Origin: an uncultured Bdellovibrionales bacterium
Lineage (GTDB): Bacteria > Patescibacteriota > Minisyncoccia > Moranbacterales > GWC2-37-73
NCBI GenBank assembly: GCA_964484505.1
Contig: CAZAFB010000006.1
Location: 14,337-78,336, forward strand
Reading direction: 5' to 3'
DNA: 64,000 nucleotides
The translations under genes and the position numbers were made by a program. Below the pieces are notes generated by a model, which worked only from the letters and a program-made list of their open reading frames with translations, was not told where the DNA came from and did no database searches. Shown here in pieces: positions 1 to 64,000 of the stretch (positions within the stretch are counted from its first letter, which is position 1; each line of letters starts with the position of its first letter).

Positions 1-39
1 AAAATCAAGAAAAGTCGAAAAATATATAAAAACCCCTGG

Positions 40-543
40 ATGGAGGTTTTTGAAGATGAAGTCATCAGACCCGATGAGAAAGATGGGATTTGCGGTATTG
101 TCAAAATATCAGACGGTGTTTGCATTCTCCCGATTGACGACAACGGTTACGTTTATTTGGTAGATCAATTTCGTTATGCCCTAGGAAAAAATGTTATTGA
201 AGTTGCAGGCGGCTCGCTTGAAAAAGGTGAAGAAACATTAGAGGCTGCCAAAAGGGAACTTCAGGAAGAAGTTGGCATATTGGCTGATGAATTCATTTCT
301 TTGGGCACAGTACGTCCGCTAACAACAATCATTAAGTCTTCATCCACTCTCTGTTTGGCTCGGAAATTGCATTTCGTCGAAGCCACTCCCGAAACAACAG
401 AAAAAATCAAAGTCCTGAAGGTTAAATTTGAAGAAGCAGTCGAAATGGTCATGGATGGCAGAATCAATCACGGACCAAGCTGCGTATTGATTTTAAAAGC
501 AAAAGAACATCTTCAATCACTCCCCCAACACATGCAACTCTGA
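40..543 (+). CDS. Nudix hydrolase (ADP-ribose pyrophosphatase-like)
   Basis: Canonical Nudix box GGSLEKGEETLEAAKRELQEEVGI in the 167-aa ORF. Confidence 0.8.
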   Translation: MEVFEDEVIRPDEKDGICGIVKISDGVCILPIDDNGYVYLVDQFRYALGKNVIEVAGGSLEKGEETLEAAKRELQEEVGILADEFISLGTVRPLTTIIKSSSTLCLARKLHFVEATPETTEKIKVLKVKFEEAVEMVMDGRINHGPSCVLILKAKEHLQSLPQHMQL

Positions 544-2316
544 AATCGCGCGGGTGAGGGCGACGTAGAGAAGGTCGCGATCAATGCGGGATTTTTCGCG
601 TGTCAGCTCATCGGCGAAATCAATATTTTCTTTGGCGCGCATCGCCGCAAAATCCATGCCCACCAAACACACCGCGTCAAACTCCACGCCTTGCGCTTCA
701 TGCATCGTCATCACATGTACTTTGTCGTTTACTGCAAAAGCTTCGCGCAATTTCAAAAGCTTGATTTCTTCCCTGGCCAACACGCCCACGCTGCCACCAT
801 CCAGATTATCAATGATTTTATTGATATAGGATATTTCTTCATCCAATGATTCACAACTCATCTCGGCAACTTCCTTGCCTTCCTTGATACCTTCCGGAAT
901 TTCAATCGCGTATCCCAAAGATTTGATATATTCCAAAATATTCTTGGTATTGCGATATACTTTTTGCAAAACTACTTTTCTTTCCCCTTCTATATTCTCA
1001 CCTATTTGTTGCCAATCACGAATCGTCCCCAGTCGCACCTGCTGCGCCGTGTCCCCAACATAGAGCATTGAGCGCGCTTTGCTGCTGATGCATGATTTAA
1101 TCAAGGAAAGTTGTTCCGGCAAATAGTTTTGAAACTCATCCATTACTGCCAAGGAATATTCCAGCGGCACAAAACCTCTCTTCTTTCTGATCAGTCCGTT
1201 TTTCATTTCAATATATTGATCTTTGATCACGCCAAGCGACTCATTGGTATTCAGATATGCTTTAAGCAAAATCACCAGATCGATGCGATCAAGTTTCTTT
1301 TCTTTCTTTTGCCTGGAAAACAATCTTTTTTGCTCCGGGCTGAAATATGGAAAATATATGTTTTCCAAAACCGCATAGGCGCTTCGCTTGGAAAACTCCC
1401 CGATTTTGGCGTGGCGCATGGCTTTGATTTTTTGAAATTCATAGGCATCTTTCTCTTTTTCGTCCGTGCCATATCTTATTGCATATTGCAAATCAAGGCT
1501 CAGGATTTGCAGCGCCCATTCGGAAAATGTGGTAATCAAAACATCGTCAATGCCAAGCTCCGGAAGTAGCTGCGAAAAATATTCTTTTGTGCCATTATCT
1601 TGTACAAACACAATAATCGAATCGCTGGCATAGATATTTGCCAAATCCGGAGATTGCACCAAATAGGCGACGCGGTGCAACGCCAACGTTGTCTTGCCGC
1701 TTCCTGCCGGGCCGGAAATCAAAAATGATCCCACGTGATGCGCGCGAATCACCTGGTCTTGCGCCTTTTCCATCTGCGCCACGATTTCCGGCAGCACAAA
1801 ACCGGTCTTGCGATTGGAAAAATATTCTTGATAGATCAACTCGCGCGCCTTGCCAACTTCTTCCGTCGCCAAAAATTTCACTTTGCCATTAACAATCATA
1901 TATTGATCCTTGCGAAGCATTTGGGCTTTTTGCATTTTGCCGTCAGGTCTTTCATATTCCACTGCCCCGGGATTTTCAAAACGCATTTGAGAAGCAGGCG
2001 TTATCCAGGAATATATTTCCTCATCGCCGAAACCGAATTTACCAAAATAGATACTCTTGGTCTCCTTTTCACCATCCCACACCACATCGCAGCGCACGAA
2101 ATATGGCGACCCTTCCAAATGCGCCAACTCTCCCAAACGCTTTTCGTTATATTGCAAAATGCGATGTTCAACCACAACATCGGCGCTACGAACCGATTTT
2201 AAATCCTGTTTCGCTTTGGAAACAAGTTGAACCAGTTTCGTTTTTTCATTCATAATCCGCTCACACACTGAAGCGACGTGCTTTCTCGCACTCTCTAAGA
2301 TTTTTTCCTTTTCCAT
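517..2316 (-). CDS. UvrD/Rep/HelD-like SF1 DNA helicase
   Basis: Walker A ISGPAGSGKTTLALHRV. C-terminal UvrD-like motifs (VHVMTMHEAQGVEFD, LYVALTRA). An N-terminal ~200-aa extension resembles helicase IV/HelD. Start placed at MEKEK (2316) because a hairpin plus U-run terminator for the upstream gene lies at 2337-2375; the ORF track extends to 2424. Confidence 0.75.
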   Translation of the reverse strand: MEKEKILESARKHVASVCERIMNEKTKLVQLVSKAKQDLKSVRSADVVVEHRILQYNEKRLGELAHLEGSPYFVRCDVVWDGEKETKSIYFGKFGFGDEEIYSWITPASQMRFENPGAVEYERPDGKMQKAQMLRKDQYMIVNGKVKFLATEEVGKARELIYQEYFSNRKTGFVLPEIVAQMEKAQDQVIRAHHVGSFLISGPAGSGKTTLALHRVAYLVQSPDLANIYASDSIIVFVQDNGTKEYFSQLLPELGIDDVLITTFSEWALQILSLDLQYAIRYGTDEKEKDAYEFQKIKAMRHAKIGEFSKRSAYAVLENIYFPYFSPEQKRLFSRQKKEKKLDRIDLVILLKAYLNTNESLGVIKDQYIEMKNGLIRKKRGFVPLEYSLAVMDEFQNYLPEQLSLIKSCISSKARSMLYVGDTAQQVRLGTIRDWQQIGENIEGERKVVLQKVYRNTKNILEYIKSLGYAIEIPEGIKEGKEVAEMSCESLDEEISYINKIIDNLDGGSVGVLAREEIKLLKLREAFAVNDKVHVMTMHEAQGVEFDAVCLVGMDFAAMRAKENIDFADELTREKSRIDRDLLYVALTRAISELHVLGE

Positions 2317-2336
2317 ATATCTTATTTTCGGATTGC

Positions 2337-2375
2337 AAAAAATTAAAAATCGACCCGTTTCGGGTACAATCCGTC
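2337..2375 (-). terminator. intrinsic terminator (ACCCGAAACGGGU hairpin plus U-run) downstream of gene 2515-3264
   Basis: Minus-strand RNA ...ACCCGAAACGGGUCGAUUUUUAAUUUUUUG. Confidence 0.45.
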
Positions 2376-2483
2376 CCACCCGAAAAGAAGTCGATTTGAA
2401 GAAGAAAATGCGCCGAAGCGCCAAGATTTTATAACAAACCTATCATATCACATATTTTCACAATCTGTCAAGCACCCATTATT

Positions 2484-2510
2484 ACAACCCCAGTTTCTCC
2501 AAAAACCCTT
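2484..2510. repeat. 26-bp direct repeat copy 1 (aaccccagTttctccaaaaaccctt)
   Basis: Matches 4605-4631 at 24/25 positions plus 1 indel. Confidence 0.7.
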
Positions 2511-2514
2511 AATT

Positions 2515-3264
2515 TTACAATGCTTCAAATATAAGTGGCAGATATTCAGCACAAGGATTTGTTTTTTCAGCCAACCAAATTTCTTTGTCTTTCATATCTT
2601 TGGAAATATTTATAATCTTAGAAAGCTCCGGTTTTTCCCCTTTTTCCAAAAGACTTTTTTCGAAATCAACATAATGCTTCGTGAATTCGGAAATATTCAT
2701 AGGAATCTTTGCCCAATACACCACTCCTAAAAAGTCATGCGGGCCGCTTTCTACAATTACCCAAGGATAAAACTCGCTTATTTGATTGGAGCTGTTCACA
2801 GACAGTCCAACTTCTTCAGCCATCTCATTGGCCGCGTTCCTCTCAATATCTATAATTCGACCATCATCAAAAAGGTCTTCTCTGGTTATACCACCTCCAA
2901 TACATTGGATCCTGCCAGGCAACGCCGTACTTCCTCCCATCTCTCCAAATATTAATTCACCATCAGAAGTTTCTATCATTATTGAGGAATGCACAACTCT
3001 GCAGGCATGTTTTTCTTCAATAATTCCATTGATAGTCGCCAGATAATGAGCATAATCAGAAAGAGCTATTTCTATCAATATTTCACTTTCATTTTCCTCG
3101 ATTTTTGAAATCGTAAAAACATCGCCGCGCCTAAAGTTCTTCCCACTTTCAATCAACTCTTCCCAATATTTTTCAATTTTGAAAATCACCTCTTCCGGCA
3201 GATTAATCTTCTCACCGGAATATGATATTTTTGGTGTTTTTTTTAAGAGAGTGAGCTTGTTCAT
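2515..3264 (-). CDS. hypothetical protein with degenerate Nudix-like motif
   Basis: GGGITRED...ERNAANEMAEEVGL resembles Gx5E...REUxEExGU but has an insert and lacks the canonical R. Confidence 0.4.
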   Translation of the reverse strand: MNKLTLLKKTPKISYSGEKINLPEEVIFKIEKYWEELIESGKNFRRGDVFTISKIEENESEILIEIALSDYAHYLATINGIIEEKHACRVVHSSIMIETSDGELIFGEMGGSTALPGRIQCIGGGITREDLFDDGRIIDIERNAANEMAEEVGLSVNSSNQISEFYPWVIVESGPHDFLGVVYWAKIPMNISEFTKHYVDFEKSLLEKGEKPELSKIINISKDMKDKEIWLAEKTNPCAEYLPLIFEAL

Positions 3265-3278
3265 ATTTTTTCTATTTA

Positions 3279-4520
3279 TTATTTATTTAAAATTTTTTTA
3301 TATATCTCTTCAAATGCCTTCGTTGCAAATTCATTATAAACCAAATCGCATTTTTGGGGAGCCTCAAGAGGATACGCTTCAAATTTTCCTTTTTCATAAT
3401 AACCTTCCGGATCAATATAAACAACCACCAAACCTTTCTTGCGAGCTGCTTGATGAATTTTCCTCCTATCAGCATGCGAACCCACCACTATTAAAGACTT
3501 TGCGTTGTCGTGAAAATTAATTTTTGGAATAATATTTTCAGATTCATATTTTCTAACATAATACTCTTCAAGTCCCGCTTTTCTAATAAGACCGTCAAAA
3601 TTATTTGTTATAACAGGTCCAACTATCATTCCTTTTTTATGTAATTCTTTAATTATTTCGTGAAATTTAGTCGGTTCTGCCAGAAAACATTTCTTTTGCA
3701 TATTTGTCATTATTCTATAAGCCTCTTTCGGATTTTCAATTATATCAAATATCAAATGATCATCAGGATAACGAAAAATGGCTTTTTTCTTAATTTGATC
3801 TGTTACACAATACACTTCATGCAAATATTTCAAAGGTGGAACACCGGCCTCTATGGATGGTCCACATCCTAATTCTATTTGGGCGGGGAAAAGATCAATT
3901 ATTTTTTCTATAATATTTCCTGTAATCGGTTTTTGCTTTTTTAATTTCTGTCTAAAACCAGTTTTTAATATATACCAAGGTTTATTTTTAAAATCATCAT
4001 CAAGCGCAATCCACTCGGAGTAAACGGTTATATCCATTGAATTATATTCTTTAGGAAATAGTCTGCCTTCAGCCAAATCTGCTGGATGTTGTTTATAAAT
4101 TTTTACATCAATACGCAAATCTTCATTAACAAATTGAAGATGTTTTTTACAATTTATATTATCAACAAAATCAATCTTCCAACCATTTTGCGCACTTTCA
4201 AGCATGCAACTCTCGAGTTCATCTATCTCAGAAGAAAGTAGGCTTAAATTTATCCATAAATAACTCTCTTTAAGCACAAGATCGAATTTATGATGCTTAT
4301 TTTCTTGAATATCAAAGCAATGAAAATAATGTAACATTCTCCTCCTGCAGTCATTTGGATTTTTCCATCCGGATTCATCCTTGTTTTGTTTTTCTTGTGT
4401 TCTTCTCCAAATTCCCTCTTCCGTCCTAGGATTATGCGTTTCAGTTTCCGCATAAAAATTTTTCCACTTTTTCATTTGTTCTTCGGACAGATTCTCCAAC
4501 ACTACAAACGGAAATTTCAT
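3279..4520 (-). CDS. SIR2-like (DHS-like NAD-binding) domain protein with unknown ~200-aa N-terminal domain
   Basis: The C-terminal half carries LGCGPSIEAGVPPL (compare sirtuin GAGIS..GIPDFR), ITNNFDGLI (compare TQNIDxLH) and VVGSH...VVVYID (Rossmann end). There is no zinc-ribbon module, as in defensive prokaryotic SIR2 domains. Confidence 0.55.
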   Translation of the reverse strand: MKFPFVVLENLSEEQMKKWKNFYAETETHNPRTEEGIWRRTQEKQNKDESGWKNPNDCRRRMLHYFHCFDIQENKHHKFDLVLKESYLWINLSLLSSEIDELESCMLESAQNGWKIDFVDNINCKKHLQFVNEDLRIDVKIYKQHPADLAEGRLFPKEYNSMDITVYSEWIALDDDFKNKPWYILKTGFRQKLKKQKPITGNIIEKIIDLFPAQIELGCGPSIEAGVPPLKYLHEVYCVTDQIKKKAIFRYPDDHLIFDIIENPKEAYRIMTNMQKKCFLAEPTKFHEIIKELHKKGMIVGPVITNNFDGLIRKAGLEEYYVRKYESENIIPKINFHDNAKSLIVVGSHADRRKIHQAARKKGLVVVYIDPEGYYEKGKFEAYPLEAPQKCDLVYNEFATKAFEEIYKKILNK

Positions 4521-4598
4521 AGAAATAAACTCAAATTATAGAAAAATTATCCTTATAGCACATTACAAGCCATGTCAATATTGCTGTAAAAAAATTCG

Positions 4599-5402
4599 TT
4601 ATAATAACCCCAGCTTCTCCAAAAACCCCTTGAGTTCTCCGCCTTTGAGCGTGCGGTGTTGGCCGGGCTTGAGGCCGGCAAGTTTTATGTTCAAGATGCG
4701 TACGCGTTTGAGTGAAGTTACGCTGTAACCGAGCGCGTTACACATGCGGCGGATTTGGCGTTTTTTGCCTTCGTTCAAAATTATCGAAAAAGCGCTGGTG
4801 CGAATTTTGCGCGCTTCGCACGGACGTGTTTTATATCCGTCATCAAGCACCACACCTTTTTCCATTTTGTCGATAAATTTCTGCTCGACTTCCTTGTCGA
4901 CCGTGACCACATATTCCTTGTCATGATTGCGCTCCGGCTCCAGCAAACGACCAGTCACGCGTCCGTCATTGGTAAGCATAATCAGTCCTTCCGAATCTTT
5001 GTCTAGCCTCCCAACAGGAAACACTTTCGATTTATATTTCGAATTTGAATCTAAGTCTTTCCGCAAAGTTCCGCGTGAAGTCCGCGTAAGTCCGCGCGTA
5101 TGGGAATTTTTTAAATTCCCATACGACAATATGTCTTCAATGCTTTTTTCGTCGCCTTGCGGACTGTGCGTGATGATGCCGCGCGGCTTGTAATATGCCA
5201 AATATACAAGCTCGTTTTTTCTTTTTTGATCACCCACCACTTCCACCTTGTCATTTTCATTAACCATATCGCCCAACTTCGCTCTCTTGCCGTTAATCAA
5301 AACTTTGCCAGCCTCAAGAAGCCGGTCAGCCTCCCGCCGACTGCAAATCGCCTCATGCGCCAAATACTTATTGATTCTCGTCGGATATTTTTCTGAATTC
5401 AT
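4599..5402 (-). CDS. pseudouridine synthase, RluB/RsuA family (S4 domain plus catalytic domain)
   Basis: N-terminal S4 domain (INKYLAHEAICSRREADRLLEAGKVLING). Catalytic motif VFPVGRLDKDSEGLIMLTNDG. Confidence 0.8.
   Translation of the reverse strand: MNSEKYPTRINKYLAHEAICSRREADRLLEAGKVLINGKRAKLGDMVNENDKVEVVGDQKRKNELVYLAYYKPRGIITHSPQGDEKSIEDILSYGNLKNSHTRGLTRTSRGTLRKDLDSNSKYKSKVFPVGRLDKDSEGLIMLTNDGRVTGRLLEPERNHDKEYVVTVDKEVEQKFIDKMEKGVVLDDGYKTRPCEARKIRTSAFSIILNEGKKRQIRRMCNALGYSVTSLKRVRILNIKLAGLKPGQHRTLKGGELKGFLEKLGLL
4605..4631. repeat. 26-bp direct repeat copy 2 (overlaps the 3' end of the pseudouridine synthase gene)
   Basis: aaccccagCttctccaaaaacccctt. Confidence 0.7.
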
Positions 5403-5437
5403 AATGATATTTTTGTAAATTATCCACTAAGTGCAGC

Positions 5438-5917
5438 TTATTTTATGGAATTTAAAATAATTTCTGCCGTTTCTTTCGCAGCTTGGTTCGTATTGTCGAT
5501 GACAACCCCGAACGACGGGTTATTTATTCCGATCGAGTAGTGATATTCGATTCTCTGTTTCTCCCAATCATCCAGTTCGCGCTCTCCCCTGTTTTTTAGG
5601 ACTACTTCTTTTTCTGGATTCAACGTAAAGACAAATATATTATCATTTAGATCACCCAACTCGCCAATCATATAATCATAATTTTTCTGCGAAAACGGAT
5701 ATGGAACAATTACATTGAAACTTCTTTTAGAAAAGTTTCTGATCAACAAAATTGCATTTTCCAAATTGATCTGAATTTTCTCTTCAATAGAACTTCCTTT
5801 GATAAAATCCGAGAGGCTATCAATCTCAACGACCACCGGTCTTTCAATTTTTTCGGCCAATATTTTCGACACCGTACTCTTGCCTGAATTTATCGAACCA
5901 TTTATAAAAATTATCAT
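5438..5917 (-). CDS. P-loop NTPase/kinase (AAA_33-like)
   Basis: Walker A INGSINSGKST at the N-terminus; about 160 aa. Confidence 0.5.
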   Translation of the reverse strand: MIIFINGSINSGKSTVSKILAEKIERPVVVEIDSLSDFIKGSSIEEKIQINLENAILLIRNFSKRSFNVIVPYPFSQKNYDYMIGELGDLNDNIFVFTLNPEKEVVLKNRGERELDDWEKQRIEYHYSIGINNPSFGVVIDNTNQAAKETAEIILNSIK

Positions 5918-5940
5918 AACAACCCATGCTTATAAAAAAT

Positions 5941-6000
5941 TATTTCACTACTATATATGCTAGAATGGTAGTGGTCACAAAATCTAGTTAAACCTTTTCC
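5941..6000. repeat. ~55-bp intergenic repeat copy 1 containing CTACCAT-N10-ATGGTAG palindrome (promoter/operator-like)
   Basis: cactactatatatgctagaatggtagtggtcacaaaatctagttaaacc; near-identical copy at 6478-6535. Confidence 0.6.
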
Positions 6001-6389
6001 AGCATCAAAATTCTTTTTCGAAAACCACCTCTTTTGCTTGCTTTTTCTTTTTGAATCTTTCGAACAGTTTCAGCATCAAGGTTATTGAATTCCAGAATTG
6101 CATCAATCAATTCCAAAACATCTGCCACTTCCTCAGCTACATGTTCTTTTCCTTCTGCGGCTGCCAATTCGCGAGCTTCTTCCTCAACTTTTTTCATAAG
6201 GAACTTTGAATATTCGTTGTCATCCTCCAAAATTCTTGTTTTTACCTCCTTGCCAGTAAGCTTTCCCACAACTTCAGGAATATTATCCCTAACTAATTTA
6301 GGATACTCATTTTCCTTTTCCAAATTTGTTTCAAAATGTTGAAACCCTATTTCTTTTTCCATATACTTTTTATCAAAAAAATAAATCAA
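5988..6389 (-). CDS. MazG-like nucleotide pyrophosphohydrolase
   Basis: EExxE/EEVADVLELIDA motif typical of the MazG/HisE all-alpha NTP-PPase family. Confidence 0.6.
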   Translation of the reverse strand: MIYFFDKKYMEKEIGFQHFETNLEKENEYPKLVRDNIPEVVGKLTGKEVKTRILEDDNEYSKFLMKKVEEEARELAAAEGKEHVAEEVADVLELIDAILEFNNLDAETVRKIQKEKASKRGGFRKRILMLEKV

Positions 6390-6477
6390 TTTACGACTTC
6401 TAGCGGATAAATATCGAAAGCGACTTCTTCATATGGATGCACCGCTTTCATTTTTTCAACAACATTTTTCAAAATTG

Positions 6478-6535
6478 TCCACTACCATATATGCTAGAAT
6501 GGTAGTAGTCACAAAGCCTAGTTAAACTTTTTCCA
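6478..6535. repeat. ~55-bp intergenic repeat copy 2 (promoter/operator-like)
   Basis: cactaccatatatgctagaatggtagtagtcacaaagcctagttaaac. Confidence 0.6.
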
Positions 6536-6557
6536 CACACCTTCAGGAAGTCACTAC

Positions 6558-6593
6558 ACTTCCATATATTAAAATATTAATATATGGAAGTGA
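6558..6593. other. perfect 16-bp stem / 4-nt loop AT-rich hairpin downstream of fic
   Basis: cacttccatatattaa-aata-ttaatatatggaagtg. Confidence 0.5.
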
Positions 6594-6645
6594 GTCAAGA
6601 TAAAATATTTTATGAACAAAAAAAATATATACTGAGAACAATAAT

Positions 6646-7701
6646 TTATTTTAATATGTATGACGTGGCAGGACCTTTCCCAATTTGCTTTATCGTACCG
6701 ATTTTTTTCAATCTTTGCAGATGAAATTGAGCCGTTCGCTTAGGACAACCCAAAATATCGACGACATCCGAAACCGTTATCTTACCCATCTTATCCGCAA
6801 AATCCAGAATCTTCATTTGATCGGCTTCCATATATATTTGCGAATTGATATCATCATTAACCTTCACTGTAGATAAAGACATGACCTTGTTTTTAACGCT
6901 TTCAATTTCTTCCTTGAATCCCAAGATGAAATATTTGAGCCACGGAGTAAAATCTACTTTTCTCTGTTCATATGTTTTTCCAATATTTATAGCCTTATAA
7001 TAATTCGGGCGATTTTTATTGTAGTAATCCTCAAGCGCAAATAGTCTGCGAAAATCATACCCTCGCTTATAAAGAATAAGTGTAGCCATTGCTCTGGCAG
7101 TACGTCCATTACCATCAGCAAAAGGGTGGATTGCGGCTATTTCTTGATGAACAACACCGGCAACAATTACGGGGTTAATCTCTTCTTTTTCACTTTTTCC
7201 GATCCACTCAATAAGTTCCGCACATAGAGCGGGAACTTTTTTTGCATCCGGACCTGCATACATAACTTCACTTGGAAAACCAAGCCTGCGCCTGACGACG
7301 TAGACAGGACCCTTACGATATTTTCCCGACTGTTCCTTTGGTAGTGTGTTATCGGTAACCAAACTATGAATCTTCAGCAATATTTTTTCATTAATGGGCT
7401 TTTCTTTTCGAACAACTTCATCAATATATTTCAGTGCTTTTATGTAATTTTGCACTTCAAAAATATCGCGCTGCGGCGCATCTACCTTTCTGTGTCTAAG
7501 CAAAGCATCAACTTCAAAAGTATTAAGTTGATTTCCTTCTATTGCTGTCGAGCTGTGTGACATGCGTACCAATGCCTGACGACGCAGTTTCAGCTCATTT
7601 TTAGGAAACATTCGTGCACGCTCAATAACGACCTTTATTTCCGCTATTTCGGTCAACATCTTTACAATTTTGTCGGTTAACCTATATTTTGGCTTAAACA
7701 T
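6646..7701 (-). CDS. fic: Fic/Doc family protein (Fido domain)
   Basis: HPFADGNGRTARA motif. C-terminal winged-helix-like tail. Confidence 0.85.
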   Translation of the reverse strand: MFKPKYRLTDKIVKMLTEIAEIKVVIERARMFPKNELKLRRQALVRMSHSSTAIEGNQLNTFEVDALLRHRKVDAPQRDIFEVQNYIKALKYIDEVVRKEKPINEKILLKIHSLVTDNTLPKEQSGKYRKGPVYVVRRRLGFPSEVMYAGPDAKKVPALCAELIEWIGKSEKEEINPVIVAGVVHQEIAAIHPFADGNGRTARAMATLILYKRGYDFRRLFALEDYYNKNRPNYYKAINIGKTYEQRKVDFTPWLKYFILGFKEEIESVKNKVMSLSTVKVNDDINSQIYMEADQMKILDFADKMGKITVSDVVDILGCPKRTAQFHLQRLKKIGTIKQIGKGPATSYILK

Positions 7702-7750
7702 ATGCGTTTTTCATCTTATTACTACATTGGCAGTATAACATAAAAAAGAT

Positions 7751-7784
7751 AATCGCGCAATAATCGCGCAAGATATCGCGCAAG
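7751..7784. promoter_or_regulatory. three tandem ATCGCGCAA (TTGCGCGAT on the gene strand) repeats upstream of fic
   Basis: aatcgcgcaa taatcgcgcaa gatatcgcgcaa; followed by three tataagatt tandem units. Confidence 0.4.
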
Positions 7785-7870
7785 AGTTTTCGCTTGCCGA
7801 AAGCGCCATAACCATAATGATATTACATAACTATATAAGATTGTATAAGATTATATAAGAAAAGCCGACA

Positions 7871-9256
7871 CTACTTCAAATTCTCTTCGAAATATTTTTC
7901 AAGCTGATCGATGGCGATTCTTTCTTGTTTCATCGTGTCACGATCGCGGACAGTGACAGCGCCGTCTTCAAGCGATTCAAAATCTACCGTCACGCAATAT
8001 GGCGTGCCGATTTCATCTTGCCGGCGATAACGCTTGCCCACATTGCCATTGTCATCAAACTCGCACATATATTTCTGTTTGAGCGTGTCATATATTTCGC
8101 GAGCTTTGGCGACCAACTCCGGCTTGTTCTTGAGCAGCGGAAAAACCGCAACTTTAACAGGCGCTAATTTCTTAGGTAATTTAAGAACTGTGCGTACGTC
8201 GTTTTCTCCAACTTTTTCTTCGACATACGCTTCCGTGAGTACCGCCAAGAATGTACGATCCAAACCGACCGATGTTTCCACAATCCATGGCACATATTTC
8301 TCATTAGTCTGCGGATCGCGATATGACAAATCGACGCCGGAAAATTTGGAATGCTGAGTGAGATCATAGTCGCTGCGATTGTGAATGCCTTCCAGCTCTT
8401 TGAATCCGAATGGGAATTTATATTCAATATCCCAAGCGGCCTTGGCATAAAAAACCAAATTCTCATGCTCGTGCCATTTCAGATTTTCCTCTTTGATTCC
8501 GAGATCAAGATAATATTGCCAACGCTTCACCCGCCATTGTTCATAGGTCTCCGCGGCCTGATCGGGATGCACGAAATATTGCATTTCCATCTGTTCAAAT
8601 TCACGCTTTCTGAAAATGAATTGGCGCGCCGTGATTTCATTGCGAAATGCTTTGCCGATTTGTGCGATGCCAAACGGAATTTTCACCCGCGTCGAATCAA
8701 GTACATTTTTGTAATTCACATATATTCCTTGGCATGTTTCCCCGCGAAGATATGTCGGCTCTTTCGTCCAATCACTCGTAAAGTTCCCCAAATTGGATTG
8801 CACCAGCAAATTGAATTTTTTTGCTTCGGAAAAATTTCTCTTACCACATTTCGGACATGCTATTTTGTCCCTGTTTTCAATCATCAACTGGTTGATTTGT
8901 TCTTCCGTCATTTTTTCATCCGCAAAAACTCCGATTTCTTCAAGCAAGTGATCGACGCGCGCGCGAAAGTGACATTCTTTGCATTCAGCAAGTGGATCGG
9001 AAAATCCACTGACATGCCCTGATGCTTCCCAGACTTTCGGATGCATGAAAATCGCACTGTCCAACCCGACGATATTCTCATGGTCTTGCACCATCGCTTT
9101 CCACCAAGCATCGCGGATGTTTTTTGCAAGCTCCACGCCATATGGCCCGAAATCATATACCGCTGCAAACCCGCCATAAATCTCCGATGACGGGAACACA
9201 AACCCCCTGCGCTTTGCAAGTGATACCAATTTATCCATTGTAATTTGTTCTGCCAT
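7871..9256 (-). CDS. glyQS: glycyl-tRNA synthetase (dimeric class II, GlyQS type)
   Basis: N-terminus MAEQITMDKLVSLAKRRGFVFPSSEIYGG...; class II aaRS motifs; 461 aa. Confidence 0.9.
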   Translation of the reverse strand: MAEQITMDKLVSLAKRRGFVFPSSEIYGGFAAVYDFGPYGVELAKNIRDAWWKAMVQDHENIVGLDSAIFMHPKVWEASGHVSGFSDPLAECKECHFRARVDHLLEEIGVFADEKMTEEQINQLMIENRDKIACPKCGKRNFSEAKKFNLLVQSNLGNFTSDWTKEPTYLRGETCQGIYVNYKNVLDSTRVKIPFGIAQIGKAFRNEITARQFIFRKREFEQMEMQYFVHPDQAAETYEQWRVKRWQYYLDLGIKEENLKWHEHENLVFYAKAAWDIEYKFPFGFKELEGIHNRSDYDLTQHSKFSGVDLSYRDPQTNEKYVPWIVETSVGLDRTFLAVLTEAYVEEKVGENDVRTVLKLPKKLAPVKVAVFPLLKNKPELVAKAREIYDTLKQKYMCEFDDNGNVGKRYRRQDEIGTPYCVTVDFESLEDGAVTVRDRDTMKQERIAIDQLEKYFEENLK

Positions 9257-9406
9257 ATGTTTTTGCTTATTTTATGCCTTATTTACTCACTTAATGGTAT
9301 CTCATTGACAAGATAAGTCAAATGAATTTGCTTATACCCTGTACACATGCAAGGCAATAAAGATAAACGGATTTTGTAATAAATTATGACCTTTAGCTAA
9401 GCTAAT

Positions 9407-10327
9407 ATGGGCATCAAAAAGAACAAAAACAGTCCAATTAAACTCACCGCCAAAGAAAAGAGGAACATAGCCATAATCGGCAGTGGCGTAGTTGGCAAAG
9501 CCACAGGCAAAGGCTTTATGGACATGGGTCACGATGTTGTTTTTGCCGACATCAACACAATCCTAGTCAATCAGCTTTCCAAAGAAAAACTGACTGCCTA
9601 TGAAATGGGTAACAACCACTTATTCGATGAAGATATTTATATAGTAAGCGTCCTAACACCTTTCATGAACGACTCTATTGAACTTCGCTTTATTGAATCA
9701 GCTGCCGCAAGTCTGGGAAATATTTTGAAGCAAAATAAAAAATGGCCGGTAATAATAATCCGCAGTACCGTCCCCCCGGGAACGATTGAAGAAATAATAA
9801 TACCTTTGATTGAACATTTTTCCGGAAAAAAAGTTGACGAAGACTTCGGCGTAGTCATGAATCCCGAATTTCTCAGAGAAGTAAGCGCAGAAAAAGATTT
9901 TCTCAATCCCTGGGTAGTCGTAATCGGCAGCAACAACTATCGGGCAACCAAAGTTATTGAATCCCTTTACAAACCCTTCGGGGCGCCCATATTCGCCATG
10001 AGCCTCAAGGAAGCAGAAATGCTTAAATATGTACACAATTTGTATAACGCCAACAAAATTTCTTTTTTCAATGAAATGCGTATGGTTGCGGAGTCCATAG
10101 GGGTCGATGCTGACAAAATTTTCTCGGCCGTGACCAAGAGCGCTGAAGGAATATGGAATCCAACATATGGAACCAGAAATTTCGGTCCCTTTGGCGGCAC
10201 CTGTCTACCCAAAGACACCAAAGTATTTTTGAACTGGACCCATGACAAACTGAAAAAGAAACTGCCCTTACTTCACGCCACTATAAAAGTAAACGAGGAA
10301 CTTAAAGAAAAAGAATACCTGGAATAA
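9407..10327 (+). CDS. UDP-glucose/GDP-mannose dehydrogenase family protein, apparently lacking the C-terminal UDP-sugar-binding domain
   Basis: N-terminal Rossmann IAIIGSGVVGKATG. Catalytic GGTCLPKD motif. The ORF stops about 40 aa after it, 2 nt before the next gene. Confidence 0.7.
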   Translation: MGIKKNKNSPIKLTAKEKRNIAIIGSGVVGKATGKGFMDMGHDVVFADINTILVNQLSKEKLTAYEMGNNHLFDEDIYIVSVLTPFMNDSIELRFIESAAASLGNILKQNKKWPVIIIRSTVPPGTIEEIIIPLIEHFSGKKVDEDFGVVMNPEFLREVSAEKDFLNPWVVVIGSNNYRATKVIESLYKPFGAPIFAMSLKEAEMLKYVHNLYNANKISFFNEMRMVAESIGVDADKIFSAVTKSAEGIWNPTYGTRNFGPFGGTCLPKDTKVFLNWTHDKLKKKLPLLHATIKVNEELKEKEYLE

Positions 10328-10328
10328 T

Positions 10329-13148
10329 ATGGAAAACTTTTGGACAAATATTTATACTCAACTGTCAACATCAGCATCCTTGATCGCTTTTTATGTTCCT
10401 TTGGGAATAATCGGCATCTGGCGCTGGAGCGTTTGGCTGATCAGAAAAATCGTTTCCCTCTTCTATCAAACGCCTATTGGCAACTTTTCCGGCACGCTTG
10501 CAATAATCACACCGGTATACAACGAAGATCCTTTATTTTTTAAAAAAGCGCTTCAATCATGGGCTCAAAACAAGCCGGATGAAATAATTGCCATTATCGA
10601 CTATTCGGATGAAACTTCTCTGGAAATATTCAGCAATTTTTCGCAAAAACACCCTGAGGCAAAACTCATTGTAACAAAAAAACCAGGAAAAAGACCCGCC
10701 TTGGCAGACGGCATCAGAGCCGCAAAAAGTGAAATTGTTGCCTTGGTGGACAGCGATACGGTTTGGGATAAGAACATCAAAAATCATCTCCTTGGGCCTT
10801 TTTCGGAAAGTTTAGTTGGTGGAATAACTATGCGACAAGATGTCCTCGAAACCGACACCTTGAGCAGAAAAATATTCAAATTTCATCTGGATAACCGCTA
10901 TCTGATTGAATATCCCTTTCTGGCAACAGTCAGTGACGCCCTGGCCTGCCTTTCCGGCAGAACAGCCCTGTATCGAAAATCGGCAATTATTAACTCACTT
11001 GATGATCTTGTAAATGAAACTTTTTTGGGTAAAAAAGTTATCAGCGGCGATGACAAATCACTGACCCATTTGATGCAGAAAAATGGTTGGAAAAGTAAAT
11101 ATTTGAGAGATGCGATCGTTCGCACCCCTGGATCGCCAAACATGCTGTTACTTTTCAAACAACAGCTTCGCTGGGCCAGAAATGCTTCCCGATCGGATAC
11201 TAAATTGATTTTTCAAAAGTGGCTCTGGAAAGAACACAAGGCCCTGGCGCTCTATCTGCTAGATAAATTCATCCAACCGTTTACCCTTCTCATAAGCGTC
11301 GCCTATTTCTTTTCTTCACTATTTTATGGAATTTGGCAAGCAGCCCTGTTAATATTCGCTTGGTGGATGATAAGTCGCGCCATCAAGATGTACCCCCACC
11401 TCAAAGAGAAGCCGTCGGATATCCTAATTCTCCCCTTATACATACCAATAACCTTTCTTACCGCACTGATACGGATATATGCTTTCATTTCCATGGACGA
11501 ACAAGGATGGATTACCAGATGGGATAAGACCAGGCTTGCAAGATTGCAATTAAAACACATGCTCAGTTCCCTTGCAGCAACTGCGGCAATCATCACAGGA
11601 ATATTTTTTGCCGTTGGAGCCTATAGGGAAGTCAAACTTACCGAACCAATTAAAAGAAACTTACCGGGCTACGAAAAAGTAACCGGCAAAGAAAAATCAA
11701 ATATTTTCACACCGCAACTGGCTCGTGCCGACAATCAGGAACTTTCCCAAAAGAAAGAACTTCTCCTGGAAAAGGCGAACCCCGATCCTTTCGGTTATTA
11801 TGTCATAAAAAGCGGCGATACCTATGAGAGTTTGTCGAAAAAATTCAACCTGGATCAAACGGCCAATTTGCTTGATCCCAAAAATAAGAATCCTCTGCCC
11901 AAAAATATTTTTTTGCAACAAGGTCAAAAAATAGCCGTCAAAACATCGGATTTACGCACTCCGATAAACACCACCATATTGACAACTAACCGATTTGCCA
12001 AACCTCCTCGCATAACCTATGACAAAACAAGCAATACCATATTCGTCATGGAAGGCGGGAGCGTAGCTAATCTTACCATCATAAGTAATGGCCTGCGTTT
12101 TATTAATCCAAATCTGCTTACTCAATCAAAAAAAGGCGAGTGGATTTTACGTGCCAATCTTTATGTCGGAAAAAATGTGACACTCGTACTTTCTGCAAAT
12201 GAAATATCCCTGCTCAAAATGAAGAGTGACCCTTCCGGCTTTATTTGGCTACTCAGCGAATCAGGCAATGTTTTGATATCTGGAATCAAAATATCATCAT
12301 GGAATGAGGAAATAAAAGCTCCAGATGAAGACATAAATGATGGAAGGAGCTACATAACAGCCAAGGACAGTGGTCGAATGGATGTGGTTAGATCAGACAT
12401 TGGATATCTTGGATATCCTGGTGCACCAAACAGGGGAGGTCCTTTCGGTGGCTCCTATGGCATTTCTTGGAAAATAAATAGCGGCGGCTTTGGAGATAAT
12501 TTACTTACTGGCGTTGTCCGAGAAAGCAGCTTTCACAATAATTATTTCGGCCTGTACACATTTGGCGCCACAGGAATGCTTATTGATAGCAATAAATTTT
12601 TCAAAAACATCGAATATGGACTTGATCCCCACGACGATTCCAATAACCTCCTGATTGTAAACAACATATCATACAACAATGGTAATCACGGTATTATCCT
12701 TTCCAAGCGGTGCTTCAATAACGTGATTGCGGAAAATATTTCCCATGATAACAGACTGCATGGCATAATGTTGGATCGTTCTTCAAACAATAACCTGGTC
12801 AGTGATAACATAATATACAATAATACCGATGGCATAGTACTATATGATTCTCATAGCAATGTAGTGTACAACAACAAGATTTATAACAACACCAAAGGCA
12901 TAAGAGCTAACGCCGGATCTTCTGAAAATTTCTTTGAAAATAATGAGATTAGCACCAACAACGTTGGCATATATTTATACGAAGGCGCGAAAATAAATAC
13001 CTTTTTAAATAATGACGTACGCGAAAATGAAGTTGGGATTGTTTTGAAAGATGCGGACAATAATATCTTGTTTGATAATCTGAAACCACTTGATAACAAA
13101 AAAGACGGACAAGTTACCGAAGATTCTCAAGACAACAATATCCAATAA
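10329..13148 (+). CDS. multidomain glycosyltransferase family 2 (membrane) - LysM - right-handed parallel beta-helix (PbH1 repeats) protein
   Basis: GT2 signatures (ITPVYNED, DSDT, QQLRWARN). LysM motif YYVIKSGDTYESLSKKFNL. C-terminal repeats NNISYNNGNHGIILS / NIIYNNTDGIVLYDS / NKIYNNTKGIRAN typical of pectate-lyase / AlgG-type beta-helices. Confidence 0.7.
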   Translation: MENFWTNIYTQLSTSASLIAFYVPLGIIGIWRWSVWLIRKIVSLFYQTPIGNFSGTLAIITPVYNEDPLFFKKALQSWAQNKPDEIIAIIDYSDETSLEIFSNFSQKHPEAKLIVTKKPGKRPALADGIRAAKSEIVALVDSDTVWDKNIKNHLLGPFSESLVGGITMRQDVLETDTLSRKIFKFHLDNRYLIEYPFLATVSDALACLSGRTALYRKSAIINSLDDLVNETFLGKKVISGDDKSLTHLMQKNGWKSKYLRDAIVRTPGSPNMLLLFKQQLRWARNASRSDTKLIFQKWLWKEHKALALYLLDKFIQPFTLLISVAYFFSSLFYGIWQAALLIFAWWMISRAIKMYPHLKEKPSDILILPLYIPITFLTALIRIYAFISMDEQGWITRWDKTRLARLQLKHMLSSLAATAAIITGIFFAVGAYREVKLTEPIKRNLPGYEKVTGKEKSNIFTPQLARADNQELSQKKELLLEKANPDPFGYYVIKSGDTYESLSKKFNLDQTANLLDPKNKNPLPKNIFLQQGQKIAVKTSDLRTPINTTILTTNRFAKPPRITYDKTSNTIFVMEGGSVANLTIISNGLRFINPNLLTQSKKGEWILRANLYVGKNVTLVLSANEISLLKMKSDPSGFIWLLSESGNVLISGIKISSWNEEIKAPDEDINDGRSYITAKDSGRMDVVRSDIGYLGYPGAPNRGGPFGGSYGISWKINSGGFGDNLLTGVVRESSFHNNYFGLYTFGATGMLIDSNKFFKNIEYGLDPHDDSNNLLIVNNISYNNGNHGIILSKRCFNNVIAENISHDNRLHGIMLDRSSNNNLVSDNIIYNNTDGIVLYDSHSNVVYNNKIYNNTKGIRANAGSSENFFENNEISTNNVGIYLYEGAKINTFLNNDVRENEVGIVLKDADNNILFDNLKPLDNKKDGQVTEDSQDNNIQ

Positions 13149-13155
13149 AATATGT

Positions 13156-13995
13156 ATGAAAAGTAAGATAGTAAATCTGTTGTTCATTGGCACCTATTTG
13201 ACTGCCATAGTTGCAGTGATCTTTTTCGCGACGCGTTCCGTTATCCAAAAAGAATCTTCACCAAAAGAAAAAGCTGAGCAAATAACCATTCCTGAAATCG
13301 CCGAATCCCCGTCTCCCTCCCAAGTCATAGCCCTCAGTTGCTGGAGTCTGACATTGCCCATCGAAGACATAAAAGACAGCAATCTTCCACTGACCGTACG
13401 ACAACCGGAGCTTGGAAATTTTTCATTTAGCCCATGGTTTGAAACAAACAAGGAATCGGACGGCGTGATCTTCAGGGCTCCAGTCAATGCCCCGACCACC
13501 AAAAATTCAGATTATCCCCGTAGTGAGCTACGAGAGACTGAATGCGGAGAAAATAAAAATAAATTTTGGTCATCCACAAACGGCACTCACTCACTCTATC
13601 TCGATCAAGCCATAACTGCCACTCCTAAAAATAAACCGGATGTAGTCGCTGGGCAAATACACGGCGATGACGATGATATTGTAACTATCAGATTGGAAGA
13701 TAAAAAATTATATGTGGCAAGAAACAAAAGCGATCTATGCGTCCTCGATGATAATTATTCTTTGGGGAAAAGATTCGGCGTGAAATTCGTCATAAAGGAT
13801 GGGCTTATCAGCATATATTATAACGACAATCCGCAATTCTCCTGTTCTTTAGAAAAAAAAGTTTCCAAAGCATATTTTAAAGCTGGAGCATATACCCAAT
13901 CTAATTGCAAAACTGAAGGGAAGCCAGAACTTTGCACTTCCAAAAATTACGGTGAGGTTGTGATATACGAAATCTCAATAACTCATTCTCATTAG
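13156..13995 (+). CDS. polysaccharide lyase family 7 (alginate-lyase-like) protein with N-terminal membrane anchor
   Basis: PL7 signature blocks RSELRE, QIHGDDDD and YFKAGAYTQSN. N-terminal TM helix. An alternative upstream start at 13090 overlaps the previous gene. Confidence 0.6.
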   Translation: MKSKIVNLLFIGTYLTAIVAVIFFATRSVIQKESSPKEKAEQITIPEIAESPSPSQVIALSCWSLTLPIEDIKDSNLPLTVRQPELGNFSFSPWFETNKESDGVIFRAPVNAPTTKNSDYPRSELRETECGENKNKFWSSTNGTHSLYLDQAITATPKNKPDVVAGQIHGDDDDIVTIRLEDKKLYVARNKSDLCVLDDNYSLGKRFGVKFVIKDGLISIYYNDNPQFSCSLEKKVSKAYFKAGAYTQSNCKTEGKPELCTSKNYGEVVIYEISITHSH

Positions 13996-14102
13996 AAAAA
14001 ACAACAACTCAATTCATACAACAAAAAGGCAAGGAAAAACCATTAACCGCTTCATCGCGCTCATTTTTTTCATTTGATCAATCTCATGTTTGTGTTCATT
14101 TT

Positions 14103-14462
14103 TTAGCCCATCCTTGGATGGCCATGCCCCATTGTAGATGATGCCGTGCCCGCCCAAATGGCTGCTATTACCAAAATTGCACCGACAACAAAACTATTCA
14201 AAAGAACTTTCGAGGTCATTGCAGCAAACACAAACGGGGACACAATTAGCCATACGCCCAAAAGACCGCTAACCCAGTTAATCCACATTGACGATCTCAC
14301 CGAGGAAATTTCAATGATTGAAAACAGGGTTATCAATACCCCCACAAAAAACATGCTACTCATAAACCCCGCGCTCATAAAAAGTGCGGAAAGTATCAAC
14401 CAAACCCCGGCGAACAAGCCAATCCAGCCAACTGTCAAAATTTTGTCCGATTTGCTCATCAT
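14103..14462 (-). CDS. small integral membrane protein (4 TM), His-rich C-terminus
   Basis: Hydrophobic segments throughout. Strong SD GAAGGAGGUG 7 nt upstream of the AUG. Confidence 0.5.
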   Translation of the reverse strand: MMSKSDKILTVGWIGLFAGVWLILSALFMSAGFMSSMFFVGVLITLFSIIEISSVRSSMWINWVSGLLGVWLIVSPFVFAAMTSKVLLNSFVVGAILVIAAIWAGTASSTMGHGHPRMG

Positions 14463-14550
14463 AAGCTTTTCACCTCCTTCTAATTTTATATGCTTTCAAA
14501 GTGTAATACACTCTTATTTTGCTTATATTCGGGACAAAAAGAAGTCGCAT

Positions 14551-14592
14551 GAAAAAAGTGGGATTCGCTCTTGCGAAAACCCACTTGAAAAT
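14551..14592 (-). terminator. intrinsic terminator on minus strand (AAGUGGG...CCCACUU hairpin plus UUUUUU)
   Basis: Minus-strand RNA AAGUGGGUUUUCGCAAGAGCGAAUCCCACUUUUUUCAUG. Confidence 0.55.
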
Positions 14593-14603
14593 TAAGAGGG
14601 GTC

Positions 14604-14886
14604 TGAGATTGCTTTAGCCTTGGATGGAATTAACGCGACATCTTTGCTTTTCGACTGTCTAAGTCTTAACACAAGAATTCCGCGAAATCCACCCTGATTC
14701 TCGTCAAAGACGATACTTGGGAATTTCCCTAGGCTGTCACTCGGCATCAAATAGAACTTGGGTTGCCCTGATTTGCCATGACGGGAGTCCCACAACCCTC
14801 GGGCAAACTTCGCCCAAGTTTGGGCTTTTCCCCTTTTCAGGGAATCACGTTTGTTTTGTTGCGCCCCCAAACCCCTCTTTATTTAA
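14604..14886 (-). ncRNA. candidate GC-rich structured RNA / riboswitch-like leader (~280 nt) closed by an 8-bp terminal helix
   Basis: About 50% GC in a 37% GC genome. 5' AGAGGGGU pairs with 3' ACCCCUCU. Many internal helices. Followed by a terminator, then a 95-nt spacer and an SD, then the membrane-protein gene on the same strand. Confidence 0.45.
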
Positions 14887-14935
14887 ATATAGCAATCAAT
14901 AATTATTTATCAACAAAGTTATCCACAAGCAACAC

Positions 14936-15880
14936 TTATACCTGGAGAAAATATCCTGAAAAACCTTGTTTTTTTCCAGCTGTTATTTCACCAACACCAA
15001 ACCATAATTTTGAATGAGAAAGAACATCTTCTCCGCAAACCAAAAGATTGCTAGCATCTTTAAACAATTCATAGTCAAGCTTAGTTTCCATTGAATATAT
15101 TCTTGGGATACTATCTTTATGAGATCTTGCGATATCAAAAACAAGACACTTGTTTCCTTTTTCGCTCAAAATTAAAAAACTGTGATTGCTTGGAAATTCA
15201 TCCGGATCTTCAATGTCATTCAAAATAATACCACTCATGTAGCTTGCCTCAATTCCAATTTTTCTGAGCACGTATTGACCCATGGCGGCCCTTTCAGCAC
15301 ATGCCGTTTTTCCAACCAAATCCGAGAGCTTTGGAATATTTTCATTGCTAAACAATTTAGATCTTTCGAAAGATTTTTCACCAGAATATTCTTCCACTCC
15401 AAGAATAACTTCAACTTTTCTTTGCACCTCCAATAAAGCATAAAATAAATACGGATCAAGATCACATTTTAACTTTTGTAAATATTCAACTACTTTTTCT
15501 TCCCATATCTCCATAAACGCTTCTTTCAATCGTGTTTCATTGGCCAGTTCCAGTTCTTTTTCAAAAGCATCGAAATCCAATTCCAAATACAATTCAAGCT
15601 CCTTTCTAAAAATAGACCCTCCTATTGGCAGCTTGTCCCCTGTTTTTAGCTCATCAGCCCAAATTCCACGATAAATATTCTTGATCCGCGTGTCATTTTC
15701 TTTATTTTCTAAAGCAATCTCATCTTCTGTCCTCTCTTCAATTGCTATGGAACTTTTTTGCTCTTGTTTGGCCGTGATAGTTTTTATAATTTCAGTACCA
15801 TTTTTTTCTGACATAATTTTATACTCAGAGTTTCTTATACTTTTTATTATATCATTAATATTAACTTCGTTCTCCCCCAA
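14936..15880 (-). CDS. transglutaminase-like cysteine-protease superfamily protein
   Basis: C-terminal motif GKTACAERAAMGQYVLRKIGIEASYMSGI matches the TGase core G-x-C-x-(D/E)-x-A...R..GI.ARYVSG, followed by His (NHSFLIL) and Asp (FDIARS). Confidence 0.45.
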   Translation of the reverse strand: MGENEVNINDIIKSIRNSEYKIMSEKNGTEIIKTITAKQEQKSSIAIEERTEDEIALENKENDTRIKNIYRGIWADELKTGDKLPIGGSIFRKELELYLELDFDAFEKELELANETRLKEAFMEIWEEKVVEYLQKLKCDLDPYLFYALLEVQRKVEVILGVEEYSGEKSFERSKLFSNENIPKLSDLVGKTACAERAAMGQYVLRKIGIEASYMSGIILNDIEDPDEFPSNHSFLILSEKGNKCLVFDIARSHKDSIPRIYSMETKLDYELFKDASNLLVCGEDVLSHSKLWFGVGEITAGKKQGFSGYFLQV

Positions 15881-16022
15881 AATAAAAGGGAGATAAAGCC
15901 CCTTTTAGCCTAAATGAGTTAAGCAAATGACGTTAGAACTGTTTTTATGAAGAAAAATGAAATAATCTATATTTCAAGTATAACTATTACCGATCAGGTC
16001 TAGCCGATAAACCCACACAAAG

Positions 16023-16964
16023 TCAATATTTAATCAACTCATACTCTGGCTCTTCATTATTCTTCCATCCATTTATTATAAAAAAACCATCTGATTGCTT
16101 ATATAGAGACTGCTTACCATTTTCAACATTGATAATGTAAATATCTCCCTTCTCTGCATTGGGATCGCCGATGGCAGCGCCATAGACTAGTTTTTTTCCA
16201 TCTTCAGAAAGTTTTGCATCCCCAAACTGGTTATATTTTAATTTTACGTCAAATGTTTTTTTCACTTTTCCATCACGATTTAAAATTTTAATTTTTTTAT
16301 CATCATCCCCACTATTTGCAGTCATAACAAAGATAGCCTCGTCTTTAGACATATCTGTTATAAAGTTATTGACCAAAACAGCTCCATCATTAGTTTTAAT
16401 ATCAATTCCAATAATTTTTGCTATGCTATTTTCATTAAGTCTTAGTTTATAAAGAGCAACTGGACCTCCATATAAAATATATCCGCCTCTGCCAGCTATG
16501 GATATTCCAATATACAAATCGCATTCTGCTTGTTTAAATATTTCCGCATTAACCTCGTAATAGTTGCTAAAATTCTCATCCCCAACAACTTTATTATCTT
16601 TCTTGAAAACAATCCTTGTTCTTCCATTATAATAATCATATTCAAGATTGATTTTTTTGCCATTGCAAATTACTTCTTCAATTTTTGAATCATCAATCAT
16701 GGTTACGCCACCACCAGAACTATTGGCATTATCTGCTACTTGTTTATTTTCATCCTTTAATCCAATCTCGTCTTGATTTAAATAAAGTTGCTCCTCTGAT
16801 GGTTTTGGTGGCATATATTTGCTTGAAATTGTAGCCCTATCGACAGTATAAAGATAAATAAATCTAGCAGCAAAAATGGTGAGAATTAAAATAAATGTCA
16901 CAGAAAAAAATAATGTATATTTTTTAATTTTAGCCTTATCGTGATTTTCAAAAAAATCTATCAT
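16023..16964 (-). CDS. hypothetical membrane-anchored / secreted protein
   Basis: N-terminal TM helix, then a beta-rich sequence; no recognised motif. Confidence 0.4.
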   Translation of the reverse strand: MIDFFENHDKAKIKKYTLFFSVTFILILTIFAARFIYLYTVDRATISSKYMPPKPSEEQLYLNQDEIGLKDENKQVADNANSSGGGVTMIDDSKIEEVICNGKKINLEYDYYNGRTRIVFKKDNKVVGDENFSNYYEVNAEIFKQAECDLYIGISIAGRGGYILYGGPVALYKLRLNENSIAKIIGIDIKTNDGAVLVNNFITDMSKDEAIFVMTANSGDDDKKIKILNRDGKVKKTFDVKLKYNQFGDAKLSEDGKKLVYGAAIGDPNAEKGDIYIINVENGKQSLYKQSDGFFIINGWKNNEEPEYELIKY

Positions 16965-17027
16965 TTTTTAAATTTTATAAATTAATATCAATATTATAAC
17001 ATAGCCTAAACCCTCCACATTAATCAC

Positions 17028-17059
17028 AAAAAATAAGGCTACATAAAGCCTTATTTTAC
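17028..17059 (-). terminator. intrinsic terminator ending the tRNA/rpmG transcription unit
   Basis: Minus-strand RNA AAUAAGGCUUUAUGUAGCCUUAUUUUUUG. Confidence 0.55.
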
Positions 17060-17108
17060 TTGCACGGGGTGAGGGAATTTCCGCTTCCTTCGTCCGCCGT
17101 CGCGGACC
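17060..17108 (-). pseudogene. body-deleted pseudo-tRNA-Trp copy (3'-terminal 18 nt plus 5' flank only)
   Basis: tgcacggggtgagggaat is identical to 17274-17291 (tRNA-Trp 3' end), and is followed by ccttcgtccgccg..gcggac, which duplicates 17347-17368 upstream of the tRNA. The 49-nt tRNA body is missing. Confidence 0.5.
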
Positions 17109-17235
17109 CAGTTAATTGCCCTGGGCAGCGCCAAATGCTCGTCCGCATTTGTCGACGCTCACTGCGAAAATTCCCTGCTGAGAATTTTCTAGTTCGCTTC
17201 TGCCCATTCGATTCCCTTTTCACTTTCACACATAA
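17109..17235 (-). ncRNA. candidate GC-rich structured RNA 'segment 1' embedded in the tRNA operon
   Basis: Co-transcribed position. Paralogue of 17990-18176, with conserved hairpins (GAAAAUUC-UCAGCAGG-GAAUUUUC; CAAAUGC-N7-GCAUUUG) and partially compensatory changes between copies. Confidence 0.4.
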
Positions 17236-17271
17236 GCTAAAAACACACTCTGATTGGTGTGTTTTTAGCTT
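17236..17271. other. perfect 14-bp hairpin immediately 3' of tRNA-Trp
   Basis: agctaaaaacacac-tctgattg-gtgtgtttttagct. Confidence 0.5.
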
Positions 17272-17275
17272 AATG

Positions 17276-17346
17276 CACGGGGTGAGGGAATCGAACCCCC
17301 GCCAAAAGTTTTGGAGACTCTCGTTCTACCACTAAACTAACCCCGC
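17276..17346 (-). tRNA. tRNA-Trp (anticodon CCA), no encoded CCA end
   Basis: Folded by hand: acceptor GCGGGGU/ACCCCGU, anticodon loop CUCCAAA, T-loop GGUUCGAUUCC. Confidence 0.85.
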
Positions 17347-17417
17347 CTTCGTCCGCCGGAGCGGACTTCGGCGGGCAAGCCCGCATAGCCGCGAAGGCGG
17401 AATTTTCTATTTCAAAA

Positions 17418-17582
17418 TCACTTCATCTCCTTATGCAGCGTATGCTTTCTGCAGCGATTGCAGAATTTGTTCACTTCCAATTTTTCCTTGATTTTCTTCT
17501 TGTTGCGTGAAGTGTAATAATTAATTTCCTTGCATTCACTGCAACGAAGCTTCACCATATTTTCCTTAGTTTTAGTCGCCAT
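17418..17582 (-). CDS. rpmG: 50S ribosomal protein L33
   Basis: [29 protein letters not shown]...[14 protein letters not shown]; four-Cys zinc ribbon typical of L33. Confidence 0.8.
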
Positions 17583-17908
17583 GTTTGTCTGTGAGGTACG
17601 AGCAGCTACAAACATGAGCGTCCCGCACCAATTCTCTTATTAAAATCTAAATTATTTATTCACTAAGCCATAGGCGTTTCCGCGCGATAAAATGACAAAT
17701 ATCACTGACCAAATTCGGAATTTGGTGCGGGAGGCCATTCCTATTTTTTTTGTTGTCGGCTGGCAACTGCCAACAAACTTGGAGCCGCTTAGCGGGATTT
17801 CACGTCGTTATCACTCCTTGAAAACCCACGGTTTTCAAGACTTTCCTCCAACAGAAAACTCCCGTTTTCCGACCCTTTCCCTGTTCAATTCTTAACTCAA
17901 AAGAGTTG

Positions 17909-17981
17909 AGCCGTTGTGCGGGATTGAACCGCAGACCTCATCCTTACCATGGATGCGCTCTACCAACTGAGCTACAACGGC
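17909..17981 (-). tRNA. tRNA-Thr (anticodon GGU)
   Basis: GCCGUUGUAGCUCAGUUGGUAGAGCGCAUCCAUGGUAAGGAUGAGGUCUGCGGUUCAAUCCCGCACAACGGCU. Confidence 0.85.
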
Positions 17982-17989
17982 AACATATC

Positions 17990-18176
17990 AATTAACTTAT
18001 AAAAAACAGCCTCGATGGATTTCCGCGTCGCTCATTTGCCGTCGCAAACGCGCTCCTTGTCCTGGGTAGCGCCAAATCCTCGCTTGCTCGAATTTGTCGG
18101 CGTTCGCTGCGGAAATTTCCTGCTGAAAATTTTCTAGCTCACTGCCACCCGTTCGAATCCCCTTTCACTATTCATA
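17990..18176 (-). ncRNA. candidate GC-rich structured RNA 'segment 2' between tRNA-Tyr and tRNA-Thr
   Basis: About 75% identical to 17109-17235, with shared hairpins. It sits inside the polycistronic tRNA unit. Confidence 0.4.
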
Positions 18177-18221
18177 TCAATGTTTTAAATTAATGCCTTG
18201 AGAGGCATTAATTTAAAACAT
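18177..18221. other. perfect ~19-bp AT-rich hairpin immediately 3' of tRNA-Tyr
   Basis: atgttttaaattaatgcct-tgag-aggcattaatttaaaacat. Confidence 0.5.
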
Positions 18222-18225
18222 TATG

Positions 18226-18308
18226 TGGGCAGGGAGGGATTCGAACCCCCGAAGACCGAAGTCGGCTGATTTACAGTCAGCTGTAATAGACCACTCTACC
18301 ACCTACCC
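18226..18308 (-). tRNA. tRNA-Tyr (anticodon GUA), long variable arm
   Basis: GGGUAGGUGGUAGAGUGG...GCUGACUGUAAAUCAGC...GGGGGUUCGAAUCCCUCCCUGCCCA. Confidence 0.85.
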
Positions 18309-18319
18309 ATTTGGTTTAT

Positions 18320-18724
18320 TCATAAACAGCTTTCCAAGCTCTTGAAATCATCAGCTGAATGAATGTGCATTTTTTGCTTATTTTTACTAGGCTCTATTCT
18401 TAATTTAAATGTACTTCTATTAATTTCAGAAACAGGAATATAATAAATATCTCTCGTCTTCCCATTGTAAGCAGCAATAACATCTATCTCTTTATCGGAA
18501 TAGTGCAACACTGACCAATTATTACTGCTTCTGCAATTAACCTCCATCGCACCATTTTTTGGCGTGACATACTTAACTTGTATCCTGATAAATCTGCCAT
18601 CCACTTCTGCAACCAAATCATATCGATTGTTTTCCCCAATAGGCATCAACACCCTCCAACCATCCTCAATAAGACGTGCGACCACATACATTTCAGCAAT
18701 ATAGCCCTTTGTCTTTTTATTCAT
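18320..18724 (-). CDS. PD-(D/E)xK nuclease, Hjc/archaeal Holliday-junction-resolvase-like
   Basis: GYIAEMYVVARLIEDGW...YDLVAE...IRIQVKY follows the G..E(R)E...D..(E/Q)xK pattern of Hjc-like nucleases; 134 aa. Confidence 0.45.
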   Translation of the reverse strand: MNKKTKGYIAEMYVVARLIEDGWRVLMPIGENNRYDLVAEVDGRFIRIQVKYVTPKNGAMEVNCRSSNNWSVLHYSDKEIDVIAAYNGKTRDIYYIPVSEINRSTFKLRIEPSKNKQKMHIHSADDFKSLESCL

Positions 18725-18748
18725 TGTTTTATATTACCAATTTCCCTG

Positions 18749-18820
18749 AGCCGACGAAGGGATTTGAACCCATAACCTTCACTTTACAAAAGTGTTGCTC
18801 TACCGTTGAGCTACGTCGGC
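18749..18820 (-). tRNA. tRNA-Thr (anticodon UGU)
   Basis: GCCGACGUAGCUCAACGGUAGAGCAACACUUUUGUAAAGUGAAGGUUAUGGGUUCAAAUCCCUUCGUCGGCU. One U-U mismatch in the T-stem. Confidence 0.75.
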
Positions 18821-18835
18821 ACCTCCGTGACAAGC

Positions 18836-19507
18836 CTACCTCCTCGCCAACAACCTTTCCAGCTTGCGGATTTTCAATTTCACCTTGTGATGAGCCGGAC
18901 TCAGTTTCAAAACTTGCCTGTAACACTCCAAAGCATCTTTGGCATTTTCTCGATCAGAATAATAATCTCCCAATCTTTCGTACGCTTCGATATCGCGCGG
19001 ATTCATTGCAATCCTCTTTATTAAAACGTCTTCCAATTTTTCATCTACATCCACTGTTCGCTGCGGCATTGTTACTTCCTTGCGCACCATCGGCTCTATT
19101 TTGTTTTCCCGCGGCGTCCTGGAAAAAATTTCCCCTATTCTGTCTTCCTTCAGTGGTCTTGCTTGCATCACACCCTCAGCTTCCTCTTTTTCCGACATTT
19201 CAACTTCCTGACGCTCCGCCTTGGCCGCATCACGCTTAGCCCTAATAGAACGAACCCAGTCATTGCTCGTATTGTGAAAACGGAGTGACATCAGCTTAGC
19301 TCTGCGAATAATCCATTCGGCAATAGCCAGAAAAAAATGGCCAATAACCGAAAAAAACCTGCGGAATTTGCTTCCGTAAAAACTTTTCGCTTGGACGTTT
19401 TGTCCGATTGGCATTTCCCCGATCAAAGCCGCCTTGCGGAAAATGAACCAAATCAAGAGCGAAAGACTTACAACTATTATAATTGGTGGCACTATATAAT
19501 ATAACAT
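18836..19507 (-). CDS. membrane-anchored TPR-repeat protein
   Basis: N-terminal TM helices. C-terminal TPR-like AYERLGDYYSDRENAKDALECYRQVLKL. Confidence 0.45.
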   Translation of the reverse strand: MLYYIVPPIIIVVSLSLLIWFIFRKAALIGEMPIGQNVQAKSFYGSKFRRFFSVIGHFFLAIAEWIIRRAKLMSLRFHNTSNDWVRSIRAKRDAAKAERQEVEMSEKEEAEGVMQARPLKEDRIGEIFSRTPRENKIEPMVRKEVTMPQRTVDVDEKLEDVLIKRIAMNPRDIEAYERLGDYYSDRENAKDALECYRQVLKLSPAHHKVKLKIRKLERLLARR

Positions 19508-19526
19508 GTCGGCAAAAAAATTCTTT

Positions 19527-20303
19527 TCATTTCACATCCTGTTTCGAAAAAACAACATACTTTCCGTCTTCTAGCTTGACTTTGATTTCTTGAGTTATAG
19601 CATTCACTTCAATAACTTCGCCATTTCCTTCCGGCGTGCGCACAATAGAATGAGGTTCGGGCATTCCCTTGAGCATTTCCTTATATTGACATGACTCATA
19701 GGAAAGACAGCACATGAGCCTGCCGCAGAATCCGGAAATACGCTCACTGCCACGATGTGCCACTTGTTGGATACGAGCCATATCGATTGAAATACTTGGC
19801 AAATTACCAGCCAGACGCAAGCAACATAGATCTCTGCCACACACTCCGCAGCCACCGCATTTTCGCGCTTCATCGCGTGAACCGATTTGATGCATCCGCA
19901 CACTGCGATGAAAAATACGCGCTAAGTTTTTAACCAATTCTCGAAAATCAACACGTTCCTCGGCGGTAAACACGATGACCATGTTGCTACCATCCAAACT
20001 TACGCGCGCGTCGATCACTTTCATTTCCAAATTCAATCTTTTTGCTTCCATCCGTGAAAGCTGCAAAATCTCTTTTTTCTTTTCCTCATTCTTTTCAAAG
20101 TTCTCCTGCTCTTTTTCCGATGCCATGCGCAATATCTGCTGCACACATTCGTCGCCAGTATCAATCGAGCCACCCACGACTTCGCCTATTTCCAAAGAAG
20201 CATCATCCCTAATAATAACCTTATTACCTTTGAGATATTCTTCTTCTCCCTCACAGAGCCAAGGGCTTTCCCAATTATATACGCTCACCAAATATTTTGC
20301 CAT
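19527..20303 (-). CDS. PSP1 C-terminal domain protein (RicT/YaaT-like)
   Basis: Cys cluster CGGCGVCGRDLCCL...CGRLMCCLSY characteristic of the PSP1 domain. Confidence 0.7.
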   Translation of the reverse strand: MAKYLVSVYNWESPWLCEGEEEYLKGNKVIIRDDASLEIGEVVGGSIDTGDECVQQILRMASEKEQENFEKNEEKKKEILQLSRMEAKRLNLEMKVIDARVSLDGSNMVIVFTAEERVDFRELVKNLARIFHRSVRMHQIGSRDEARKCGGCGVCGRDLCCLRLAGNLPSISIDMARIQQVAHRGSERISGFCGRLMCCLSYESCQYKEMLKGMPEPHSIVRTPEGNGEVIEVNAITQEIKVKLEDGKYVVFSKQDVK

Positions 20304-20326
20304 AGCATTTCACGTAGCACGCATTA

Positions 20327-20905
20327 TTACAACTCAAAACGGACGAACTCACCTATCTGAATGTTTTCTCCAATTTTACTAATCTTTTCCGTAAGCAACT
20401 GTCCTATTGTCATTGAAGGATCTTTGACGAATGCCTGGGTTAGCAATGCGGCTTCCTCGCGAAATTTCTTTTCTTTTCCTTCCATGATTTTTGCAACCAT
20501 TTCCTTCGGCTTTCCTTCCTGCTCCAATTGCTTGGTCCAAATTTCCTTTTCCTTCTCCACCAGTTCAGCCAAAACATCTTCCGGCTTGACCACCAAAGGA
20601 CTCATCGCAGTTACATGCATTGCAACATCGCGGGCCAGCGCTTGGAATTCCTCATTGCGCGCAACGAAATCTGTCTCACAAAAAAGCTTCACCAATGCTC
20701 CGATCCTGTTATTTGAATGAATATAGGAAACCACAACGCCTTCTCTCGTTTCACGATCGGCACGCTTGAGAGCTTTGCCATGTCCTTGCTCGCGCAGAAT
20801 TTGGATAGCCTTTTCTTCATCACCTTTGGCTTCATCGAGAGCCTTTTTGATATTAACGACTCCCGCACCCGTTTTTTCACGTATTTTTTTGATAAGATCC
20901 AACAT
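20327..20905 (-). CDS. tsf: translation elongation factor Ts
   Basis: MLDLIKKIREKTGAGVVNIKKALDEAKGDEEKAIQILRE... (UBA-like N-terminus of EF-Ts). Start placed at MLDLIKK; the ORF track extends to 20947. Confidence 0.85.
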   Translation of the reverse strand: MLDLIKKIREKTGAGVVNIKKALDEAKGDEEKAIQILREQGHGKALKRADRETREGVVVSYIHSNNRIGALVKLFCETDFVARNEEFQALARDVAMHVTAMSPLVVKPEDVLAELVEKEKEIWTKQLEQEGKPKEMVAKIMEGKEKKFREEAALLTQAFVKDPSMTIGQLLTEKISKIGENIQIGEFVRFEL

Positions 20906-20991
20906 AATATAATTTACAGAAACACACAGAAGTTTACGGAACGACACAGAAAAAATTCCGTGTCTCTGTGTTATTCTGTTATATTTTGTGT

Positions 20992-21765
20992 TTATTCTTT
21001 TACTATAGCTTTACAAACATAACTCATGATGGTACGCAACGATGAAACAGCATCATCATTGGCAGGGATCACAAAATCAATTCCCGTCGGATCAACATTC
21101 GTATCCGCAATCGCTACAACAGGAACGCCAACTTTTTGAGCTTCTTTAATTGCTAAATTATCTTCTTTGATACTCATGGCAAATATCGCAGCCGGCAGTT
21201 CGATCATGTTTTTAATACCGCCCATGCGCTTTTCCATCTTTTCAAGCTCTTCAATTTTTTTCATCTGCTCAAACTTGGTATACTTCTTGAATTCACCCTT
21301 AGCAAACTTATCCTGCGAATCGACCAGATATCTGGCACGTTGGCGGATTATCTTGAAATTGGTAAATGTTCCTCCAAGCCATCTCTCACTAACAAAAAAC
21401 ATGTCCGAAAATTCAGCGGCATCGCGAGCCAACTCACGCGCCTGAGTCTTGGTTCCCACAAAAAGTACCTTTTTGCCAGAAGCCTTGATTTCAGCCAAAA
21501 AATCCATTGCTTCTTGAAGCTTTTCTGCAGTCTTTTGTAGATCAATTATATTAATTCCCTTGCGGGTGGTGAAGATGTATTTATCCATCTTCGGATTTCT
21601 GCGAGCCTTTTGGTGACCAAAATGCACGCCGTTTTTGAGCAAAGTTTCCAGAGTCAATTCCATTTTGCCCAAATCAACACTGGCGAAATAATTTTCCCCC
21701 TCTTCAGTCTTTTTTGAGACTTCCGCCTCCGACGCAGACACTACGCCATTCTTTTTCATTGTCAT
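20992..21765 (-). CDS. rpsB: 30S ribosomal protein S2
   Basis: LKNGVHFGHQKARRNPKM...; full-length S2 similarity. Confidence 0.9.
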   Translation of the reverse strand: MTMKKNGVVSASEAEVSKKTEEGENYFASVDLGKMELTLETLLKNGVHFGHQKARRNPKMDKYIFTTRKGINIIDLQKTAEKLQEAMDFLAEIKASGKKVLFVGTKTQARELARDAAEFSDMFFVSERWLGGTFTNFKIIRQRARYLVDSQDKFAKGEFKKYTKFEQMKKIEELEKMEKRMGGIKNMIELPAAIFAMSIKEDNLAIKEAQKVGVPVVAIADTNVDPTGIDFVIPANDDAVSSLRTIMSYVCKAIVKE

Positions 21766-22042
21766 TTGGATTATTCCTTAATGTGTTACATATCTGTCAA
21801 AGAGACAGACTGCTTGCCTACCAGGCAAGCGTAAAACCGCCTATCCAAGCCTTTTTTAACCAAAATCCCCACAAAAGGGACAGGATTGGCCAAGCTTTGG
21901 ATATATTGGATCGCGCCTAAAGAAAAGCCTTCTGGCACGTACATGGCTCAGTATAGCGAAAGACTCACCCCTTGTCAATTTCCCAACCCTATGTTACATT
22001 ATCCAAGCGCTATCAAATAATCATACAAATTTCAGAAATTCA

Positions 22043-22078
22043 ATTCGTACATTCGTACCGATTCGTATTTCGTAGAGG
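22043..22078 (+). promoter_or_regulatory. array of four TTCGTA hexamers upstream of rpmE
   Basis: aattcgtacattcgtaccgattcgtatttcgtag. Confidence 0.4.
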
Positions 22079-22083
22079 AATTC

Positions 22084-22353
22084 ATGAAGAAGAACATTCA
22101 CCCAGAATATCATGGAGATGCTAAGGTTATCTGCTCTTGCGGAGCAGTTTTGGAGACCGGTTCTACCGTGAAAGAAATGCATGTGGAAATTTGCTCCCAG
22201 TGTCATCCTTTCTATACTGGCAAGAAAAAAGTTATTGACACAACCGGACGCGTAGACCGCTTTAAGAAACTTGCCGAAAAAGCTGCCGCAGCGAAAAAAA
22301 CCGTTAAATCGAAAACTGAAAAAAAGGCCAAGAAGGCTGAGAAGAAAAAATAG
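22084..22353 (+). CDS. rpmE: 50S ribosomal protein L31
   Basis: [28 protein letters not shown]...[11 protein letters not shown]. Confidence 0.9.
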
Positions 22354-22369
22354 TTTTTTACAGAAATTG

Positions 22370-22402
22370 AAAACCCCGCGCCAAGCGGGGTTTTATTTTT
22401 GT
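22370..22402. terminator. bidirectional intrinsic terminator between rpmE and mscL
   Basis: aaaaccccgcgccaagcggggttttatttttg. Confidence 0.7.
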
Positions 22403-22410
22403 ACAAGAAA

Positions 22411-22794
22411 TTATTTCTTGATGTTATCCCTTATCTCGCGAAGCAACAAAACTTCCTCTGTCGGCTTTGCCGGTTCTTTTTCCTCCTGTTTCTTTATTTT
22501 TTCCAATTGTTTGATCACCAAAAAAATTGAAAAAGCAATGATCAGAAAATCAATCACGGTGTTTATAAACAGACCATAATTTATCGTAACAGCCGCAGCG
22601 CTTCCGGAAGCTTTTTTTAGCGTAAAAACCAAATTGGAAAAATCCACACCGCCTGTGAGCATCCCGATTGGCGGCATGATTATGTCGGAAACAAATGACG
22701 AAACGATTTTACCGAACGCGCCACCGATAACGACACCGACAGCCAAGTCCACCACATTGCCTTTCATGGCAAACTTTTTGAATTCTTGCAGCAT
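22411..22794 (-). CDS. mscL: large-conductance mechanosensitive channel
   Basis: [44 protein letters not shown]. Confidence 0.85.
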
Positions 22795-22823
22795 ACTCTT
22801 ATTACCCCCTGCTTTTAATAATT

Positions 22824-23222
22824 TTACTCCGTAGTTGTTCCCTCAAATTCCGCTTCATTCGCCGCAGCTTCTTCTTTGGTTGCACGCACAATTTGGTCTT
22901 TGTGATGCGCTGGTGAATAAATCGTATATAACTTCAATTCTTCCGAGTCGGATACATTGATAATATTGTGCTCAGCGCCCGCAGGAACCAAAATGGCCAC
23001 ACCATCCCCAACTTCATATTCATTTCCGTCAATAATGCATTTTCCCTCACCTTTTTCAAAGCGAAAAAACTGGTCATTGTCGAGATGGACTTCCATGCCA
23101 ATTTCTTCGCCCGGACGAAGACTCATCAAAACCAATTGGGAATGCTTGCCTGTGTAGAGTACTTTGCGAAAATTCCCATTTTCCAAAGTGTCTTTTTCGA
23201 TGTCTCCTCGATAACCTTTCAT
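22824..23222 (-). CDS. cupin domain protein
   Basis: Two-His/Glu cupin motifs ([12 protein letters not shown]...[12 protein letters not shown]). Confidence 0.6.
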
Positions 23223-23347
23223 ATGTTTTTGATTAAAAAATTATATTACTTATTTTTATACAGATTCCAAATGTGATTTATTCCAATTATACCACAAACG
23301 CCATACGCCTTTACAAAAACCCTAAAAATTCTTACAATAAACGAGCT

Positions 23348-24415
23348 ATGGAATCACGTTTAAACAATATTAAAACAGAATATCAGCAAATTACCGACCA
23401 ACTCAGCTCCCCTGAGATTCTTTCCGATTCCCGCAAAATGGCCGAGCTTGGCAAAAAACAATCCGAGCTTTCGGAAATCATCGGCAAAATCGACCGTCTC
23501 GACCAAGTTGAGCATGAAATGAAGGGTAATGCCCAAATCGTCAACACTGAAGAAGATGCTGAAATGAAGCAGATGGCTTTGGATGAAAACGTCAAACTAT
23601 CCCAAGAAAAAGAGGCGCTGGAAAAGGAAATTGAAATGATGCTGCTGCCCAAAGATCCCAATGACTCCAAAAATGTCATCGTTGAAATCCGTGCCGGTGC
23701 CGGCGGCGACGAATCGGCACTTTTTGCCGCTTCACTTTTTCGCATGTATATAAAATATGCCGAAAGCAACGGCTGGCAAACAGGGGTATTAAACTCAAAT
23801 CAAACGGAACTTGGGGGCTTCAAAGAAATAGTTTTTGAAATGAACGGACAAGGCGTATATGGCAAGATGAAATATGAGTCCGGGGTACACCGCGTGCAGC
23901 GCGTGCCGGAAACTGAAAAAATGGGTCGTGTGCACACTTCAACAGCCACAGTCGCCGTTTTGCCGGAAGCTGAAGAAGTGGAACTCGTCATTAATGAAAA
24001 AGATTTACGTATAGATACTTTTGCGTCATCAGGTCCAGGCGGACAATCCGTCAACACGACCATGAGCGCCGTACGCATCACTCACCTTCCGACCGGCACG
24101 GTAGTTTCCTGCCAGGATGAAAAATCCCAGCACAAGAACAAAGACAAAGCGATGAAAGTTTTGCGCTCACGTTTGGCACAACTGGAAGAAGAAGCGCGCG
24201 CCAAAGAATTAGGAGATGCCAGAAAGAGCCAAATCGGCACAGGGGATCGAAGCGAGAAAATCAGAACTTACAACTTTCCACAGGATCGCATCACTGACCA
24301 CCGCATCAAGCAAAACTGGAGCAACATTGAAGGCATCCTCGCCGGCAACCTTGAATCAATCATCACTGCCCTTCAAGAAGAAGACATCAAACTTAAGATG
24401 TCGAAAACGTCTTAA
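23348..24415 (+). CDS. prfA: peptide chain release factor 1
   Basis: GGQ motif [12 protein letters not shown]. PxT-type tripeptide VPETE. Start placed at MESRL. Confidence 0.9.
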
Positions 24416-24543
24416 GCGATTCAAAAGGTTCAACCTTTTGAGGAGTTTATGCTTAGCCAAAGGTTGAACCTTGGGCAATGCAAAGGTTTTCAAATTTGCT
24501 AATTGGATTTTGATTAGAAATTAGGGATTAGAAATTCTGGAAT

Positions 24544-25062
24544 TTATTTCACCACCCACTCCGGATAAGCTTTGATATAAGAAAGAATGTGACCAAAATC
24601 AAAATAAACCAAAAGTGCAATTAGAAGGCTATACCCACAGGCAATCAAAATATCCCATTTCAAGCTCAAAATGAGCTTTTTTTCATATTGCGGAAGCTTT
24701 TTCTCGTAATTAACTATGTTGCCCGCGCCAATGCGCAATAGTGCCATTCCTGCAACATTAGTCAACCAATATCCGATCAGAAACAACAACATAAAAAGCA
24801 AGACACTCACCTCTGTCATATATGAAATTATTCTTCCTACTGAATAAGCAAACATGTATGCCAAGGGAACGTTTATTACCAAATCATTCCACCATGAAAA
24901 AGGCGAGAGCGAAAACCCTGCCGTCGCAATCAGCCCGTGTTTGGTCCTGTGAAATATTTTTTGTAAATCCATATCCTTATGTACAAATATTACACATATG
25001 GATATGAGTATACCACAAAAGATTGGGGGTATCGAGACATTGTCTCGATACCCCCACATCAC
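24544..25062 (-). CDS. hypothetical integral membrane protein
   Basis: Multiple TM helices; no recognised motif. Confidence 0.4.
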   Translation of the reverse strand: MMWGYRDNVSIPPIFCGILISICVIFVHKDMDLQKIFHRTKHGLIATAGFSLSPFSWWNDLVINVPLAYMFAYSVGRIISYMTEVSVLLFMLLFLIGYWLTNVAGMALLRIGAGNIVNYEKKLPQYEKKLILSLKWDILIACGYSLLIALLVYFDFGHILSYIKAYPEWVVK

Positions 25063-25065
25063 CTA

Positions 25066-26196
25066 TCAGAAGGCACCAATTTTGCGGGCACAATCCAATA
25101 CATTTTCGCCTACCTTTAAGCCCATAAATGCCTTGGGATTATTGACCCAAGCATGTCTGTTTCTGCCGGAATTTTTAGCCGCATAGAGAGCAACATCCGC
25201 GGCATCGATCATATTTTTGACGCCGCCTTCCGCACTATACAGTTCCTTTTCAAAAGGGCATATCCCCGCAGAAAACGTCAGTTTTCTCTCTATGTTATCA
25301 ATCTGTACAACATTAAGCCTCAGCTGCCCGATCAACTTCTCAAGCGATTCTTTTGAACCAGGCATGCACAATGCGAATTCCTCACCTCCCATACGTGCAA
25401 AAAATGATCCGGGATATATTTCCTGCATCTTTCGCAGATTCTGAGCGAAAAACACCAACACGGCATCGCCGGCCGCATGCCCATATTCATCGTTTATTTT
25501 TTTGAAATAATCAATGTCTATCATCGCAAAAAAATAATCTTCCAGAGGCTCCGGAAGTTTCCGGGTTTTCTCCTCCCAAGCCCTCCTGTTGGGCAACTGA
25601 GTGAGATCATCGATATATGCTCGCTCATCAAGAGGCTCGGGCTTGCTGTGCAGAATCATCATTTTAAGCAGGATCGTTTCTCTCAGCAAGCTACAGATCA
25701 TTTTCAGCTCATCTTCTCGAAACAAATAATTTCTTGCACTTTCCGTATCGTCAATTCCAATGAGATAATGACACGGACTTTTGCCATAGGGCACCAGGAA
25801 AGTAAAGGTAACATCGTTGCCGACACCATCTCGCGCAACCATCTCCAAGAAACCGTCAACTGGATCGCCGTTTGGGATATCATCCAGCTCATACACACCA
25901 GTCATCTTGAAAACGCCGGTGGAAGCTATGGATATCCATTGCTTTTGGCTCTCATTGTACCTGAGAAGAGATATGCGATTCGCGTTCAGGAGATCCGCCA
26001 CATCTTCCAGTATCATGTCTAAGAAGGCCTCGAATTGATAAGTATGAATGGCATTAAGCCAACGCCAAAACTCCTCACCGACAATCCTGATTCCAAACTG
26101 CTCCAATGCTTTTCTGAACATCTTTTGGTTCCTCCTTTTTTGGTTTTTATTCTGTTGGAAAATAACTTGCAAATAATGCAACAAAAAGACTACCAC
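25066..26196 (-). CDS. diguanylate cyclase (GGDEF domain) with N-terminal sensor (GAF-like) domain
   Basis: GGEEF active-site motif (ARMGGEEFALC) and RxxD-type context. Confidence 0.8.
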   Translation of the reverse strand: MVVFLLHYLQVIFQQNKNQKRRNQKMFRKALEQFGIRIVGEEFWRWLNAIHTYQFEAFLDMILEDVADLLNANRISLLRYNESQKQWISIASTGVFKMTGVYELDDIPNGDPVDGFLEMVARDGVGNDVTFTFLVPYGKSPCHYLIGIDDTESARNYLFREDELKMICSLLRETILLKMMILHSKPEPLDERAYIDDLTQLPNRRAWEEKTRKLPEPLEDYFFAMIDIDYFKKINDEYGHAAGDAVLVFFAQNLRKMQEIYPGSFFARMGGEEFALCMPGSKESLEKLIGQLRLNVVQIDNIERKLTFSAGICPFEKELYSAEGGVKNMIDAADVALYAAKNSGRNRHAWVNNPKAFMGLKVGENVLDCARKIGAF

Positions 26197-26272
26197 ATGA
26201 AGTTATGCAAATCAAGTCTTTACATGGCATCTATACTTCCCTATAATTCTACACATCCATAATATCCCTCGG

Positions 26273-27190
26273 ATGAAGGAAATATTTCAAAAAAACATAG
26301 ATTCTATTATGAATAAAAATAAGGGCAAACTGGATACATTTGAAATTCAGCTGCTTTGCGCTGAAGCGATTGGAAAATCGCGCGAGTTCGTCATGGCACA
26401 CCCGGAATATACAATGAGCAGTAGACAATGCTCAATATTCAATAGATTTATCGAAAGAAGACTTAAAGGAGAGCCGCTTGCTTATATCTTAGGACAAAAG
26501 GAATTTTATGGTTTAGATTTTGTCGTCAACAAACATACGCTCGTGCCGCGACCGGAAACGGAACTGCTCGTCGATTTAACATTGGGAGAATTAAGCCACA
26601 TGTTACGTAACAAGCTACGCAGCACTACGATCATCGATATTGGAACGGGCAGCGGAAATATTATTATTTCAATCGCTAAAGTGATTGAAAGTTTCAAGTT
26701 TCAAGTTTCAAGTTTCAAATTCATTGGAATTGACGTATCAAAAGAAGCTCTGGCTGTCGCAAAGAAAAACGCGAAGATACACGGTATCAATAAAAAAATA
26801 AAATTCCTCCAAGGTGATTTGTTCTCTCCCGTTTTGGAGAAAAAATATTGTTCATTGTTCACTGATCATTGTTCTCTGATTATAACTGCCAATCTTCCAT
26901 ATCTTTCCAAAGAAATTTACGAAAGCGCTCCGCGTGATGTCAAGAACTTCGAACCCAAGTCCGCCCTCTATTCCCCCTCCGCCGGCCTTGGACATTACAA
27001 AAAACTTTTATCTCAAATTAATAATTCCTTGTTCATTGATCATTGTTCATTGATCATTTTTCTAGAAATCAGTCCCGAACAAAAACCCCTACTTTCACCA
27101 ATCATCAAAAAAATATTCCCCGAAGTAAAAATCAAATTTCATAAAGATCTGGCTGGCAAATGGAGGGCATGTGAAATAAAATCGCAATAG
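26273..27190 (+). CDS. prmC: release-factor glutamine N5-methyltransferase (PrmC/HemK) carrying in-frame repeat insertions
   Basis: PRPETELLVD. SAM motif DIGTGSGNIII. NPPY-variant ANLPY. The gene is about 25 aa longer than typical because of inserted repeat-derived segments. Confidence 0.75.
   Translation: MKEIFQKNIDSIMNKNKGKLDTFEIQLLCAEAIGKSREFVMAHPEYTMSSRQCSIFNRFIERRLKGEPLAYILGQKEFYGLDFVVNKHTLVPRPETELLVDLTLGELSHMLRNKLRSTTIIDIGTGSGNIIISIAKVIESFKFQVSSFKFIGIDVSKEALAVAKKNAKIHGINKKIKFLQGDLFSPVLEKKYCSLFTDHCSLIITANLPYLSKEIYESAPRDVKNFEPKSALYSPSAGLGHYKKLLSQINNSLFIDHCSLIIFLEISPEQKPLLSPIIKKIFPEVKIKFHKDLAGKWRACEIKSQ
26700..26727 (+). repeat. (AGTTTCA)x4 heptanucleotide tandem repeat inside prmC
   Basis: agtttcaagtttcaagtttcaagtttca; 28 bp. 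Confidence 0.8.
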
Positions 27191-27295
27191 CATCCTTGAT
27201 TTGCTGTGCCCGCTTCTGGAGAGTTTATGGATCTAGCTGCGCAAAACTAGCCACTGAAATAAATCAGCATGACATCATTACAATGTAATACGCAA

Positions 27296-27322
27296 AAACC
27301 CGCATTGAGCGGGTTTTTGCTA
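27296..27322. terminator. bidirectional intrinsic terminator
   Basis: aaaaacccgcattgagcgggtttttgc. Confidence 0.7.
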
Positions 27323-27379
27323 TGTTTTCTTTCTTTCGATGAAGAAAGGAAACACTAAAGAAGATATAATCAAATAAGA

Positions 27380-27538
27380 CTATTTCTTTTTCTTTTTAGC
27401 AACTTTCTTTTTCTTAGGAGCTGCTTTTTTGACTGCTTTCTTCACAGTCTTGGTAGCCTTCTTTACAGCCTTCTTAGCAACTTTCTTTTTCTTAGGAGCT
27501 GCTTTTTTGGTAGCCTTCTTAGCTTTTTTAACTGCCAT
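27380..27538 (-). CDS. small lysine/alanine-rich histone H1/Hc1-like basic protein (52 aa)
   Basis: Manual translation gives MAVKKAKKATKKAAPKKKKVAKKAVKKATKTVKKAVKKAAPKKKKVAKKKKK. Strong SD AAGGAGGUGAG 5 nt upstream. Not in the ORF track because it is under 60 aa. Confidence 0.5.
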   Translation of the reverse strand: MAVKKAKKATKKAAPKKKKVAKKAVKKATKTVKKAVKKAAPKKKKVAKKKKK

Positions 27539-27765
27539 GTGGACTCACCTCCTTCTATACATCTTGTCTATTTCATATTCGCGCTGGACATTCCAGTCCC
27601 GCGTCTTCTCCTCTAATGTCCTTGCATCATCAGGAAAGATACGAGACCGAAAACATCAAGCGAAAGATTTTTTTGACAAAGATATTTTTATTTTTTTATT
27701 TCTTGCGAGAAGTTTCTCTCACAACTTAATTATAGAATATAATTCCTAAAATGCAACAAGAAAAA

Positions 27766-27806
27766 GTTATCCACAGTGTAAAAATGTTCCACATCCACAC
27801 TGCAAG
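27766..27806. promoter_or_regulatory. DnaA-box-like cluster in a long AT-rich intergenic region
   Basis: Perfect TTATCCACA at 27766-27774, followed by tgTTCCACAtCCACA. Confidence 0.35.
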
Positions 27807-28376
27807 CAGTTTTAAAAATCAAAATACAAAAATCAAAATACAAAATGCGTCGATGAATGCTAGCTAAAAACTTACAACAAACAACTAGCAATTTATAACT
27901 TTTAAATTAACCGAGCCTTGCACATTTCCGCGTTCTTCCGCGTGGAGTCTGCGTTAGTCTGCGCGTATAGAAATTTTTAGAATTTCTATACGATAAAAAA
28001 TGATACAACATTATATGTTACATAAAAAATAAAAAATAATTTCAAGTTTAGCATTTTTATATTTTTCAACTTTTTTGTTTTGAATTTCATCCGCCAGCTG
28101 GCGAATCGTATTTCAGATTTGCATATCTCACATCTCAAATCTCCTATCACCATCCTCATCTTGCTTATTATTCACTGTTCTTTTCTCACTAATCATTGTT
28201 CATTGATTAGAAATTATGCCAAAAATGGCAGATTTGTCCAGTTGACGCTATAAAACCCCCTAGGTAAAATAGAAAGACGAAGGAGATGCGCTCTGACCCA
28301 ATCAGAGACTGCTTCAACGGAAGCGTCCTTTACCAAAAAAATAAATTTTAATCTAGAAAGGAAGGTGACATGAATT

Positions 28377-29042
28377 ATGATGGAAGAATACACACCAGGT
28401 TCCGAATCTGAAGAATCACAGCCAAGCCAACTCAAGCAATGGCTTCAAGACAATCTTCGAATCATCGTCAGTATCTTTATCGTAGTCGTGATCGCAGGAG
28501 GAATTTATTCTTATTCCAAACGCGGCAACACTCCGGTAAGCGAAGAAGAATCTGTTGCCACTGAAGAACAGGCGACTGAGGAAGGTGCTGTGCAAATAGC
28601 AGACAACTCACAGCAAGATCAGCAAAAAGAAGAGCCTACCAAACCGACTCAGAATGAGGAAGTTAAGCCAGCTCCAAAAGAGGAGGCTAAACCAGCAGTA
28701 GAAGCTCCAAAGGAAGAAGTTTCTTCTGCAGCAGCAAGCAAGGAAACCACAGGTTCGTTTGTGGAAACAGCCGTTAAGGGAAACGGAACAACCCATCTTG
28801 CCCGCAGAGCTCTCGCGGATTATCTCGAAAAGAATCCTGACAGCGCCCTTACCAAGGAGCACAAGATTTACATCGAGGATTACCTGCGCAAGAATATAGG
28901 GCGCCATGGAAATGTTGCAGTGGGAACACAGATCGAATTCAGCAAGGACCTTATTCAGAGAAGTATCGAGCAATCGAAGAAGCTGAGCGACAATCAACTC
29001 AAGAATCTTCAGAAATATTCCGCTCGCGTATCGACACTGTGA
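28377..29042 (+). CDS. hypothetical membrane-anchored protein with acidic low-complexity linker
   Basis: Single TM after an acidic N-terminus; no motif. Confidence 0.45.
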   Translation: MMEEYTPGSESEESQPSQLKQWLQDNLRIIVSIFIVVVIAGGIYSYSKRGNTPVSEEESVATEEQATEEGAVQIADNSQQDQQKEEPTKPTQNEEVKPAPKEEAKPAVEAPKEEVSSAAASKETTGSFVETAVKGNGTTHLARRALADYLEKNPDSALTKEHKIYIEDYLRKNIGRHGNVAVGTQIEFSKDLIQRSIEQSKKLSDNQLKNLQKYSARVSTL

Positions 29043-29093
29043 AAATAGAATGTGATGTAAATCGCTCTTTTGTGAAAATTATTTCTTTTTATA

Positions 29094-29125
29094 ACAAAAA
29101 CCCCGCAACTGCGGGGTTTTTGTTA
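29094..29125. terminator. bidirectional intrinsic terminator
   Basis: acaaaaaccccgcaactgcggggtttttgtta. Confidence 0.7.
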
Positions 29126-29593
29126 TTCAATATCAAGTTTATTCCCTTCTTTTAAGTCGTATTTTTTCGCCATGCCGGCATTAAGTTCAAGCACCATGTC
29201 CGCATCACTATTCGGCAAAAATGTTCTCTGATCATAAGCTGAAATATCGCGCTCCACTTGTATCACCTCCCTGTTTCTAAGCCAGATAACATCAAGCGGA
29301 AATTCCATACCTTTCATCCAGAAAGCATGCTTTCCAGGAGAAGTGAAGACGAAGAGCATACCACAATTTGCACACAGACTCCGACGTTCGGAAAGTCCCT
29401 TGCGCATCTTTTTGTCGCTTATAACAACTTCTGCGCGCAAAACTCCAACGCCCGTCCTTATTTTCTTGATCCAATTTCCTTCAACTGAAATCACATTTGT
29501 TTTCAAATACATCCACGCCACGCCGCCAAAAGCAGCAACAAGCATCACAACTAAAATAGTTTTTATGATCTTTCCTGCTTTTCCATTTTTCAT
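29123..29593 (-). CDS. DUF192 family protein
   Basis: FWMKGMEFPLDVIW motif typical of DUF192 (COG1430). Confidence 0.65.
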   Translation of the reverse strand: MKNGKAGKIIKTILVVMLVAAFGGVAWMYLKTNVISVEGNWIKKIRTGVGVLRAEVVISDKKMRKGLSERRSLCANCGMLFVFTSPGKHAFWMKGMEFPLDVIWLRNREVIQVERDISAYDQRTFLPNSDADMVLELNAGMAKKYDLKEGNKLDIE

Positions 29594-30633
29594 AATACTT
29601 GCTTTTTATCTTTCTTGAGAACAATGACTCTCAAATAAAAAAAGGCTGCGATTATTAACGCAAAAGACAGCAAGAGGGCCAACGCCTTACCCATGGCATG
29701 CGTGCCTAATGCTGCAATTCCAACAATCATCGTAGTGATGCAAAAGAAAATAGTTATCTTACGCTGACTCCAACCAAACTCCAAAAGTCGATGATGAATA
29801 TGCCTTCCGTCCGGATTGAAAATTGATTCCCTCGCTTTAATTCTCTCCAAAATCACCCATAGGGCATCAATAACCGGTATAGCAACGACTAATAAGGTGG
29901 TAGCTATTTTAGCACCCGCAATAATACTCAACATAGCCAAAATGAAACCAAAAAACATCGCTCCGCTGGTTCCGGCGAATATCTTTGCGGGATAAAAATT
30001 AAACAATAGAAAGCCCATAATAGCTCCCGCTAATACCACAGCAATAATAGCTATCGGAGGCTGGTTCACTTCTGGTTTAAGGGATAACAAAAAAATGGCC
30101 AGCACAGCAATTAATGTTATGTTACCGCTCAAGCCGTCTATGCCATCTATCCAATTCATCGCATTCGTCATCAAGAGTATCCAAATAACAACAAAAATTG
30201 CAGCAAACACCTTCAGAAAAACATTGCTATCAAGATAAATAATTCCACCGAAAGGATTGGAAATGTACGTGAGACCAAAACCGAAAAAAAACATCGAGCC
30301 CACCGTGATTACCTGCAAAAAAAGTTGGGTTTTCCAACCCAATTCGCGCAAATCATCCCAGACACCAATTGCCACTATGACCAAACTCGCAAATATCAGG
30401 CCCGCTATTTGCGATGTAATTATCAAATGCCTATCTAATAAAATAGCCAAAATAAAAGCCATGATCACGGCAACACCCCCAAAACGGGAAATGTTTTTAT
30501 TGTGAATATGCCTTGTTTGCTTGCGATTATCAGTAATGTTTTTTTTGCGAAAGAAATATATAAAAACAGCACAAGACATAGCTGAAACAACAAAAGCAAG
30601 AAAAAATGGAAGTATATATAAATCGTAACGCAT
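29590..30633 (-). CDS. polyprenyl-phosphate N-acetylhexosamine-1-phosphate transferase, MraY/WecA (GT4-superfamily)
   Basis: NAMNWIDGIDGLSG motif. About 10 TM helices. Confidence 0.75.
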   Translation of the reverse strand: MRYDLYILPFFLAFVVSAMSCAVFIYFFRKKNITDNRKQTRHIHNKNISRFGGVAVIMAFILAILLDRHLIITSQIAGLIFASLVIVAIGVWDDLRELGWKTQLFLQVITVGSMFFFGFGLTYISNPFGGIIYLDSNVFLKVFAAIFVVIWILLMTNAMNWIDGIDGLSGNITLIAVLAIFLLSLKPEVNQPPIAIIAVVLAGAIMGFLLFNFYPAKIFAGTSGAMFFGFILAMLSIIAGAKIATTLLVVAIPVIDALWVILERIKARESIFNPDGRHIHHRLLEFGWSQRKITIFFCITTMIVGIAALGTHAMGKALALLLSFALIIAAFFYLRVIVLKKDKKQVL

Positions 30634-30709
30634 TGATTTTATAATACATTCATAACGTTATAAAGTTATAACGTTAAAAACCAGCTGCTTTGCATCCGCA
30701 TTAAAATAA

Positions 30710-32401
30710 CTACTTTCTCATCTTTTCCGTAACCCAGAATTCCCCAAAATATTTTTTGATCAAAATACGCGTCTGAGAATCGATTGCCGGCAGCGCGCCC
30801 AAAGTCGGCGCAATTAGCGGCGTCAAAAACCACTGCAGAAACATATAGATGTAACGTTTGCGGGAATATTTGGCCGGACGTGGCGGAAGCAGCATAAAAC
30901 TCAAAAACATAGATGCCACAAGACCGCCCATAGCAAGCATCATGAGATAGCGAGTCACAAAAGGCAAATTATGGGCCAAAACGCTTTCATTGAAAGCAGG
31001 ACCCCCGATGAGCAACGGTAACCATCCAAGCAACGCCAGGATCAAGGCTGAAGTAGCCCAAGAATGATGTCCTTCCAGCATTTCAAAAGCGACTCCCAAT
31101 TTCTTACGCAGAGACACCTTTTTATCAGGCCAAATGGCACGCATAATTATCGGAAAATTTTCCACCCCATACGCCCAGCGCCTCTTTTGTTTATATTGAT
31201 TTTTGATAGTTTTCCAATAAGTCGGCGCCAATACCGCATCCAGAGAAATCGGCAAATAGATCGGCTTTACTTGGTAATCTCCATGATAATATGCAAAACA
31301 TTTCCAATAGATGATAGAATCTTCACTTATCATGTTCACCGGCCAGAAATTTACATTCACCAAGGTATCGAAAGGCTCGCTATGCGAAGAGAAAGTGACC
31401 ATTTCGCTGCGAGTACTTTGATACATGTGCCAAAAAGAAGAGCTGGTCACGATTACGCGCACAAAAGCGTTCGTGTCCCAAAGATTATTGTGATACATTG
31501 GCAGCGGCTGGTAGGAACGCTGCAGACGCTTTGGATCTGTTATATAAGCATAGGTAAGCGCCGCGAAATATTGGGAGTGGCAAACACTATCGCAATCAAA
31601 ATTAGAAAAAATAACCCTATCGTAAGCTATGTTCCTTTCATCCAAATATATCATCAATTTTTTGGCAGCATACGTAGCATTGGAGGCTTTACATTTCATT
31701 TCCCCTGTAGCCACCTCATGCGTAGTTACCAAAAAATCGCGAAACATGCCATGGAATTTATTTTTAAGATAATTCACTTTTTCCAAACGTTGATCTTCTG
31801 GTTCCCTTTCTTCAGTAGCGAGCAATATAATAATCTGTTGATTAGGAAAGTTGCAATCCGCAATAGCCTGAATTGCCGGCTCAATCACGTCAGCAGGTTC
31901 ATTGGCAGTTGGCAACATCACCACATGAACGATGCTACGCCAATCCCAAATTTGATCCTTTATCTTTTCCAATTTTTCAACCTCACGAGAATAGACACGC
32001 ATTTTGGAAAACTCCTTGTGAATTTTGCGCCGCTCCGAAATAGAAAGTCTCTCCGAAAGCATCTCCCTCATCGACACCATACGCTCACGCAAAATATTAC
32101 GATACACCGTCGGATTACTGATGTTCTGACAACGATCCCACCAATCGATTTTTTTTCCCTCCTGAAACTTGCGGTAAGCTGAAACTGAATAATAGGTAAT
32201 AAAAATTGTGCGACAAATCCAATAAACATCGAAAGCTATAATAAATACAGCTACCCAAATGGGCACTAAGAAGGAAAAAACAAACATGCCAATCAAAGTA
32301 CTCCAGGTCAAAATACCCGGAATCACCTCCAAGCGACGTTGGATAAGATACTGCCTAGGATCTTTGGTTTTCGGATTTGGAAAACTGAATGTCTTGTTCA
32401 T
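30710..32401 (-). CDS. membrane glycosyltransferase, GT2-like
   Basis: N- and C-terminal TM bundles. Central VMLPTANEP...DCDSV region resembles GT2 DxD/QxxRW-type synthases (low confidence). Confidence 0.45.
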   Translation of the reverse strand: MNKTFSFPNPKTKDPRQYLIQRRLEVIPGILTWSTLIGMFVFSFLVPIWVAVFIIAFDVYWICRTIFITYYSVSAYRKFQEGKKIDWWDRCQNISNPTVYRNILRERMVSMREMLSERLSISERRKIHKEFSKMRVYSREVEKLEKIKDQIWDWRSIVHVVMLPTANEPADVIEPAIQAIADCNFPNQQIIILLATEEREPEDQRLEKVNYLKNKFHGMFRDFLVTTHEVATGEMKCKASNATYAAKKLMIYLDERNIAYDRVIFSNFDCDSVCHSQYFAALTYAYITDPKRLQRSYQPLPMYHNNLWDTNAFVRVIVTSSSFWHMYQSTRSEMVTFSSHSEPFDTLVNVNFWPVNMISEDSIIYWKCFAYYHGDYQVKPIYLPISLDAVLAPTYWKTIKNQYKQKRRWAYGVENFPIIMRAIWPDKKVSLRKKLGVAFEMLEGHHSWATSALILALLGWLPLLIGGPAFNESVLAHNLPFVTRYLMMLAMGGLVASMFLSFMLLPPRPAKYSRKRYIYMFLQWFLTPLIAPTLGALPAIDSQTRILIKKYFGEFWVTEKMRK

Positions 32402-32477
32402 ATAATATGATTTCTCTACAAATCCACAAATGACTTCATTCGTACATTACGTATTAAATTCGTATTCGCAGAGAAAA

Positions 32478-32837
32478 TCAGTAGTTGATAAGTATCAATC
32501 CTGCCACAGCTATCGCCAACAACACTTGGGCCATGCAAGTCGCCAAAAGCAACAAATGGGATATTATCCTCTCCTTTTGACCATAAAAAACCATGCCTAA
32601 CAGGGTATTGGCCACCAAGATACAGACTCCTATTGCCGGCAGTGCTTGAACCTGCCACCAATCACCAATCATATCTACCCCGAAATAAGCATTATAATGC
32701 AAAACTATGGAAAAATCAACTGGCCTTATGAAATAGGCCAGCGCCCCCCACATTGCAGCGTTAATAATCATTGCGCCAATGAGCGCCCAATGAACCACGC
32801 TTGAACGAAAAAATTCTTGAGAGAAAAAACGTTGCAT
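32478..32837 (-). CDS. small hypothetical membrane protein
   Basis: Three to four TM helices. Confidence 0.4.
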   Translation of the reverse strand: MQRFFSQEFFRSSVVHWALIGAMIINAAMWGALAYFIRPVDFSIVLHYNAYFGVDMIGDWWQVQALPAIGVCILVANTLLGMVFYGQKERIISHLLLLATCMAQVLLAIAVAGLILINY

Positions 32838-32847
32838 GCTACCGCTA

Positions 32848-33453
32848 TCAATATTTCCTCAAATTACTTACGAGCCTCTTCAAACCGGGCACCTTGTTAA
32901 TCACCTCTTCATGTGGGGCTTCCAGAAATTCCAGCAAGAAGCGATCCAGCATGTCCATACGATATTTGAACTCCTCAGAATTCATAAGCACAAAACTTAT
33001 TTCCTTGCCTATTTCCGCTTCCAGACTATTCATCAGAGAACGCAATTTGCCACGACTGACATTATTGGCCACCAAAACCATATCCGCTTTACTCTTGGGA
33101 TAATTTAAGAAAAGTCCACTGACTAAAAGCAGCTTCACATCGCCAATGGCCCTGACTTTGCTCAAAGATTTACATTGTGGTGCCGCATTTGATTTAGCAA
33201 TCAAATTCTTCAGTTCAGGGTAATAGTGAAAATCAGCGTTAAGCGAATAGAAGCGCGCTTTTTTTCTGACCTTTACTGTAATGAATTTTATTTTTACCAG
33301 ATCGGCAAGCTCCTTTCGCACTTGTGCTAAAGCCAGCATGTTGCGCTTAGCTACCTCGGCAGTGGAAAATTCCCTTTCTTGGTTAAGCAAGAAAAAACGC
33401 AAAATTCTGGTGCGAGAGCGGGATCCAAAAAGAACTTCGAGTGAATCTGACAT
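32848..33453 (-). CDS. hypothetical protein with putative N-terminal winged-helix domain
   Basis: SRSRTRILRFFLLNQEREFSTAEVAK resembles a wHTH. Confidence 0.35.
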   Translation of the reverse strand: MSDSLEVLFGSRSRTRILRFFLLNQEREFSTAEVAKRNMLALAQVRKELADLVKIKFITVKVRKKARFYSLNADFHYYPELKNLIAKSNAAPQCKSLSKVRAIGDVKLLLVSGLFLNYPKSKADMVLVANNVSRGKLRSLMNSLEAEIGKEISFVLMNSEEFKYRMDMLDRFLLEFLEAPHEEVINKVPGLKRLVSNLRKY

Positions 33454-33595
33454 AACAGTAAATATTATTATCGTTTATAGCCGCGTCAAAAGCGCGTTTT
33501 TTAAACCCCCTTTAACCCAAGTATATATCACTATGAGTCCGTCGTAAACCCCGCCCGGAACAACGATGCCGAAAAGAGACAAGACATAGACAAAT

Positions 33596-36055
33596 GTGCT
33601 ATGCTATAATAAAGCAAAGAAATACTCTCAAAGGAACATGGAAAAAATCATTGGCACGCCGAGAGAATTAGAAAGGCAATATACGCCTATAATGGCTCTT
33701 GGCAACGCTTCTCGCAAACCATATATAGAACATTTCTACCATGAACCTGAAAACATTGTTCAGCAACCACTGGGCACGCTTTTCGGTTATTTTGAAGTAC
33801 GTGAATATAGCGAAGAATCGGCTTATGTCGTCAACTTCCTTAATTCCGTACTTAAAAAAGAGTACTTCATCAATCCCAAAAGAACACTCAGCGAAAGCTT
33901 GGATGCGGCACTGCATAAAGTAAACGTGGCACTTTCAGAAATAGCCAAACACGGAAATATCAATTGGCTGGGACACCTAGATGCTGCAATTTGCGTTCTA
34001 GAAAAGAACAATTTGCATTTTTCCGTATCCGGACAAGCCAACATAATTCTTTCACGAAAGGAAACTTTCAATATAATAAGTGACGGCCTCTCCGCGGAAA
34101 CACCCGATCCTCATCCGCTAAAAACATTCCTAAATGTCGCCAGTGGTCGCTTGGAAGCGGAGGATCGTTTGATTATTACTTCCCGGGAGGTTTTTTCCTT
34201 ATTTACCATTGAACAATTAAAGAAAAACAATAACCGTCTGGATAATGAAAAATTTGTGCAATTTCTAAAAACCGCCCTGATCAACCAAGCACAATTAGCC
34301 CATGTTGGAATTGTAATCATTTCAGAGAAGCCATTGCCAAAGAAAACTAAAAGAGCCAAAAACGGAATATCGGTAGAAAAAATGACCAACGTTTTCAGCC
34401 AACAAGCCTTTTCTCCCAAGAGTGGCCGAAAAGAAACCACTATCTCAGAAGAAGAAGTTTCCCTTTCAGAGGAATCTGAATATACCGACTCCAAAACAGG
34501 ACACATCTACGTGCAAGGTCAACAAGAATCTCTGGAGAAAGAAAGCCCGCTCAAAGAAAAAATCTCCATAATTTTGGAAGGTCTGTCTGACTATTTCAGT
34601 CATGCTAAAAACAAGCTCAGACGCAAATTTAAATCATCCTCCAAAAATTTTTACAAATCCACTGTTCCAAGTGAAATAACACCCACTGAAATGCCATCTA
34701 TGCCGACCACCGAAACACCTGACGTTATTTCGGAGAACCCTGCCGTCAAAACCGAAAAAAAACCCAGCCCAAGACAACAAAAAATCACAACGGATATCAA
34801 AGCGACGCAAGAACCAGCAATAGCATCGCCAAAAAAAGAGCTTCTTTCAATGAGCGGGGAGTCTTCCATGGAAAATAGCCAGGACAAGCTGGAGAGGTTC
34901 ATGACTAAGAAAAAACCAGTTTCCCAAGAAAATGCCGGACAAAAATTAGCCAGAACGGCTTTAGACAGAGCGAAAAACGCCCTTAGATTAAGTCTGCATT
35001 CTTCCAAAAAAGCTTTCGATTCGACTCTTGCTGCCAGCAAAAACACTCTTGAGAAAAGCAAAGCCCTAGGCATGAAACGGCCACGAATCAAAATATCCCT
35101 CCTGCCAAGCATATTGAAAATAAAAAATGCTTTCATGGGCCTGACTTCCAAGCAAAGAATGATCAGTCTGATAGCACTAGCAGCTATAATCATTATGCCT
35201 GCAATCTTTTTAAACATTTCCAAGAAAGAACCAGCCCCTCAACAAACACAAACTATTGAAAAGTCTGATCCGAAAGAAATTTTAGCAAATGAAAAAAACA
35301 TCTCTTTTTCACCTTCCCTTTCGGAAATAACCTCCCAACAAAACACCCTTGTTGTATTGCCGACTGAAAATGGAATAGTATTTGTCGCCAAAAACAATCT
35401 GGTCATCAATGGAGAACAACAAACACAACTGTCCATACCAACATCCACTGAAATAACCCATGCAGCTTACATGAAAGATTTGTCTTTGGTTTTTTTGCTT
35501 ACTTCTGACAACAAAATTTTATCTTTCAGCCCCATTACTAAGCAATTCAAGGAAAACAACATTGAATTTCCTTCCGGATTCAAATCAAAAGGTATTGCCA
35601 CCTATTTAACTTACCTATACGCAGCTGATGCCAATAGCAACCAGATATACCGCTATCCGCGCGCTGAAGGAGGCTTTGGCGCCAAAATTGATTGGCTCAA
35701 GGATTCAACCGATTTAAATTCAGTCACCAGTATGACCCTTGACGATAGCGTATTCCTTGCTTTCTCAGACAAACTGCTCAAATTTTTCAAAGGCAAAAAA
35801 GATAGCTTGAGTCTTGAACAATCCTCCACACCCATAGTATTTTCAACTATTTATACCGATACCAAACAATCCGGAATTTATGTTTTGGATAAACAAAATT
35901 CGCGCGTGATCGTTTTTGACAAGACTAGCGGCCAGATCCGCAAACAATATTACGATGAAAATTTTGCTTCCGCTACTTCCCTTGCCGCCAGTGAACAAAA
36001 CAAACAAATATACATTGCCTCTCCTTCAAAAGTTAACTCAATAGCTATTGAATAA
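33596..36055 (+). CDS. large hypothetical protein (819 aa) with central TM segment
   Basis: No confidently recognised motif. The C-terminal region is beta-rich. Confidence 0.4.
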   Translation: MLCYNKAKKYSQRNMEKIIGTPRELERQYTPIMALGNASRKPYIEHFYHEPENIVQQPLGTLFGYFEVREYSEESAYVVNFLNSVLKKEYFINPKRTLSESLDAALHKVNVALSEIAKHGNINWLGHLDAAICVLEKNNLHFSVSGQANIILSRKETFNIISDGLSAETPDPHPLKTFLNVASGRLEAEDRLIITSREVFSLFTIEQLKKNNNRLDNEKFVQFLKTALINQAQLAHVGIVIISEKPLPKKTKRAKNGISVEKMTNVFSQQAFSPKSGRKETTISEEEVSLSEESEYTDSKTGHIYVQGQQESLEKESPLKEKISIILEGLSDYFSHAKNKLRRKFKSSSKNFYKSTVPSEITPTEMPSMPTTETPDVISENPAVKTEKKPSPRQQKITTDIKATQEPAIASPKKELLSMSGESSMENSQDKLERFMTKKKPVSQENAGQKLARTALDRAKNALRLSLHSSKKAFDSTLAASKNTLEKSKALGMKRPRIKISLLPSILKIKNAFMGLTSKQRMISLIALAAIIIMPAIFLNISKKEPAPQQTQTIEKSDPKEILANEKNISFSPSLSEITSQQNTLVVLPTENGIVFVAKNNLVINGEQQTQLSIPTSTEITHAAYMKDLSLVFLLTSDNKILSFSPITKQFKENNIEFPSGFKSKGIATYLTYLYAADANSNQIYRYPRAEGGFGAKIDWLKDSTDLNSVTSMTLDDSVFLAFSDKLLKFFKGKKDSLSLEQSSTPIVFSTIYTDTKQSGIYVLDKQNSRVIVFDKTSGQIRKQYYDENFASATSLAASEQNKQIYIASPSKVNSIAIE

Positions 36056-36070
36056 AAAAGTTCTTTTCAT

Positions 36071-36103
36071 AAAAATACCGGCCTCAGGACCGGTATTTTT
36101 TAA
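36071..36103. terminator. bidirectional intrinsic terminator
   Basis: aaaaataccggcctcaggaccggtattttttaa. Confidence 0.65.
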
Positions 36104-36158
36104 ATTCATATAAAATTAACTTGATTGTTTTTTGGAGATCGAGCCTCCTTTGGACACG

Positions 36159-37880
36159 CTACCATCCTCCACCTCCACCTCCACCTCCACCTCCGCCAGC
36201 TCCCCCTCCACCTCCAGATCCTGAAGGAGCAGAAGTGTTGGCTGCAATCGCCGATGACAAACTTTCCATGGAGGAAGAAAAATTGTCCGCATCGAATGTC
36301 CCGGCACTGCTCACGTACCAAACAGGGGCATGCGTTGCTAAATATTCCTCACCATAAATTTCCCGCATCCGTTTAATCCAAATACCAGTAATACCGAAAA
36401 TAATTGCATAAGGCAGAAACTTTTCAAAGATATTTTCTTTTTCATAAAAAGGCGCTCTGTCTTTATCCACAGTTTCCATGAACAACTTGAACCCTTTGGC
36501 ATCAACATTGAGTTTGGCACCCCTATTTGTCCTCTTAGGCATAATGAAACTGAACACAAGCACAATCAAGGCGGATAATAGGAAACAAAAACCCCAAATA
36601 GGTTCCTTGCTGAATCCCAAAAAGGCAAGCCAAATACCAACAAAACCGACTATCCTCATCACATTTCCAATATGCATGCCTGATGGCACAATCAAATCTT
36701 TGTCCTTCAGAAGCTTTTCGCCCACCTTCTTTATTTGAGGCAATTTTTTGTAGAAAGAATTTTTTAGTTCCGACAACTTCTTTTTTGAGCTTCCTTCAAA
36801 GACCCCTTGCCAGATCTCTTGCTGCACCTTATTTAATTTGGTTTCTTCGTCCAGCTTGCCCATTTTTTCCAATTCATAATCTTTGGTGTCAAAAAAGAGA
36901 ATCTTTTCATGAGTTTCTCTTATTTTAATCAATCCTTTCGTTGCGAAATTTACTATTTCTGCCGTAACCAATTTGTTGTCAAAAGACCCGTTTTTCATAA
37001 GCATTCCCAACTCCGTAGGAGAAAGATTTTCCGGCGAGCCATATTCGGCAATTATCGTATCTCTAACTTCCGGATCTTTGCCAAAACGGTTCCAGAGATA
37101 AAAACAGGCCACAAAGACAGCTAGCGGCACAAATAAGGAAAAATATTTTCCGTAAGCTTCCCAGAATCCCGGTTTATATTCAATGAAAACACCCTTAGGA
37201 AAAGTTACAGAAACTGTTATGCCTTGTCCCTTAGCCAACATACCTTCAGATTCAATTTCCAACACATTTGATTTGCTCCAGTAATATTTTGCCAGCTCTT
37301 TTCCTTTGTTTCCCAAATCGCCGGCATAGTATTCCACCACACTGTTTTCTTTATTCATTTCCTCTGGAAATAAAATTCGAGCATGGAAATGATCCGTTTC
37401 CAATTCCCAAAAATTGCCGTTGAGATTCCAATACAACTCATCAAATTGCGCATCAGAAAAACGGATCGCGTTTTGCACGACGTAATTTATTTTATATACA
37501 TTTACCCCTTGCGCCATAATATCCGGATCACCTATTTTCCAAGTAACAGTACCGGCATTTTTCGTTTCGCTGAACTTTATCGGATTACCCTTGGCATCAC
37601 TGATACCTAGCAAGCTGACCGGCGTCGCCACTTTCTTGCCAGAAATATTCACCTTTTCCGGCAGAATGCGGAAAATACCATGTTTGCCGACCGCATTGCC
37701 GCAATCAGCAGTGATCGTTTCGGTAATGTTCAGGGAAGAATCTTTGTTTACAGTAATTACACTTTCAAAATCCTTAATATACCAATCGGTCACATTTTCC
37801 CTTGCTCGCACTTTGCCCAACGGCAAAAGCATATTGACCAAGATTACCGCAATGACAATTTTAGTTTTCATAAGATTCAA
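36159..37880 (-). CDS. DUF2207 family membrane protein with C-terminal poly-Gly tail
   Basis: Signal/TM N-terminus, then a beta-rich ectodomain, then TM helices and a tail GSGGGGGAGGGGGGGGGGGW encoded by a (CCACCT)n repeat. Confidence 0.6.
   Translation of the reverse strand: MNLMKTKIVIAVILVNMLLPLGKVRARENVTDWYIKDFESVITVNKDSSLNITETITADCGNAVGKHGIFRILPEKVNISGKKVATPVSLLGISDAKGNPIKFSETKNAGTVTWKIGDPDIMAQGVNVYKINYVVQNAIRFSDAQFDELYWNLNGNFWELETDHFHARILFPEEMNKENSVVEYYAGDLGNKGKELAKYYWSKSNVLEIESEGMLAKGQGITVSVTFPKGVFIEYKPGFWEAYGKYFSLFVPLAVFVACFYLWNRFGKDPEVRDTIIAEYGSPENLSPTELGMLMKNGSFDNKLVTAEIVNFATKGLIKIRETHEKILFFDTKDYELEKMGKLDEETKLNKVQQEIWQGVFEGSSKKKLSELKNSFYKKLPQIKKVGEKLLKDKDLIVPSGMHIGNVMRIVGFVGIWLAFLGFSKEPIWGFCFLLSALIVLVFSFIMPKRTNRGAKLNVDAKGFKLFMETVDKDRAPFYEKENIFEKFLPYAIIFGITGIWIKRMREIYGEEYLATHAPVWYVSSAGTFDADNFSSSMESLSSAIAANTSAPSGSGGGGGAGGGGGGGGGGGW
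36165..36222. repeat. (CCACCT/CCTCCA)n simple-sequence repeat encoding the poly-Gly tail
   Basis: ccacctccacctccacctccacctccgccagctccccctccacctcc. Confidence 0.8.
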
Positions 37881-37953
37881 AAGATATTTAAATTATTCAG
37901 GAATTATGGGCCTGGAATTTATGCAAATGTGCAACTCCTGTTACTATCAAAAA

Positions 37954-38712
37954 TCAATACCTTCCGTTGAAAATTATCTTGCTGCGGAATTTTTCTATTC
38001 CGGCAAATTCTTTTTCAAAAATTTTATTCATCTCCTCAATATCCTTGATAAGTCCGTTGATTTTCATTATCCACACTATTTCCCCGCTGCCGATAATCCC
38101 CTTGATATTTTCCAAGCTCCTCTTGACGGTAAGTGCGGAATAATAAGCGATAGAGGCGGAAACTATGGAGTCGGGGCGGCTAAATTTATATTTCTCCCTC
38201 CCCTCTTCAACAATGGAATGAAGCGCTCTCGTGGTCTTCACATAAATCATGGGGCTATAGAAAGAAATTTCTTCCACTTCCCTCTGCACGGAATTGATAA
38301 GGCAAGAAATTCCTGGAAGCATGACTGAAAAGTTTTGCAGTAAATCATGTAATCCTTCCGAAGTTTTGCATGCTTTTTTATATAAAGGGTGCTTTTTGGT
38401 AAATTTGTCTTTGATTTTTTCCTGCACATCATATTCCTCTGTGTCTTCGAAGTCTATCTCGATTCCTTTTTCTTTCAGGTTCTTTTCGATCATCTGCATC
38501 GTTTGCGCCATTATTTCTCCGACATGTTCAAAAACGATCTCCATATCATTGGAGTCCTTGCCTTCCATCATGCACCGCAATTTGAATTGCCTGTCGTCTT
38601 GATATATTTTGCAATCATCCCTCATCTGCTCGCATCTCTCACAGTTCCGATCGCAGAAATTGAAAGGTAACCACTTCATGAAGAATTTTCGATTCGCTTG
38701 GCTTATTTTCAT
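37954..38712 (-). CDS. hypothetical protein with N-terminal Cys cluster
   Basis: CDRNCERCEQ...C; no recognised family. Confidence 0.4.
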   Translation of the reverse strand: MKISQANRKFFMKWLPFNFCDRNCERCEQMRDDCKIYQDDRQFKLRCMMEGKDSNDMEIVFEHVGEIMAQTMQMIEKNLKEKGIEIDFEDTEEYDVQEKIKDKFTKKHPLYKKACKTSEGLHDLLQNFSVMLPGISCLINSVQREVEEISFYSPMIYVKTTRALHSIVEEGREKYKFSRPDSIVSASIAYYSALTVKRSLENIKGIIGSGEIVWIMKINGLIKDIEEMNKIFEKEFAGIEKFRSKIIFNGRY

Positions 38713-38867
38713 ATCCTGATTTTCCAGTTAAAACTTTAAATAAATGCCTTAAATAACCCTGATAGTATTTTCCCATTTTTTACACGCCCGCGCAAACATG
38801 AAAAATCGCCAGCTCATACGGCCAGCGATTCATTTCAATTCTTGTTTGAAATCCCTTGAGTTTTTTA

Positions 38868-41381
38868 CTAAAACTTCTCAGCTAGTTTGACTCGCTCCAT
38901 GATTTCCCGGTTTACAATACGCGCATCGCGACCATAGGTCAAGCGCGACAATTCCTTGAGATACACCGCCAGCTTTTCGTCTCCCGGTGTTGGCGGATAT
39001 GTCTTCATACTGAACGGCTTGGAAAGTTCATTGTTAAGTAGAACTCTGGCAAAACAATTATAATTATCCACATTGACGATATCTTGCGCGCTGAAAACCG
39101 GAGAAAATTGCTTTTCCAAAAATTCCGCATCTTCCGGACCAACCCGGAATGAACACATTGAGCCGACGTTTCCAAAAACCGCTTTGGAAATTTCCTCACT
39201 GAGTTGACCAATGAACTGATGCGCAATCGTGAGAGACAAGCGATATTTGCGCGCCTCGGAAAGAATTTGCGAAATGGAATCCGTGGTCACATTCTGGAAT
39301 TCGTCGATGTAAAGATAAAAATCTTTTCGCTCATCTTCAGACATATCCACCCTTGAAAGTGCCGCCATCAAAATTTTGCCTACGATCACTAAACCGAGCA
39401 AATGGCTGTTTATCTCACCAATTTTTCCTTTGGACAAATTTACAATCAGGATCTTACCTTCATCCATGATCTTACGAAAATCAAGCGTGCTCTTTTGCTG
39501 CGCGATAATCGGGCGCATCATGTCATTGGAAATGAAAGTGGTAAGCTTGGAGGTGATATATGGAACCATGTTGGCCAAAGCCGCTTCCCCCCCAGCTTTT
39601 TCCGCTTCTTTGATCCAAAAGTCGCGCACCACCGGATTTTGACATTTGGTCAGTTTCATGCGGCGGAAATCCTCGTCCGCCAATACCTTGGAAATTTCCA
39701 TCAGCGTCGAACCTGATTCTGGGTCTTCCATAATAAGAAGCATGGCGTTACGCACATACTGCTCAAACATCGGCCCACCGGTTGCCTTGAGATCATAAAG
39801 GCGGTCGAAGATGTTGATCATTTCATTAATCACGAAAGTTTTTTCTTCTGGCCGTGAATATTCCAACATGTTCAATCCAAAAGGACGCTCCATGTCTGAA
39901 GGATCAAAATAAATCACGTCTTCGGCGCGCTCTTTGGGCACTGCCGCTAAAACATCCGTGGCAAAATCACCATGCGGATCAATCACGCAAACACCCTTAC
40001 CATTTCGCACATCTTGCTTGGCCATTTCCTTGAGCAGCACAGACTTACCCACACCGGTCTGACCAATCACATACATGTGTCTTCTTCTATCGCCATCCGT
40101 AAGTTTAATGTCAGTCTTAGTACCTCGATAATCATTATGTCCCAGTAAGATACCTTGCTGTGGAATATTAAGTGGTGGCGGAGCGGCACCTGCCTTGAGC
40201 CATTTTATCTTAGGGGTTTCAGTGGTTGAAATAGGAAAATGATAGAGACTGGAAATTTCTTCTGCATTTAAAATCATTGCGTGCTCCTCGTCAAAAGTAC
40301 GGAATATATAATCAAAAGATATCTTTTTTTCCTTGATACGTTTGGCTACTTTGAAATGGTTGGATTGAGCATATTCGAACTGAGCAAACGCATTCTCCAG
40401 ATGGGCTAAAATCTCATCGGCACGATGTTGATTCGCCGCTGAAGCAAGCAACCTTATGTTGACTGAAAAACCGGCCTTGTTCGTCTTACCTTCAATCGCT
40501 TTCACCAATTCTTGCTCTTCGGGCGTAAGTTGGACAGTTTGCGGCGCAAGAGGCTGGTGTTGCTGTCCACCCGATGAGCTTGTCAGAACTTTGAAAGATT
40601 CCTTAGCAATTTCCTTGGTCAGAGAATTGGTGTGCGCATCTTTGAGGCGTTTTCCCTGCTGCATGCGATGCGCAATCATCCTGCCGGAATTGCGCCATTC
40701 CGTCCCTGCCGGACGCAAAATAAGTTGCACGGCAGCTCCCTCCTCCACGGTTTCCAGTTTACTCAAAGCGTTGGAGAGCTCATTGAGCGGATCAATATCC
40801 ATACGCTCGTACGTCTGAATCGGCAGAGCATATTTTTCCTTAAGTTCCAACATTGCCGCAGATGTATACCCTCCTGGGGTAAAGATCGTATAATCGGAAA
40901 CTTTTTCCACCACCGCATGAGGGAAATAGCTGTGCACTTGTTTTTCAACACTTTCACGAAATTTGCGCGGCACGATCAGATAAAAGGAAATTTCTTCACT
41001 ATTGGAAGGATTGGCGATTTCCAAAGCTACGTGCGGATTGTCATAGAGAAAATAGCTGAAAATCGATTTTTTTTCTTTAATATTCGCCAAAGTGGTTAGT
41101 AGTTGTTCCATCGCGCCGATTTCATCCTTCCATGCTTGCGCATTTTGGGTCTGCTGGGAATGATCGCGATTTATTTTTGTCACCTTGACCACTTCGATGT
41201 CCATGTTGAGCGAACGATTTATCTGCGCTCGATAATGGAAAAAACTTCTCAGCACCAAAAGCACACCACTGATTATGGTTATAAATATTGTAGCGCCAGT
41301 AACCGGAACAAGAAATAAATTTAAATCAAACGTTTCCATTTTTGTTTTTCTTAAAAAGCGACTCCAACTTACCAATAGCAC
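38868..41381 (-). CDS. VirB4/TraC-like type IV secretion-family ATPase (AAA_10) with N-terminal TM
   Basis: Walker A VIGQTGVGKS at about residue 450 of 837, followed by VCVIDPHGDF. Walker B LYIDEFQN. Motif RKYRLSLTIAHQ. Confidence 0.55.
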   Translation of the reverse strand: MLLVSWSRFLRKTKMETFDLNLFLVPVTGATIFITIISGVLLVLRSFFHYRAQINRSLNMDIEVVKVTKINRDHSQQTQNAQAWKDEIGAMEQLLTTLANIKEKKSIFSYFLYDNPHVALEIANPSNSEEISFYLIVPRKFRESVEKQVHSYFPHAVVEKVSDYTIFTPGGYTSAAMLELKEKYALPIQTYERMDIDPLNELSNALSKLETVEEGAAVQLILRPAGTEWRNSGRMIAHRMQQGKRLKDAHTNSLTKEIAKESFKVLTSSSGGQQHQPLAPQTVQLTPEEQELVKAIEGKTNKAGFSVNIRLLASAANQHRADEILAHLENAFAQFEYAQSNHFKVAKRIKEKKISFDYIFRTFDEEHAMILNAEEISSLYHFPISTTETPKIKWLKAGAAPPPLNIPQQGILLGHNDYRGTKTDIKLTDGDRRRHMYVIGQTGVGKSVLLKEMAKQDVRNGKGVCVIDPHGDFATDVLAAVPKERAEDVIYFDPSDMERPFGLNMLEYSRPEEKTFVINEMINIFDRLYDLKATGGPMFEQYVRNAMLLIMEDPESGSTLMEISKVLADEDFRRMKLTKCQNPVVRDFWIKEAEKAGGEAALANMVPYITSKLTTFISNDMMRPIIAQQKSTLDFRKIMDEGKILIVNLSKGKIGEINSHLLGLVIVGKILMAALSRVDMSEDERKDFYLYIDEFQNVTTDSISQILSEARKYRLSLTIAHQFIGQLSEEISKAVFGNVGSMCSFRVGPEDAEFLEKQFSPVFSAQDIVNVDNYNCFARVLLNNELSKPFSMKTYPPTPGDEKLAVYLKELSRLTYGRDARIVNREIMERVKLAEKF

Positions 41382-41436
41382 CCAAATGACCCGAATATAA
41401 AACGCCCGATAAGCGCACTAGCCCCTTTTTATTAAT

Positions 41437-41566
41437 CCAGGACTTATGCGTTTGAATTTTCAAAATTTCAGCAAATATTGTTTTTTGCGCACTGCCGGCC
41501 GACCCGAGAGGGAAAGGCAAGCAAAAAATATATATTTGCTTGAAATTTATGCAAACGCATAACTCC
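41437..41566. mobile_element. ~130-bp MITE-like element copy 1 with 11-bp terminal inverted repeats (TTATGCGTTTG...CAAACGCATAA)
   Basis: Over 90% identical to 42508-42637. GC-rich core gcgcactgccggccgacccgagagggaaaggcaagc. Confidence 0.5.
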
Positions 41567-41586
41567 CGTGATCATTGTTCGTTGTT

Positions 41587-42030
41587 TTAGATTTCTTTCA
41601 ACATGCCTTTTTTGACCAGGGCATCATGAAGCTCGTCCGCCATCATCTTGTCATGAAAAGCATCCAGCACATAATTGCTTTCCAAGTGTTTGGCCACATT
41701 TACCGCGTGTGTAATCCCTTTATTTATGGCTATATCCACCAAATGCTGCACTTGCGCCTCGGCGTCTGTTTTGTTCGCAACCTCGTCAGCATCTTGTTTT
41801 ACAGCGGCCACACCCAATGATTGCTGCTGAGTTTGAATTTTGGAAAGAATATTATTATAAGCACCGTCATGTTCAGCCGCCACAGTTTCTTGAGGCGCTT
41901 CTTTTTCCACTGCCACGGGCATTTGTTCAGTCTCATTGCCAGAACTTAAAACATTATCTTTTTTGAGATGCTTTTCCAAATTCAAATCATCTTCACTGAT
42001 CGGCTCTAGATTAGATTTAACTGGTTCCAT
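41587..42030 (-). CDS. hypothetical protein
   Basis: ORF only. Confidence 0.35.
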   Translation of the reverse strand: MEPVKSNLEPISEDDLNLEKHLKKDNVLSSGNETEQMPVAVEKEAPQETVAAEHDGAYNNILSKIQTQQQSLGVAAVKQDADEVANKTDAEAQVQHLVDIAINKGITHAVNVAKHLESNYVLDAFHDKMMADELHDALVKKGMLKEI

Positions 42031-42042
42031 AATATTTTCTAC

Positions 42043-42120
42043 GAATTACGAACAAATACGAATGTACGAAAAAATTCTAATATTGAACTTCGTACTTTCG
42101 CAAAATTCTTACTTCGTAGA
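42043..42120 (-). promoter_or_regulatory. TTCGTA hexamer array upstream of gene 41587-42030
   Basis: Plus strand tacgaattacgaacaaatacgaatgtacgaaaaa...cttcgtactttcg...cttcgtagag. Confidence 0.4.
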
Positions 42121-42154
42121 GATTAACGGTATTATTCGCGTATTAGTATAACAC

Positions 42155-42472
42155 TCATGCCTTAGCCTCCATCATTTCCTTCTTAAATTCATCGATTGTC
42201 TGTTGAATCATGTCTTCATAGTTGGGAATGCGCTGTTTGAAAAATTCCTGCGCTTCTTTCGGATCTATATTATCATTTTCCAGAAATTTTTCATACTCCG
42301 CGCGTCCTTCTTCGCCCAACTTCTCCATAGTTTCCACAAAAATACGTTTTAAGAGAACTTCGGTCATTTTGATGAGCAGCTCATTACGCTTGTCTTCCGG
42401 CAAAGTATCGATACCCATCTCCTTAACCAATTGATCCAAAGCTTGAGCTTGATCCGGCGTTATCTGATTCAT
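42155..42472 (-). CDS. hypothetical protein
   Basis: ORF only. Confidence 0.35.
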   Translation of the reverse strand: MNQITPDQAQALDQLVKEMGIDTLPEDKRNELLIKMTEVLLKRIFVETMEKLGEEGRAEYEKFLENDNIDPKEAQEFFKQRIPNYEDMIQQTIDEFKKEMMEAKA

Positions 42473-42507
42473 AAATTTGTTTTGACTATAAATTATTTTT
42501 TATAAAT

Positions 42508-42637
42508 TTAGGACTTACGCGTTTGAATTTTTTAAATTTCAGCAAATATTATTTTTTGCGCACTGCCGGCCGACCCGAGAGGGAAAGGCAAGCAAAAAAT
42601 ATATATTTGCTTGGAATTTAGGCAAACGTGTGACTCT
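42508..42637. mobile_element. ~130-bp MITE-like element copy 2
   Basis: See copy 1. Located upstream of gene 42155-42472. Confidence 0.5.
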
Positions 42638-42712
42638 TAATTTGTAAAAGATTCACCCACCTTGACTCGCAAGATGACTTATTCATCGATGCAAGGCGGG
42701 TAATTAGTTTAA

Positions 42713-45259
42713 TTATTTACCCCTCTCCGCTGCTATCTTGGAAAGGCGCGCTATATAGTGGCCCATTTTTTCGCTGCCGCCTCCCTGCGGCTTGATAGCC
42801 TCCTTACCCAAAAGATTCTCGAATTTGCCCAACAATTTAGTCATGCGCGTTTTCATACCATATTGATTGATAGTATCTTTATATGAAGCATCCTTGATGG
42901 CTTGCCATTTGCCAAAATCACCTTTAGCAAGTTCTTTTGCCGAGGATTTGGTAATGTCATGAAAGGTATTACTCTTGGCTCCAATTTGCTCCAAAAATCT
43001 GGCATGCATTTCACGATCCGCCGCCAACACTGCAACACGATCAGCATCAGGCCCATGCAAATCAATGACTTGCTTGGGACCGAAATTTTCATCATGCAAA
43101 AACGTACCCCCTGGCGGCGCCACATGTCTGGACGCAGCTTCTTCCACGGCTCTGCCGGCAGCAGCCAAATCGCTCTTTGCCACCTCCATTTCTCCCGCAT
43201 ATGGATTGGCAGCATTAACTTCGTTCTCAAAATAACTGTCGTTAATGGCTTCCAGATTAACTGATGATACGCCAGATTGCGCATGCTCCACGCCTCCCGC
43301 ATGCGCGTGATGCACAATGCCCTTGAAGTCCAATTTATCAATCCTATATAATCCTTTATCGTCAACTGAAATATCAAAATTAGCAGATTTGATATGATTT
43401 AATTTATCAAAATCAATCTTGTTTTCCTCAGCATATTTCAACACCATCTTGTGAGCTTCCGCACCTGGATTTTTTATACCCAATTCTTTTAACTTACCGA
43501 TCAACGACCCTTCGATACTTTTGCCACTTTCCGCCGCCACTTCCAAATGTGTTCCCGCAGCTTTTGCAGCTTCAATAGTCGGCCCACTAACGACCTGCTT
43601 GGCAATTTCTCCTTGATGGGCAAGTTCATTCAGGCCAGCGTTGGCAACTGTTGGTCCTTGAGTTGGCAAATGCTCTGCAAAAGGCGACGGTACCGATTGT
43701 GGTTTAATAAATGAATTCGTAAGCGGAGTTTCCAACTTCGACTCACCAGGACCGAATATTTTTCCAATAAGTTGTCCCTTGGGAATTGCCATCTTTTCGC
43801 CTAAACAATCTGCAGCTGCTGCAGTAGCAGAACATCCCAATATCATTCCGCTGACCATGGCTATGCATTTATTTATATTCGATCTTCTTGTGTGCCTTCT
43901 ATATTTTTCATCAATTTCATCAATCTTGTCGTTCAATTTATCTTGAAGTTTTTCAAAATCAACAGAATTATTTTCTTCCACAGCACCGAAGGCAAATTCG
44001 TTCTTTTCCTTGTAATTTTTCGCTTGATCAAACATATGCGCAATTTTATCTATATGCGCACCACCAACAGAGGCCATCATGAAGGCTCCCCAAATTCTTC
44101 TTGCAGCGATTAAGGCCGTAGCTCCTGTAGCAAATACCGTTCCGGCTATGCCCAACTTTACTTGCCAAGGAAGTTTATTATATTTCTCAGCAATCACTGC
44201 GGATCCGAGTTTGAAACTATCCCAAATATATTTTCCCTTACTTTTTCCTTCTTTCTCTGCAAGGTATGCCATTTTCGCTTCCGTGCGAGCATCATACAAA
44301 CTTAAAAACTCTTTACAATTTACTGTGGTATAAAGCTCCGCAATAGCATCTTTAAGCTCCAATCCATTTTTGCCGCTTTCTTCAAGTTTTTTAACCTCTG
44401 AATTTATATATTCTTTTAAAGAAGTCTTATACGCTGAACGAGCTTCTCCAACCTCCGGACTTTCTTTGTCGCTTCCTAGACTAAAGAACTTTTTTATAGG
44501 TCCCCAGCTTTGTCTGTTCCTAAATTCCAGATCGGCAAAGTCATTTCTGTTCTCTTCAACTTTCTCCAAAAGCGGATTCTTCTTTTTCTCTTCCTTATTA
44601 TCAGCCCCAACAATCTCAGCTTTTTCCTTATTTTTTTCAAATTCTTCGCGATCACGCTTGGTCTGTTCATCCACAGATACTTCTTCAGCATCTACGATGC
44701 CATTTTCCTCCTCCTTCTCCCTATCATCATATTTCTTATATTCCTTATTCCACTCACGCATTGCTGCCAAAATTGCGTCGTTGGATTTCTGCCTATATTC
44801 TTCAACTTGCTCTTTTTCCTCGACAGAAAGGCTATTTATAATTTCCCTCACTTTATCGTTACCAAGCCCCAAGGTTACATCAATGTCAATAAGCGGACCA
44901 CCAGCAGTAAAAGGGCGGGCATTTATTCCTTTAATTATCTCATCTGCAAGATTTGTAAATGGATTTTCCTTTTTCTCAGCTTTCTCTTCTTTAGCAGAAT
45001 CAACCAAACTAATCTCGGGTTCATCTTTTTGAGATAATTCAACTACAGCTTCGGGCGAATTTCCCAAACCGCTATTTCCACCAAAATTCTGCAACGATAA
45101 ACTATCTACCCCATCAACAGACGACGAAACAACCGCAGGTTCATCCGGTTTATTTTCAGAAGCCTTCAGCGCGGCCAATGCGGACTCTCTTCGCGCAGCC
45201 ATCTTTTTTTTAGTTTCCTCCCTTAAAGGAATTTCGCTTATATTGTCAGTCATTTTCAA
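42713..45259 (-). CDS. large hypothetical protein (848 aa) with acidic coiled-coil N-terminus and central TM segments
   Basis: ORF only. Confidence 0.4.
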   Translation of the reverse strand: MKMTDNISEIPLREETKKKMAARRESALAALKASENKPDEPAVVSSSVDGVDSLSLQNFGGNSGLGNSPEAVVELSQKDEPEISLVDSAKEEKAEKKENPFTNLADEIIKGINARPFTAGGPLIDIDVTLGLGNDKVREIINSLSVEEKEQVEEYRQKSNDAILAAMREWNKEYKKYDDREKEEENGIVDAEEVSVDEQTKRDREEFEKNKEKAEIVGADNKEEKKKNPLLEKVEENRNDFADLEFRNRQSWGPIKKFFSLGSDKESPEVGEARSAYKTSLKEYINSEVKKLEESGKNGLELKDAIAELYTTVNCKEFLSLYDARTEAKMAYLAEKEGKSKGKYIWDSFKLGSAVIAEKYNKLPWQVKLGIAGTVFATGATALIAARRIWGAFMMASVGGAHIDKIAHMFDQAKNYKEKNEFAFGAVEENNSVDFEKLQDKLNDKIDEIDEKYRRHTRRSNINKCIAMVSGMILGCSATAAAADCLGEKMAIPKGQLIGKIFGPGESKLETPLTNSFIKPQSVPSPFAEHLPTQGPTVANAGLNELAHQGEIAKQVVSGPTIEAAKAAGTHLEVAAESGKSIEGSLIGKLKELGIKNPGAEAHKMVLKYAEENKIDFDKLNHIKSANFDISVDDKGLYRIDKLDFKGIVHHAHAGGVEHAQSGVSSVNLEAINDSYFENEVNAANPYAGEMEVAKSDLAAAGRAVEEAASRHVAPPGGTFLHDENFGPKQVIDLHGPDADRVAVLAADREMHARFLEQIGAKSNTFHDITKSSAKELAKGDFGKWQAIKDASYKDTINQYGMKTRMTKLLGKFENLLGKEAIKPQGGGSEKMGHYIARLSKIAAERGK

Positions 45260-45287
45260 AATTTACATTTTTCATTTCAAAACATGC

Positions 45288-46577
45288 TCACTTAGCGCCA
45301 ACATTTTTTTCTGCTATAATCTTTTTCAATATTCTCTTAGTCCCTTTTTCAGCAAAAGCGTCGATTGAAACAGTTTGCTCACCCAAAGCAATCTCCTGCG
45401 CTTTATTTGCATAATATTCCCTAATCAGCATAAACGCCTCCGCCCTCATCAACCCGATAATCACTTGCTTTCGAGGAAATTCGAAAGGATATTTTTCCCT
45501 AAGTCCTTCATCATTTTCAAGATCCTCTCTGATTCCTTTGATATAATCCATAAGAAAATTCTCTTGTTCGGCACTCATTTCAAAAATATTTTCCAGGTCA
45601 TTTTCCTGATTTTTTGGCACTATATACGTTTCACCTTCTACGACGACCAATTTATCGAGATTTTTTTCATCATTAACGTTTTCAGCACTGGTAAAAACCT
45701 GATTGTAGTAATCTTCTTCTTCATTAGAAGATTTATCATCATGCTCTTGCTCCAAATATTTAATACAATATTCAAAAAGATCTCTGTAATCAAAAGCATA
45801 ATCAGACTTGCCCACTTCTCCTTTCTTATTAGTGTGTTCTCCTATAACTCCATATGCTTTTTCAAATTGTTCAACGGTCATCTCTTCAATTCCACTTATG
45901 GCCTTTTCTAAAACAAGTCTATTTCCTTCCAAAGCAACGTCTCCATTTGCAGCCGCCTTTTCAATATTGCTATTTTTGTATTCAGAAAATTTTTTATTCA
46001 CTATTCTTTGGATATTTTCCTTATCAGCTTCAGCAAGATCAACCTCGATTCCATCAATCGTGATTTTTTCGCATAAATTCTTCAATAAATTAACACCATA
46101 TTCACCTCCATATTGCTTGACTTCCTGAAGATAATTATCCGCCAAAATCTCTCTGCCGCTCTCGGGCCATTTATCATTTTCACCACTATCAGCAATAGCC
46201 TGGTCAATAGCGATCCTTATTTCCGCAAGAACCTTCCTTTCGGCAAGCTCAAATACTTCTTTCATGCCCATTCCTTCTTTGCCTCCATCAACTTCGACAC
46301 TGCTAGCATCTTCCAATTTTCCATCAACAATTTTACCTTTTTCAATAGATTCTCCAATCGCATCCAGAACTTTTCCTAATTTATTTTCCTCTTTTGGCAC
46401 ATCAAAATCAGCCCCAGCGGCACCCAAACTTTTTGACTTATCTATCTCATATTCTTCATCGGCGTTTTTTCTCATTCTGCTTTTGCCAGTATTTTTTTTA
46501 GTTTTTTCTTTTTTACCTCTCTTTCCTTCAACCGCCCATCTTCCCTCATTACTAAGTTGTGATTTTGCTTTTGCCAT
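45288..46577 (-). CDS. acidic hypothetical protein (429 aa)
   Basis: ORF only. Confidence 0.4.
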   Translation of the reverse strand: MAKAKSQLSNEGRWAVEGKRGKKEKTKKNTGKSRMRKNADEEYEIDKSKSLGAAGADFDVPKEENKLGKVLDAIGESIEKGKIVDGKLEDASSVEVDGGKEGMGMKEVFELAERKVLAEIRIAIDQAIADSGENDKWPESGREILADNYLQEVKQYGGEYGVNLLKNLCEKITIDGIEVDLAEADKENIQRIVNKKFSEYKNSNIEKAAANGDVALEGNRLVLEKAISGIEEMTVEQFEKAYGVIGEHTNKKGEVGKSDYAFDYRDLFEYCIKYLEQEHDDKSSNEEEDYYNQVFTSAENVNDEKNLDKLVVVEGETYIVPKNQENDLENIFEMSAEQENFLMDYIKGIREDLENDEGLREKYPFEFPRKQVIIGLMRAEAFMLIREYYANKAQEIALGEQTVSIDAFAEKGTKRILKKIIAEKNVGAK

Positions 46578-46604
46578 ATAAATTTATTATTCAAACACCA
46601 AATA

Positions 46605-46650
46605 AACCTACTTCGATTCAAAATTTCGTAGATTCATATCGCATTCGTAG
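46605..46650 (+). promoter_or_regulatory. TTCGTA hexamer array in the divergent promoter region
   Basis: tttcgtagattcatatcgcattcgtagtttcgtatcgg. A second array lies at 46793-46832 (attcgtatacttgtatatattcgtaatttgtag). Confidence 0.4.
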
Positions 46651-46843
46651 TTTCGTATCGGCTTGCAATAATTATACCATAAAAAAATTCCATCCGCACA
46701 AAATTTATCCTTGTGCATAACCCCGCCCTTGTGGAATATTGCACAAAAATATGGTAATATCAAAGTATAAAGAAATTACCTGGCATTACGATTTATATAT
46801 TCGTATACTTGTATATATTCGTAATTTGTAGGGAAAAACAAAA

Positions 46844-48460
46844 ATGGAAAACCTAAAAAAAATTGCGCCTTGGATCCTTGCCCTCCTGATCTTTGGTGCT
46901 GCGCTCTTTTTGAGAGCATATGACATCGACAATATCCCTGCCGGACTATATCCTGACGAAGCAGTCAACGGCATCGACGCCCTCAAAGCAAATGCCACCG
47001 AGGATTACAAACTTTTTTATGAAAACAATTACGGCCGTGAGGGATTATTCATAAACCTGCAAGCATTCACCATCAAGATTTTCGGTAACACCATCTTCGG
47101 ACTAAAATTCTGGTCGATTCTTTTCGGCGCTTTGACCGCTTTCGGCGTGTTTCTGCTTGCCAAAGAACTGTTCAAAAGCACCCGTGCCGGACTTATCGCT
47201 TCCTATTTCACTGCCTTCTCATATTGGGCGATCAATTTTTCCCGCATAGGCTTCCGCGCCAACATGGTTCCGTTAATTTTGACTTTCACTTTCTATTTTC
47301 TTTTTAGGGGTTTGCGTACCAAAAAATATAGCGATTTCATTTTCTCCGGTCTCATTTTCGGTCTGGGTGTGCATACCTACATCGCTTTCCGCGTTTCACC
47401 TTTGGTCATGGTAACGCTTTTAGCAGCATTGATCATATCATATGAAAATTTCTTGAAGACCTATTGGCGACACATCCTTGTCTTTACCATAGCAATGATG
47501 ATTACTGCGGCGCCTATGCTTTTAGACTTTTTCTATTTCCATCCGGAACACTATGCTTCCCGTACTGGCGGCATAAGCGTGCTTAATCCCGACGTAAACA
47601 AGGGAAACCTCTTGGGAACTTTGGTTAAAACTTTCGGACTTTCTCTAGCCAAATACAACTTCTGGGGAGACCAGAATTGGCGTCACAACTATCCACCCTA
47701 TCCAATTTTGAACCCACTGGTCGGCATCTCCTTCCTGATCGGACTTATTTATATTATCGTGAAGATTGTACGCCTATTCTGGCTCAGGTTTGTTGAAAAA
47801 ATCCGCGATGAAAAACTCGCCATCTACATTTTCTTGCTTGCCTGGCTAATCGTTTTGCTCATCCCGGAATTTCTAGCCTACGAAGGCAATCCGCACGCCC
47901 TGCGCGCCATCGGCACAATACCTGTTGTATTCATTATTGCCACTATCCCTGTGCTTTGGATTTTGGCCAGGACCAAGGAATACGGCATGGGCTTCAAATC
48001 TTTTGCTGTTGCAATTTTATTGGGATCCTTCATTTTTGTCGGCCTTTTTGATCCTATCAAATATTTTGTCTTTTTCGGCAATAATCCCAACCATTATGCA
48101 TCATTCGAATCAAAGTTCACTTACATGGCAAAGTATCTGATAGCTCTTCCGCCGGAAACGAAAAAATATGTCATTGCCAACGCGGGAGGTAAGGAAATGA
48201 ATGATGAATTACCAGTAACAGCAGAACCGATCAAATATCTTACTGCAGGAAAAGTTCAAAACATCTCTTTTTTGGTGAAAGGAATCGATTCCAGCTGCAA
48301 TTTCCTACCTGAACTAAAAAATCCTTCAGAAGTGATCCTGATGAAATATGACCAAGCAATTGTAAACCAACTGAAATTAAACTATCCGAATTCCTCTGTT
48401 GAAAGAATAGACTATGCGCCCGGCAAGCAATCCGATTTCATCGTAATCCATATTAAGTAA
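46844..48460 (+). CDS. GT-C fold glycosyltransferase, family 39/83-like (ArnT/PMT type)
   Basis: N-terminal TM helix, then YDIDNIPAGLYPDEA (the DE motif of GT-C enzymes), then 10-12 TM helices. Confidence 0.7.
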   Translation: MENLKKIAPWILALLIFGAALFLRAYDIDNIPAGLYPDEAVNGIDALKANATEDYKLFYENNYGREGLFINLQAFTIKIFGNTIFGLKFWSILFGALTAFGVFLLAKELFKSTRAGLIASYFTAFSYWAINFSRIGFRANMVPLILTFTFYFLFRGLRTKKYSDFIFSGLIFGLGVHTYIAFRVSPLVMVTLLAALIISYENFLKTYWRHILVFTIAMMITAAPMLLDFFYFHPEHYASRTGGISVLNPDVNKGNLLGTLVKTFGLSLAKYNFWGDQNWRHNYPPYPILNPLVGISFLIGLIYIIVKIVRLFWLRFVEKIRDEKLAIYIFLLAWLIVLLIPEFLAYEGNPHALRAIGTIPVVFIIATIPVLWILARTKEYGMGFKSFAVAILLGSFIFVGLFDPIKYFVFFGNNPNHYASFESKFTYMAKYLIALPPETKKYVIANAGGKEMNDELPVTAEPIKYLTAGKVQNISFLVKGIDSSCNFLPELKNPSEVILMKYDQAIVNQLKLNYPNSSVERIDYAPGKQSDFIVIHIK

Positions 48461-48482
48461 TAAAATAATTAACAATAAAAAA

Positions 48483-50312
48483 ATGCAAAGAATCAAGAAA
48501 TTCGCGCCGTATATTGTAGGTGCAATCCTGACGGCCTTTATTGCCATTTCCCTGGTTGTATCCCGTCAAGAATCGACGACCATGGATGAACAAGCACACA
48601 TCCCCTCGGGATATAGCTACGTCAAATATCACGACATGCGACTTAACCCAGAACACCCGCCATTGCTAAAAGACTTGGCAGGAATACCCTTGCAATTTCT
48701 CGACGTTAATTTCCCGACAGACGATCCTCAATGGACCGAAGGCGTGAATGCCCAATGGTATATGGGCAACACCTTCCTGCACACCAATGACGCAGATGCA
48801 ATCACTTTTTGGTCTCGTTTCCCAATAATCCTCGTCGGTGCACTGCTTGGTTTCTTTATGTTCCGCTGGACCCGCGAAATGGCCGGAACAGCAGCAGGTC
48901 TGATAGCTCTCACTCTTTATGCTTTCAATCCAAACATTCTGGGTCACAGTCATTATGTGACCACAGACATTGGAATCGCAGCCTTTATTTTCATTTCGTT
49001 CTATTATTTCGTCCACTTCGTCAAGCGCCCTTCTTGGAAAAACACCCTTCTTGCTGGAATCTTTTTGGGAATTGCCCAGTTGACAAAATTTTCGGCAGTC
49101 ATGCTATTTCCAATGTTCGGCTTGATAATCACTATCTATGCTTTCGCCCAGAAAAAACCGGACAATGACCCGACTCCGCAATGGAAATATTCCCTAAAGA
49201 AATTTTTTGAATATGTCTTGAAATATGCCGTAGCTGTCGTTATCTGTTTCATCTTAATTTGGGTGCTGTATGTATACAACACCATTTCCATGCCACCTGA
49301 GAAACTTCACGACATTTCCAATTACGTCTTCAGTGATAAGGGAGCTGGAAAATATGCCAAAGCTTTCGTGATCTATACCAGCAACATCCCCGTACTCAAA
49401 CCGCTTAGCGAATATTTCCTGGGAGTGTTCATGGTCTTCATCCGCGTCACCGGAGGAAACACCTTCTACTTCCTTGGGGAAGTTTCCAATCACGCCTCAA
49501 AGGCATATTTCCCTGTCGTTTATCTGATCAAGGAAACTTTGCCAATGCTTTTGCTTTTGCTTTCGGGACTACTCATCACAATTTGGCAATTCGCAAAACA
49601 CGTAGCTGCAGCTCAAGGAAATATCCTGAAAAAAGTATGGTCGGTAATTCTCAACTATCTGAGAACTGGCGTGGCTCAATATTCCATGATCGGTTTCGTC
49701 TTGCTATATGCCTACGTAAGCATTACCGGCAATCTGAATATCGGTTTCAGACATCTTTTCCCAATTTTGCCATTCTTATACCTCCTCTCTGCTAAAAAAA
49801 TATTTGAGTTCCTGCGTTCCCTTTCAACTCCAACCAAAAAAGTAGCCTACGCCGCTTTCGGCGTCATCATGGTATGGGTGATCCTTGAACCTATCATCTT
49901 CTTTCCAAGTTACATGTCTTATTTCAATGAACTTGTAGGTGGTCCCAAAAACGGCTACCAATACGTCACAGATTCAAATGCCGACTGGGGACAAGATCTT
50001 AAGAGACTGCGCAATTGGGTTGCCCAATACGATTCGGAACATCCGGATGCCCCTATTGATAAAATTCGTGTCGATTATTTTGGAGGCTCCAACCCCCAAT
50101 ACTATTTCGGAGACAGATATGTTTCCTGGCATGCCGACCTCGCGCCGGAAGCTGGCTGGTATGCAATCTCCGTCGGATTCCTGCAAGAAAGCACCCACAA
50201 GCAAAAGAATCCGGGTGACATGAGTTATGACTGGATCCTCAATTACACTCCGGTTACCAGAGTCGGTGATTCCATCTTCGTCTACTACATCCCTGAAACT
50301 CCGCAGTTGTAA
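48483..50312 (+). CDS. GT-C fold glycosyltransferase, ArnT/PMT-like (paralogue)
   Basis: TTMDEQAHIPSGYSY...NPEHPPL motif in the first loop. Multi-TM protein. Confidence 0.65.
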   Translation: MQRIKKFAPYIVGAILTAFIAISLVVSRQESTTMDEQAHIPSGYSYVKYHDMRLNPEHPPLLKDLAGIPLQFLDVNFPTDDPQWTEGVNAQWYMGNTFLHTNDADAITFWSRFPIILVGALLGFFMFRWTREMAGTAAGLIALTLYAFNPNILGHSHYVTTDIGIAAFIFISFYYFVHFVKRPSWKNTLLAGIFLGIAQLTKFSAVMLFPMFGLIITIYAFAQKKPDNDPTPQWKYSLKKFFEYVLKYAVAVVICFILIWVLYVYNTISMPPEKLHDISNYVFSDKGAGKYAKAFVIYTSNIPVLKPLSEYFLGVFMVFIRVTGGNTFYFLGEVSNHASKAYFPVVYLIKETLPMLLLLLSGLLITIWQFAKHVAAAQGNILKKVWSVILNYLRTGVAQYSMIGFVLLYAYVSITGNLNIGFRHLFPILPFLYLLSAKKIFEFLRSLSTPTKKVAYAAFGVIMVWVILEPIIFFPSYMSYFNELVGGPKNGYQYVTDSNADWGQDLKRLRNWVAQYDSEHPDAPIDKIRVDYFGGSNPQYYFGDRYVSWHADLAPEAGWYAISVGFLQESTHKQKNPGDMSYDWILNYTPVTRVGDSIFVYYIPETPQL

Positions 50313-50327
50313 CATTCTGCGAAATAA

Positions 50328-50362
50328 AAACAGGCTATCGCAAGATTGCCTGTTTTTTATTA
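50328..50362 (+). terminator. intrinsic terminator
   Basis: aaaaacaggctatcgcaagattgcctgttttttatt. Confidence 0.7.
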
Positions 50363-50425
50363 ATTATCAAACTTATGCTCAAATGACGACCATCATGAAA
50401 TCATAAGTTTTAAATTAGAGCTAGG

Positions 50426-50514
50426 CTATTTTCTTTTTAGGCCGTTTTAGCGAGAGCTAATCTGAGCACTTGTCCATAGTTTTTCGGACAAGTGTGTGCC
50501 TAAAAAGAAAATAG
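50426..50514. mobile_element. 89-bp element with perfect 17-bp terminal inverted repeats (MITE-like, or a large hairpin terminator)
   Basis: ctattttctttttaggc ... gcctaaaaagaaaatag, with a nested 9-bp palindrome cacttgtcc/ggacaagtg. Confidence 0.45.
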
Positions 50515-50529
50515 ATTCAGTTGAACTCA

Positions 50530-51513
50530 TTATTGTTTCTTCTTATTCGCTTTTTCCGTCTTCTGTTTATTTTCCTCTGTTTCTTGCTTTGACGTCTCCT
50601 CTCCTGCAACCATAGATTCACTATCTCCTTGCTCTTCCGGATTTTCACCCTTCAACTTATAGTAGACACGATTTTCAAAACGAAGATCCAAATATTCCAA
50701 TTGCGCTTTAGCGTCAGCACTAAGTTCTTTTTTCATGAATAAAGCCAATGTTTTCATGGTTTCTTCAAGTGGCAACGTCATGGACAATGAAATATTGACT
50801 CCGTCTTTCGTTTTGCAGGAAACTTCTTCTGCCAAAGCCGAAGGTGTGAAGCATTCTCCGGACATATCAAAGGATTGCTCGCCCAAGAGCTTGTGACGAG
50901 CGTTAATAATAAAATCAATGTATTCAGACTTGAGCACTTGCTCGCCCAAATCCACAGGCTTGGCACCAACATTTGTAACCACGATCAGATTGTTCTGAGC
51001 GATTTCCGGTGATTCAAAATCGGCTCCCGTATAAGCATAGCCGTTTTCATCTATGATATAGCAAGGACCTCCGCTGCACCAAACCAAAAGGGAATCCCTC
51101 TCTTTGAGTTTTATCCGCGCCCCGTTGGGAAAAATGCGCTCCACATTGATTTCACTTATTTTGCGGAAATTTTGTTTCAAGATAGTTTCCATTTTTCTTT
51201 CAGGAAAAAGCAATAAATTATTTTTCGGCAAAAAACCGAAATATTTCCCTTCATATATGCCCTTAGAGGAAGATAATATATCTTCACCGGACAAAGTTTC
51301 CACTCCTTCCAAGGAAATACTATTCACTTGCATGTAGGGAGAAAAAAACATCACCCATCCGCAGGCCACAAAAAAAATAGTCACAACAAAAATAAAAACG
51401 ACCCGTGACAAAAGACGAACAGGAATATCTTTTTTTCTGCTTTCCAACCGCACCACCTGACAACCTTCAGGCACTTTCCTTTTTTGTTTTTTCTTTTTTA
51501 TAAACATTTGCAT
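50530..51513 (-). CDS. ftsQ: cell division protein FtsQ/DivIB-like (POTRA domain)
   Basis: Single TM helix, then a POTRA-like segment VNSISLEGVETLSGEDI. Confidence 0.6.
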   Translation of the reverse strand: MQMFIKKKKQKRKVPEGCQVVRLESRKKDIPVRLLSRVVFIFVVTIFFVACGWVMFFSPYMQVNSISLEGVETLSGEDILSSSKGIYEGKYFGFLPKNNLLLFPERKMETILKQNFRKISEINVERIFPNGARIKLKERDSLLVWCSGGPCYIIDENGYAYTGADFESPEIAQNNLIVVTNVGAKPVDLGEQVLKSEYIDFIINARHKLLGEQSFDMSGECFTPSALAEEVSCKTKDGVNISLSMTLPLEETMKTLALFMKKELSADAKAQLEYLDLRFENRVYYKLKGENPEEQGDSESMVAGEETSKQETEENKQKTEKANKKKQ

Positions 51514-51611
51514 ATAAATGCGACTCTAATACGCTAATTTGTCACTCTAATGACCCCAATATTCAAGTCATTCGAGTGTTTATTGGTAAATTGGAGTCGC
51601 CATCGCAGGAT

Positions 51612-52487
51612 TTATAGCCCAAGTAAAAGATTTTCTATCGCCAACCTTGAATTGGCGTTGGTCTTTTCCAATATTTCAATGCAATTAGATATCGCTCCCA
51701 CCTTTTTATTAAATATAGCCACATAAGACCTATCCGCAGAATTGTTAATTTCCTTTTCTGCTATCCAAAGCCAAAGTTGCAAGACAGCTACTGCGCCCGC
51801 CGTGTCTTTAGCTATCTTTTCAGCATAAGCAAGCTTATCACTGATATTCATATTGCCAATCTTTCGGAAAAAAACTTCGCCTTCCTGCATTTTTTCGCAC
51901 AATTCAGTGTCTTCTCCCAATAATTTAGCCATTCCTGGTCTACCCATTGCCAGATTGGCCGTTTCGCTAACTATAATTTCATCATCTCCCGCCAACGAAA
52001 ACTTGACGCTACGCATACGCGAATGCAAAGTTGGCAATATTCTCCCCGGCTGATGTGTCACTAAAATCAATACTGAAGAAGAATTTGGCTCTTCCATAGT
52101 CTTAAGGAGAGCATTCTGCGCTCCGGTCGTCAAACGATGCGCATCTTCGATAATTAGTACTTTTTTCTTGCCCCCATAAGGGTATTGCGCCAAAAGTTCC
52201 TGGGCCTCACGAACTTTTTCCACTGAAATATCCCTTGTTTTTATTATTCCCTTCTTCTCTTCACGCTCTGGTTCAACCAAAACCAAATCCATCGCACATG
52301 TCCCACTGTTTTTCAAAGAGAAATCAAGATTATCTATCCCGCTTATCAAAGAAAGTGCGAAAACCTCAGCCAAAGTTTTTTTGCCCACATGCTCTGGTCC
52401 GGAAAAAAGATAAGCTTGTGCAACATTACCTTCTTGCAAACTCCGCCCCAGAAGATCAACTATTTTTTTATTACCGATAAAAATCAT
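51612..52487 (-). CDS. holB: DNA polymerase III delta' subunit
   Basis: AYLFSGPEHVGKKTLA, LIIEDAHRLT, SRMRSVKF. Confidence 0.8.
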   Translation of the reverse strand: MIFIGNKKIVDLLGRSLQEGNVAQAYLFSGPEHVGKKTLAEVFALSLISGIDNLDFSLKNSGTCAMDLVLVEPEREEKKGIIKTRDISVEKVREAQELLAQYPYGGKKKVLIIEDAHRLTTGAQNALLKTMEEPNSSSVLILVTHQPGRILPTLHSRMRSVKFSLAGDDEIIVSETANLAMGRPGMAKLLGEDTELCEKMQEGEVFFRKIGNMNISDKLAYAEKIAKDTAGAVAVLQLWLWIAEKEINNSADRSYVAIFNKKVGAISNCIEILEKTNANSRLAIENLLLGL

Positions 52488-52614
52488 AAATTCAGAACCA
52501 CTGATTAATACTGATTTTCCTGATTACACATGATTAAGGAATATCAGTGAAATCACTTTAATCATGCCTGCCCCGCTGAAAGTGAAGCTTTTTTGCGGGG
52601 TGATAATCAGTGGT

Positions 52615-53739
52615 TCATACTATTTTTTCAATATATTCACTGATCTCCTTCTCAAACCTTCCTCCCCCAAACTCCCCCGCTCTATTTTTGATAACCTCCC
52701 TATCGTATTTCGATTCTTTCTCCAAAAACCTCCGCACGCCATCTGCCAATACTTCAGGCGTTTGAGCATCGAAAAATTCTCCCGTAACTCCTTCAAGTAC
52801 AGTTTCACAAACACCACCGCCACGATAGGCAATTACCGGCACACCGTGCATCATCGCCTCCACGGGCGTAATGCCAAAATCATCTTCGGCGGGAAAAACA
52901 AACGCGCGAGCATTTGCATACAATTCAGACAGCTCATCATCCTTTTTCCAGCCAAGTATTTTAATATTCTGTTTGGCAATTTTTTGCAGATACTCAAATT
53001 GCTCCCCTTCTCCGACAACAACCAACGGCAATCCCAACTTATTAAACGCCTCCACTACAATATCGATGCGCTTATACGGCGATAACCTGGAAGCCACCAA
53101 AAAATAGTTACCGCCCGACGATTTAATATTTGTTACCTGTTGCATGTTGCCTGTTGTTTTTTGTATAACAGGTGGATAAATTACTCGACTGTCTCGCCTG
53201 TAATATTTTTCAATACGCCTTTGTGTGTATTCCGAATTGGCAATTAAGAAATCAGGACGATCAGCAGCCAAACGATCCCAAACCCGCACATAACTAAGTG
53301 CGATTCTTGCCAAAAAGGAAAGCCTCTTTTGCTTGATCTCCTTTGCATATTTGTCGTTATAGTCCCACACGAAGCGCATTGGGGAATGTAAATATGCAAC
53401 ATGGATCGTGTCCAGCTTGGTCACGATTCCCTTGGTCCAAGCTCCGGAAGAAGAAATAACCACATCAAAGTCACGAAGATCAAATGCCTCCGGCGCAACC
53501 ATAAAAAATGGCAAGAGCCATCTGTGGCGCCTTCGCAAGAAACCGGGAAATTTTTGCAAATAGGAAACCCTCACCCGCTTTGGATCAATCAGGCCACGCA
53601 TTTTTTCCTTGTCGTATAACAACGTATAAATCGGGGCTTCCGGATACATTTCTGAAAGCACCTTCAAAACCCTTTCCGCCCCACCATATTGGCTCAGAAA
53701 ATCATGCACCAAAGCAACTTTTAACTCCTTGTTTTTCAT
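52615..53739 (-). CDS. glycosyltransferase family 4 (GT-B, group 1)
   Basis: C-terminal EDDFGITPVEAMMHGVPVIA motif (the E-X7-E region). Confidence 0.8.
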   Translation of the reverse strand: MKNKELKVALVHDFLSQYGGAERVLKVLSEMYPEAPIYTLLYDKEKMRGLIDPKRVRVSYLQKFPGFLRRRHRWLLPFFMVAPEAFDLRDFDVVISSSGAWTKGIVTKLDTIHVAYLHSPMRFVWDYNDKYAKEIKQKRLSFLARIALSYVRVWDRLAADRPDFLIANSEYTQRRIEKYYRRDSRVIYPPVIQKTTGNMQQVTNIKSSGGNYFLVASRLSPYKRIDIVVEAFNKLGLPLVVVGEGEQFEYLQKIAKQNIKILGWKKDDELSELYANARAFVFPAEDDFGITPVEAMMHGVPVIAYRGGGVCETVLEGVTGEFFDAQTPEVLADGVRRFLEKESKYDREVIKNRAGEFGGGRFEKEISEYIEKIV

Positions 53740-53745
53740 ATATTA

Positions 53746-54606
53746 TTATTCCAACGGACTTTTGATATTTTTCAGATTATTACTTGTGACTTTCGTGTAT
53801 ATTTGGGTCGTTTCCAGCTTTGCATGCCCCAAAAGCTCCTGGATATATCGTATATTAGTACCAGCTTCCAGTAAATGGGTGGCAAAAGAATGACGAAGCG
53901 TATGGCAAGAAACCTTTTTCATTATTTCAGCTTCTTCGGCAGCTTTCTTCACAATCTTCTCGGCACTTTCAGAAGTCAGATGTCCATTGCCTTGCGCCCC
54001 GGTGAACAAATAGTCCGCAGGTTTCTTTAGCAGCATCTGTCTTTTCAAAATAGGTATTAATTTTTCAGATAAAAGCGTGCAGCGATCTTTCTGTCCTTTC
54101 CCGCATCGCACCAGAATAAGGCCTCTATCCAAATCAAAATCACGCATTCGTATCTTGATAACCTCACTCACACGAAGTCCGGCCGAATACATTAGCGAAA
54201 TCAAAAAATGATGCTTGGGATTTGTCGTCACCGCAAGCATTCTTTGGATTTCCTCCTTACTAAGAACGGTCGGTAAATAGTTGGTCTTTTTGGCACATTT
54301 TATGTCAAAAAAGAACTTCCTATTGAGCACTTCCCGATAATAGAATTTCAAGGCATTAAGCGCAACATTTAACGTGGAACTTGCGCAACCTCTGTCTATT
54401 ATCGATTCCAAATATTTTCGAATATCATCATTCGTTACCTCCTTTGGGCTCTTTTTTATAAACTCCAAAAAAAGCCTATTGTAAAGCAAATATGATTCAG
54501 TTGTTCTTCTGCTAAAACCGCGAATCTTTAATTCCCTCTCCAAATTATATACATATTCTCTTTCTTCTGTGGTTTTTCTGCTATTTTTATGATAATATGT
54601 ATTCAT
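53746..54606 (-). CDS. tyrosine site-specific recombinase, XerC/XerD-like
   Basis: R..KGxKDR..HTLRHSFATHLL..GHAKLETTQIYTKV (catalytic Y). There is no IntI-specific insertion. Confidence 0.85.
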   Translation of the reverse strand: MNTYYHKNSRKTTEEREYVYNLERELKIRGFSRRTTESYLLYNRLFLEFIKKSPKEVTNDDIRKYLESIIDRGCASSTLNVALNALKFYYREVLNRKFFFDIKCAKKTNYLPTVLSKEEIQRMLAVTTNPKHHFLISLMYSAGLRVSEVIKIRMRDFDLDRGLILVRCGKGQKDRCTLLSEKLIPILKRQMLLKKPADYLFTGAQGNGHLTSESAEKIVKKAAEEAEIMKKVSCHTLRHSFATHLLEAGTNIRYIQELLGHAKLETTQIYTKVTSNNLKNIKSPLE

Positions 54607-54717
54607 AAGGCGTTATGATTACATCAAAATTATACCATGACACCCAATCTAAGCCAACAATTTAACTAGTAAGCATAAAAGGAGTTATGTGAAATTAATT
54701 TTTCCGCCCAAAAATAC

Positions 54718-55323
54718 ATGAAAGAAGAATTTAAAAAAATTTGGGAAATAGCCCTCCCTTATCAAGACAAACGAGACGATAAAGGTCATGCCAGAATTGT
54801 AACTGAATATGCTATTAAACTATGCGAGACTGAGAGCGTTAACGACATGATTATTGTTCCGGCTGCCATTTTACATGATATAGGCTGGAGTCAGCTTCCC
54901 AAGGAAGATTGGCAAGTTATTTTTGACCCAAACAAAACGCCGGAAATGGAATATGCGGTACGTATAAAGCACCAAGACGAGGGTGTGAAGTTAGCAGAAA
55001 AAATACTTAACGAAGCAGGCTATTCCCCAAATTTTTTTAAACCCATATTGGAAATTATCTCTCAGCACGACACCAGAAAAAAATTTTTTTCAGATGAAGA
55101 CGGTGCTATGCGTGATGCAGACAAGTTGTGGCGTTACTCCAAGACAGGTTTTGAAGCCGACCTTAAGCGAAATAATTTCACGTTCGATTTTCTTTATGAC
55201 AAAATGATGAAGCGGATTGATGAAAAAAATTTTTTCTTCTTCGAGTCAGCCAAGGATATTGCCAAGAACGAGCTTAATGATAGAAAGGAAGAATTTTTGG
55301 GCGGAAAAATTAACATCACATAA
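54718..55323 (+). CDS. HD-domain phosphohydrolase
   Basis: H...HDIG...D motif (AAILHDIGWSQL). Confidence 0.7.
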   Translation: MKEEFKKIWEIALPYQDKRDDKGHARIVTEYAIKLCETESVNDMIIVPAAILHDIGWSQLPKEDWQVIFDPNKTPEMEYAVRIKHQDEGVKLAEKILNEAGYSPNFFKPILEIISQHDTRKKFFSDEDGAMRDADKLWRYSKTGFEADLKRNNFTFDFLYDKMMKRIDEKNFFFFESAKDIAKNELNDRKEEFLGGKINIT

Positions 55324-55383
55324 CGGCTCGTATCAGGTTCCAGAAATTTGCTCAATTATATTTCAAGGAGTACAAATTTCTTC

Positions 55384-55637
55384 CACCCAAATTTTTGCCT
55401 CTCTTTTTCTTTTATATTACACTAAGGAAGAGGGCCAAAAACTTCTGATACAAGCGAACGTTCAGCGCCATCGCTCGCTTCGCTCACTCTGGCACTGAAC
55501 GGGCGCAGCTTGACAGCCTCATTCGTCACTGCCGCATCGCTCCGCTCGCGACAGCGCCGAACTCGGCTTATGCGAAATAATTGTCACCACGCTAAGGCGT
55601 GGCTCCAATTACATCGCATACGCCGCGCCCGTTATGT
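55384..55637 (+). repeat. GC-rich structured intergenic repeat, copy A (~250 bp)
   Basis: The core cgttcagcgccatcgctcgcttcgctcactctggcactgaacgggcgcagc...gcgtggctccaattacatcgcatacgccgcgcccgttat is nearly identical to copies at 60862-61096 and 63213-63466. Confidence 0.85.
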
Positions 55638-55818
55638 GAAATAAAATTCTTTTTCTTTTTTAAATTTGCTTTTTTATAATAAGGAAAAATAAGTTTTTTT
55701 ATCTTTTATAGAGGGGTATAAGGTGTCTTTTTTGCTCCTGGAATCGCAAAAAAGACGATTTTATTTTTATTATAAAATACGCTATAATATATGCAGTTAA
55801 ATCTGCTATTATTAAATT

Positions 55819-57483
55819 ATGCCAAAGCTTAAAGATATCCCAAAATTTGATCGCCCCAGAGAGAAATTTCTGGAAAAAGGGCCTGATGCGCTAACTGATA
55901 GCGAGCTTTTGGCTATTTTGCTTGGTAGCGGAATCAAGGGGACGAATGTAAAGGTATTGTCACAAAAGATTTTAAGGAAATTTGGTGATAATTTGTTAAA
56001 TGTCTCGGTCGATGACTTAATGCAAGTTTCGGGAATCGGACAGGCGAAAGCATTGCAAATTTCATCGGCACTTGCTTTGACGAGAAGGATTTTTAACAAG
56101 CAAAACTCCCTGGATAATTTGATTTTATCTGCGCAAGACGCTGTCGCTCTTGTTTCGGATTTGAAGGATAAAAAGCAAGAACATCTGATTTGCCTTTATC
56201 TCAATGCTCGCAATGCCTTGATAAAAAAAGAGACAATTTCAATTGGCACCCTTGATAAAAGCATTATTCATCCAAGAGAAATTTTCGCCCCAGGACTGGA
56301 AATGCACGCCGCAGGAGTGATACTTGTCCATAATCATCCTTCCGGTGATTCAAGTCCAAGCGAGCAAGATAAACAAGTTGCAAAAAGAATTATTGAAGCA
56401 GGTCAATTGATGGGCGTAAATGTTGTTGATTTTCTGATTGTAGCAAAAAACGGAGTACATAGCATACTTGGTGATCTAAAAAATACCGAGCTGACGAACA
56501 CGGAATATGTCGCAGAAGGATCTCAAGCTTCTCTGTTCGATTTATTGGTAGATGCAAATCAATCATATTTTTATAACAAAAACTCAATGATACAAAAGAA
56601 AAACAATAAATTGAAATTCATAGATTTATTTGCGGGAATTGGCGGTTTTCATATAGCATTTCACAATGCTGGAGCAGAATGTGTCTTCGTGTCCGAGTGG
56701 GACGGACCTGCTCAAAAAACATACAGACACAATCTTTACAAGGTTTCTCCCGAAATGTTTGATTCCGGAAATTTTATCGGAGATATTACGAAAGTTAAAC
56801 CTAAAGATATCCCTGATTTTGATATTTTGACTGCGGGATTTCCTTGTCAGCCATTTTCTCAGGCCGGTTTTAAAAAAGGGTTTAGCGAAACTCGCGGAAC
56901 TTTGTTTTTTGATATTGTAAATATTATAAAAGAAAAAAAACCAAAGGCTTTTTTTCTGGAAAATGTACGTGGCTTATTGAGTCATGACGATGGAAAGACA
57001 TTTAAAACCATAGAAAGAATTATCAAGGAGGAGTTGGGATATTCTTTTTTCCCTCAAGTAGTTAAGGCTTCCGATTTTGGCTTGCCGCAACATCGCCCAC
57101 GTCTTTTTATGGTTGGATTCAAAGATAAAACGATACATTTCAAGTTTCCCGAGCCAGTGAAAGAACTAAAATACACCTTGTCGGATATATTCAACGGAAA
57201 ATGCGATAAAGACATTGGATTTACTTTGCGTGTTGGTGGGCGCGGAAGCAAAATAACCGATCGTAGAAATTGGGATGCTTATCGAGTTAATGGAAAAATT
57301 GTTCAGCTTGGACCGAAAGAAGGATTAAAAATGCAGGGCTTTCCCGATTGGTACGAATTTCCACCGAACTTCTCAAGAGTTCAAGCCATGAAACAACTTG
57401 GCAATTCTGTTGCCGTCCCTGCAATTCAAGCGGTGGCCGAGGAAATTGTTAAAACATTAAAAAAACATGGAAAAAGGAAATAA
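55819..57483 (+). CDS. RadC-like JAB/MPN domain fused to C5-cytosine DNA methyltransferase
   Basis: N-terminus: DSELLAILLGSG...HNHPSG (RadC/UPF0758). C-terminus: FAGIGGF (motif I), GFPCQPFSQAG (motif IV), ENVRGL (motif VI). Confidence 0.8.
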   Translation: MPKLKDIPKFDRPREKFLEKGPDALTDSELLAILLGSGIKGTNVKVLSQKILRKFGDNLLNVSVDDLMQVSGIGQAKALQISSALALTRRIFNKQNSLDNLILSAQDAVALVSDLKDKKQEHLICLYLNARNALIKKETISIGTLDKSIIHPREIFAPGLEMHAAGVILVHNHPSGDSSPSEQDKQVAKRIIEAGQLMGVNVVDFLIVAKNGVHSILGDLKNTELTNTEYVAEGSQASLFDLLVDANQSYFYNKNSMIQKKNNKLKFIDLFAGIGGFHIAFHNAGAECVFVSEWDGPAQKTYRHNLYKVSPEMFDSGNFIGDITKVKPKDIPDFDILTAGFPCQPFSQAGFKKGFSETRGTLFFDIVNIIKEKKPKAFFLENVRGLLSHDDGKTFKTIERIIKEELGYSFFPQVVKASDFGLPQHRPRLFMVGFKDKTIHFKFPEPVKELKYTLSDIFNGKCDKDIGFTLRVGGRGSKITDRRNWDAYRVNGKIVQLGPKEGLKMQGFPDWYEFPPNFSRVQAMKQLGNSVAVPAIQAVAEEIVKTLKKHGKRK

Positions 57484-58555
57484 TAAAGGAGAATGGTCGG
57501 AATTTTACGCTTTCCTAAAAATATTAGATGAAAGAAAAATTTTTGCCGCTGATAAAAATCTCGAAATAATTGACGGGAAATTTTTTGTTTTTCATAAAAT
57601 TATCAGGGAGGAAAAAGATGAATCGACTAAAATTTACGATATTTCCCAGTCGGCAACTCAAGTCTTGATAACCGATGAGGATGGTAGGCTATTGAAAGAG
57701 TTTAAAACCGATTCACTCAAGGAAAAAACTTTAAAAATATTTGAAAGAATAAAAAACGAAAAAAGTCGTTCTTTCAATATTCCCGAAGCGCAAGAGTTGA
57801 TGAAAGAATTGCTTTGCACAAAAGTCAAAGCCAGCAATGCAAAAAAAGCCGATTTAGTGGCGATTATTTACGATAGAATTTCAAAAACAATGCCAATGCT
57901 CGGTTTTTCCATAAAGTCCATGGTCGGTGGTGCCTCCACATTGTTGAATCCCGGGCAAACAACAAATTTCATTTATGAAATTAAAGGATTCAGTGGGAAT
58001 GTTTCAGAAGTTAATGCAATTCAAACAAAAGCTCAAATTCGCGACCGTGTAAGAAAAATTGCGGAGCAAGGCGGAACTTTTGAATACATGGGTGTTTCAA
58101 ATGAACAATTTGGATTCAATATGAAAATGATTGACACAGTGTTGCCTGAATTTATAGCCCAAATGCTTTTGGACTTTTTTTCAAACTCACACAGAACGGT
58201 TGCTGATTTGACAAAAGAGCTGTCCGAGAATGAGAATATCAATAAAAAATTTGGTTTATCGCTGACAAATTATGAATACAAAATTAAAAACTTTCTGGAT
58301 GCGGTTGCGCTCGGAATGGTGCCAAGTAAACCATGGGACGGATTTTCAAAGGCACACGGAGGTTATATTGTGGTAAAAGAAAACGGCGATGTTGTTTGCT
58401 ATCACTTGTATAACAGAGATGAGTTTCGTTCCTATTTATATGAAAATACCAGATTTGATGCACCAAGCACGACCAGGTATGGCTATGGTGAATTATATGA
58501 AGAAAATGGCAAACTGTTTTTTAAATTGAATTTGCAAATCAGGTTTTTGAAATAA
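57467..58555 (+). CDS. type II restriction endonuclease (HpaII-like family, tentative)
   Basis: Position between the m5C MTase and vsr. N-terminus NKGEWSEFYAFLKIL resembles the HpaII REase family. Confidence 0.5.
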   Translation: MEKGNNKGEWSEFYAFLKILDERKIFAADKNLEIIDGKFFVFHKIIREEKDESTKIYDISQSATQVLITDEDGRLLKEFKTDSLKEKTLKIFERIKNEKSRSFNIPEAQELMKELLCTKVKASNAKKADLVAIIYDRISKTMPMLGFSIKSMVGGASTLLNPGQTTNFIYEIKGFSGNVSEVNAIQTKAQIRDRVRKIAEQGGTFEYMGVSNEQFGFNMKMIDTVLPEFIAQMLLDFFSNSHRTVADLTKELSENENINKKFGLSLTNYEYKIKNFLDAVALGMVPSKPWDGFSKAHGGYIVVKENGDVVCYHLYNRDEFRSYLYENTRFDAPSTTRYGYGELYEENGKLFFKLNLQIRFLK

Positions 58556-58562
58556 AACGGGT

Positions 58563-58967
58563 ATGGCTGATATTTTTTCCAAAAAGAAGCGCAGTGAGAT
58601 AATGTCAAAAGTTAGAAGTAAAGACAGTAAGATAGAAGTTGAATTTCGGAAAAAATTGTGGAAAGCGGGATTCCGTTATCGTAAAAACTCAACAAAATAT
58701 TTCGGCAAGCCTGACATTGTTTTGCCGAAATACAAAACCGTAATTTTCATAGATTCTTGTTTTTGGCACGGATGCAAAAAACACAGCTCAATACCCAAAA
58801 CTCGAAAAAAATTTTGGGAAACAAAAATTGAACGCAATAGAGAAAGGGACCAGGAGGTTAGTAAATATTACAAAAAACAGGGTTGGAATATATTTAGAAT
58901 TTGGGAACATAATTTGAAAAATGATTCAGAAAAGGTTTTGAATATAATTTTAGAAAAAATTATTTAG
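58563..58967 (+). CDS. vsr: very-short-patch-repair endonuclease
   Basis: FIDSCFWHGC motif. Confidence 0.85.
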   Translation: MADIFSKKKRSEIMSKVRSKDSKIEVEFRKKLWKAGFRYRKNSTKYFGKPDIVLPKYKTVIFIDSCFWHGCKKHSSIPKTRKKFWETKIERNRERDQEVSKYYKKQGWNIFRIWEHNLKNDSEKVLNIILEKII

Positions 58968-58968
58968 C

Positions 58969-60666
58969 ATGAAGCTTAAAAAAATTGTTATACAAAATTT
59001 TAAATCGATTATAAATGATGAGGTTATTTTTAATGACTTCACTTTTTTTGTTGGAAAAAATAATTATGGGAAGTCTAATTATTTAAGAGCGGTTGACCAT
59101 TTGCTTAGTTTTTCAAAAACATACGGAAATGTCAAAGAAATTCAAAATAATAAGGAAAACCCAATTGTTATTGACGGATGGTTTGAGGGTGTAGAAAAAT
59201 ATACGCCACAGCTGAAAGACAGTAAACACAAAGAGGCTGTTGAAAAATTAATTAACAGTGACAATTTAATTCAGTTGCGTTTAACTATAAACTTAGACGG
59301 TCAAGGCGAAACATCTCTTATTGATCCTTCAAATAGTGAAACCGTAAATCCGACTGGTTGGTCAACAAACTGTAAAAAGTTATTTCCAGAAACTATTTTT
59401 ATTCCTGCTACTGCAGACACTGCTGACGAACTGCAAGAAAAAGCTTCAACAGCATTATCAAAAATAAAAAAAGAAGTAATGCAACAGTTTTTTACTTCCT
59501 TATCGTCAAAGATTGATACAGCATTTGAGCCAATCGATAAATTTTTACATGGCGAAGAAAAAGACAGATCGGAAGATTTAAAAAATCTAGAAAATGATTT
59601 TGCTGAAGAAATGATGGGTGAATTTTCTACAACAAAGCCATCAATAAAATTCACTTTGCCAGACTCAAGTTTTATCGGCAAAGGAATGAAAATTAACCTT
59701 CATGATGGGTTTCACGATTGCGATATTGAGCAAAAAGGACATGGACTCCAGAGAACGGCTCTCTTTGCTTTAATTCGTCTTTTATCCAAGCACAATTCTT
59801 CAAGCCAAACAAAACCAGCACCAATATTTTTAATTGAAGAACTGGAAGCGTTTTTGCATCCATCTGCTCAAAAAAGATTAGCTGAAAGCATGGAAAAAAT
59901 GGCTGGAAAATATCAAACAATTGCAACAACCCATTCACCATTCGTTTTGACCGAAAAGCTTTTGGGCGGTTATAGAAAAATATTTCGTAATGATAAAGAA
60001 GGATCCAAGTGTTGCGGACCACAGAAAAATCATGATGAATTTAAAAAGAAAGACTATGATGTCGTTAAAAATTCTTTATCGCACACTGGAAATTTAATAA
60101 GTCTGTTTTCAGACATTGTGGTAGTTGTTGAAGGAAGGGAGGATAGCGGTTTTTATCCAACCGTATTGGAATTATTGAAAAAAGAAGAAAACGGACTAGT
60201 TTCCTTTGTCGAAACTGTTGGGGGAGGAAATAGTAATTTTCATGTATCGTATAACTTTTTCAAACTTATGGGATTCAAGAAAATTTTTGTTATCTGTGAT
60301 TTGGATTGTCTCTTTGATACAAATTTTAAGGAGTTGTTAAAAACTGTTTCTGTTGACTCTGATTTTATTGATGATTTTAGGAAAGATATCGGCTTTTCTG
60401 GTGCTGGACAGCCAGGAACGGAGTTTGTTTTATCAAATATTGAAAAAATTGATAATAAAAAAATAACAGATAAAATTTCTGAGTTGGCAAAAATAAATAT
60501 TTTTGTATTAAAAAATGGAACACCGGAAAATTATTATTCAGATGATTTCAAAAAGGACAATAGCGCAAGAAATGTTAAAAAAATATGGGAATATTTAACA
60601 AGCAAAGAAGATTTGAAAAACATAGAAGAGCTAGGTAGTATCATGAATCCGATTTTAAATTCATAA
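58969..60666 (+). CDS. OLD-family ATP-dependent nuclease (ABC-type ATPase plus Toprim)
   Basis: N-terminal IQNFKSI...FVGKNNYGKSNYLRAV (AAA_15/21). Q-loop and signature regions. C-terminal Toprim VVVEGREDSGF...FVICDLD. Confidence 0.7.
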   Translation: MKLKKIVIQNFKSIINDEVIFNDFTFFVGKNNYGKSNYLRAVDHLLSFSKTYGNVKEIQNNKENPIVIDGWFEGVEKYTPQLKDSKHKEAVEKLINSDNLIQLRLTINLDGQGETSLIDPSNSETVNPTGWSTNCKKLFPETIFIPATADTADELQEKASTALSKIKKEVMQQFFTSLSSKIDTAFEPIDKFLHGEEKDRSEDLKNLENDFAEEMMGEFSTTKPSIKFTLPDSSFIGKGMKINLHDGFHDCDIEQKGHGLQRTALFALIRLLSKHNSSSQTKPAPIFLIEELEAFLHPSAQKRLAESMEKMAGKYQTIATTHSPFVLTEKLLGGYRKIFRNDKEGSKCCGPQKNHDEFKKKDYDVVKNSLSHTGNLISLFSDIVVVVEGREDSGFYPTVLELLKKEENGLVSFVETVGGGNSNFHVSYNFFKLMGFKKIFVICDLDCLFDTNFKELLKTVSVDSDFIDDFRKDIGFSGAGQPGTEFVLSNIEKIDNKKITDKISELAKINIFVLKNGTPENYYSDDFKKDNSARNVKKIWEYLTSKEDLKNIEELGSIMNPILNS

Positions 60667-60861
60667 TACAATACTACAATAAGGAGTTTTTGTTTTTGGG
60701 CATTCACCCCTTACCCCTCTGCCCAAAATCAAAAACAAAAAAACTTATTTATCATTTAGAATAAAAGCAAATTTAAAAAAGAAAAAGAATTTTACATCAC
60801 ATAACAAGGCATATCCGGTTCAAAAATTTTGCACTTTATAATAAAATCAAGGAAAGCAAAA

Positions 60862-61096
60862 TTTTCTCTCCCAAATTTTTCTTCCGCTAAGCTACAGAAA
60901 AACTTCGGATATGCCTAACGTTCAGCGCCATCGCTCGCTTCGCTCACTCTGGCACTGAACGGGCGCAGCTTGACAGCCTCATTCGTCACTGCCGCATCGC
61001 TCCGCTCGCGACAGCGCCGAACTCGGCTTATGCGAAATAATTGTCACCACGCTAAGGCGTGGCTCCAATTACATCGCATACGCCGCGCCCGTTATG
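60862..61096 (+). repeat. GC-rich structured intergenic repeat, copy B
   Basis: See copy A. Its 5' AT-rich part is shorter. Confidence 0.85.
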
Positions 61097-61208
61097 CGCA
61101 ATCGCAAAAAACCTCTCTTTATTAATTCATTTAATAATTTTGGCGAAATGCGGATGCAGGTCGAGAATAACTCAAATGTAATAGATAATTAATTTAAGTA
61201 AAAAATTT

Positions 61209-61685
61209 ATGAGTGAAAAAATGATGGGGCTAGAACAAGTTGGCCCAAATAAAGAGCACTTGCAAAGAGCCACGGATTTTAAAAATGTAAGAGAAAATGC
61301 ATTAGAAGATAGGCGCGAAGCAAAGATAGAAACCTCAATTGAATTAAAGAAATTTAATCCCTGGCAAAAAGATACTGAACAATGGCAGCAATTTGAAGAT
61401 TTCTGCCACGAAGAACTTCCAAAATATGAAGCCTTTGTTAATGAGAATGCAAAAAAGATAATTGCAGAACTTCTCCATGCTGGCACGCAAGTCACAGAAA
61501 ATCCAGATTATGATGGCTATAAAAGTTTTGACATACTTGATCAGAGTGGTCTTGTGGCTCATTTTGATGGGGGATGGGTTGATGCTGGTGATTGGGATAA
61601 GGGATATGCATTTCATTTATCAGGCTTTACGCCGACTCAACAAACAGCAGCAGTAAAATGGATAGTAAAATTTGAAGAAAAATAA
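61209..61685 (+). CDS. hypothetical protein
   Basis: ORF only. Confidence 0.35.
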   Translation: MSEKMMGLEQVGPNKEHLQRATDFKNVRENALEDRREAKIETSIELKKFNPWQKDTEQWQQFEDFCHEELPKYEAFVNENAKKIIAELLHAGTQVTENPDYDGYKSFDILDQSGLVAHFDGGWVDAGDWDKGYAFHLSGFTPTQQTAAVKWIVKFEEK

Positions 61686-61821
61686 ATCGCCAAAATTATA
61701 AATGCAGAAATACAATTAAGGAATGAGGCTTTTCGCGACAGCGTATAACAGCCCATATCTGGCTACAGGAAATTTCAAAATCTATTTTAATCCTCTTTTA
61801 TTAAAGCAATTTTTCATAAAA

Positions 61822-62475
61822 ATGAATAAGGAACAAATCGTAAATCAAACTGCTGACTATATCAAAACTAAACTCACCGGCGAAGGTTCTGGTCATGACT
61901 GGTGGCATGTTTATCGTGTGTGGAAAAATGCTGTTCACATTGGCAAACATGAAAACGCAGATTTGTTCGTCGTTGAACTTGCTGCGTTATTACACGATAT
62001 TGCTGATTGGAAATTCAACGATGGCAATGACGATGTCGGTCCGCAGTTGGCAAGAGAGTGGCTAGAAAAATTAGAGGTTGATGAGGCGGTGATTTCTCAT
62101 GTTTGCCAAATCATCAAAGACGCTTCGTTCAAGGGAGCGGGCGTCATGACCGAGATGAAAACAATCGAGGGTATGGTTGTTCAAGACGCTGATCGATTAG
62201 ACGCGATTGGTGCTATTGGAATTGCTAGAACCTTCGCCTACGGTGGTGCGAAAGGACGAGAAATGTATAATCCCGAAATTAAACCTGAAAAACACGAATC
62301 TTTTGAGCAGTACAAAAACAATCAAAGTCACACAGTGAATCATTTTTATGAAAAATTGCTACTCTTGAAAGAATTGATGAATACTGAAACTGCGAAAAAA
62401 ATTGCCGAGAAGCGACATAAAGTGATGGAAGAATTTTTAGACGAATTCTTTCAAGAGTGGGAAGGAAAGGATTAA
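61822..62475 (+). CDS. HD-domain phosphohydrolase
   Basis: GHDWWHVYRV...LLHDIADWKF...DADRLDA. Confidence 0.65.
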   Translation: MNKEQIVNQTADYIKTKLTGEGSGHDWWHVYRVWKNAVHIGKHENADLFVVELAALLHDIADWKFNDGNDDVGPQLAREWLEKLEVDEAVISHVCQIIKDASFKGAGVMTEMKTIEGMVVQDADRLDAIGAIGIARTFAYGGAKGREMYNPEIKPEKHESFEQYKNNQSHTVNHFYEKLLLLKELMNTETAKKIAEKRHKVMEEFLDEFFQEWEGKD

Positions 62476-62485
62476 AACAAATTTT

Positions 62486-62560
62486 GAAAATTTTCCTCCG
62501 CTCAAATTTTCCTTCACTACGTTTCGGAAAACTTCAGATATGTACAAACGTTAGACAAAA
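62486..62560 (+). repeat. partial copy (5' part only) of the GC-rich repeat family
   Basis: ctcaaattttccttcactacgtttcggaaaacttcagatatgtacaaacgtt, then diverges. Confidence 0.5.
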
Positions 62561-62797
62561 TTTTGCCGATAATTGTTTTGTAAAAAATGTTTGTGCTGGT
62601 AAAAAAGTATTTTGAAATAATAAAATTTGATATATAAAATCGGCAAAACATCGTCTAACACTGTGTACCTGGTTTCATGAAAAGGAATTCAACAAATAAT
62701 CTTTACAATTTCAAATGCCATTTTTTGGGATTTTTTGGGAAAAGAAAACGGCCTTCAGTTTTGGCTGAAGACCGTCGTGTGCAAATTCTCGCACATT

Positions 62798-63058
62798 TTA
62801 TTCCGCGGTATTTTTGTCGGTTTTGCAGAATAAATTTACAAAGAACAGCTTGATTTTACTTGGCGGTGGCGGTGGCGGAAATGTAGTGGTTGCATCATGC
62901 TTTGATCTTCCACAACCCCCACAATACTTCGTGAATTTCCACAGTTCCGTACCACACCAGTTGCATGTTGTCATTGGCACCATTTCGCCACCACAGTTAT
63001 CACAGAATTTTCTATAACCTTGTCTTCCACACTGTGAACACATCTTGTTGGCCATAAT
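62798..63058 (-). CDS. small zinc-ribbon protein with poly-Pro tail
   Basis: Four CxxC pairs (CSQCG...CDNCG...CNWCG...CGGCG). Confidence 0.4.
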   Translation of the reverse strand: MMANKMCSQCGRQGYRKFCDNCGGEMVPMTTCNWCGTELWKFTKYCGGCGRSKHDATTTFPPPPPPSKIKLFFVNLFCKTDKNTAE

Positions 63059-63212
63059 AATGAACCTCCCTCGTGTTTTTTTGAACAATTTTACACAAAA
63101 TTAACTTCAAGCAAGTATAGCAGAAAATAATGATTATGTCAACTATTTTTCCCAAAAAATCCCAAAAAATGGCTCAAATTAAGGAAATTATTTGTTAAAT
63201 TCCTTTTCATTT

Positions 63213-63466
63213 CACCCAAATTTTTGCTTCTTTTCTCTTTATTGATATAATATGGGAAGCGAAGCAAAAACTTCAGATACACAGAAACGTTCAGCGCCAT
63301 CGCTCGCTTCGCTCACTCTGGCACTGAACGGGCGCAGCTTGACAGCCTCATTCGTCACTGCCGCATCGCTCCGCTCGCGACAGCGCCGAACTCGGCTTAT
63401 GCGAAATAATTGTCACCACGCTAAGGCGTGGCTCCAATTACATCGCATACGCCGCGCCCGTTATAC
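63213..63466 (+). repeat. GC-rich structured intergenic repeat, copy C
   Basis: See copy A. Confidence 0.85.
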
Positions 63467-63595
63467 GAAATTTTGTTCAAAAATATTTTTTTATTTTATA
63501 TTTGAGCCCTTTTGAAATTTTTTTGGAAAAGGAAAACGCGCCAGAGGTCCGAAGACATGACGCGTTGCATGACGAGAAAGCACTGTTCTCGCTTA

Positions 63596-63988
63596 TTAGT
63601 TGGCCGGAAACTCCTCGAAACACAGGGCGACGGTCTGCTCGTGTGCATTATAGAGCGCACGCATATCGAGCCATTGTGTGTCGCGTCCATCATCCGGCTG
63701 AAGGCCAACCGCATTGCCCTCAAAGAACAGCGTACCTTCGCCGAGCGTGATCTTCTGACCCACCTTTGGGGTCTTCGGGAACACGCCGTGGAAGAGGTCG
63801 CCGATATGCCGTGACTGTCTGGTTTCTTTCACGATAGCGATGAGGCGACCGCGCTTGCCAGCCTTCACCTGAACAAGGTGTATCGGCTCCTCGTTTTCGA
63901 GAGAAACGTACAGCATGACACTTCCGTAGCGATCAGATCTGCGCTCGGCTCCGTTCCAATTCAGAATACCTGTTCCTAGTTCCTGCAT
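63596..63988 (-). CDS. hypothetical protein in a GC-rich (~55% GC) segment
   Basis: Good SD GGAGGAAUAAAC upstream. Composition is very different from the rest of the window. Confidence 0.35.
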   Translation of the reverse strand: MQELGTGILNWNGAERRSDRYGSVMLYVSLENEEPIHLVQVKAGKRGRLIAIVKETRQSRHIGDLFHGVFPKTPKVGQKITLGEGTLFFEGNAVGLQPDDGRDTQWLDMRALYNAHEQTVALCFEEFPAN

Positions 63989-64000
63989 GTTTATTCCTCC

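Follow-up and report, generated by a model that had tools for sequence, protein, structure and literature searches.

Why does RadC, which is ordinarily a protein in its own right, form the N terminus of a DNA methyltransferase in the locus described here? To our knowledge, few bacterial proteins that lack a known activity are as widespread as RadC. We know of no biochemical activity for any member, and the role of the fused head therefore has to be inferred throughout. The name RadC stems from a misassigned mutation. "RadC, a misleading name?" is the question posed in the title of Attaiech et al. (2008). The presence of a RadC head on many unrelated restriction-modification (RM) methylases of ultra-small uncultured bacteria, as described below, offers a new clue to RadC function, and the fusion is a compact two-activity protein that is open to expression and mutation.

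Architecture of the Fusion Protein

The window analyzed was a stretch of 64,000 nucleotides from contig CAZAFB010000006.1. In the ORF listing, positions 55819..57483 (+ strand) form a single ATG-start reading frame of 554 aa plus stop, without an internal stop or change of frame. It encodes, in this order, RadC (helix-hairpin-helix, HhH, and JAB domains with the JAMM zinc motif intact), a conserved extension of ~25 aa, a disordered spacer of ~18 aa, and a complete M.HhaI-like C5-cytosine methyltransferase.

The head begins with a UPF0758_N/HhH DNA-binding domain (aa 5–78; 55831..56052, +; Pfam PF20582, 84.8 bits against a cut-off of 27.1), which is helical in the AF2 model; the HHH profile matched weakly at aa 57–81, with 19.2 bits and thus below its 24-bit cut-off. 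The RadC-type JAB domain follows at aa 104–216 (56128..56466, +; PF04002, 127.3 bits) and matches the RadC homolog of PDB entry 2QLC with E=9e-26. An HNHPSG motif noticed in the first-pass annotation was located at aa 171–176, where it forms part of the JAMM metal-site motif H171-N-H173-P-S-G...S181-x-x-D184 (56329..56370, +); the upstream Glu of the site is E121 (56179..56181, +). Residues E121, H171, H173, S181, and D184 were all invariant in 90 aligned fusions. Scores lay above the thresholds of the RadC equivalog NF000642 (221.8 bits, cut-off 180) and of TIGR00608 (215.5 bits, cut-off 133.85). The earlier assignment of ~220 aa of RadC to the N terminus of a type II RM modification methyltransferase is thus borne out by the Pfam and NCBIfam profiles. 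Judged by its sequence, the N terminus is a complete RadC, with a predicted non-specific DNA-binding HhH domain and a JAB domain whose zinc site is intact.

In its two domains, their order, and the intact JAMM site, the head is like stand-alone RadC/YicR (UPF0758; PF20582 + PF04002; PDB 2QLC). Stand-alone RadC, however, measures 220–230 aa and ends ~10 residues past the JAB domain, whereas the head of the 554-aa protein runs on in frame into the extension, the tether, and the methyltransferase. The conserved C-terminal extension of the head (aa 226–251, TEYVAEGSQASLFDLLVDANQSYFY; 56494..56571, +) is absent in alignments from stand-alone RadC proteins, which end ~10 aa earlier. Behind it lies a variable, basic spacer (aa 252–264; 56572..56610, +), recognized from the AF2 model and the alignment, so that the RadC part is followed by an extension and a flexible tether of ~18 aa. 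Among homologs the spacer varies in length and sequence, its dN is high, and it is under little or no constraint. In the AF2 model, pLDDT was <50 for aa 245–262, and the pTM of the fusion was 0.54.

The remainder of the protein is a C5-cytosine DNA methyltransferase domain (aa 265–554; 56611..57480, +). The Pfam profile DNA_methylase (PF00145) matched from aa 265 to ~550 with 271 bits, and the dcm model TIGR00675 gave 276.7 bits against a cut-off of 100.65. Motifs I (FxGxG; here FAGIGG), IV (PC; the catalytic P342-C343 at 56842..56847), VI (ENV), VIII (RxR), and X (GN) are present and were invariant in the 90 aligned fusions. A Foldseek search of the PDB returned M.HhaI (2uz4_A; E=2.9e-27, TM(target) 0.73, 38% identity). 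This methyltransferase also has relatives without RadC, among them P0123 (313 aa), which is 63% identical to it.

Operon and Authenticity of the Fusion

The fusion gene is the first of an operon on the + strand and is followed by genes for an HpaII-type endonuclease, Vsr, and an Old-like nuclease. The gene for the HpaII-family restriction endonuclease (57467..58555; Pfam PF09561, RE_HpaII, 369.7 bits over the full profile; PADLOC REase_II) overlaps the methyltransferase gene by 17 nt. To judge solely from this RE_HpaII partner, the methyltransferase would be expected to target CCGG. Next come the Vsr very-short-patch T:G mismatch endonuclease (58563..58967; Pfam PF03852, 105.3 bits; TIGR00632, 133.7 bits) and an Old-like protein with ATPase and TOPRIM nuclease parts (58969..60666; PADLOC Old, 251.2 bits; Pfam AAA_15 + OLD-like_TOPRIM). 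The latter gene starts 2 nt after vsr and is probably a separate defense gene within the same transcription unit. In the order M-R-Vsr, the RE_HpaII endonuclease, and the C5 methyltransferase, the operon is like the HpaII system (M.HpaII, R.HpaII, V.HpaII), the prototype of which also has a vsr-like gene; unlike the present fusion, prototype M.HpaII has no RadC head. The window contained neither a C-protein remnant nor a second RadC and showed no avoidance of CCGG (ratio 1.03), and no tRNA or Rfam features were found near the locus. Promoter and terminator scans of the upstream region gave background levels, and nothing detected upstream of the operon linked its regulation to competence. No upstream regulatory element was conserved between loci, where only the near-identical locus L015 could be aligned.

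A frameshift, against which the first-pass annotation had cautioned, was not found. The uninterrupted 554-aa protein occurred with 100% identity on contigs of three samples (two JGI metagenomes and one SRA run). The proposed database search for the same architecture yielded at least 115 homolog clusters with the same three Pfam domains, at 57–98% identity and 98–100% query coverage, among the best 120 clusters at 90% identity; the ~5 exceptions were shorter, apparently partial entries. The junction stays in frame across homologs despite saturated synonymous sites. Purifying selection is strong on the HhH domain (dN/dS 0.03–0.05), the JAB domain (0.02–0.12), and the extension (0.02–0.17), giving an overall range of 0.02–0.17 where measurable, with dS between 0.85 and saturation. 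Neither the JAMM motif nor the catalytic motifs of the methyltransferase vary in the 90 aligned fusions. An in-frame Met at aa 257, shortly before methyltransferase motif I, might point to two genes joined by a sequencing or assembly frameshift, or to a lost stop that left a decaying RadC remnant, but this reading is effectively ruled out by the cluster architecture, the three independent samples, the purifying selection on head and linker, the RadC score above the NCBIfam equivalog cut-off, and the lack of conservation of Met257 among homologs. Because Met257 is unconserved, an internal start at this residue, which would give a head-less methyltransferase, was likewise rejected. The ORF encodes a genuine fusion protein that is maintained by selection and that provides the modification subunit in a type II RM operon (M, R, Vsr) like that of HpaII.

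The Head and Extension as a Portable Module

What had looked like a one-off fusion turned out to be a member of a large family, in which the head is shared by methyltransferases of the C5, Dam-like (D12), and N4/N6 classes from many RM systems. The endonucleases of the head-bearing systems belong to at least seven families (HpaII, HaeII, SacI, NgoFVII, EcoRII, MvaI/BcnI, and AlwI), and EcoRII-C was also found as a partner. Carriers are mostly Patescibacteria. Between HpaII-, HaeII-, and SacI-type fusions, the head is ~90% identical in protein and 77–87% in DNA; the methyltransferase part is 16–70% identical over most of its length. C5, D12, and N4/N6 fusions are interleaved in the tree of the head. 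Throughout the loci and proteins examined, the head with its extension leads in frame into a methyltransferase every time, and head and methyltransferase were seen as split genes only in decayed copies. The head always resides on the M gene and never on R, Vsr, or C; where a system has two methyltransferases, only one of the pair bears it. C-proteins occur alongside the head in several loci. Head and extension thus constitute a portable module found with three chemically and structurally different methyltransferase classes and at least seven unrelated endonuclease families. The recurrence of the in-frame fusion argues strongly for a functional link. Its spread over three methyltransferase classes and RM systems of at least seven kinds connects RadC with the modification side of restriction-modification.

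Several more specific roles are disfavored by this distribution. A partner of Vsr in T:G repair after 5mC deamination, or a protease that resolves covalent C5-methyltransferase-DNA adducts, would hardly be needed on D12 and N4/N6 methyltransferases, which carry the same head: these enzymes make no 5mC, form no covalent intermediate, and are encoded in loci without Vsr. The extension is also a poor candidate for a docking site of the cognate endonuclease, since it is kept in systems with unrelated endonucleases.

A stand-alone RadC is encoded on the contig of a homologous fusion (L007); the fused head shares only ~47% identity with this protein and is therefore an extra paralog. Fused heads were absent from plasmid, phage, and IMG/VR collections. 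RadC in the plasmid and phage collections was exclusively stand-alone, with ≤41% identity and an end near aa 208–233, and the IMG/VR search with the head gave no match; an origin of the fused head from a mobile element (anti-restriction) was rejected on these grounds. Earlier RadC fusions, with HhH, ArdC, DnaG-type primase, and DinG/Rad3 helicase modules, were described from polyvalent proteins of conjugative elements (Iyer et al. 2011, 2017). Like the present fusion, they join the RadC JAB domain to DNA-acting modules and are tied to conflicts over incoming DNA. They reside, however, on conjugative elements and serve the invader, whereas the present fusion is the M subunit of RM operons on chromosomal contigs. 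Its context, RM operons on MAG contigs, is also not that of a polyvalent protein, a product of phages or conjugative elements that the invader puts to use. The main text of Iyer et al. (2011, 2017) names no methyltransferase fusion of RadC, full-text literature searches found no description of one, and a 2026 preprint on CPR methyltransferases makes no mention of RadC, JAB, or fusions.

Possible Role of the RadC Head

Neither the methylation chemistry nor the target sequence nor the partner endonuclease seems to matter to the module, and its contribution is therefore most likely a generic one. The reading that we prefer, while giving it somewhat less than an even chance, is that the head lets the methylase stay on DNA that has just been synthesized or imported, and that modification thereby gets ahead of restriction. 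The head would bring the methyltransferase to unprotected DNA or hold it there, whether this is nascent DNA behind the polymerase, a repair patch, or DNA freshly taken up by naturally competent cells, and modification would win the race against the cognate endonuclease. The HhH domain would contribute sequence-independent DNA affinity, and the presumably exposed extension contains a Q-x-S-L-F sequence through which the protein might dock on the beta sliding clamp. The invariance of the JAMM site implies that the head may also catalyze some DNA-processing step; a pure targeting role leaves the invariant zinc site unexplained. The first-pass annotation had suggested a DNA-binding or -processing module coupled to methylation, for example for the protection of incoming DNA, which is compatible with all findings and comes near the preferred reading. 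Against the proposed role counts that C5 methyltransferases generally require duplex DNA. Type II endonucleases normally do not cut hemimethylated DNA, so that it is not obvious why methylation at forks should have to be faster.

Natural competence is found in Saccharibacteria, a CPR lineage (PMC10187176). Because Patescibacteria are dependent on DNA uptake, the conflict between restriction and import is acute in these organisms, to whose little-known defense biology the fusion adds a feature. DpnA of the pneumococcal DpnII system is an RM-encoded methylase that protects incoming DNA (PMC3812788). The likeness lies in an RM-encoded device by which methylation reaches incoming or transforming DNA before restriction, an action that we propose for the fusion; unlike the fusion, DpnA lacks a RadC domain and is a protein of its own, an ssDNA methylase that is induced in competence. 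The radC gene is part of competence regulons in several species (PMC12378983; PMC12826799). A protective role, if true, would explain this membership as well as the location of radC beside anti-restriction genes on conjugative elements.

Less probable, though still to be taken seriously, is that the head processes DNA as an independent enzyme (nuclease-like, repair, or anti-restriction), acts on a substrate of its own, and was fused only for co-expression and co-inheritance with a mobile RM cassette, leaving the place and rate of methylation unchanged. Two autonomous bodies are suggested by the flexible tether and the low pTM, and the invariant JAMM site favors catalysis over mere targeting. 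RadC is known to travel with ArdB/ArdC anti-restriction genes on mobile elements (PMC12458937), and stand-alone RadC was present in 2381 plasmid records, 1649 of them conjugative. An adjacent gene would suffice for co-expression, however, and that split arrangement is the one seen only in decayed copies. The confinement of the head to M genes, its presence on one of two methyltransferases, and a conserved extension specific to the fusions likewise speak against such an independent passenger.

It appears improbable that the JAB domain is a metallopeptidase that cuts the conserved linker to free the methyltransferase, or degrades or controls a partner, and so times restriction against modification when the cassette enters a new cell. 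The classical activity of JAB/JAMM domains is that of an isopeptidase, and the fusion retains an intact catalytic motif; the conserved segment before the disordered spacer is a possible processing site, and the window operon, with its overlapping M and R genes, has no C-protein to delay expression of R. RadC-clade JABs, however, lack a groove for a ubiquitin-like tail, and the case has been made that they are not peptidases (PMC5512222, PMC3482391). Since the partner endonucleases come from at least seven unrelated families, a specific match of protease and substrate is unlikely; the co-occurrence of head and C-proteins in several loci indicates that the head does not replace the latter, and the HhH domain points to a DNA ligand.

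Very unlikely, finally, is a transcriptional autoregulator that binds the promoter of its own operon. C5 methyltransferases with N-terminal DNA-binding add-ons are known, and two relatives (P0196 and P0200) have an N-terminal sequence that is HTH-like by eye. Enzymes of the M.SsoII/M.EcoRII type resemble the fusion in having an N-terminal add-on on an RM methyltransferase, but theirs is an HTH fold acting on their own promoter, whereas the head consists of HhH and JAB domains, for which sequence-specific operator binding is unlikely since HhH domains bind DNA non-specifically. Upstream DNA is unconserved between loci, several loci encode a separate HTH C-protein, and the JAB domain with its invariant metal site would be left unexplained.

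Candidate Clamp-binding Motif in the Extension

The candidate docking site within the extension is Q236-A-S-L-F240 (56524..56538, +), which is contained, with L239 and F240, in the peptide EYVAEGSQASLFDLLVDA. The pattern Q-x-[STGA]-L-F, with position 2 free, occurs in 135 of 148 fusions, and across 22 diverse fusions only Y, G, Q, L, and F columns of the extension were conserved at ≥80%. Its form Q-x-[S/T]-L-F resembles the sliding-clamp-binding motif of bacteria, for which the consensus is QL(S/D)LF (PMC9690074). We consider it possible, though rather doubtful, that the RadC head and Q-x-S-L-F dock on one or both of two partners, the beta sliding clamp and the transformation/recombination machinery, and that RM methyltransferases of the CPR ride with DNA synthesis and modify nascent or imported DNA at once.

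Methylation is coupled to replication by the link between DNMT1 and PCNA (PMC9690074). DNMT1 is, like the fusion, a C5 methyltransferase, and its flexible N-terminal region carries a short clamp-binding-like motif of the Q-x-x-L type (its PIP box), to which the pentapeptide of the fusion would correspond; the resemblance is one of motif only, and the bacterial clamp is DnaN. If true, docking on the clamp or recombination machinery would provide a bacterial counterpart of DNMT1-PCNA, and the clamp motif in particular would make the fusion the first replication-coupled RM methyltransferase in bacteria. The near-universal RadC would thereby gain its first defined role, in protecting unmodified DNA from restriction. 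We know of no bacterial DNA methyltransferase that binds DnaN. The five-residue pattern was spotted post hoc, it adjoins the disordered spacer at intermediate AF2 confidence (pLDDT ~70), and its neighbors Y-V-A-E-G are conserved as well, so that Q-x-S-L-F may be no more than a structural element of the head. The sequences QLTLTDLL, QLTLADAF, or QITLSEYY occur in distant fusions.

Domain architecture of the fusion protein

The fusion ORF (55819..57483, plus strand) is a single ATG-initiated reading frame of 554 amino acids. Pfam scans assigned UPF0758_N to residues 5-78, a RadC-like JAB domain to residues 104-216, and C5 DNA_methylase to residues 265 to about 550. Both curated NCBIfam cut-offs were exceeded (RadC equivalog NF000642, 221.8 bits versus 180; dcm TIGR00675, 276.7 bits versus 100.65). 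The in-frame fusion of a RadC-like domain to a methyltransferase proposed in the first-pass annotation was thus confirmed, as was the match of its N-terminal part to RadC profiles; the HNHPSG motif noticed there lies at residues 171-176. In an alignment of 90 sequences, the JAMM motif (E121, H171-x-H173, S181, D184) and methyltransferase motifs I (F271-x-G-x-G), IV (P342-C343), VI (E381-N-V), VIII (R426-x-R428), and X (G528-N) were invariant, because of which both halves look catalytically competent.

The AF2 model (mean pLDDT 82, pTM 0.54) contains two well-folded bodies arranged as beads on a string and linked by residues 245-262 with pLDDT <50, so that the head is predicted to be flexibly tethered to the methyltransferase. 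The C-terminal body matched M.HhaI (Foldseek E = 2.9e-27, TM 0.73), and the JAB part matched 2QLC, the sole solved RadC fragment. A palindromic A8...T7 homopolymer pair inside the methyltransferase gene (56931..56957, codons for KEKKPKAFF) was flagged as terminator-like on the minus strand by a terminator scan and could be slippage-prone. The methyltransferase genes of homologous loci L020, L023, L024, L029, and L031 are truncated, not obviously at the equivalent position.

Conservation and selection

Contigs of two JGI metagenomes and of one SRA run encode the identical fusion protein. A homologue search covered 5.8 billion proteins, and the 120 best 90%-identity clusters were listed. All but about five of these showed the three-domain architecture with 98-100% coverage and identities as low as 57%, and the exceptions were shorter, apparently partial entries. 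The database search for the same architecture suggested by the first-pass annotation therefore recovered the fusion in at least 115 of the best 120 clusters, which stem from Moran-, Gracili-, Beckwith-, Kerfeld- and Parcubacteria MAGs. Homologues are labeled "DNA repair protein RadC" by NCBI and "DNA (cytosine-5)-methyltransferase 1" by JGI.

The window gene was compared with 12 homologues at the codon level. Wherever dS was estimable, dN/dS was 0.02-0.17 for HhH, JAB, and the junction segment (residues 221-252), values that are upper-level indications only because dS, which ranged from 0.85 to saturation between fusion homologues, was saturated for many pairs. Little or no constraint was seen only in a spacer of ~12 residues (253-264), and in same-type comparisons constraint on the head equaled that on the methyltransferase domain. 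The fusion is real and under selection. An artefact, such as the frameshift raised as a concern earlier, can be dismissed with near certainty given the identical protein in three samples, the architecture shared by at least 115 clusters, and the purifying selection on head and junction. The homologues do not conserve the in-frame Met257 that precedes methyltransferase motif I, and a head-less isoform starting there is therefore no conserved feature.

The RadC head as a portable module

In homologues at 57-66% overall identity, a near-constant head is combined with differing methyltransferase bodies and partner endonucleases, namely NgoFVII-type (P0112), HaeII-type with a C-protein (P0115), and SacI-type with a C-protein and GmrSD (P0116). 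Another NgoFVII-type nuclease follows P0125. When identity to the window protein was traced along the alignment, it was about 90% (protein) and 77-87% (DNA) in the head and 16-70% through most of the methyltransferase. When 1.84 billion representatives were searched exhaustively without a profile and the results scanned with Pfam, head and extension were recovered also on non-C5 enzymes: D12-class (Dam-like) N6-adenine methyltransferases (P0134, P0144, P0130) and an N6_N4 methyltransferase from an Armatimonadota MAG (P0185, NQV17896.1) with an EcoRII-C-type nuclease downstream.

A scan of GTDB species representatives gave 30 loci, 23 of them with head and extension. In all but a few truncated or decayed copies, the head reads in frame into the methyltransferase, which is C5 (at least four target-recognition types), D12, or, once, N6_N4. 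Partners include a full-length EcoRII endonuclease plus Vsr (L021) and an MvaI/BcnI endonuclease (L027). Two systems have two methyltransferases, with the RadC head on the first only: RadC-D12, AlwI endonuclease, and a head-less N6_N4 enzyme (L032, 5001..9404), and RadC-D12 with a second, head-less D12 enzyme (L035, 5001..7710). The head is generic: it is not tied to any one methylation chemistry, target sequence, or partner endonuclease. In a quick, rough NJ distance tree of the heads the methyltransferase classes are interleaved (for example, N6_N4/MvaI pairs with C5/NgoFVII, and C5/NgoFVII with D12/AlwI), which indicates that the methyltransferase/endonuclease body behind a head of shared ancestry has been exchanged repeatedly.

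Carriers are mostly Patescibacteria according to the MAG records, from which all taxon labels were taken. D12 fusions also occur in MAGs labeled Firestonebacteria and Atribacterota, and a few short contigs labeled Gammaproteobacteria or Planctomycetia may reflect mis-binning. The stand-alone RadCs recovered have 222-224 residues and 41-47% identity and end before the extension. The L007 contig carries a HaeII-type fusion locus (96..1511) and an ordinary RadC (8410..9072; 220 residues, 47% identical to the fused head) adjoining an NYN-domain protein; the fused head is therefore a paralogue additional to ordinary RadC. A DDE transposase precedes the L007 fusion locus.

A conserved motif in the extension

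The extension (TEYVAEGSQASLFDLLVDANQSYFY) is conserved between the canonical RadC end (about residue 220) and the disordered tether and is absent from stand-alone RadCs in the alignment. Across 22 diverse fusions it follows the pattern Y-v-a-e-G-x-Q-x-s-L-F-d-l-l, with only Y, G, Q, L, and F conserved at ≥80%. Q-x-[STGA]-L-F is present in 135 of 148 fusions, position 2 being free (S, A, T, G, V, K, M, H, I, F, Q, P, C, N); in the fusions that diverge most, the sequence is QLTLTDLL, QLTLADAF, or QITLSEYY. The motif stands directly ahead of the disordered tether, as such short motifs usually do. It resembles the bacterial sliding-clamp-binding consensus QL(S/D)LF, which has hexapeptide variants, and the divergent forms resemble the PIP box, Q-x-x-L-x-x-aromatic-aromatic (PMC9690074). 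By this post hoc pattern match it is a candidate clamp-binding motif; because of the post hoc match, intermediate AF2 confidence, and conserved flanking residues, it may instead have a structural role within the head.

A RadC-less C5-methyltransferase relative (P0262, 338 amino acids) ends in ...VRQLALF*, a pentapeptide of canonical clamp-binding form at the extreme C terminus. This hints that bacterial C5 methyltransferases might dock on the clamp independently of RadC.

Possible function of the head

Because the head is generic, three specific roles are disfavored: a 5mC-tied role such as T:G repair with Vsr, given the varied methylation chemistry; a role on covalent C5-methyltransferase-DNA adducts, given its presence on non-C5 enzymes; and docking on or proteolysis of a particular endonuclease, given the variety of partners. 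We infer that the role left is a general one in support of the modification arm.

Our leading but tentative proposal is substrate targeting. The HhH domain would bind DNA independently of sequence, the extension would possibly dock on the clamp, and the whole head would hold the methyltransferase on DNA that still lacks protection, whether nascent, repaired, or newly imported, so that modification would precede restriction; the zinc site would catalyze an unspecified accompanying DNA-processing step. Consistent with this proposal, radC belongs to the competence regulon of several bacteria (PMC12378983, PMC12826799), RadC accompanies the anti-restriction genes ArdB/ArdC on mobile elements (PMC12458937), the CPR lineage Saccharibacteria shows natural competence (PMC10187176), the dedicated methylase DpnA of the pneumococcal DpnII system protects transforming DNA (PMC3812788), and DNMT1 uses a PCNA-binding motif (PMC9690074). 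It is rather doubtful that the head is an independent DNA-processing passenger, merely co-inherited, and unlikely that it is a JAB protease or processing switch. A promoter-binding autoregulator is very improbable.

Published RadC fusions involve HhH, ArdC, DnaG-type primase, and DinG/Rad3 helicase, and also occur within polyvalent proteins of conjugative elements (Iyer et al. 2011, 2017). Full-text literature searches found no description of a RadC-methyltransferase fusion, and neither RadC nor fusions feature in a 2026 preprint on CPR methyltransferases. The system is of the same kind as known type II RM systems and differs by its undescribed accessory head. Because all domains are known and the proteins are already public under generic names, RadC-headed RM falls within type II RM and does not constitute a category of its own. 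The fusion provides a handle on RadC function and a link to replication or DNA uptake that can be tested.

Genomic neighborhood

The fusion ORF opens a compact gene cluster on one strand, in which it is followed by a RE_HpaII family endonuclease (57467..58555, plus; 17-nt overlap), Vsr (58563..58967, plus), and an Old-like ATPase/TOPRIM nuclease (58969..60666, plus; PADLOC Old, 251 bits). Because the Old-like gene starts 2 nt past vsr and in the same orientation, RM and Old make up a single small defence islet; next to it, on the upstream side, are a tyrosine integrase (53746..54606, minus) and an HD-domain protein (54718..55323). Homologous cassettes are located in variable defence islands. 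Behind the RadC-methyltransferase/endonuclease pair, the defence-type genes DUF6119 (479 bits; L025, 3671..5323) and GmrSD_N of type IV restriction (L008, 6850..8514) were observed.

Upstream of the fusion ORF (55722..55788), a hairpin (GTGTCTTTTTTGC...GCAAAAAAGACG) is followed by a T-run and TATAAT (55783..55788). By eye, this region resembles a terminator for the preceding gene together with a -10 element for the operon; its conservation extends only to the near-identical Moraniibacteriota locus L015. CCGG, which the HpaII-like system presumably targets, was not under-represented in the 64-kb window (ratio 1.03). GGCC was (96 observed versus 152 expected, ratio 0.63, second-order Markov model), which may reflect pressure by a HaeIII-like system elsewhere. 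The window also contains a four-tRNA gene cluster (17276..18820, minus; Rfam RF00005, 57-69 bits).
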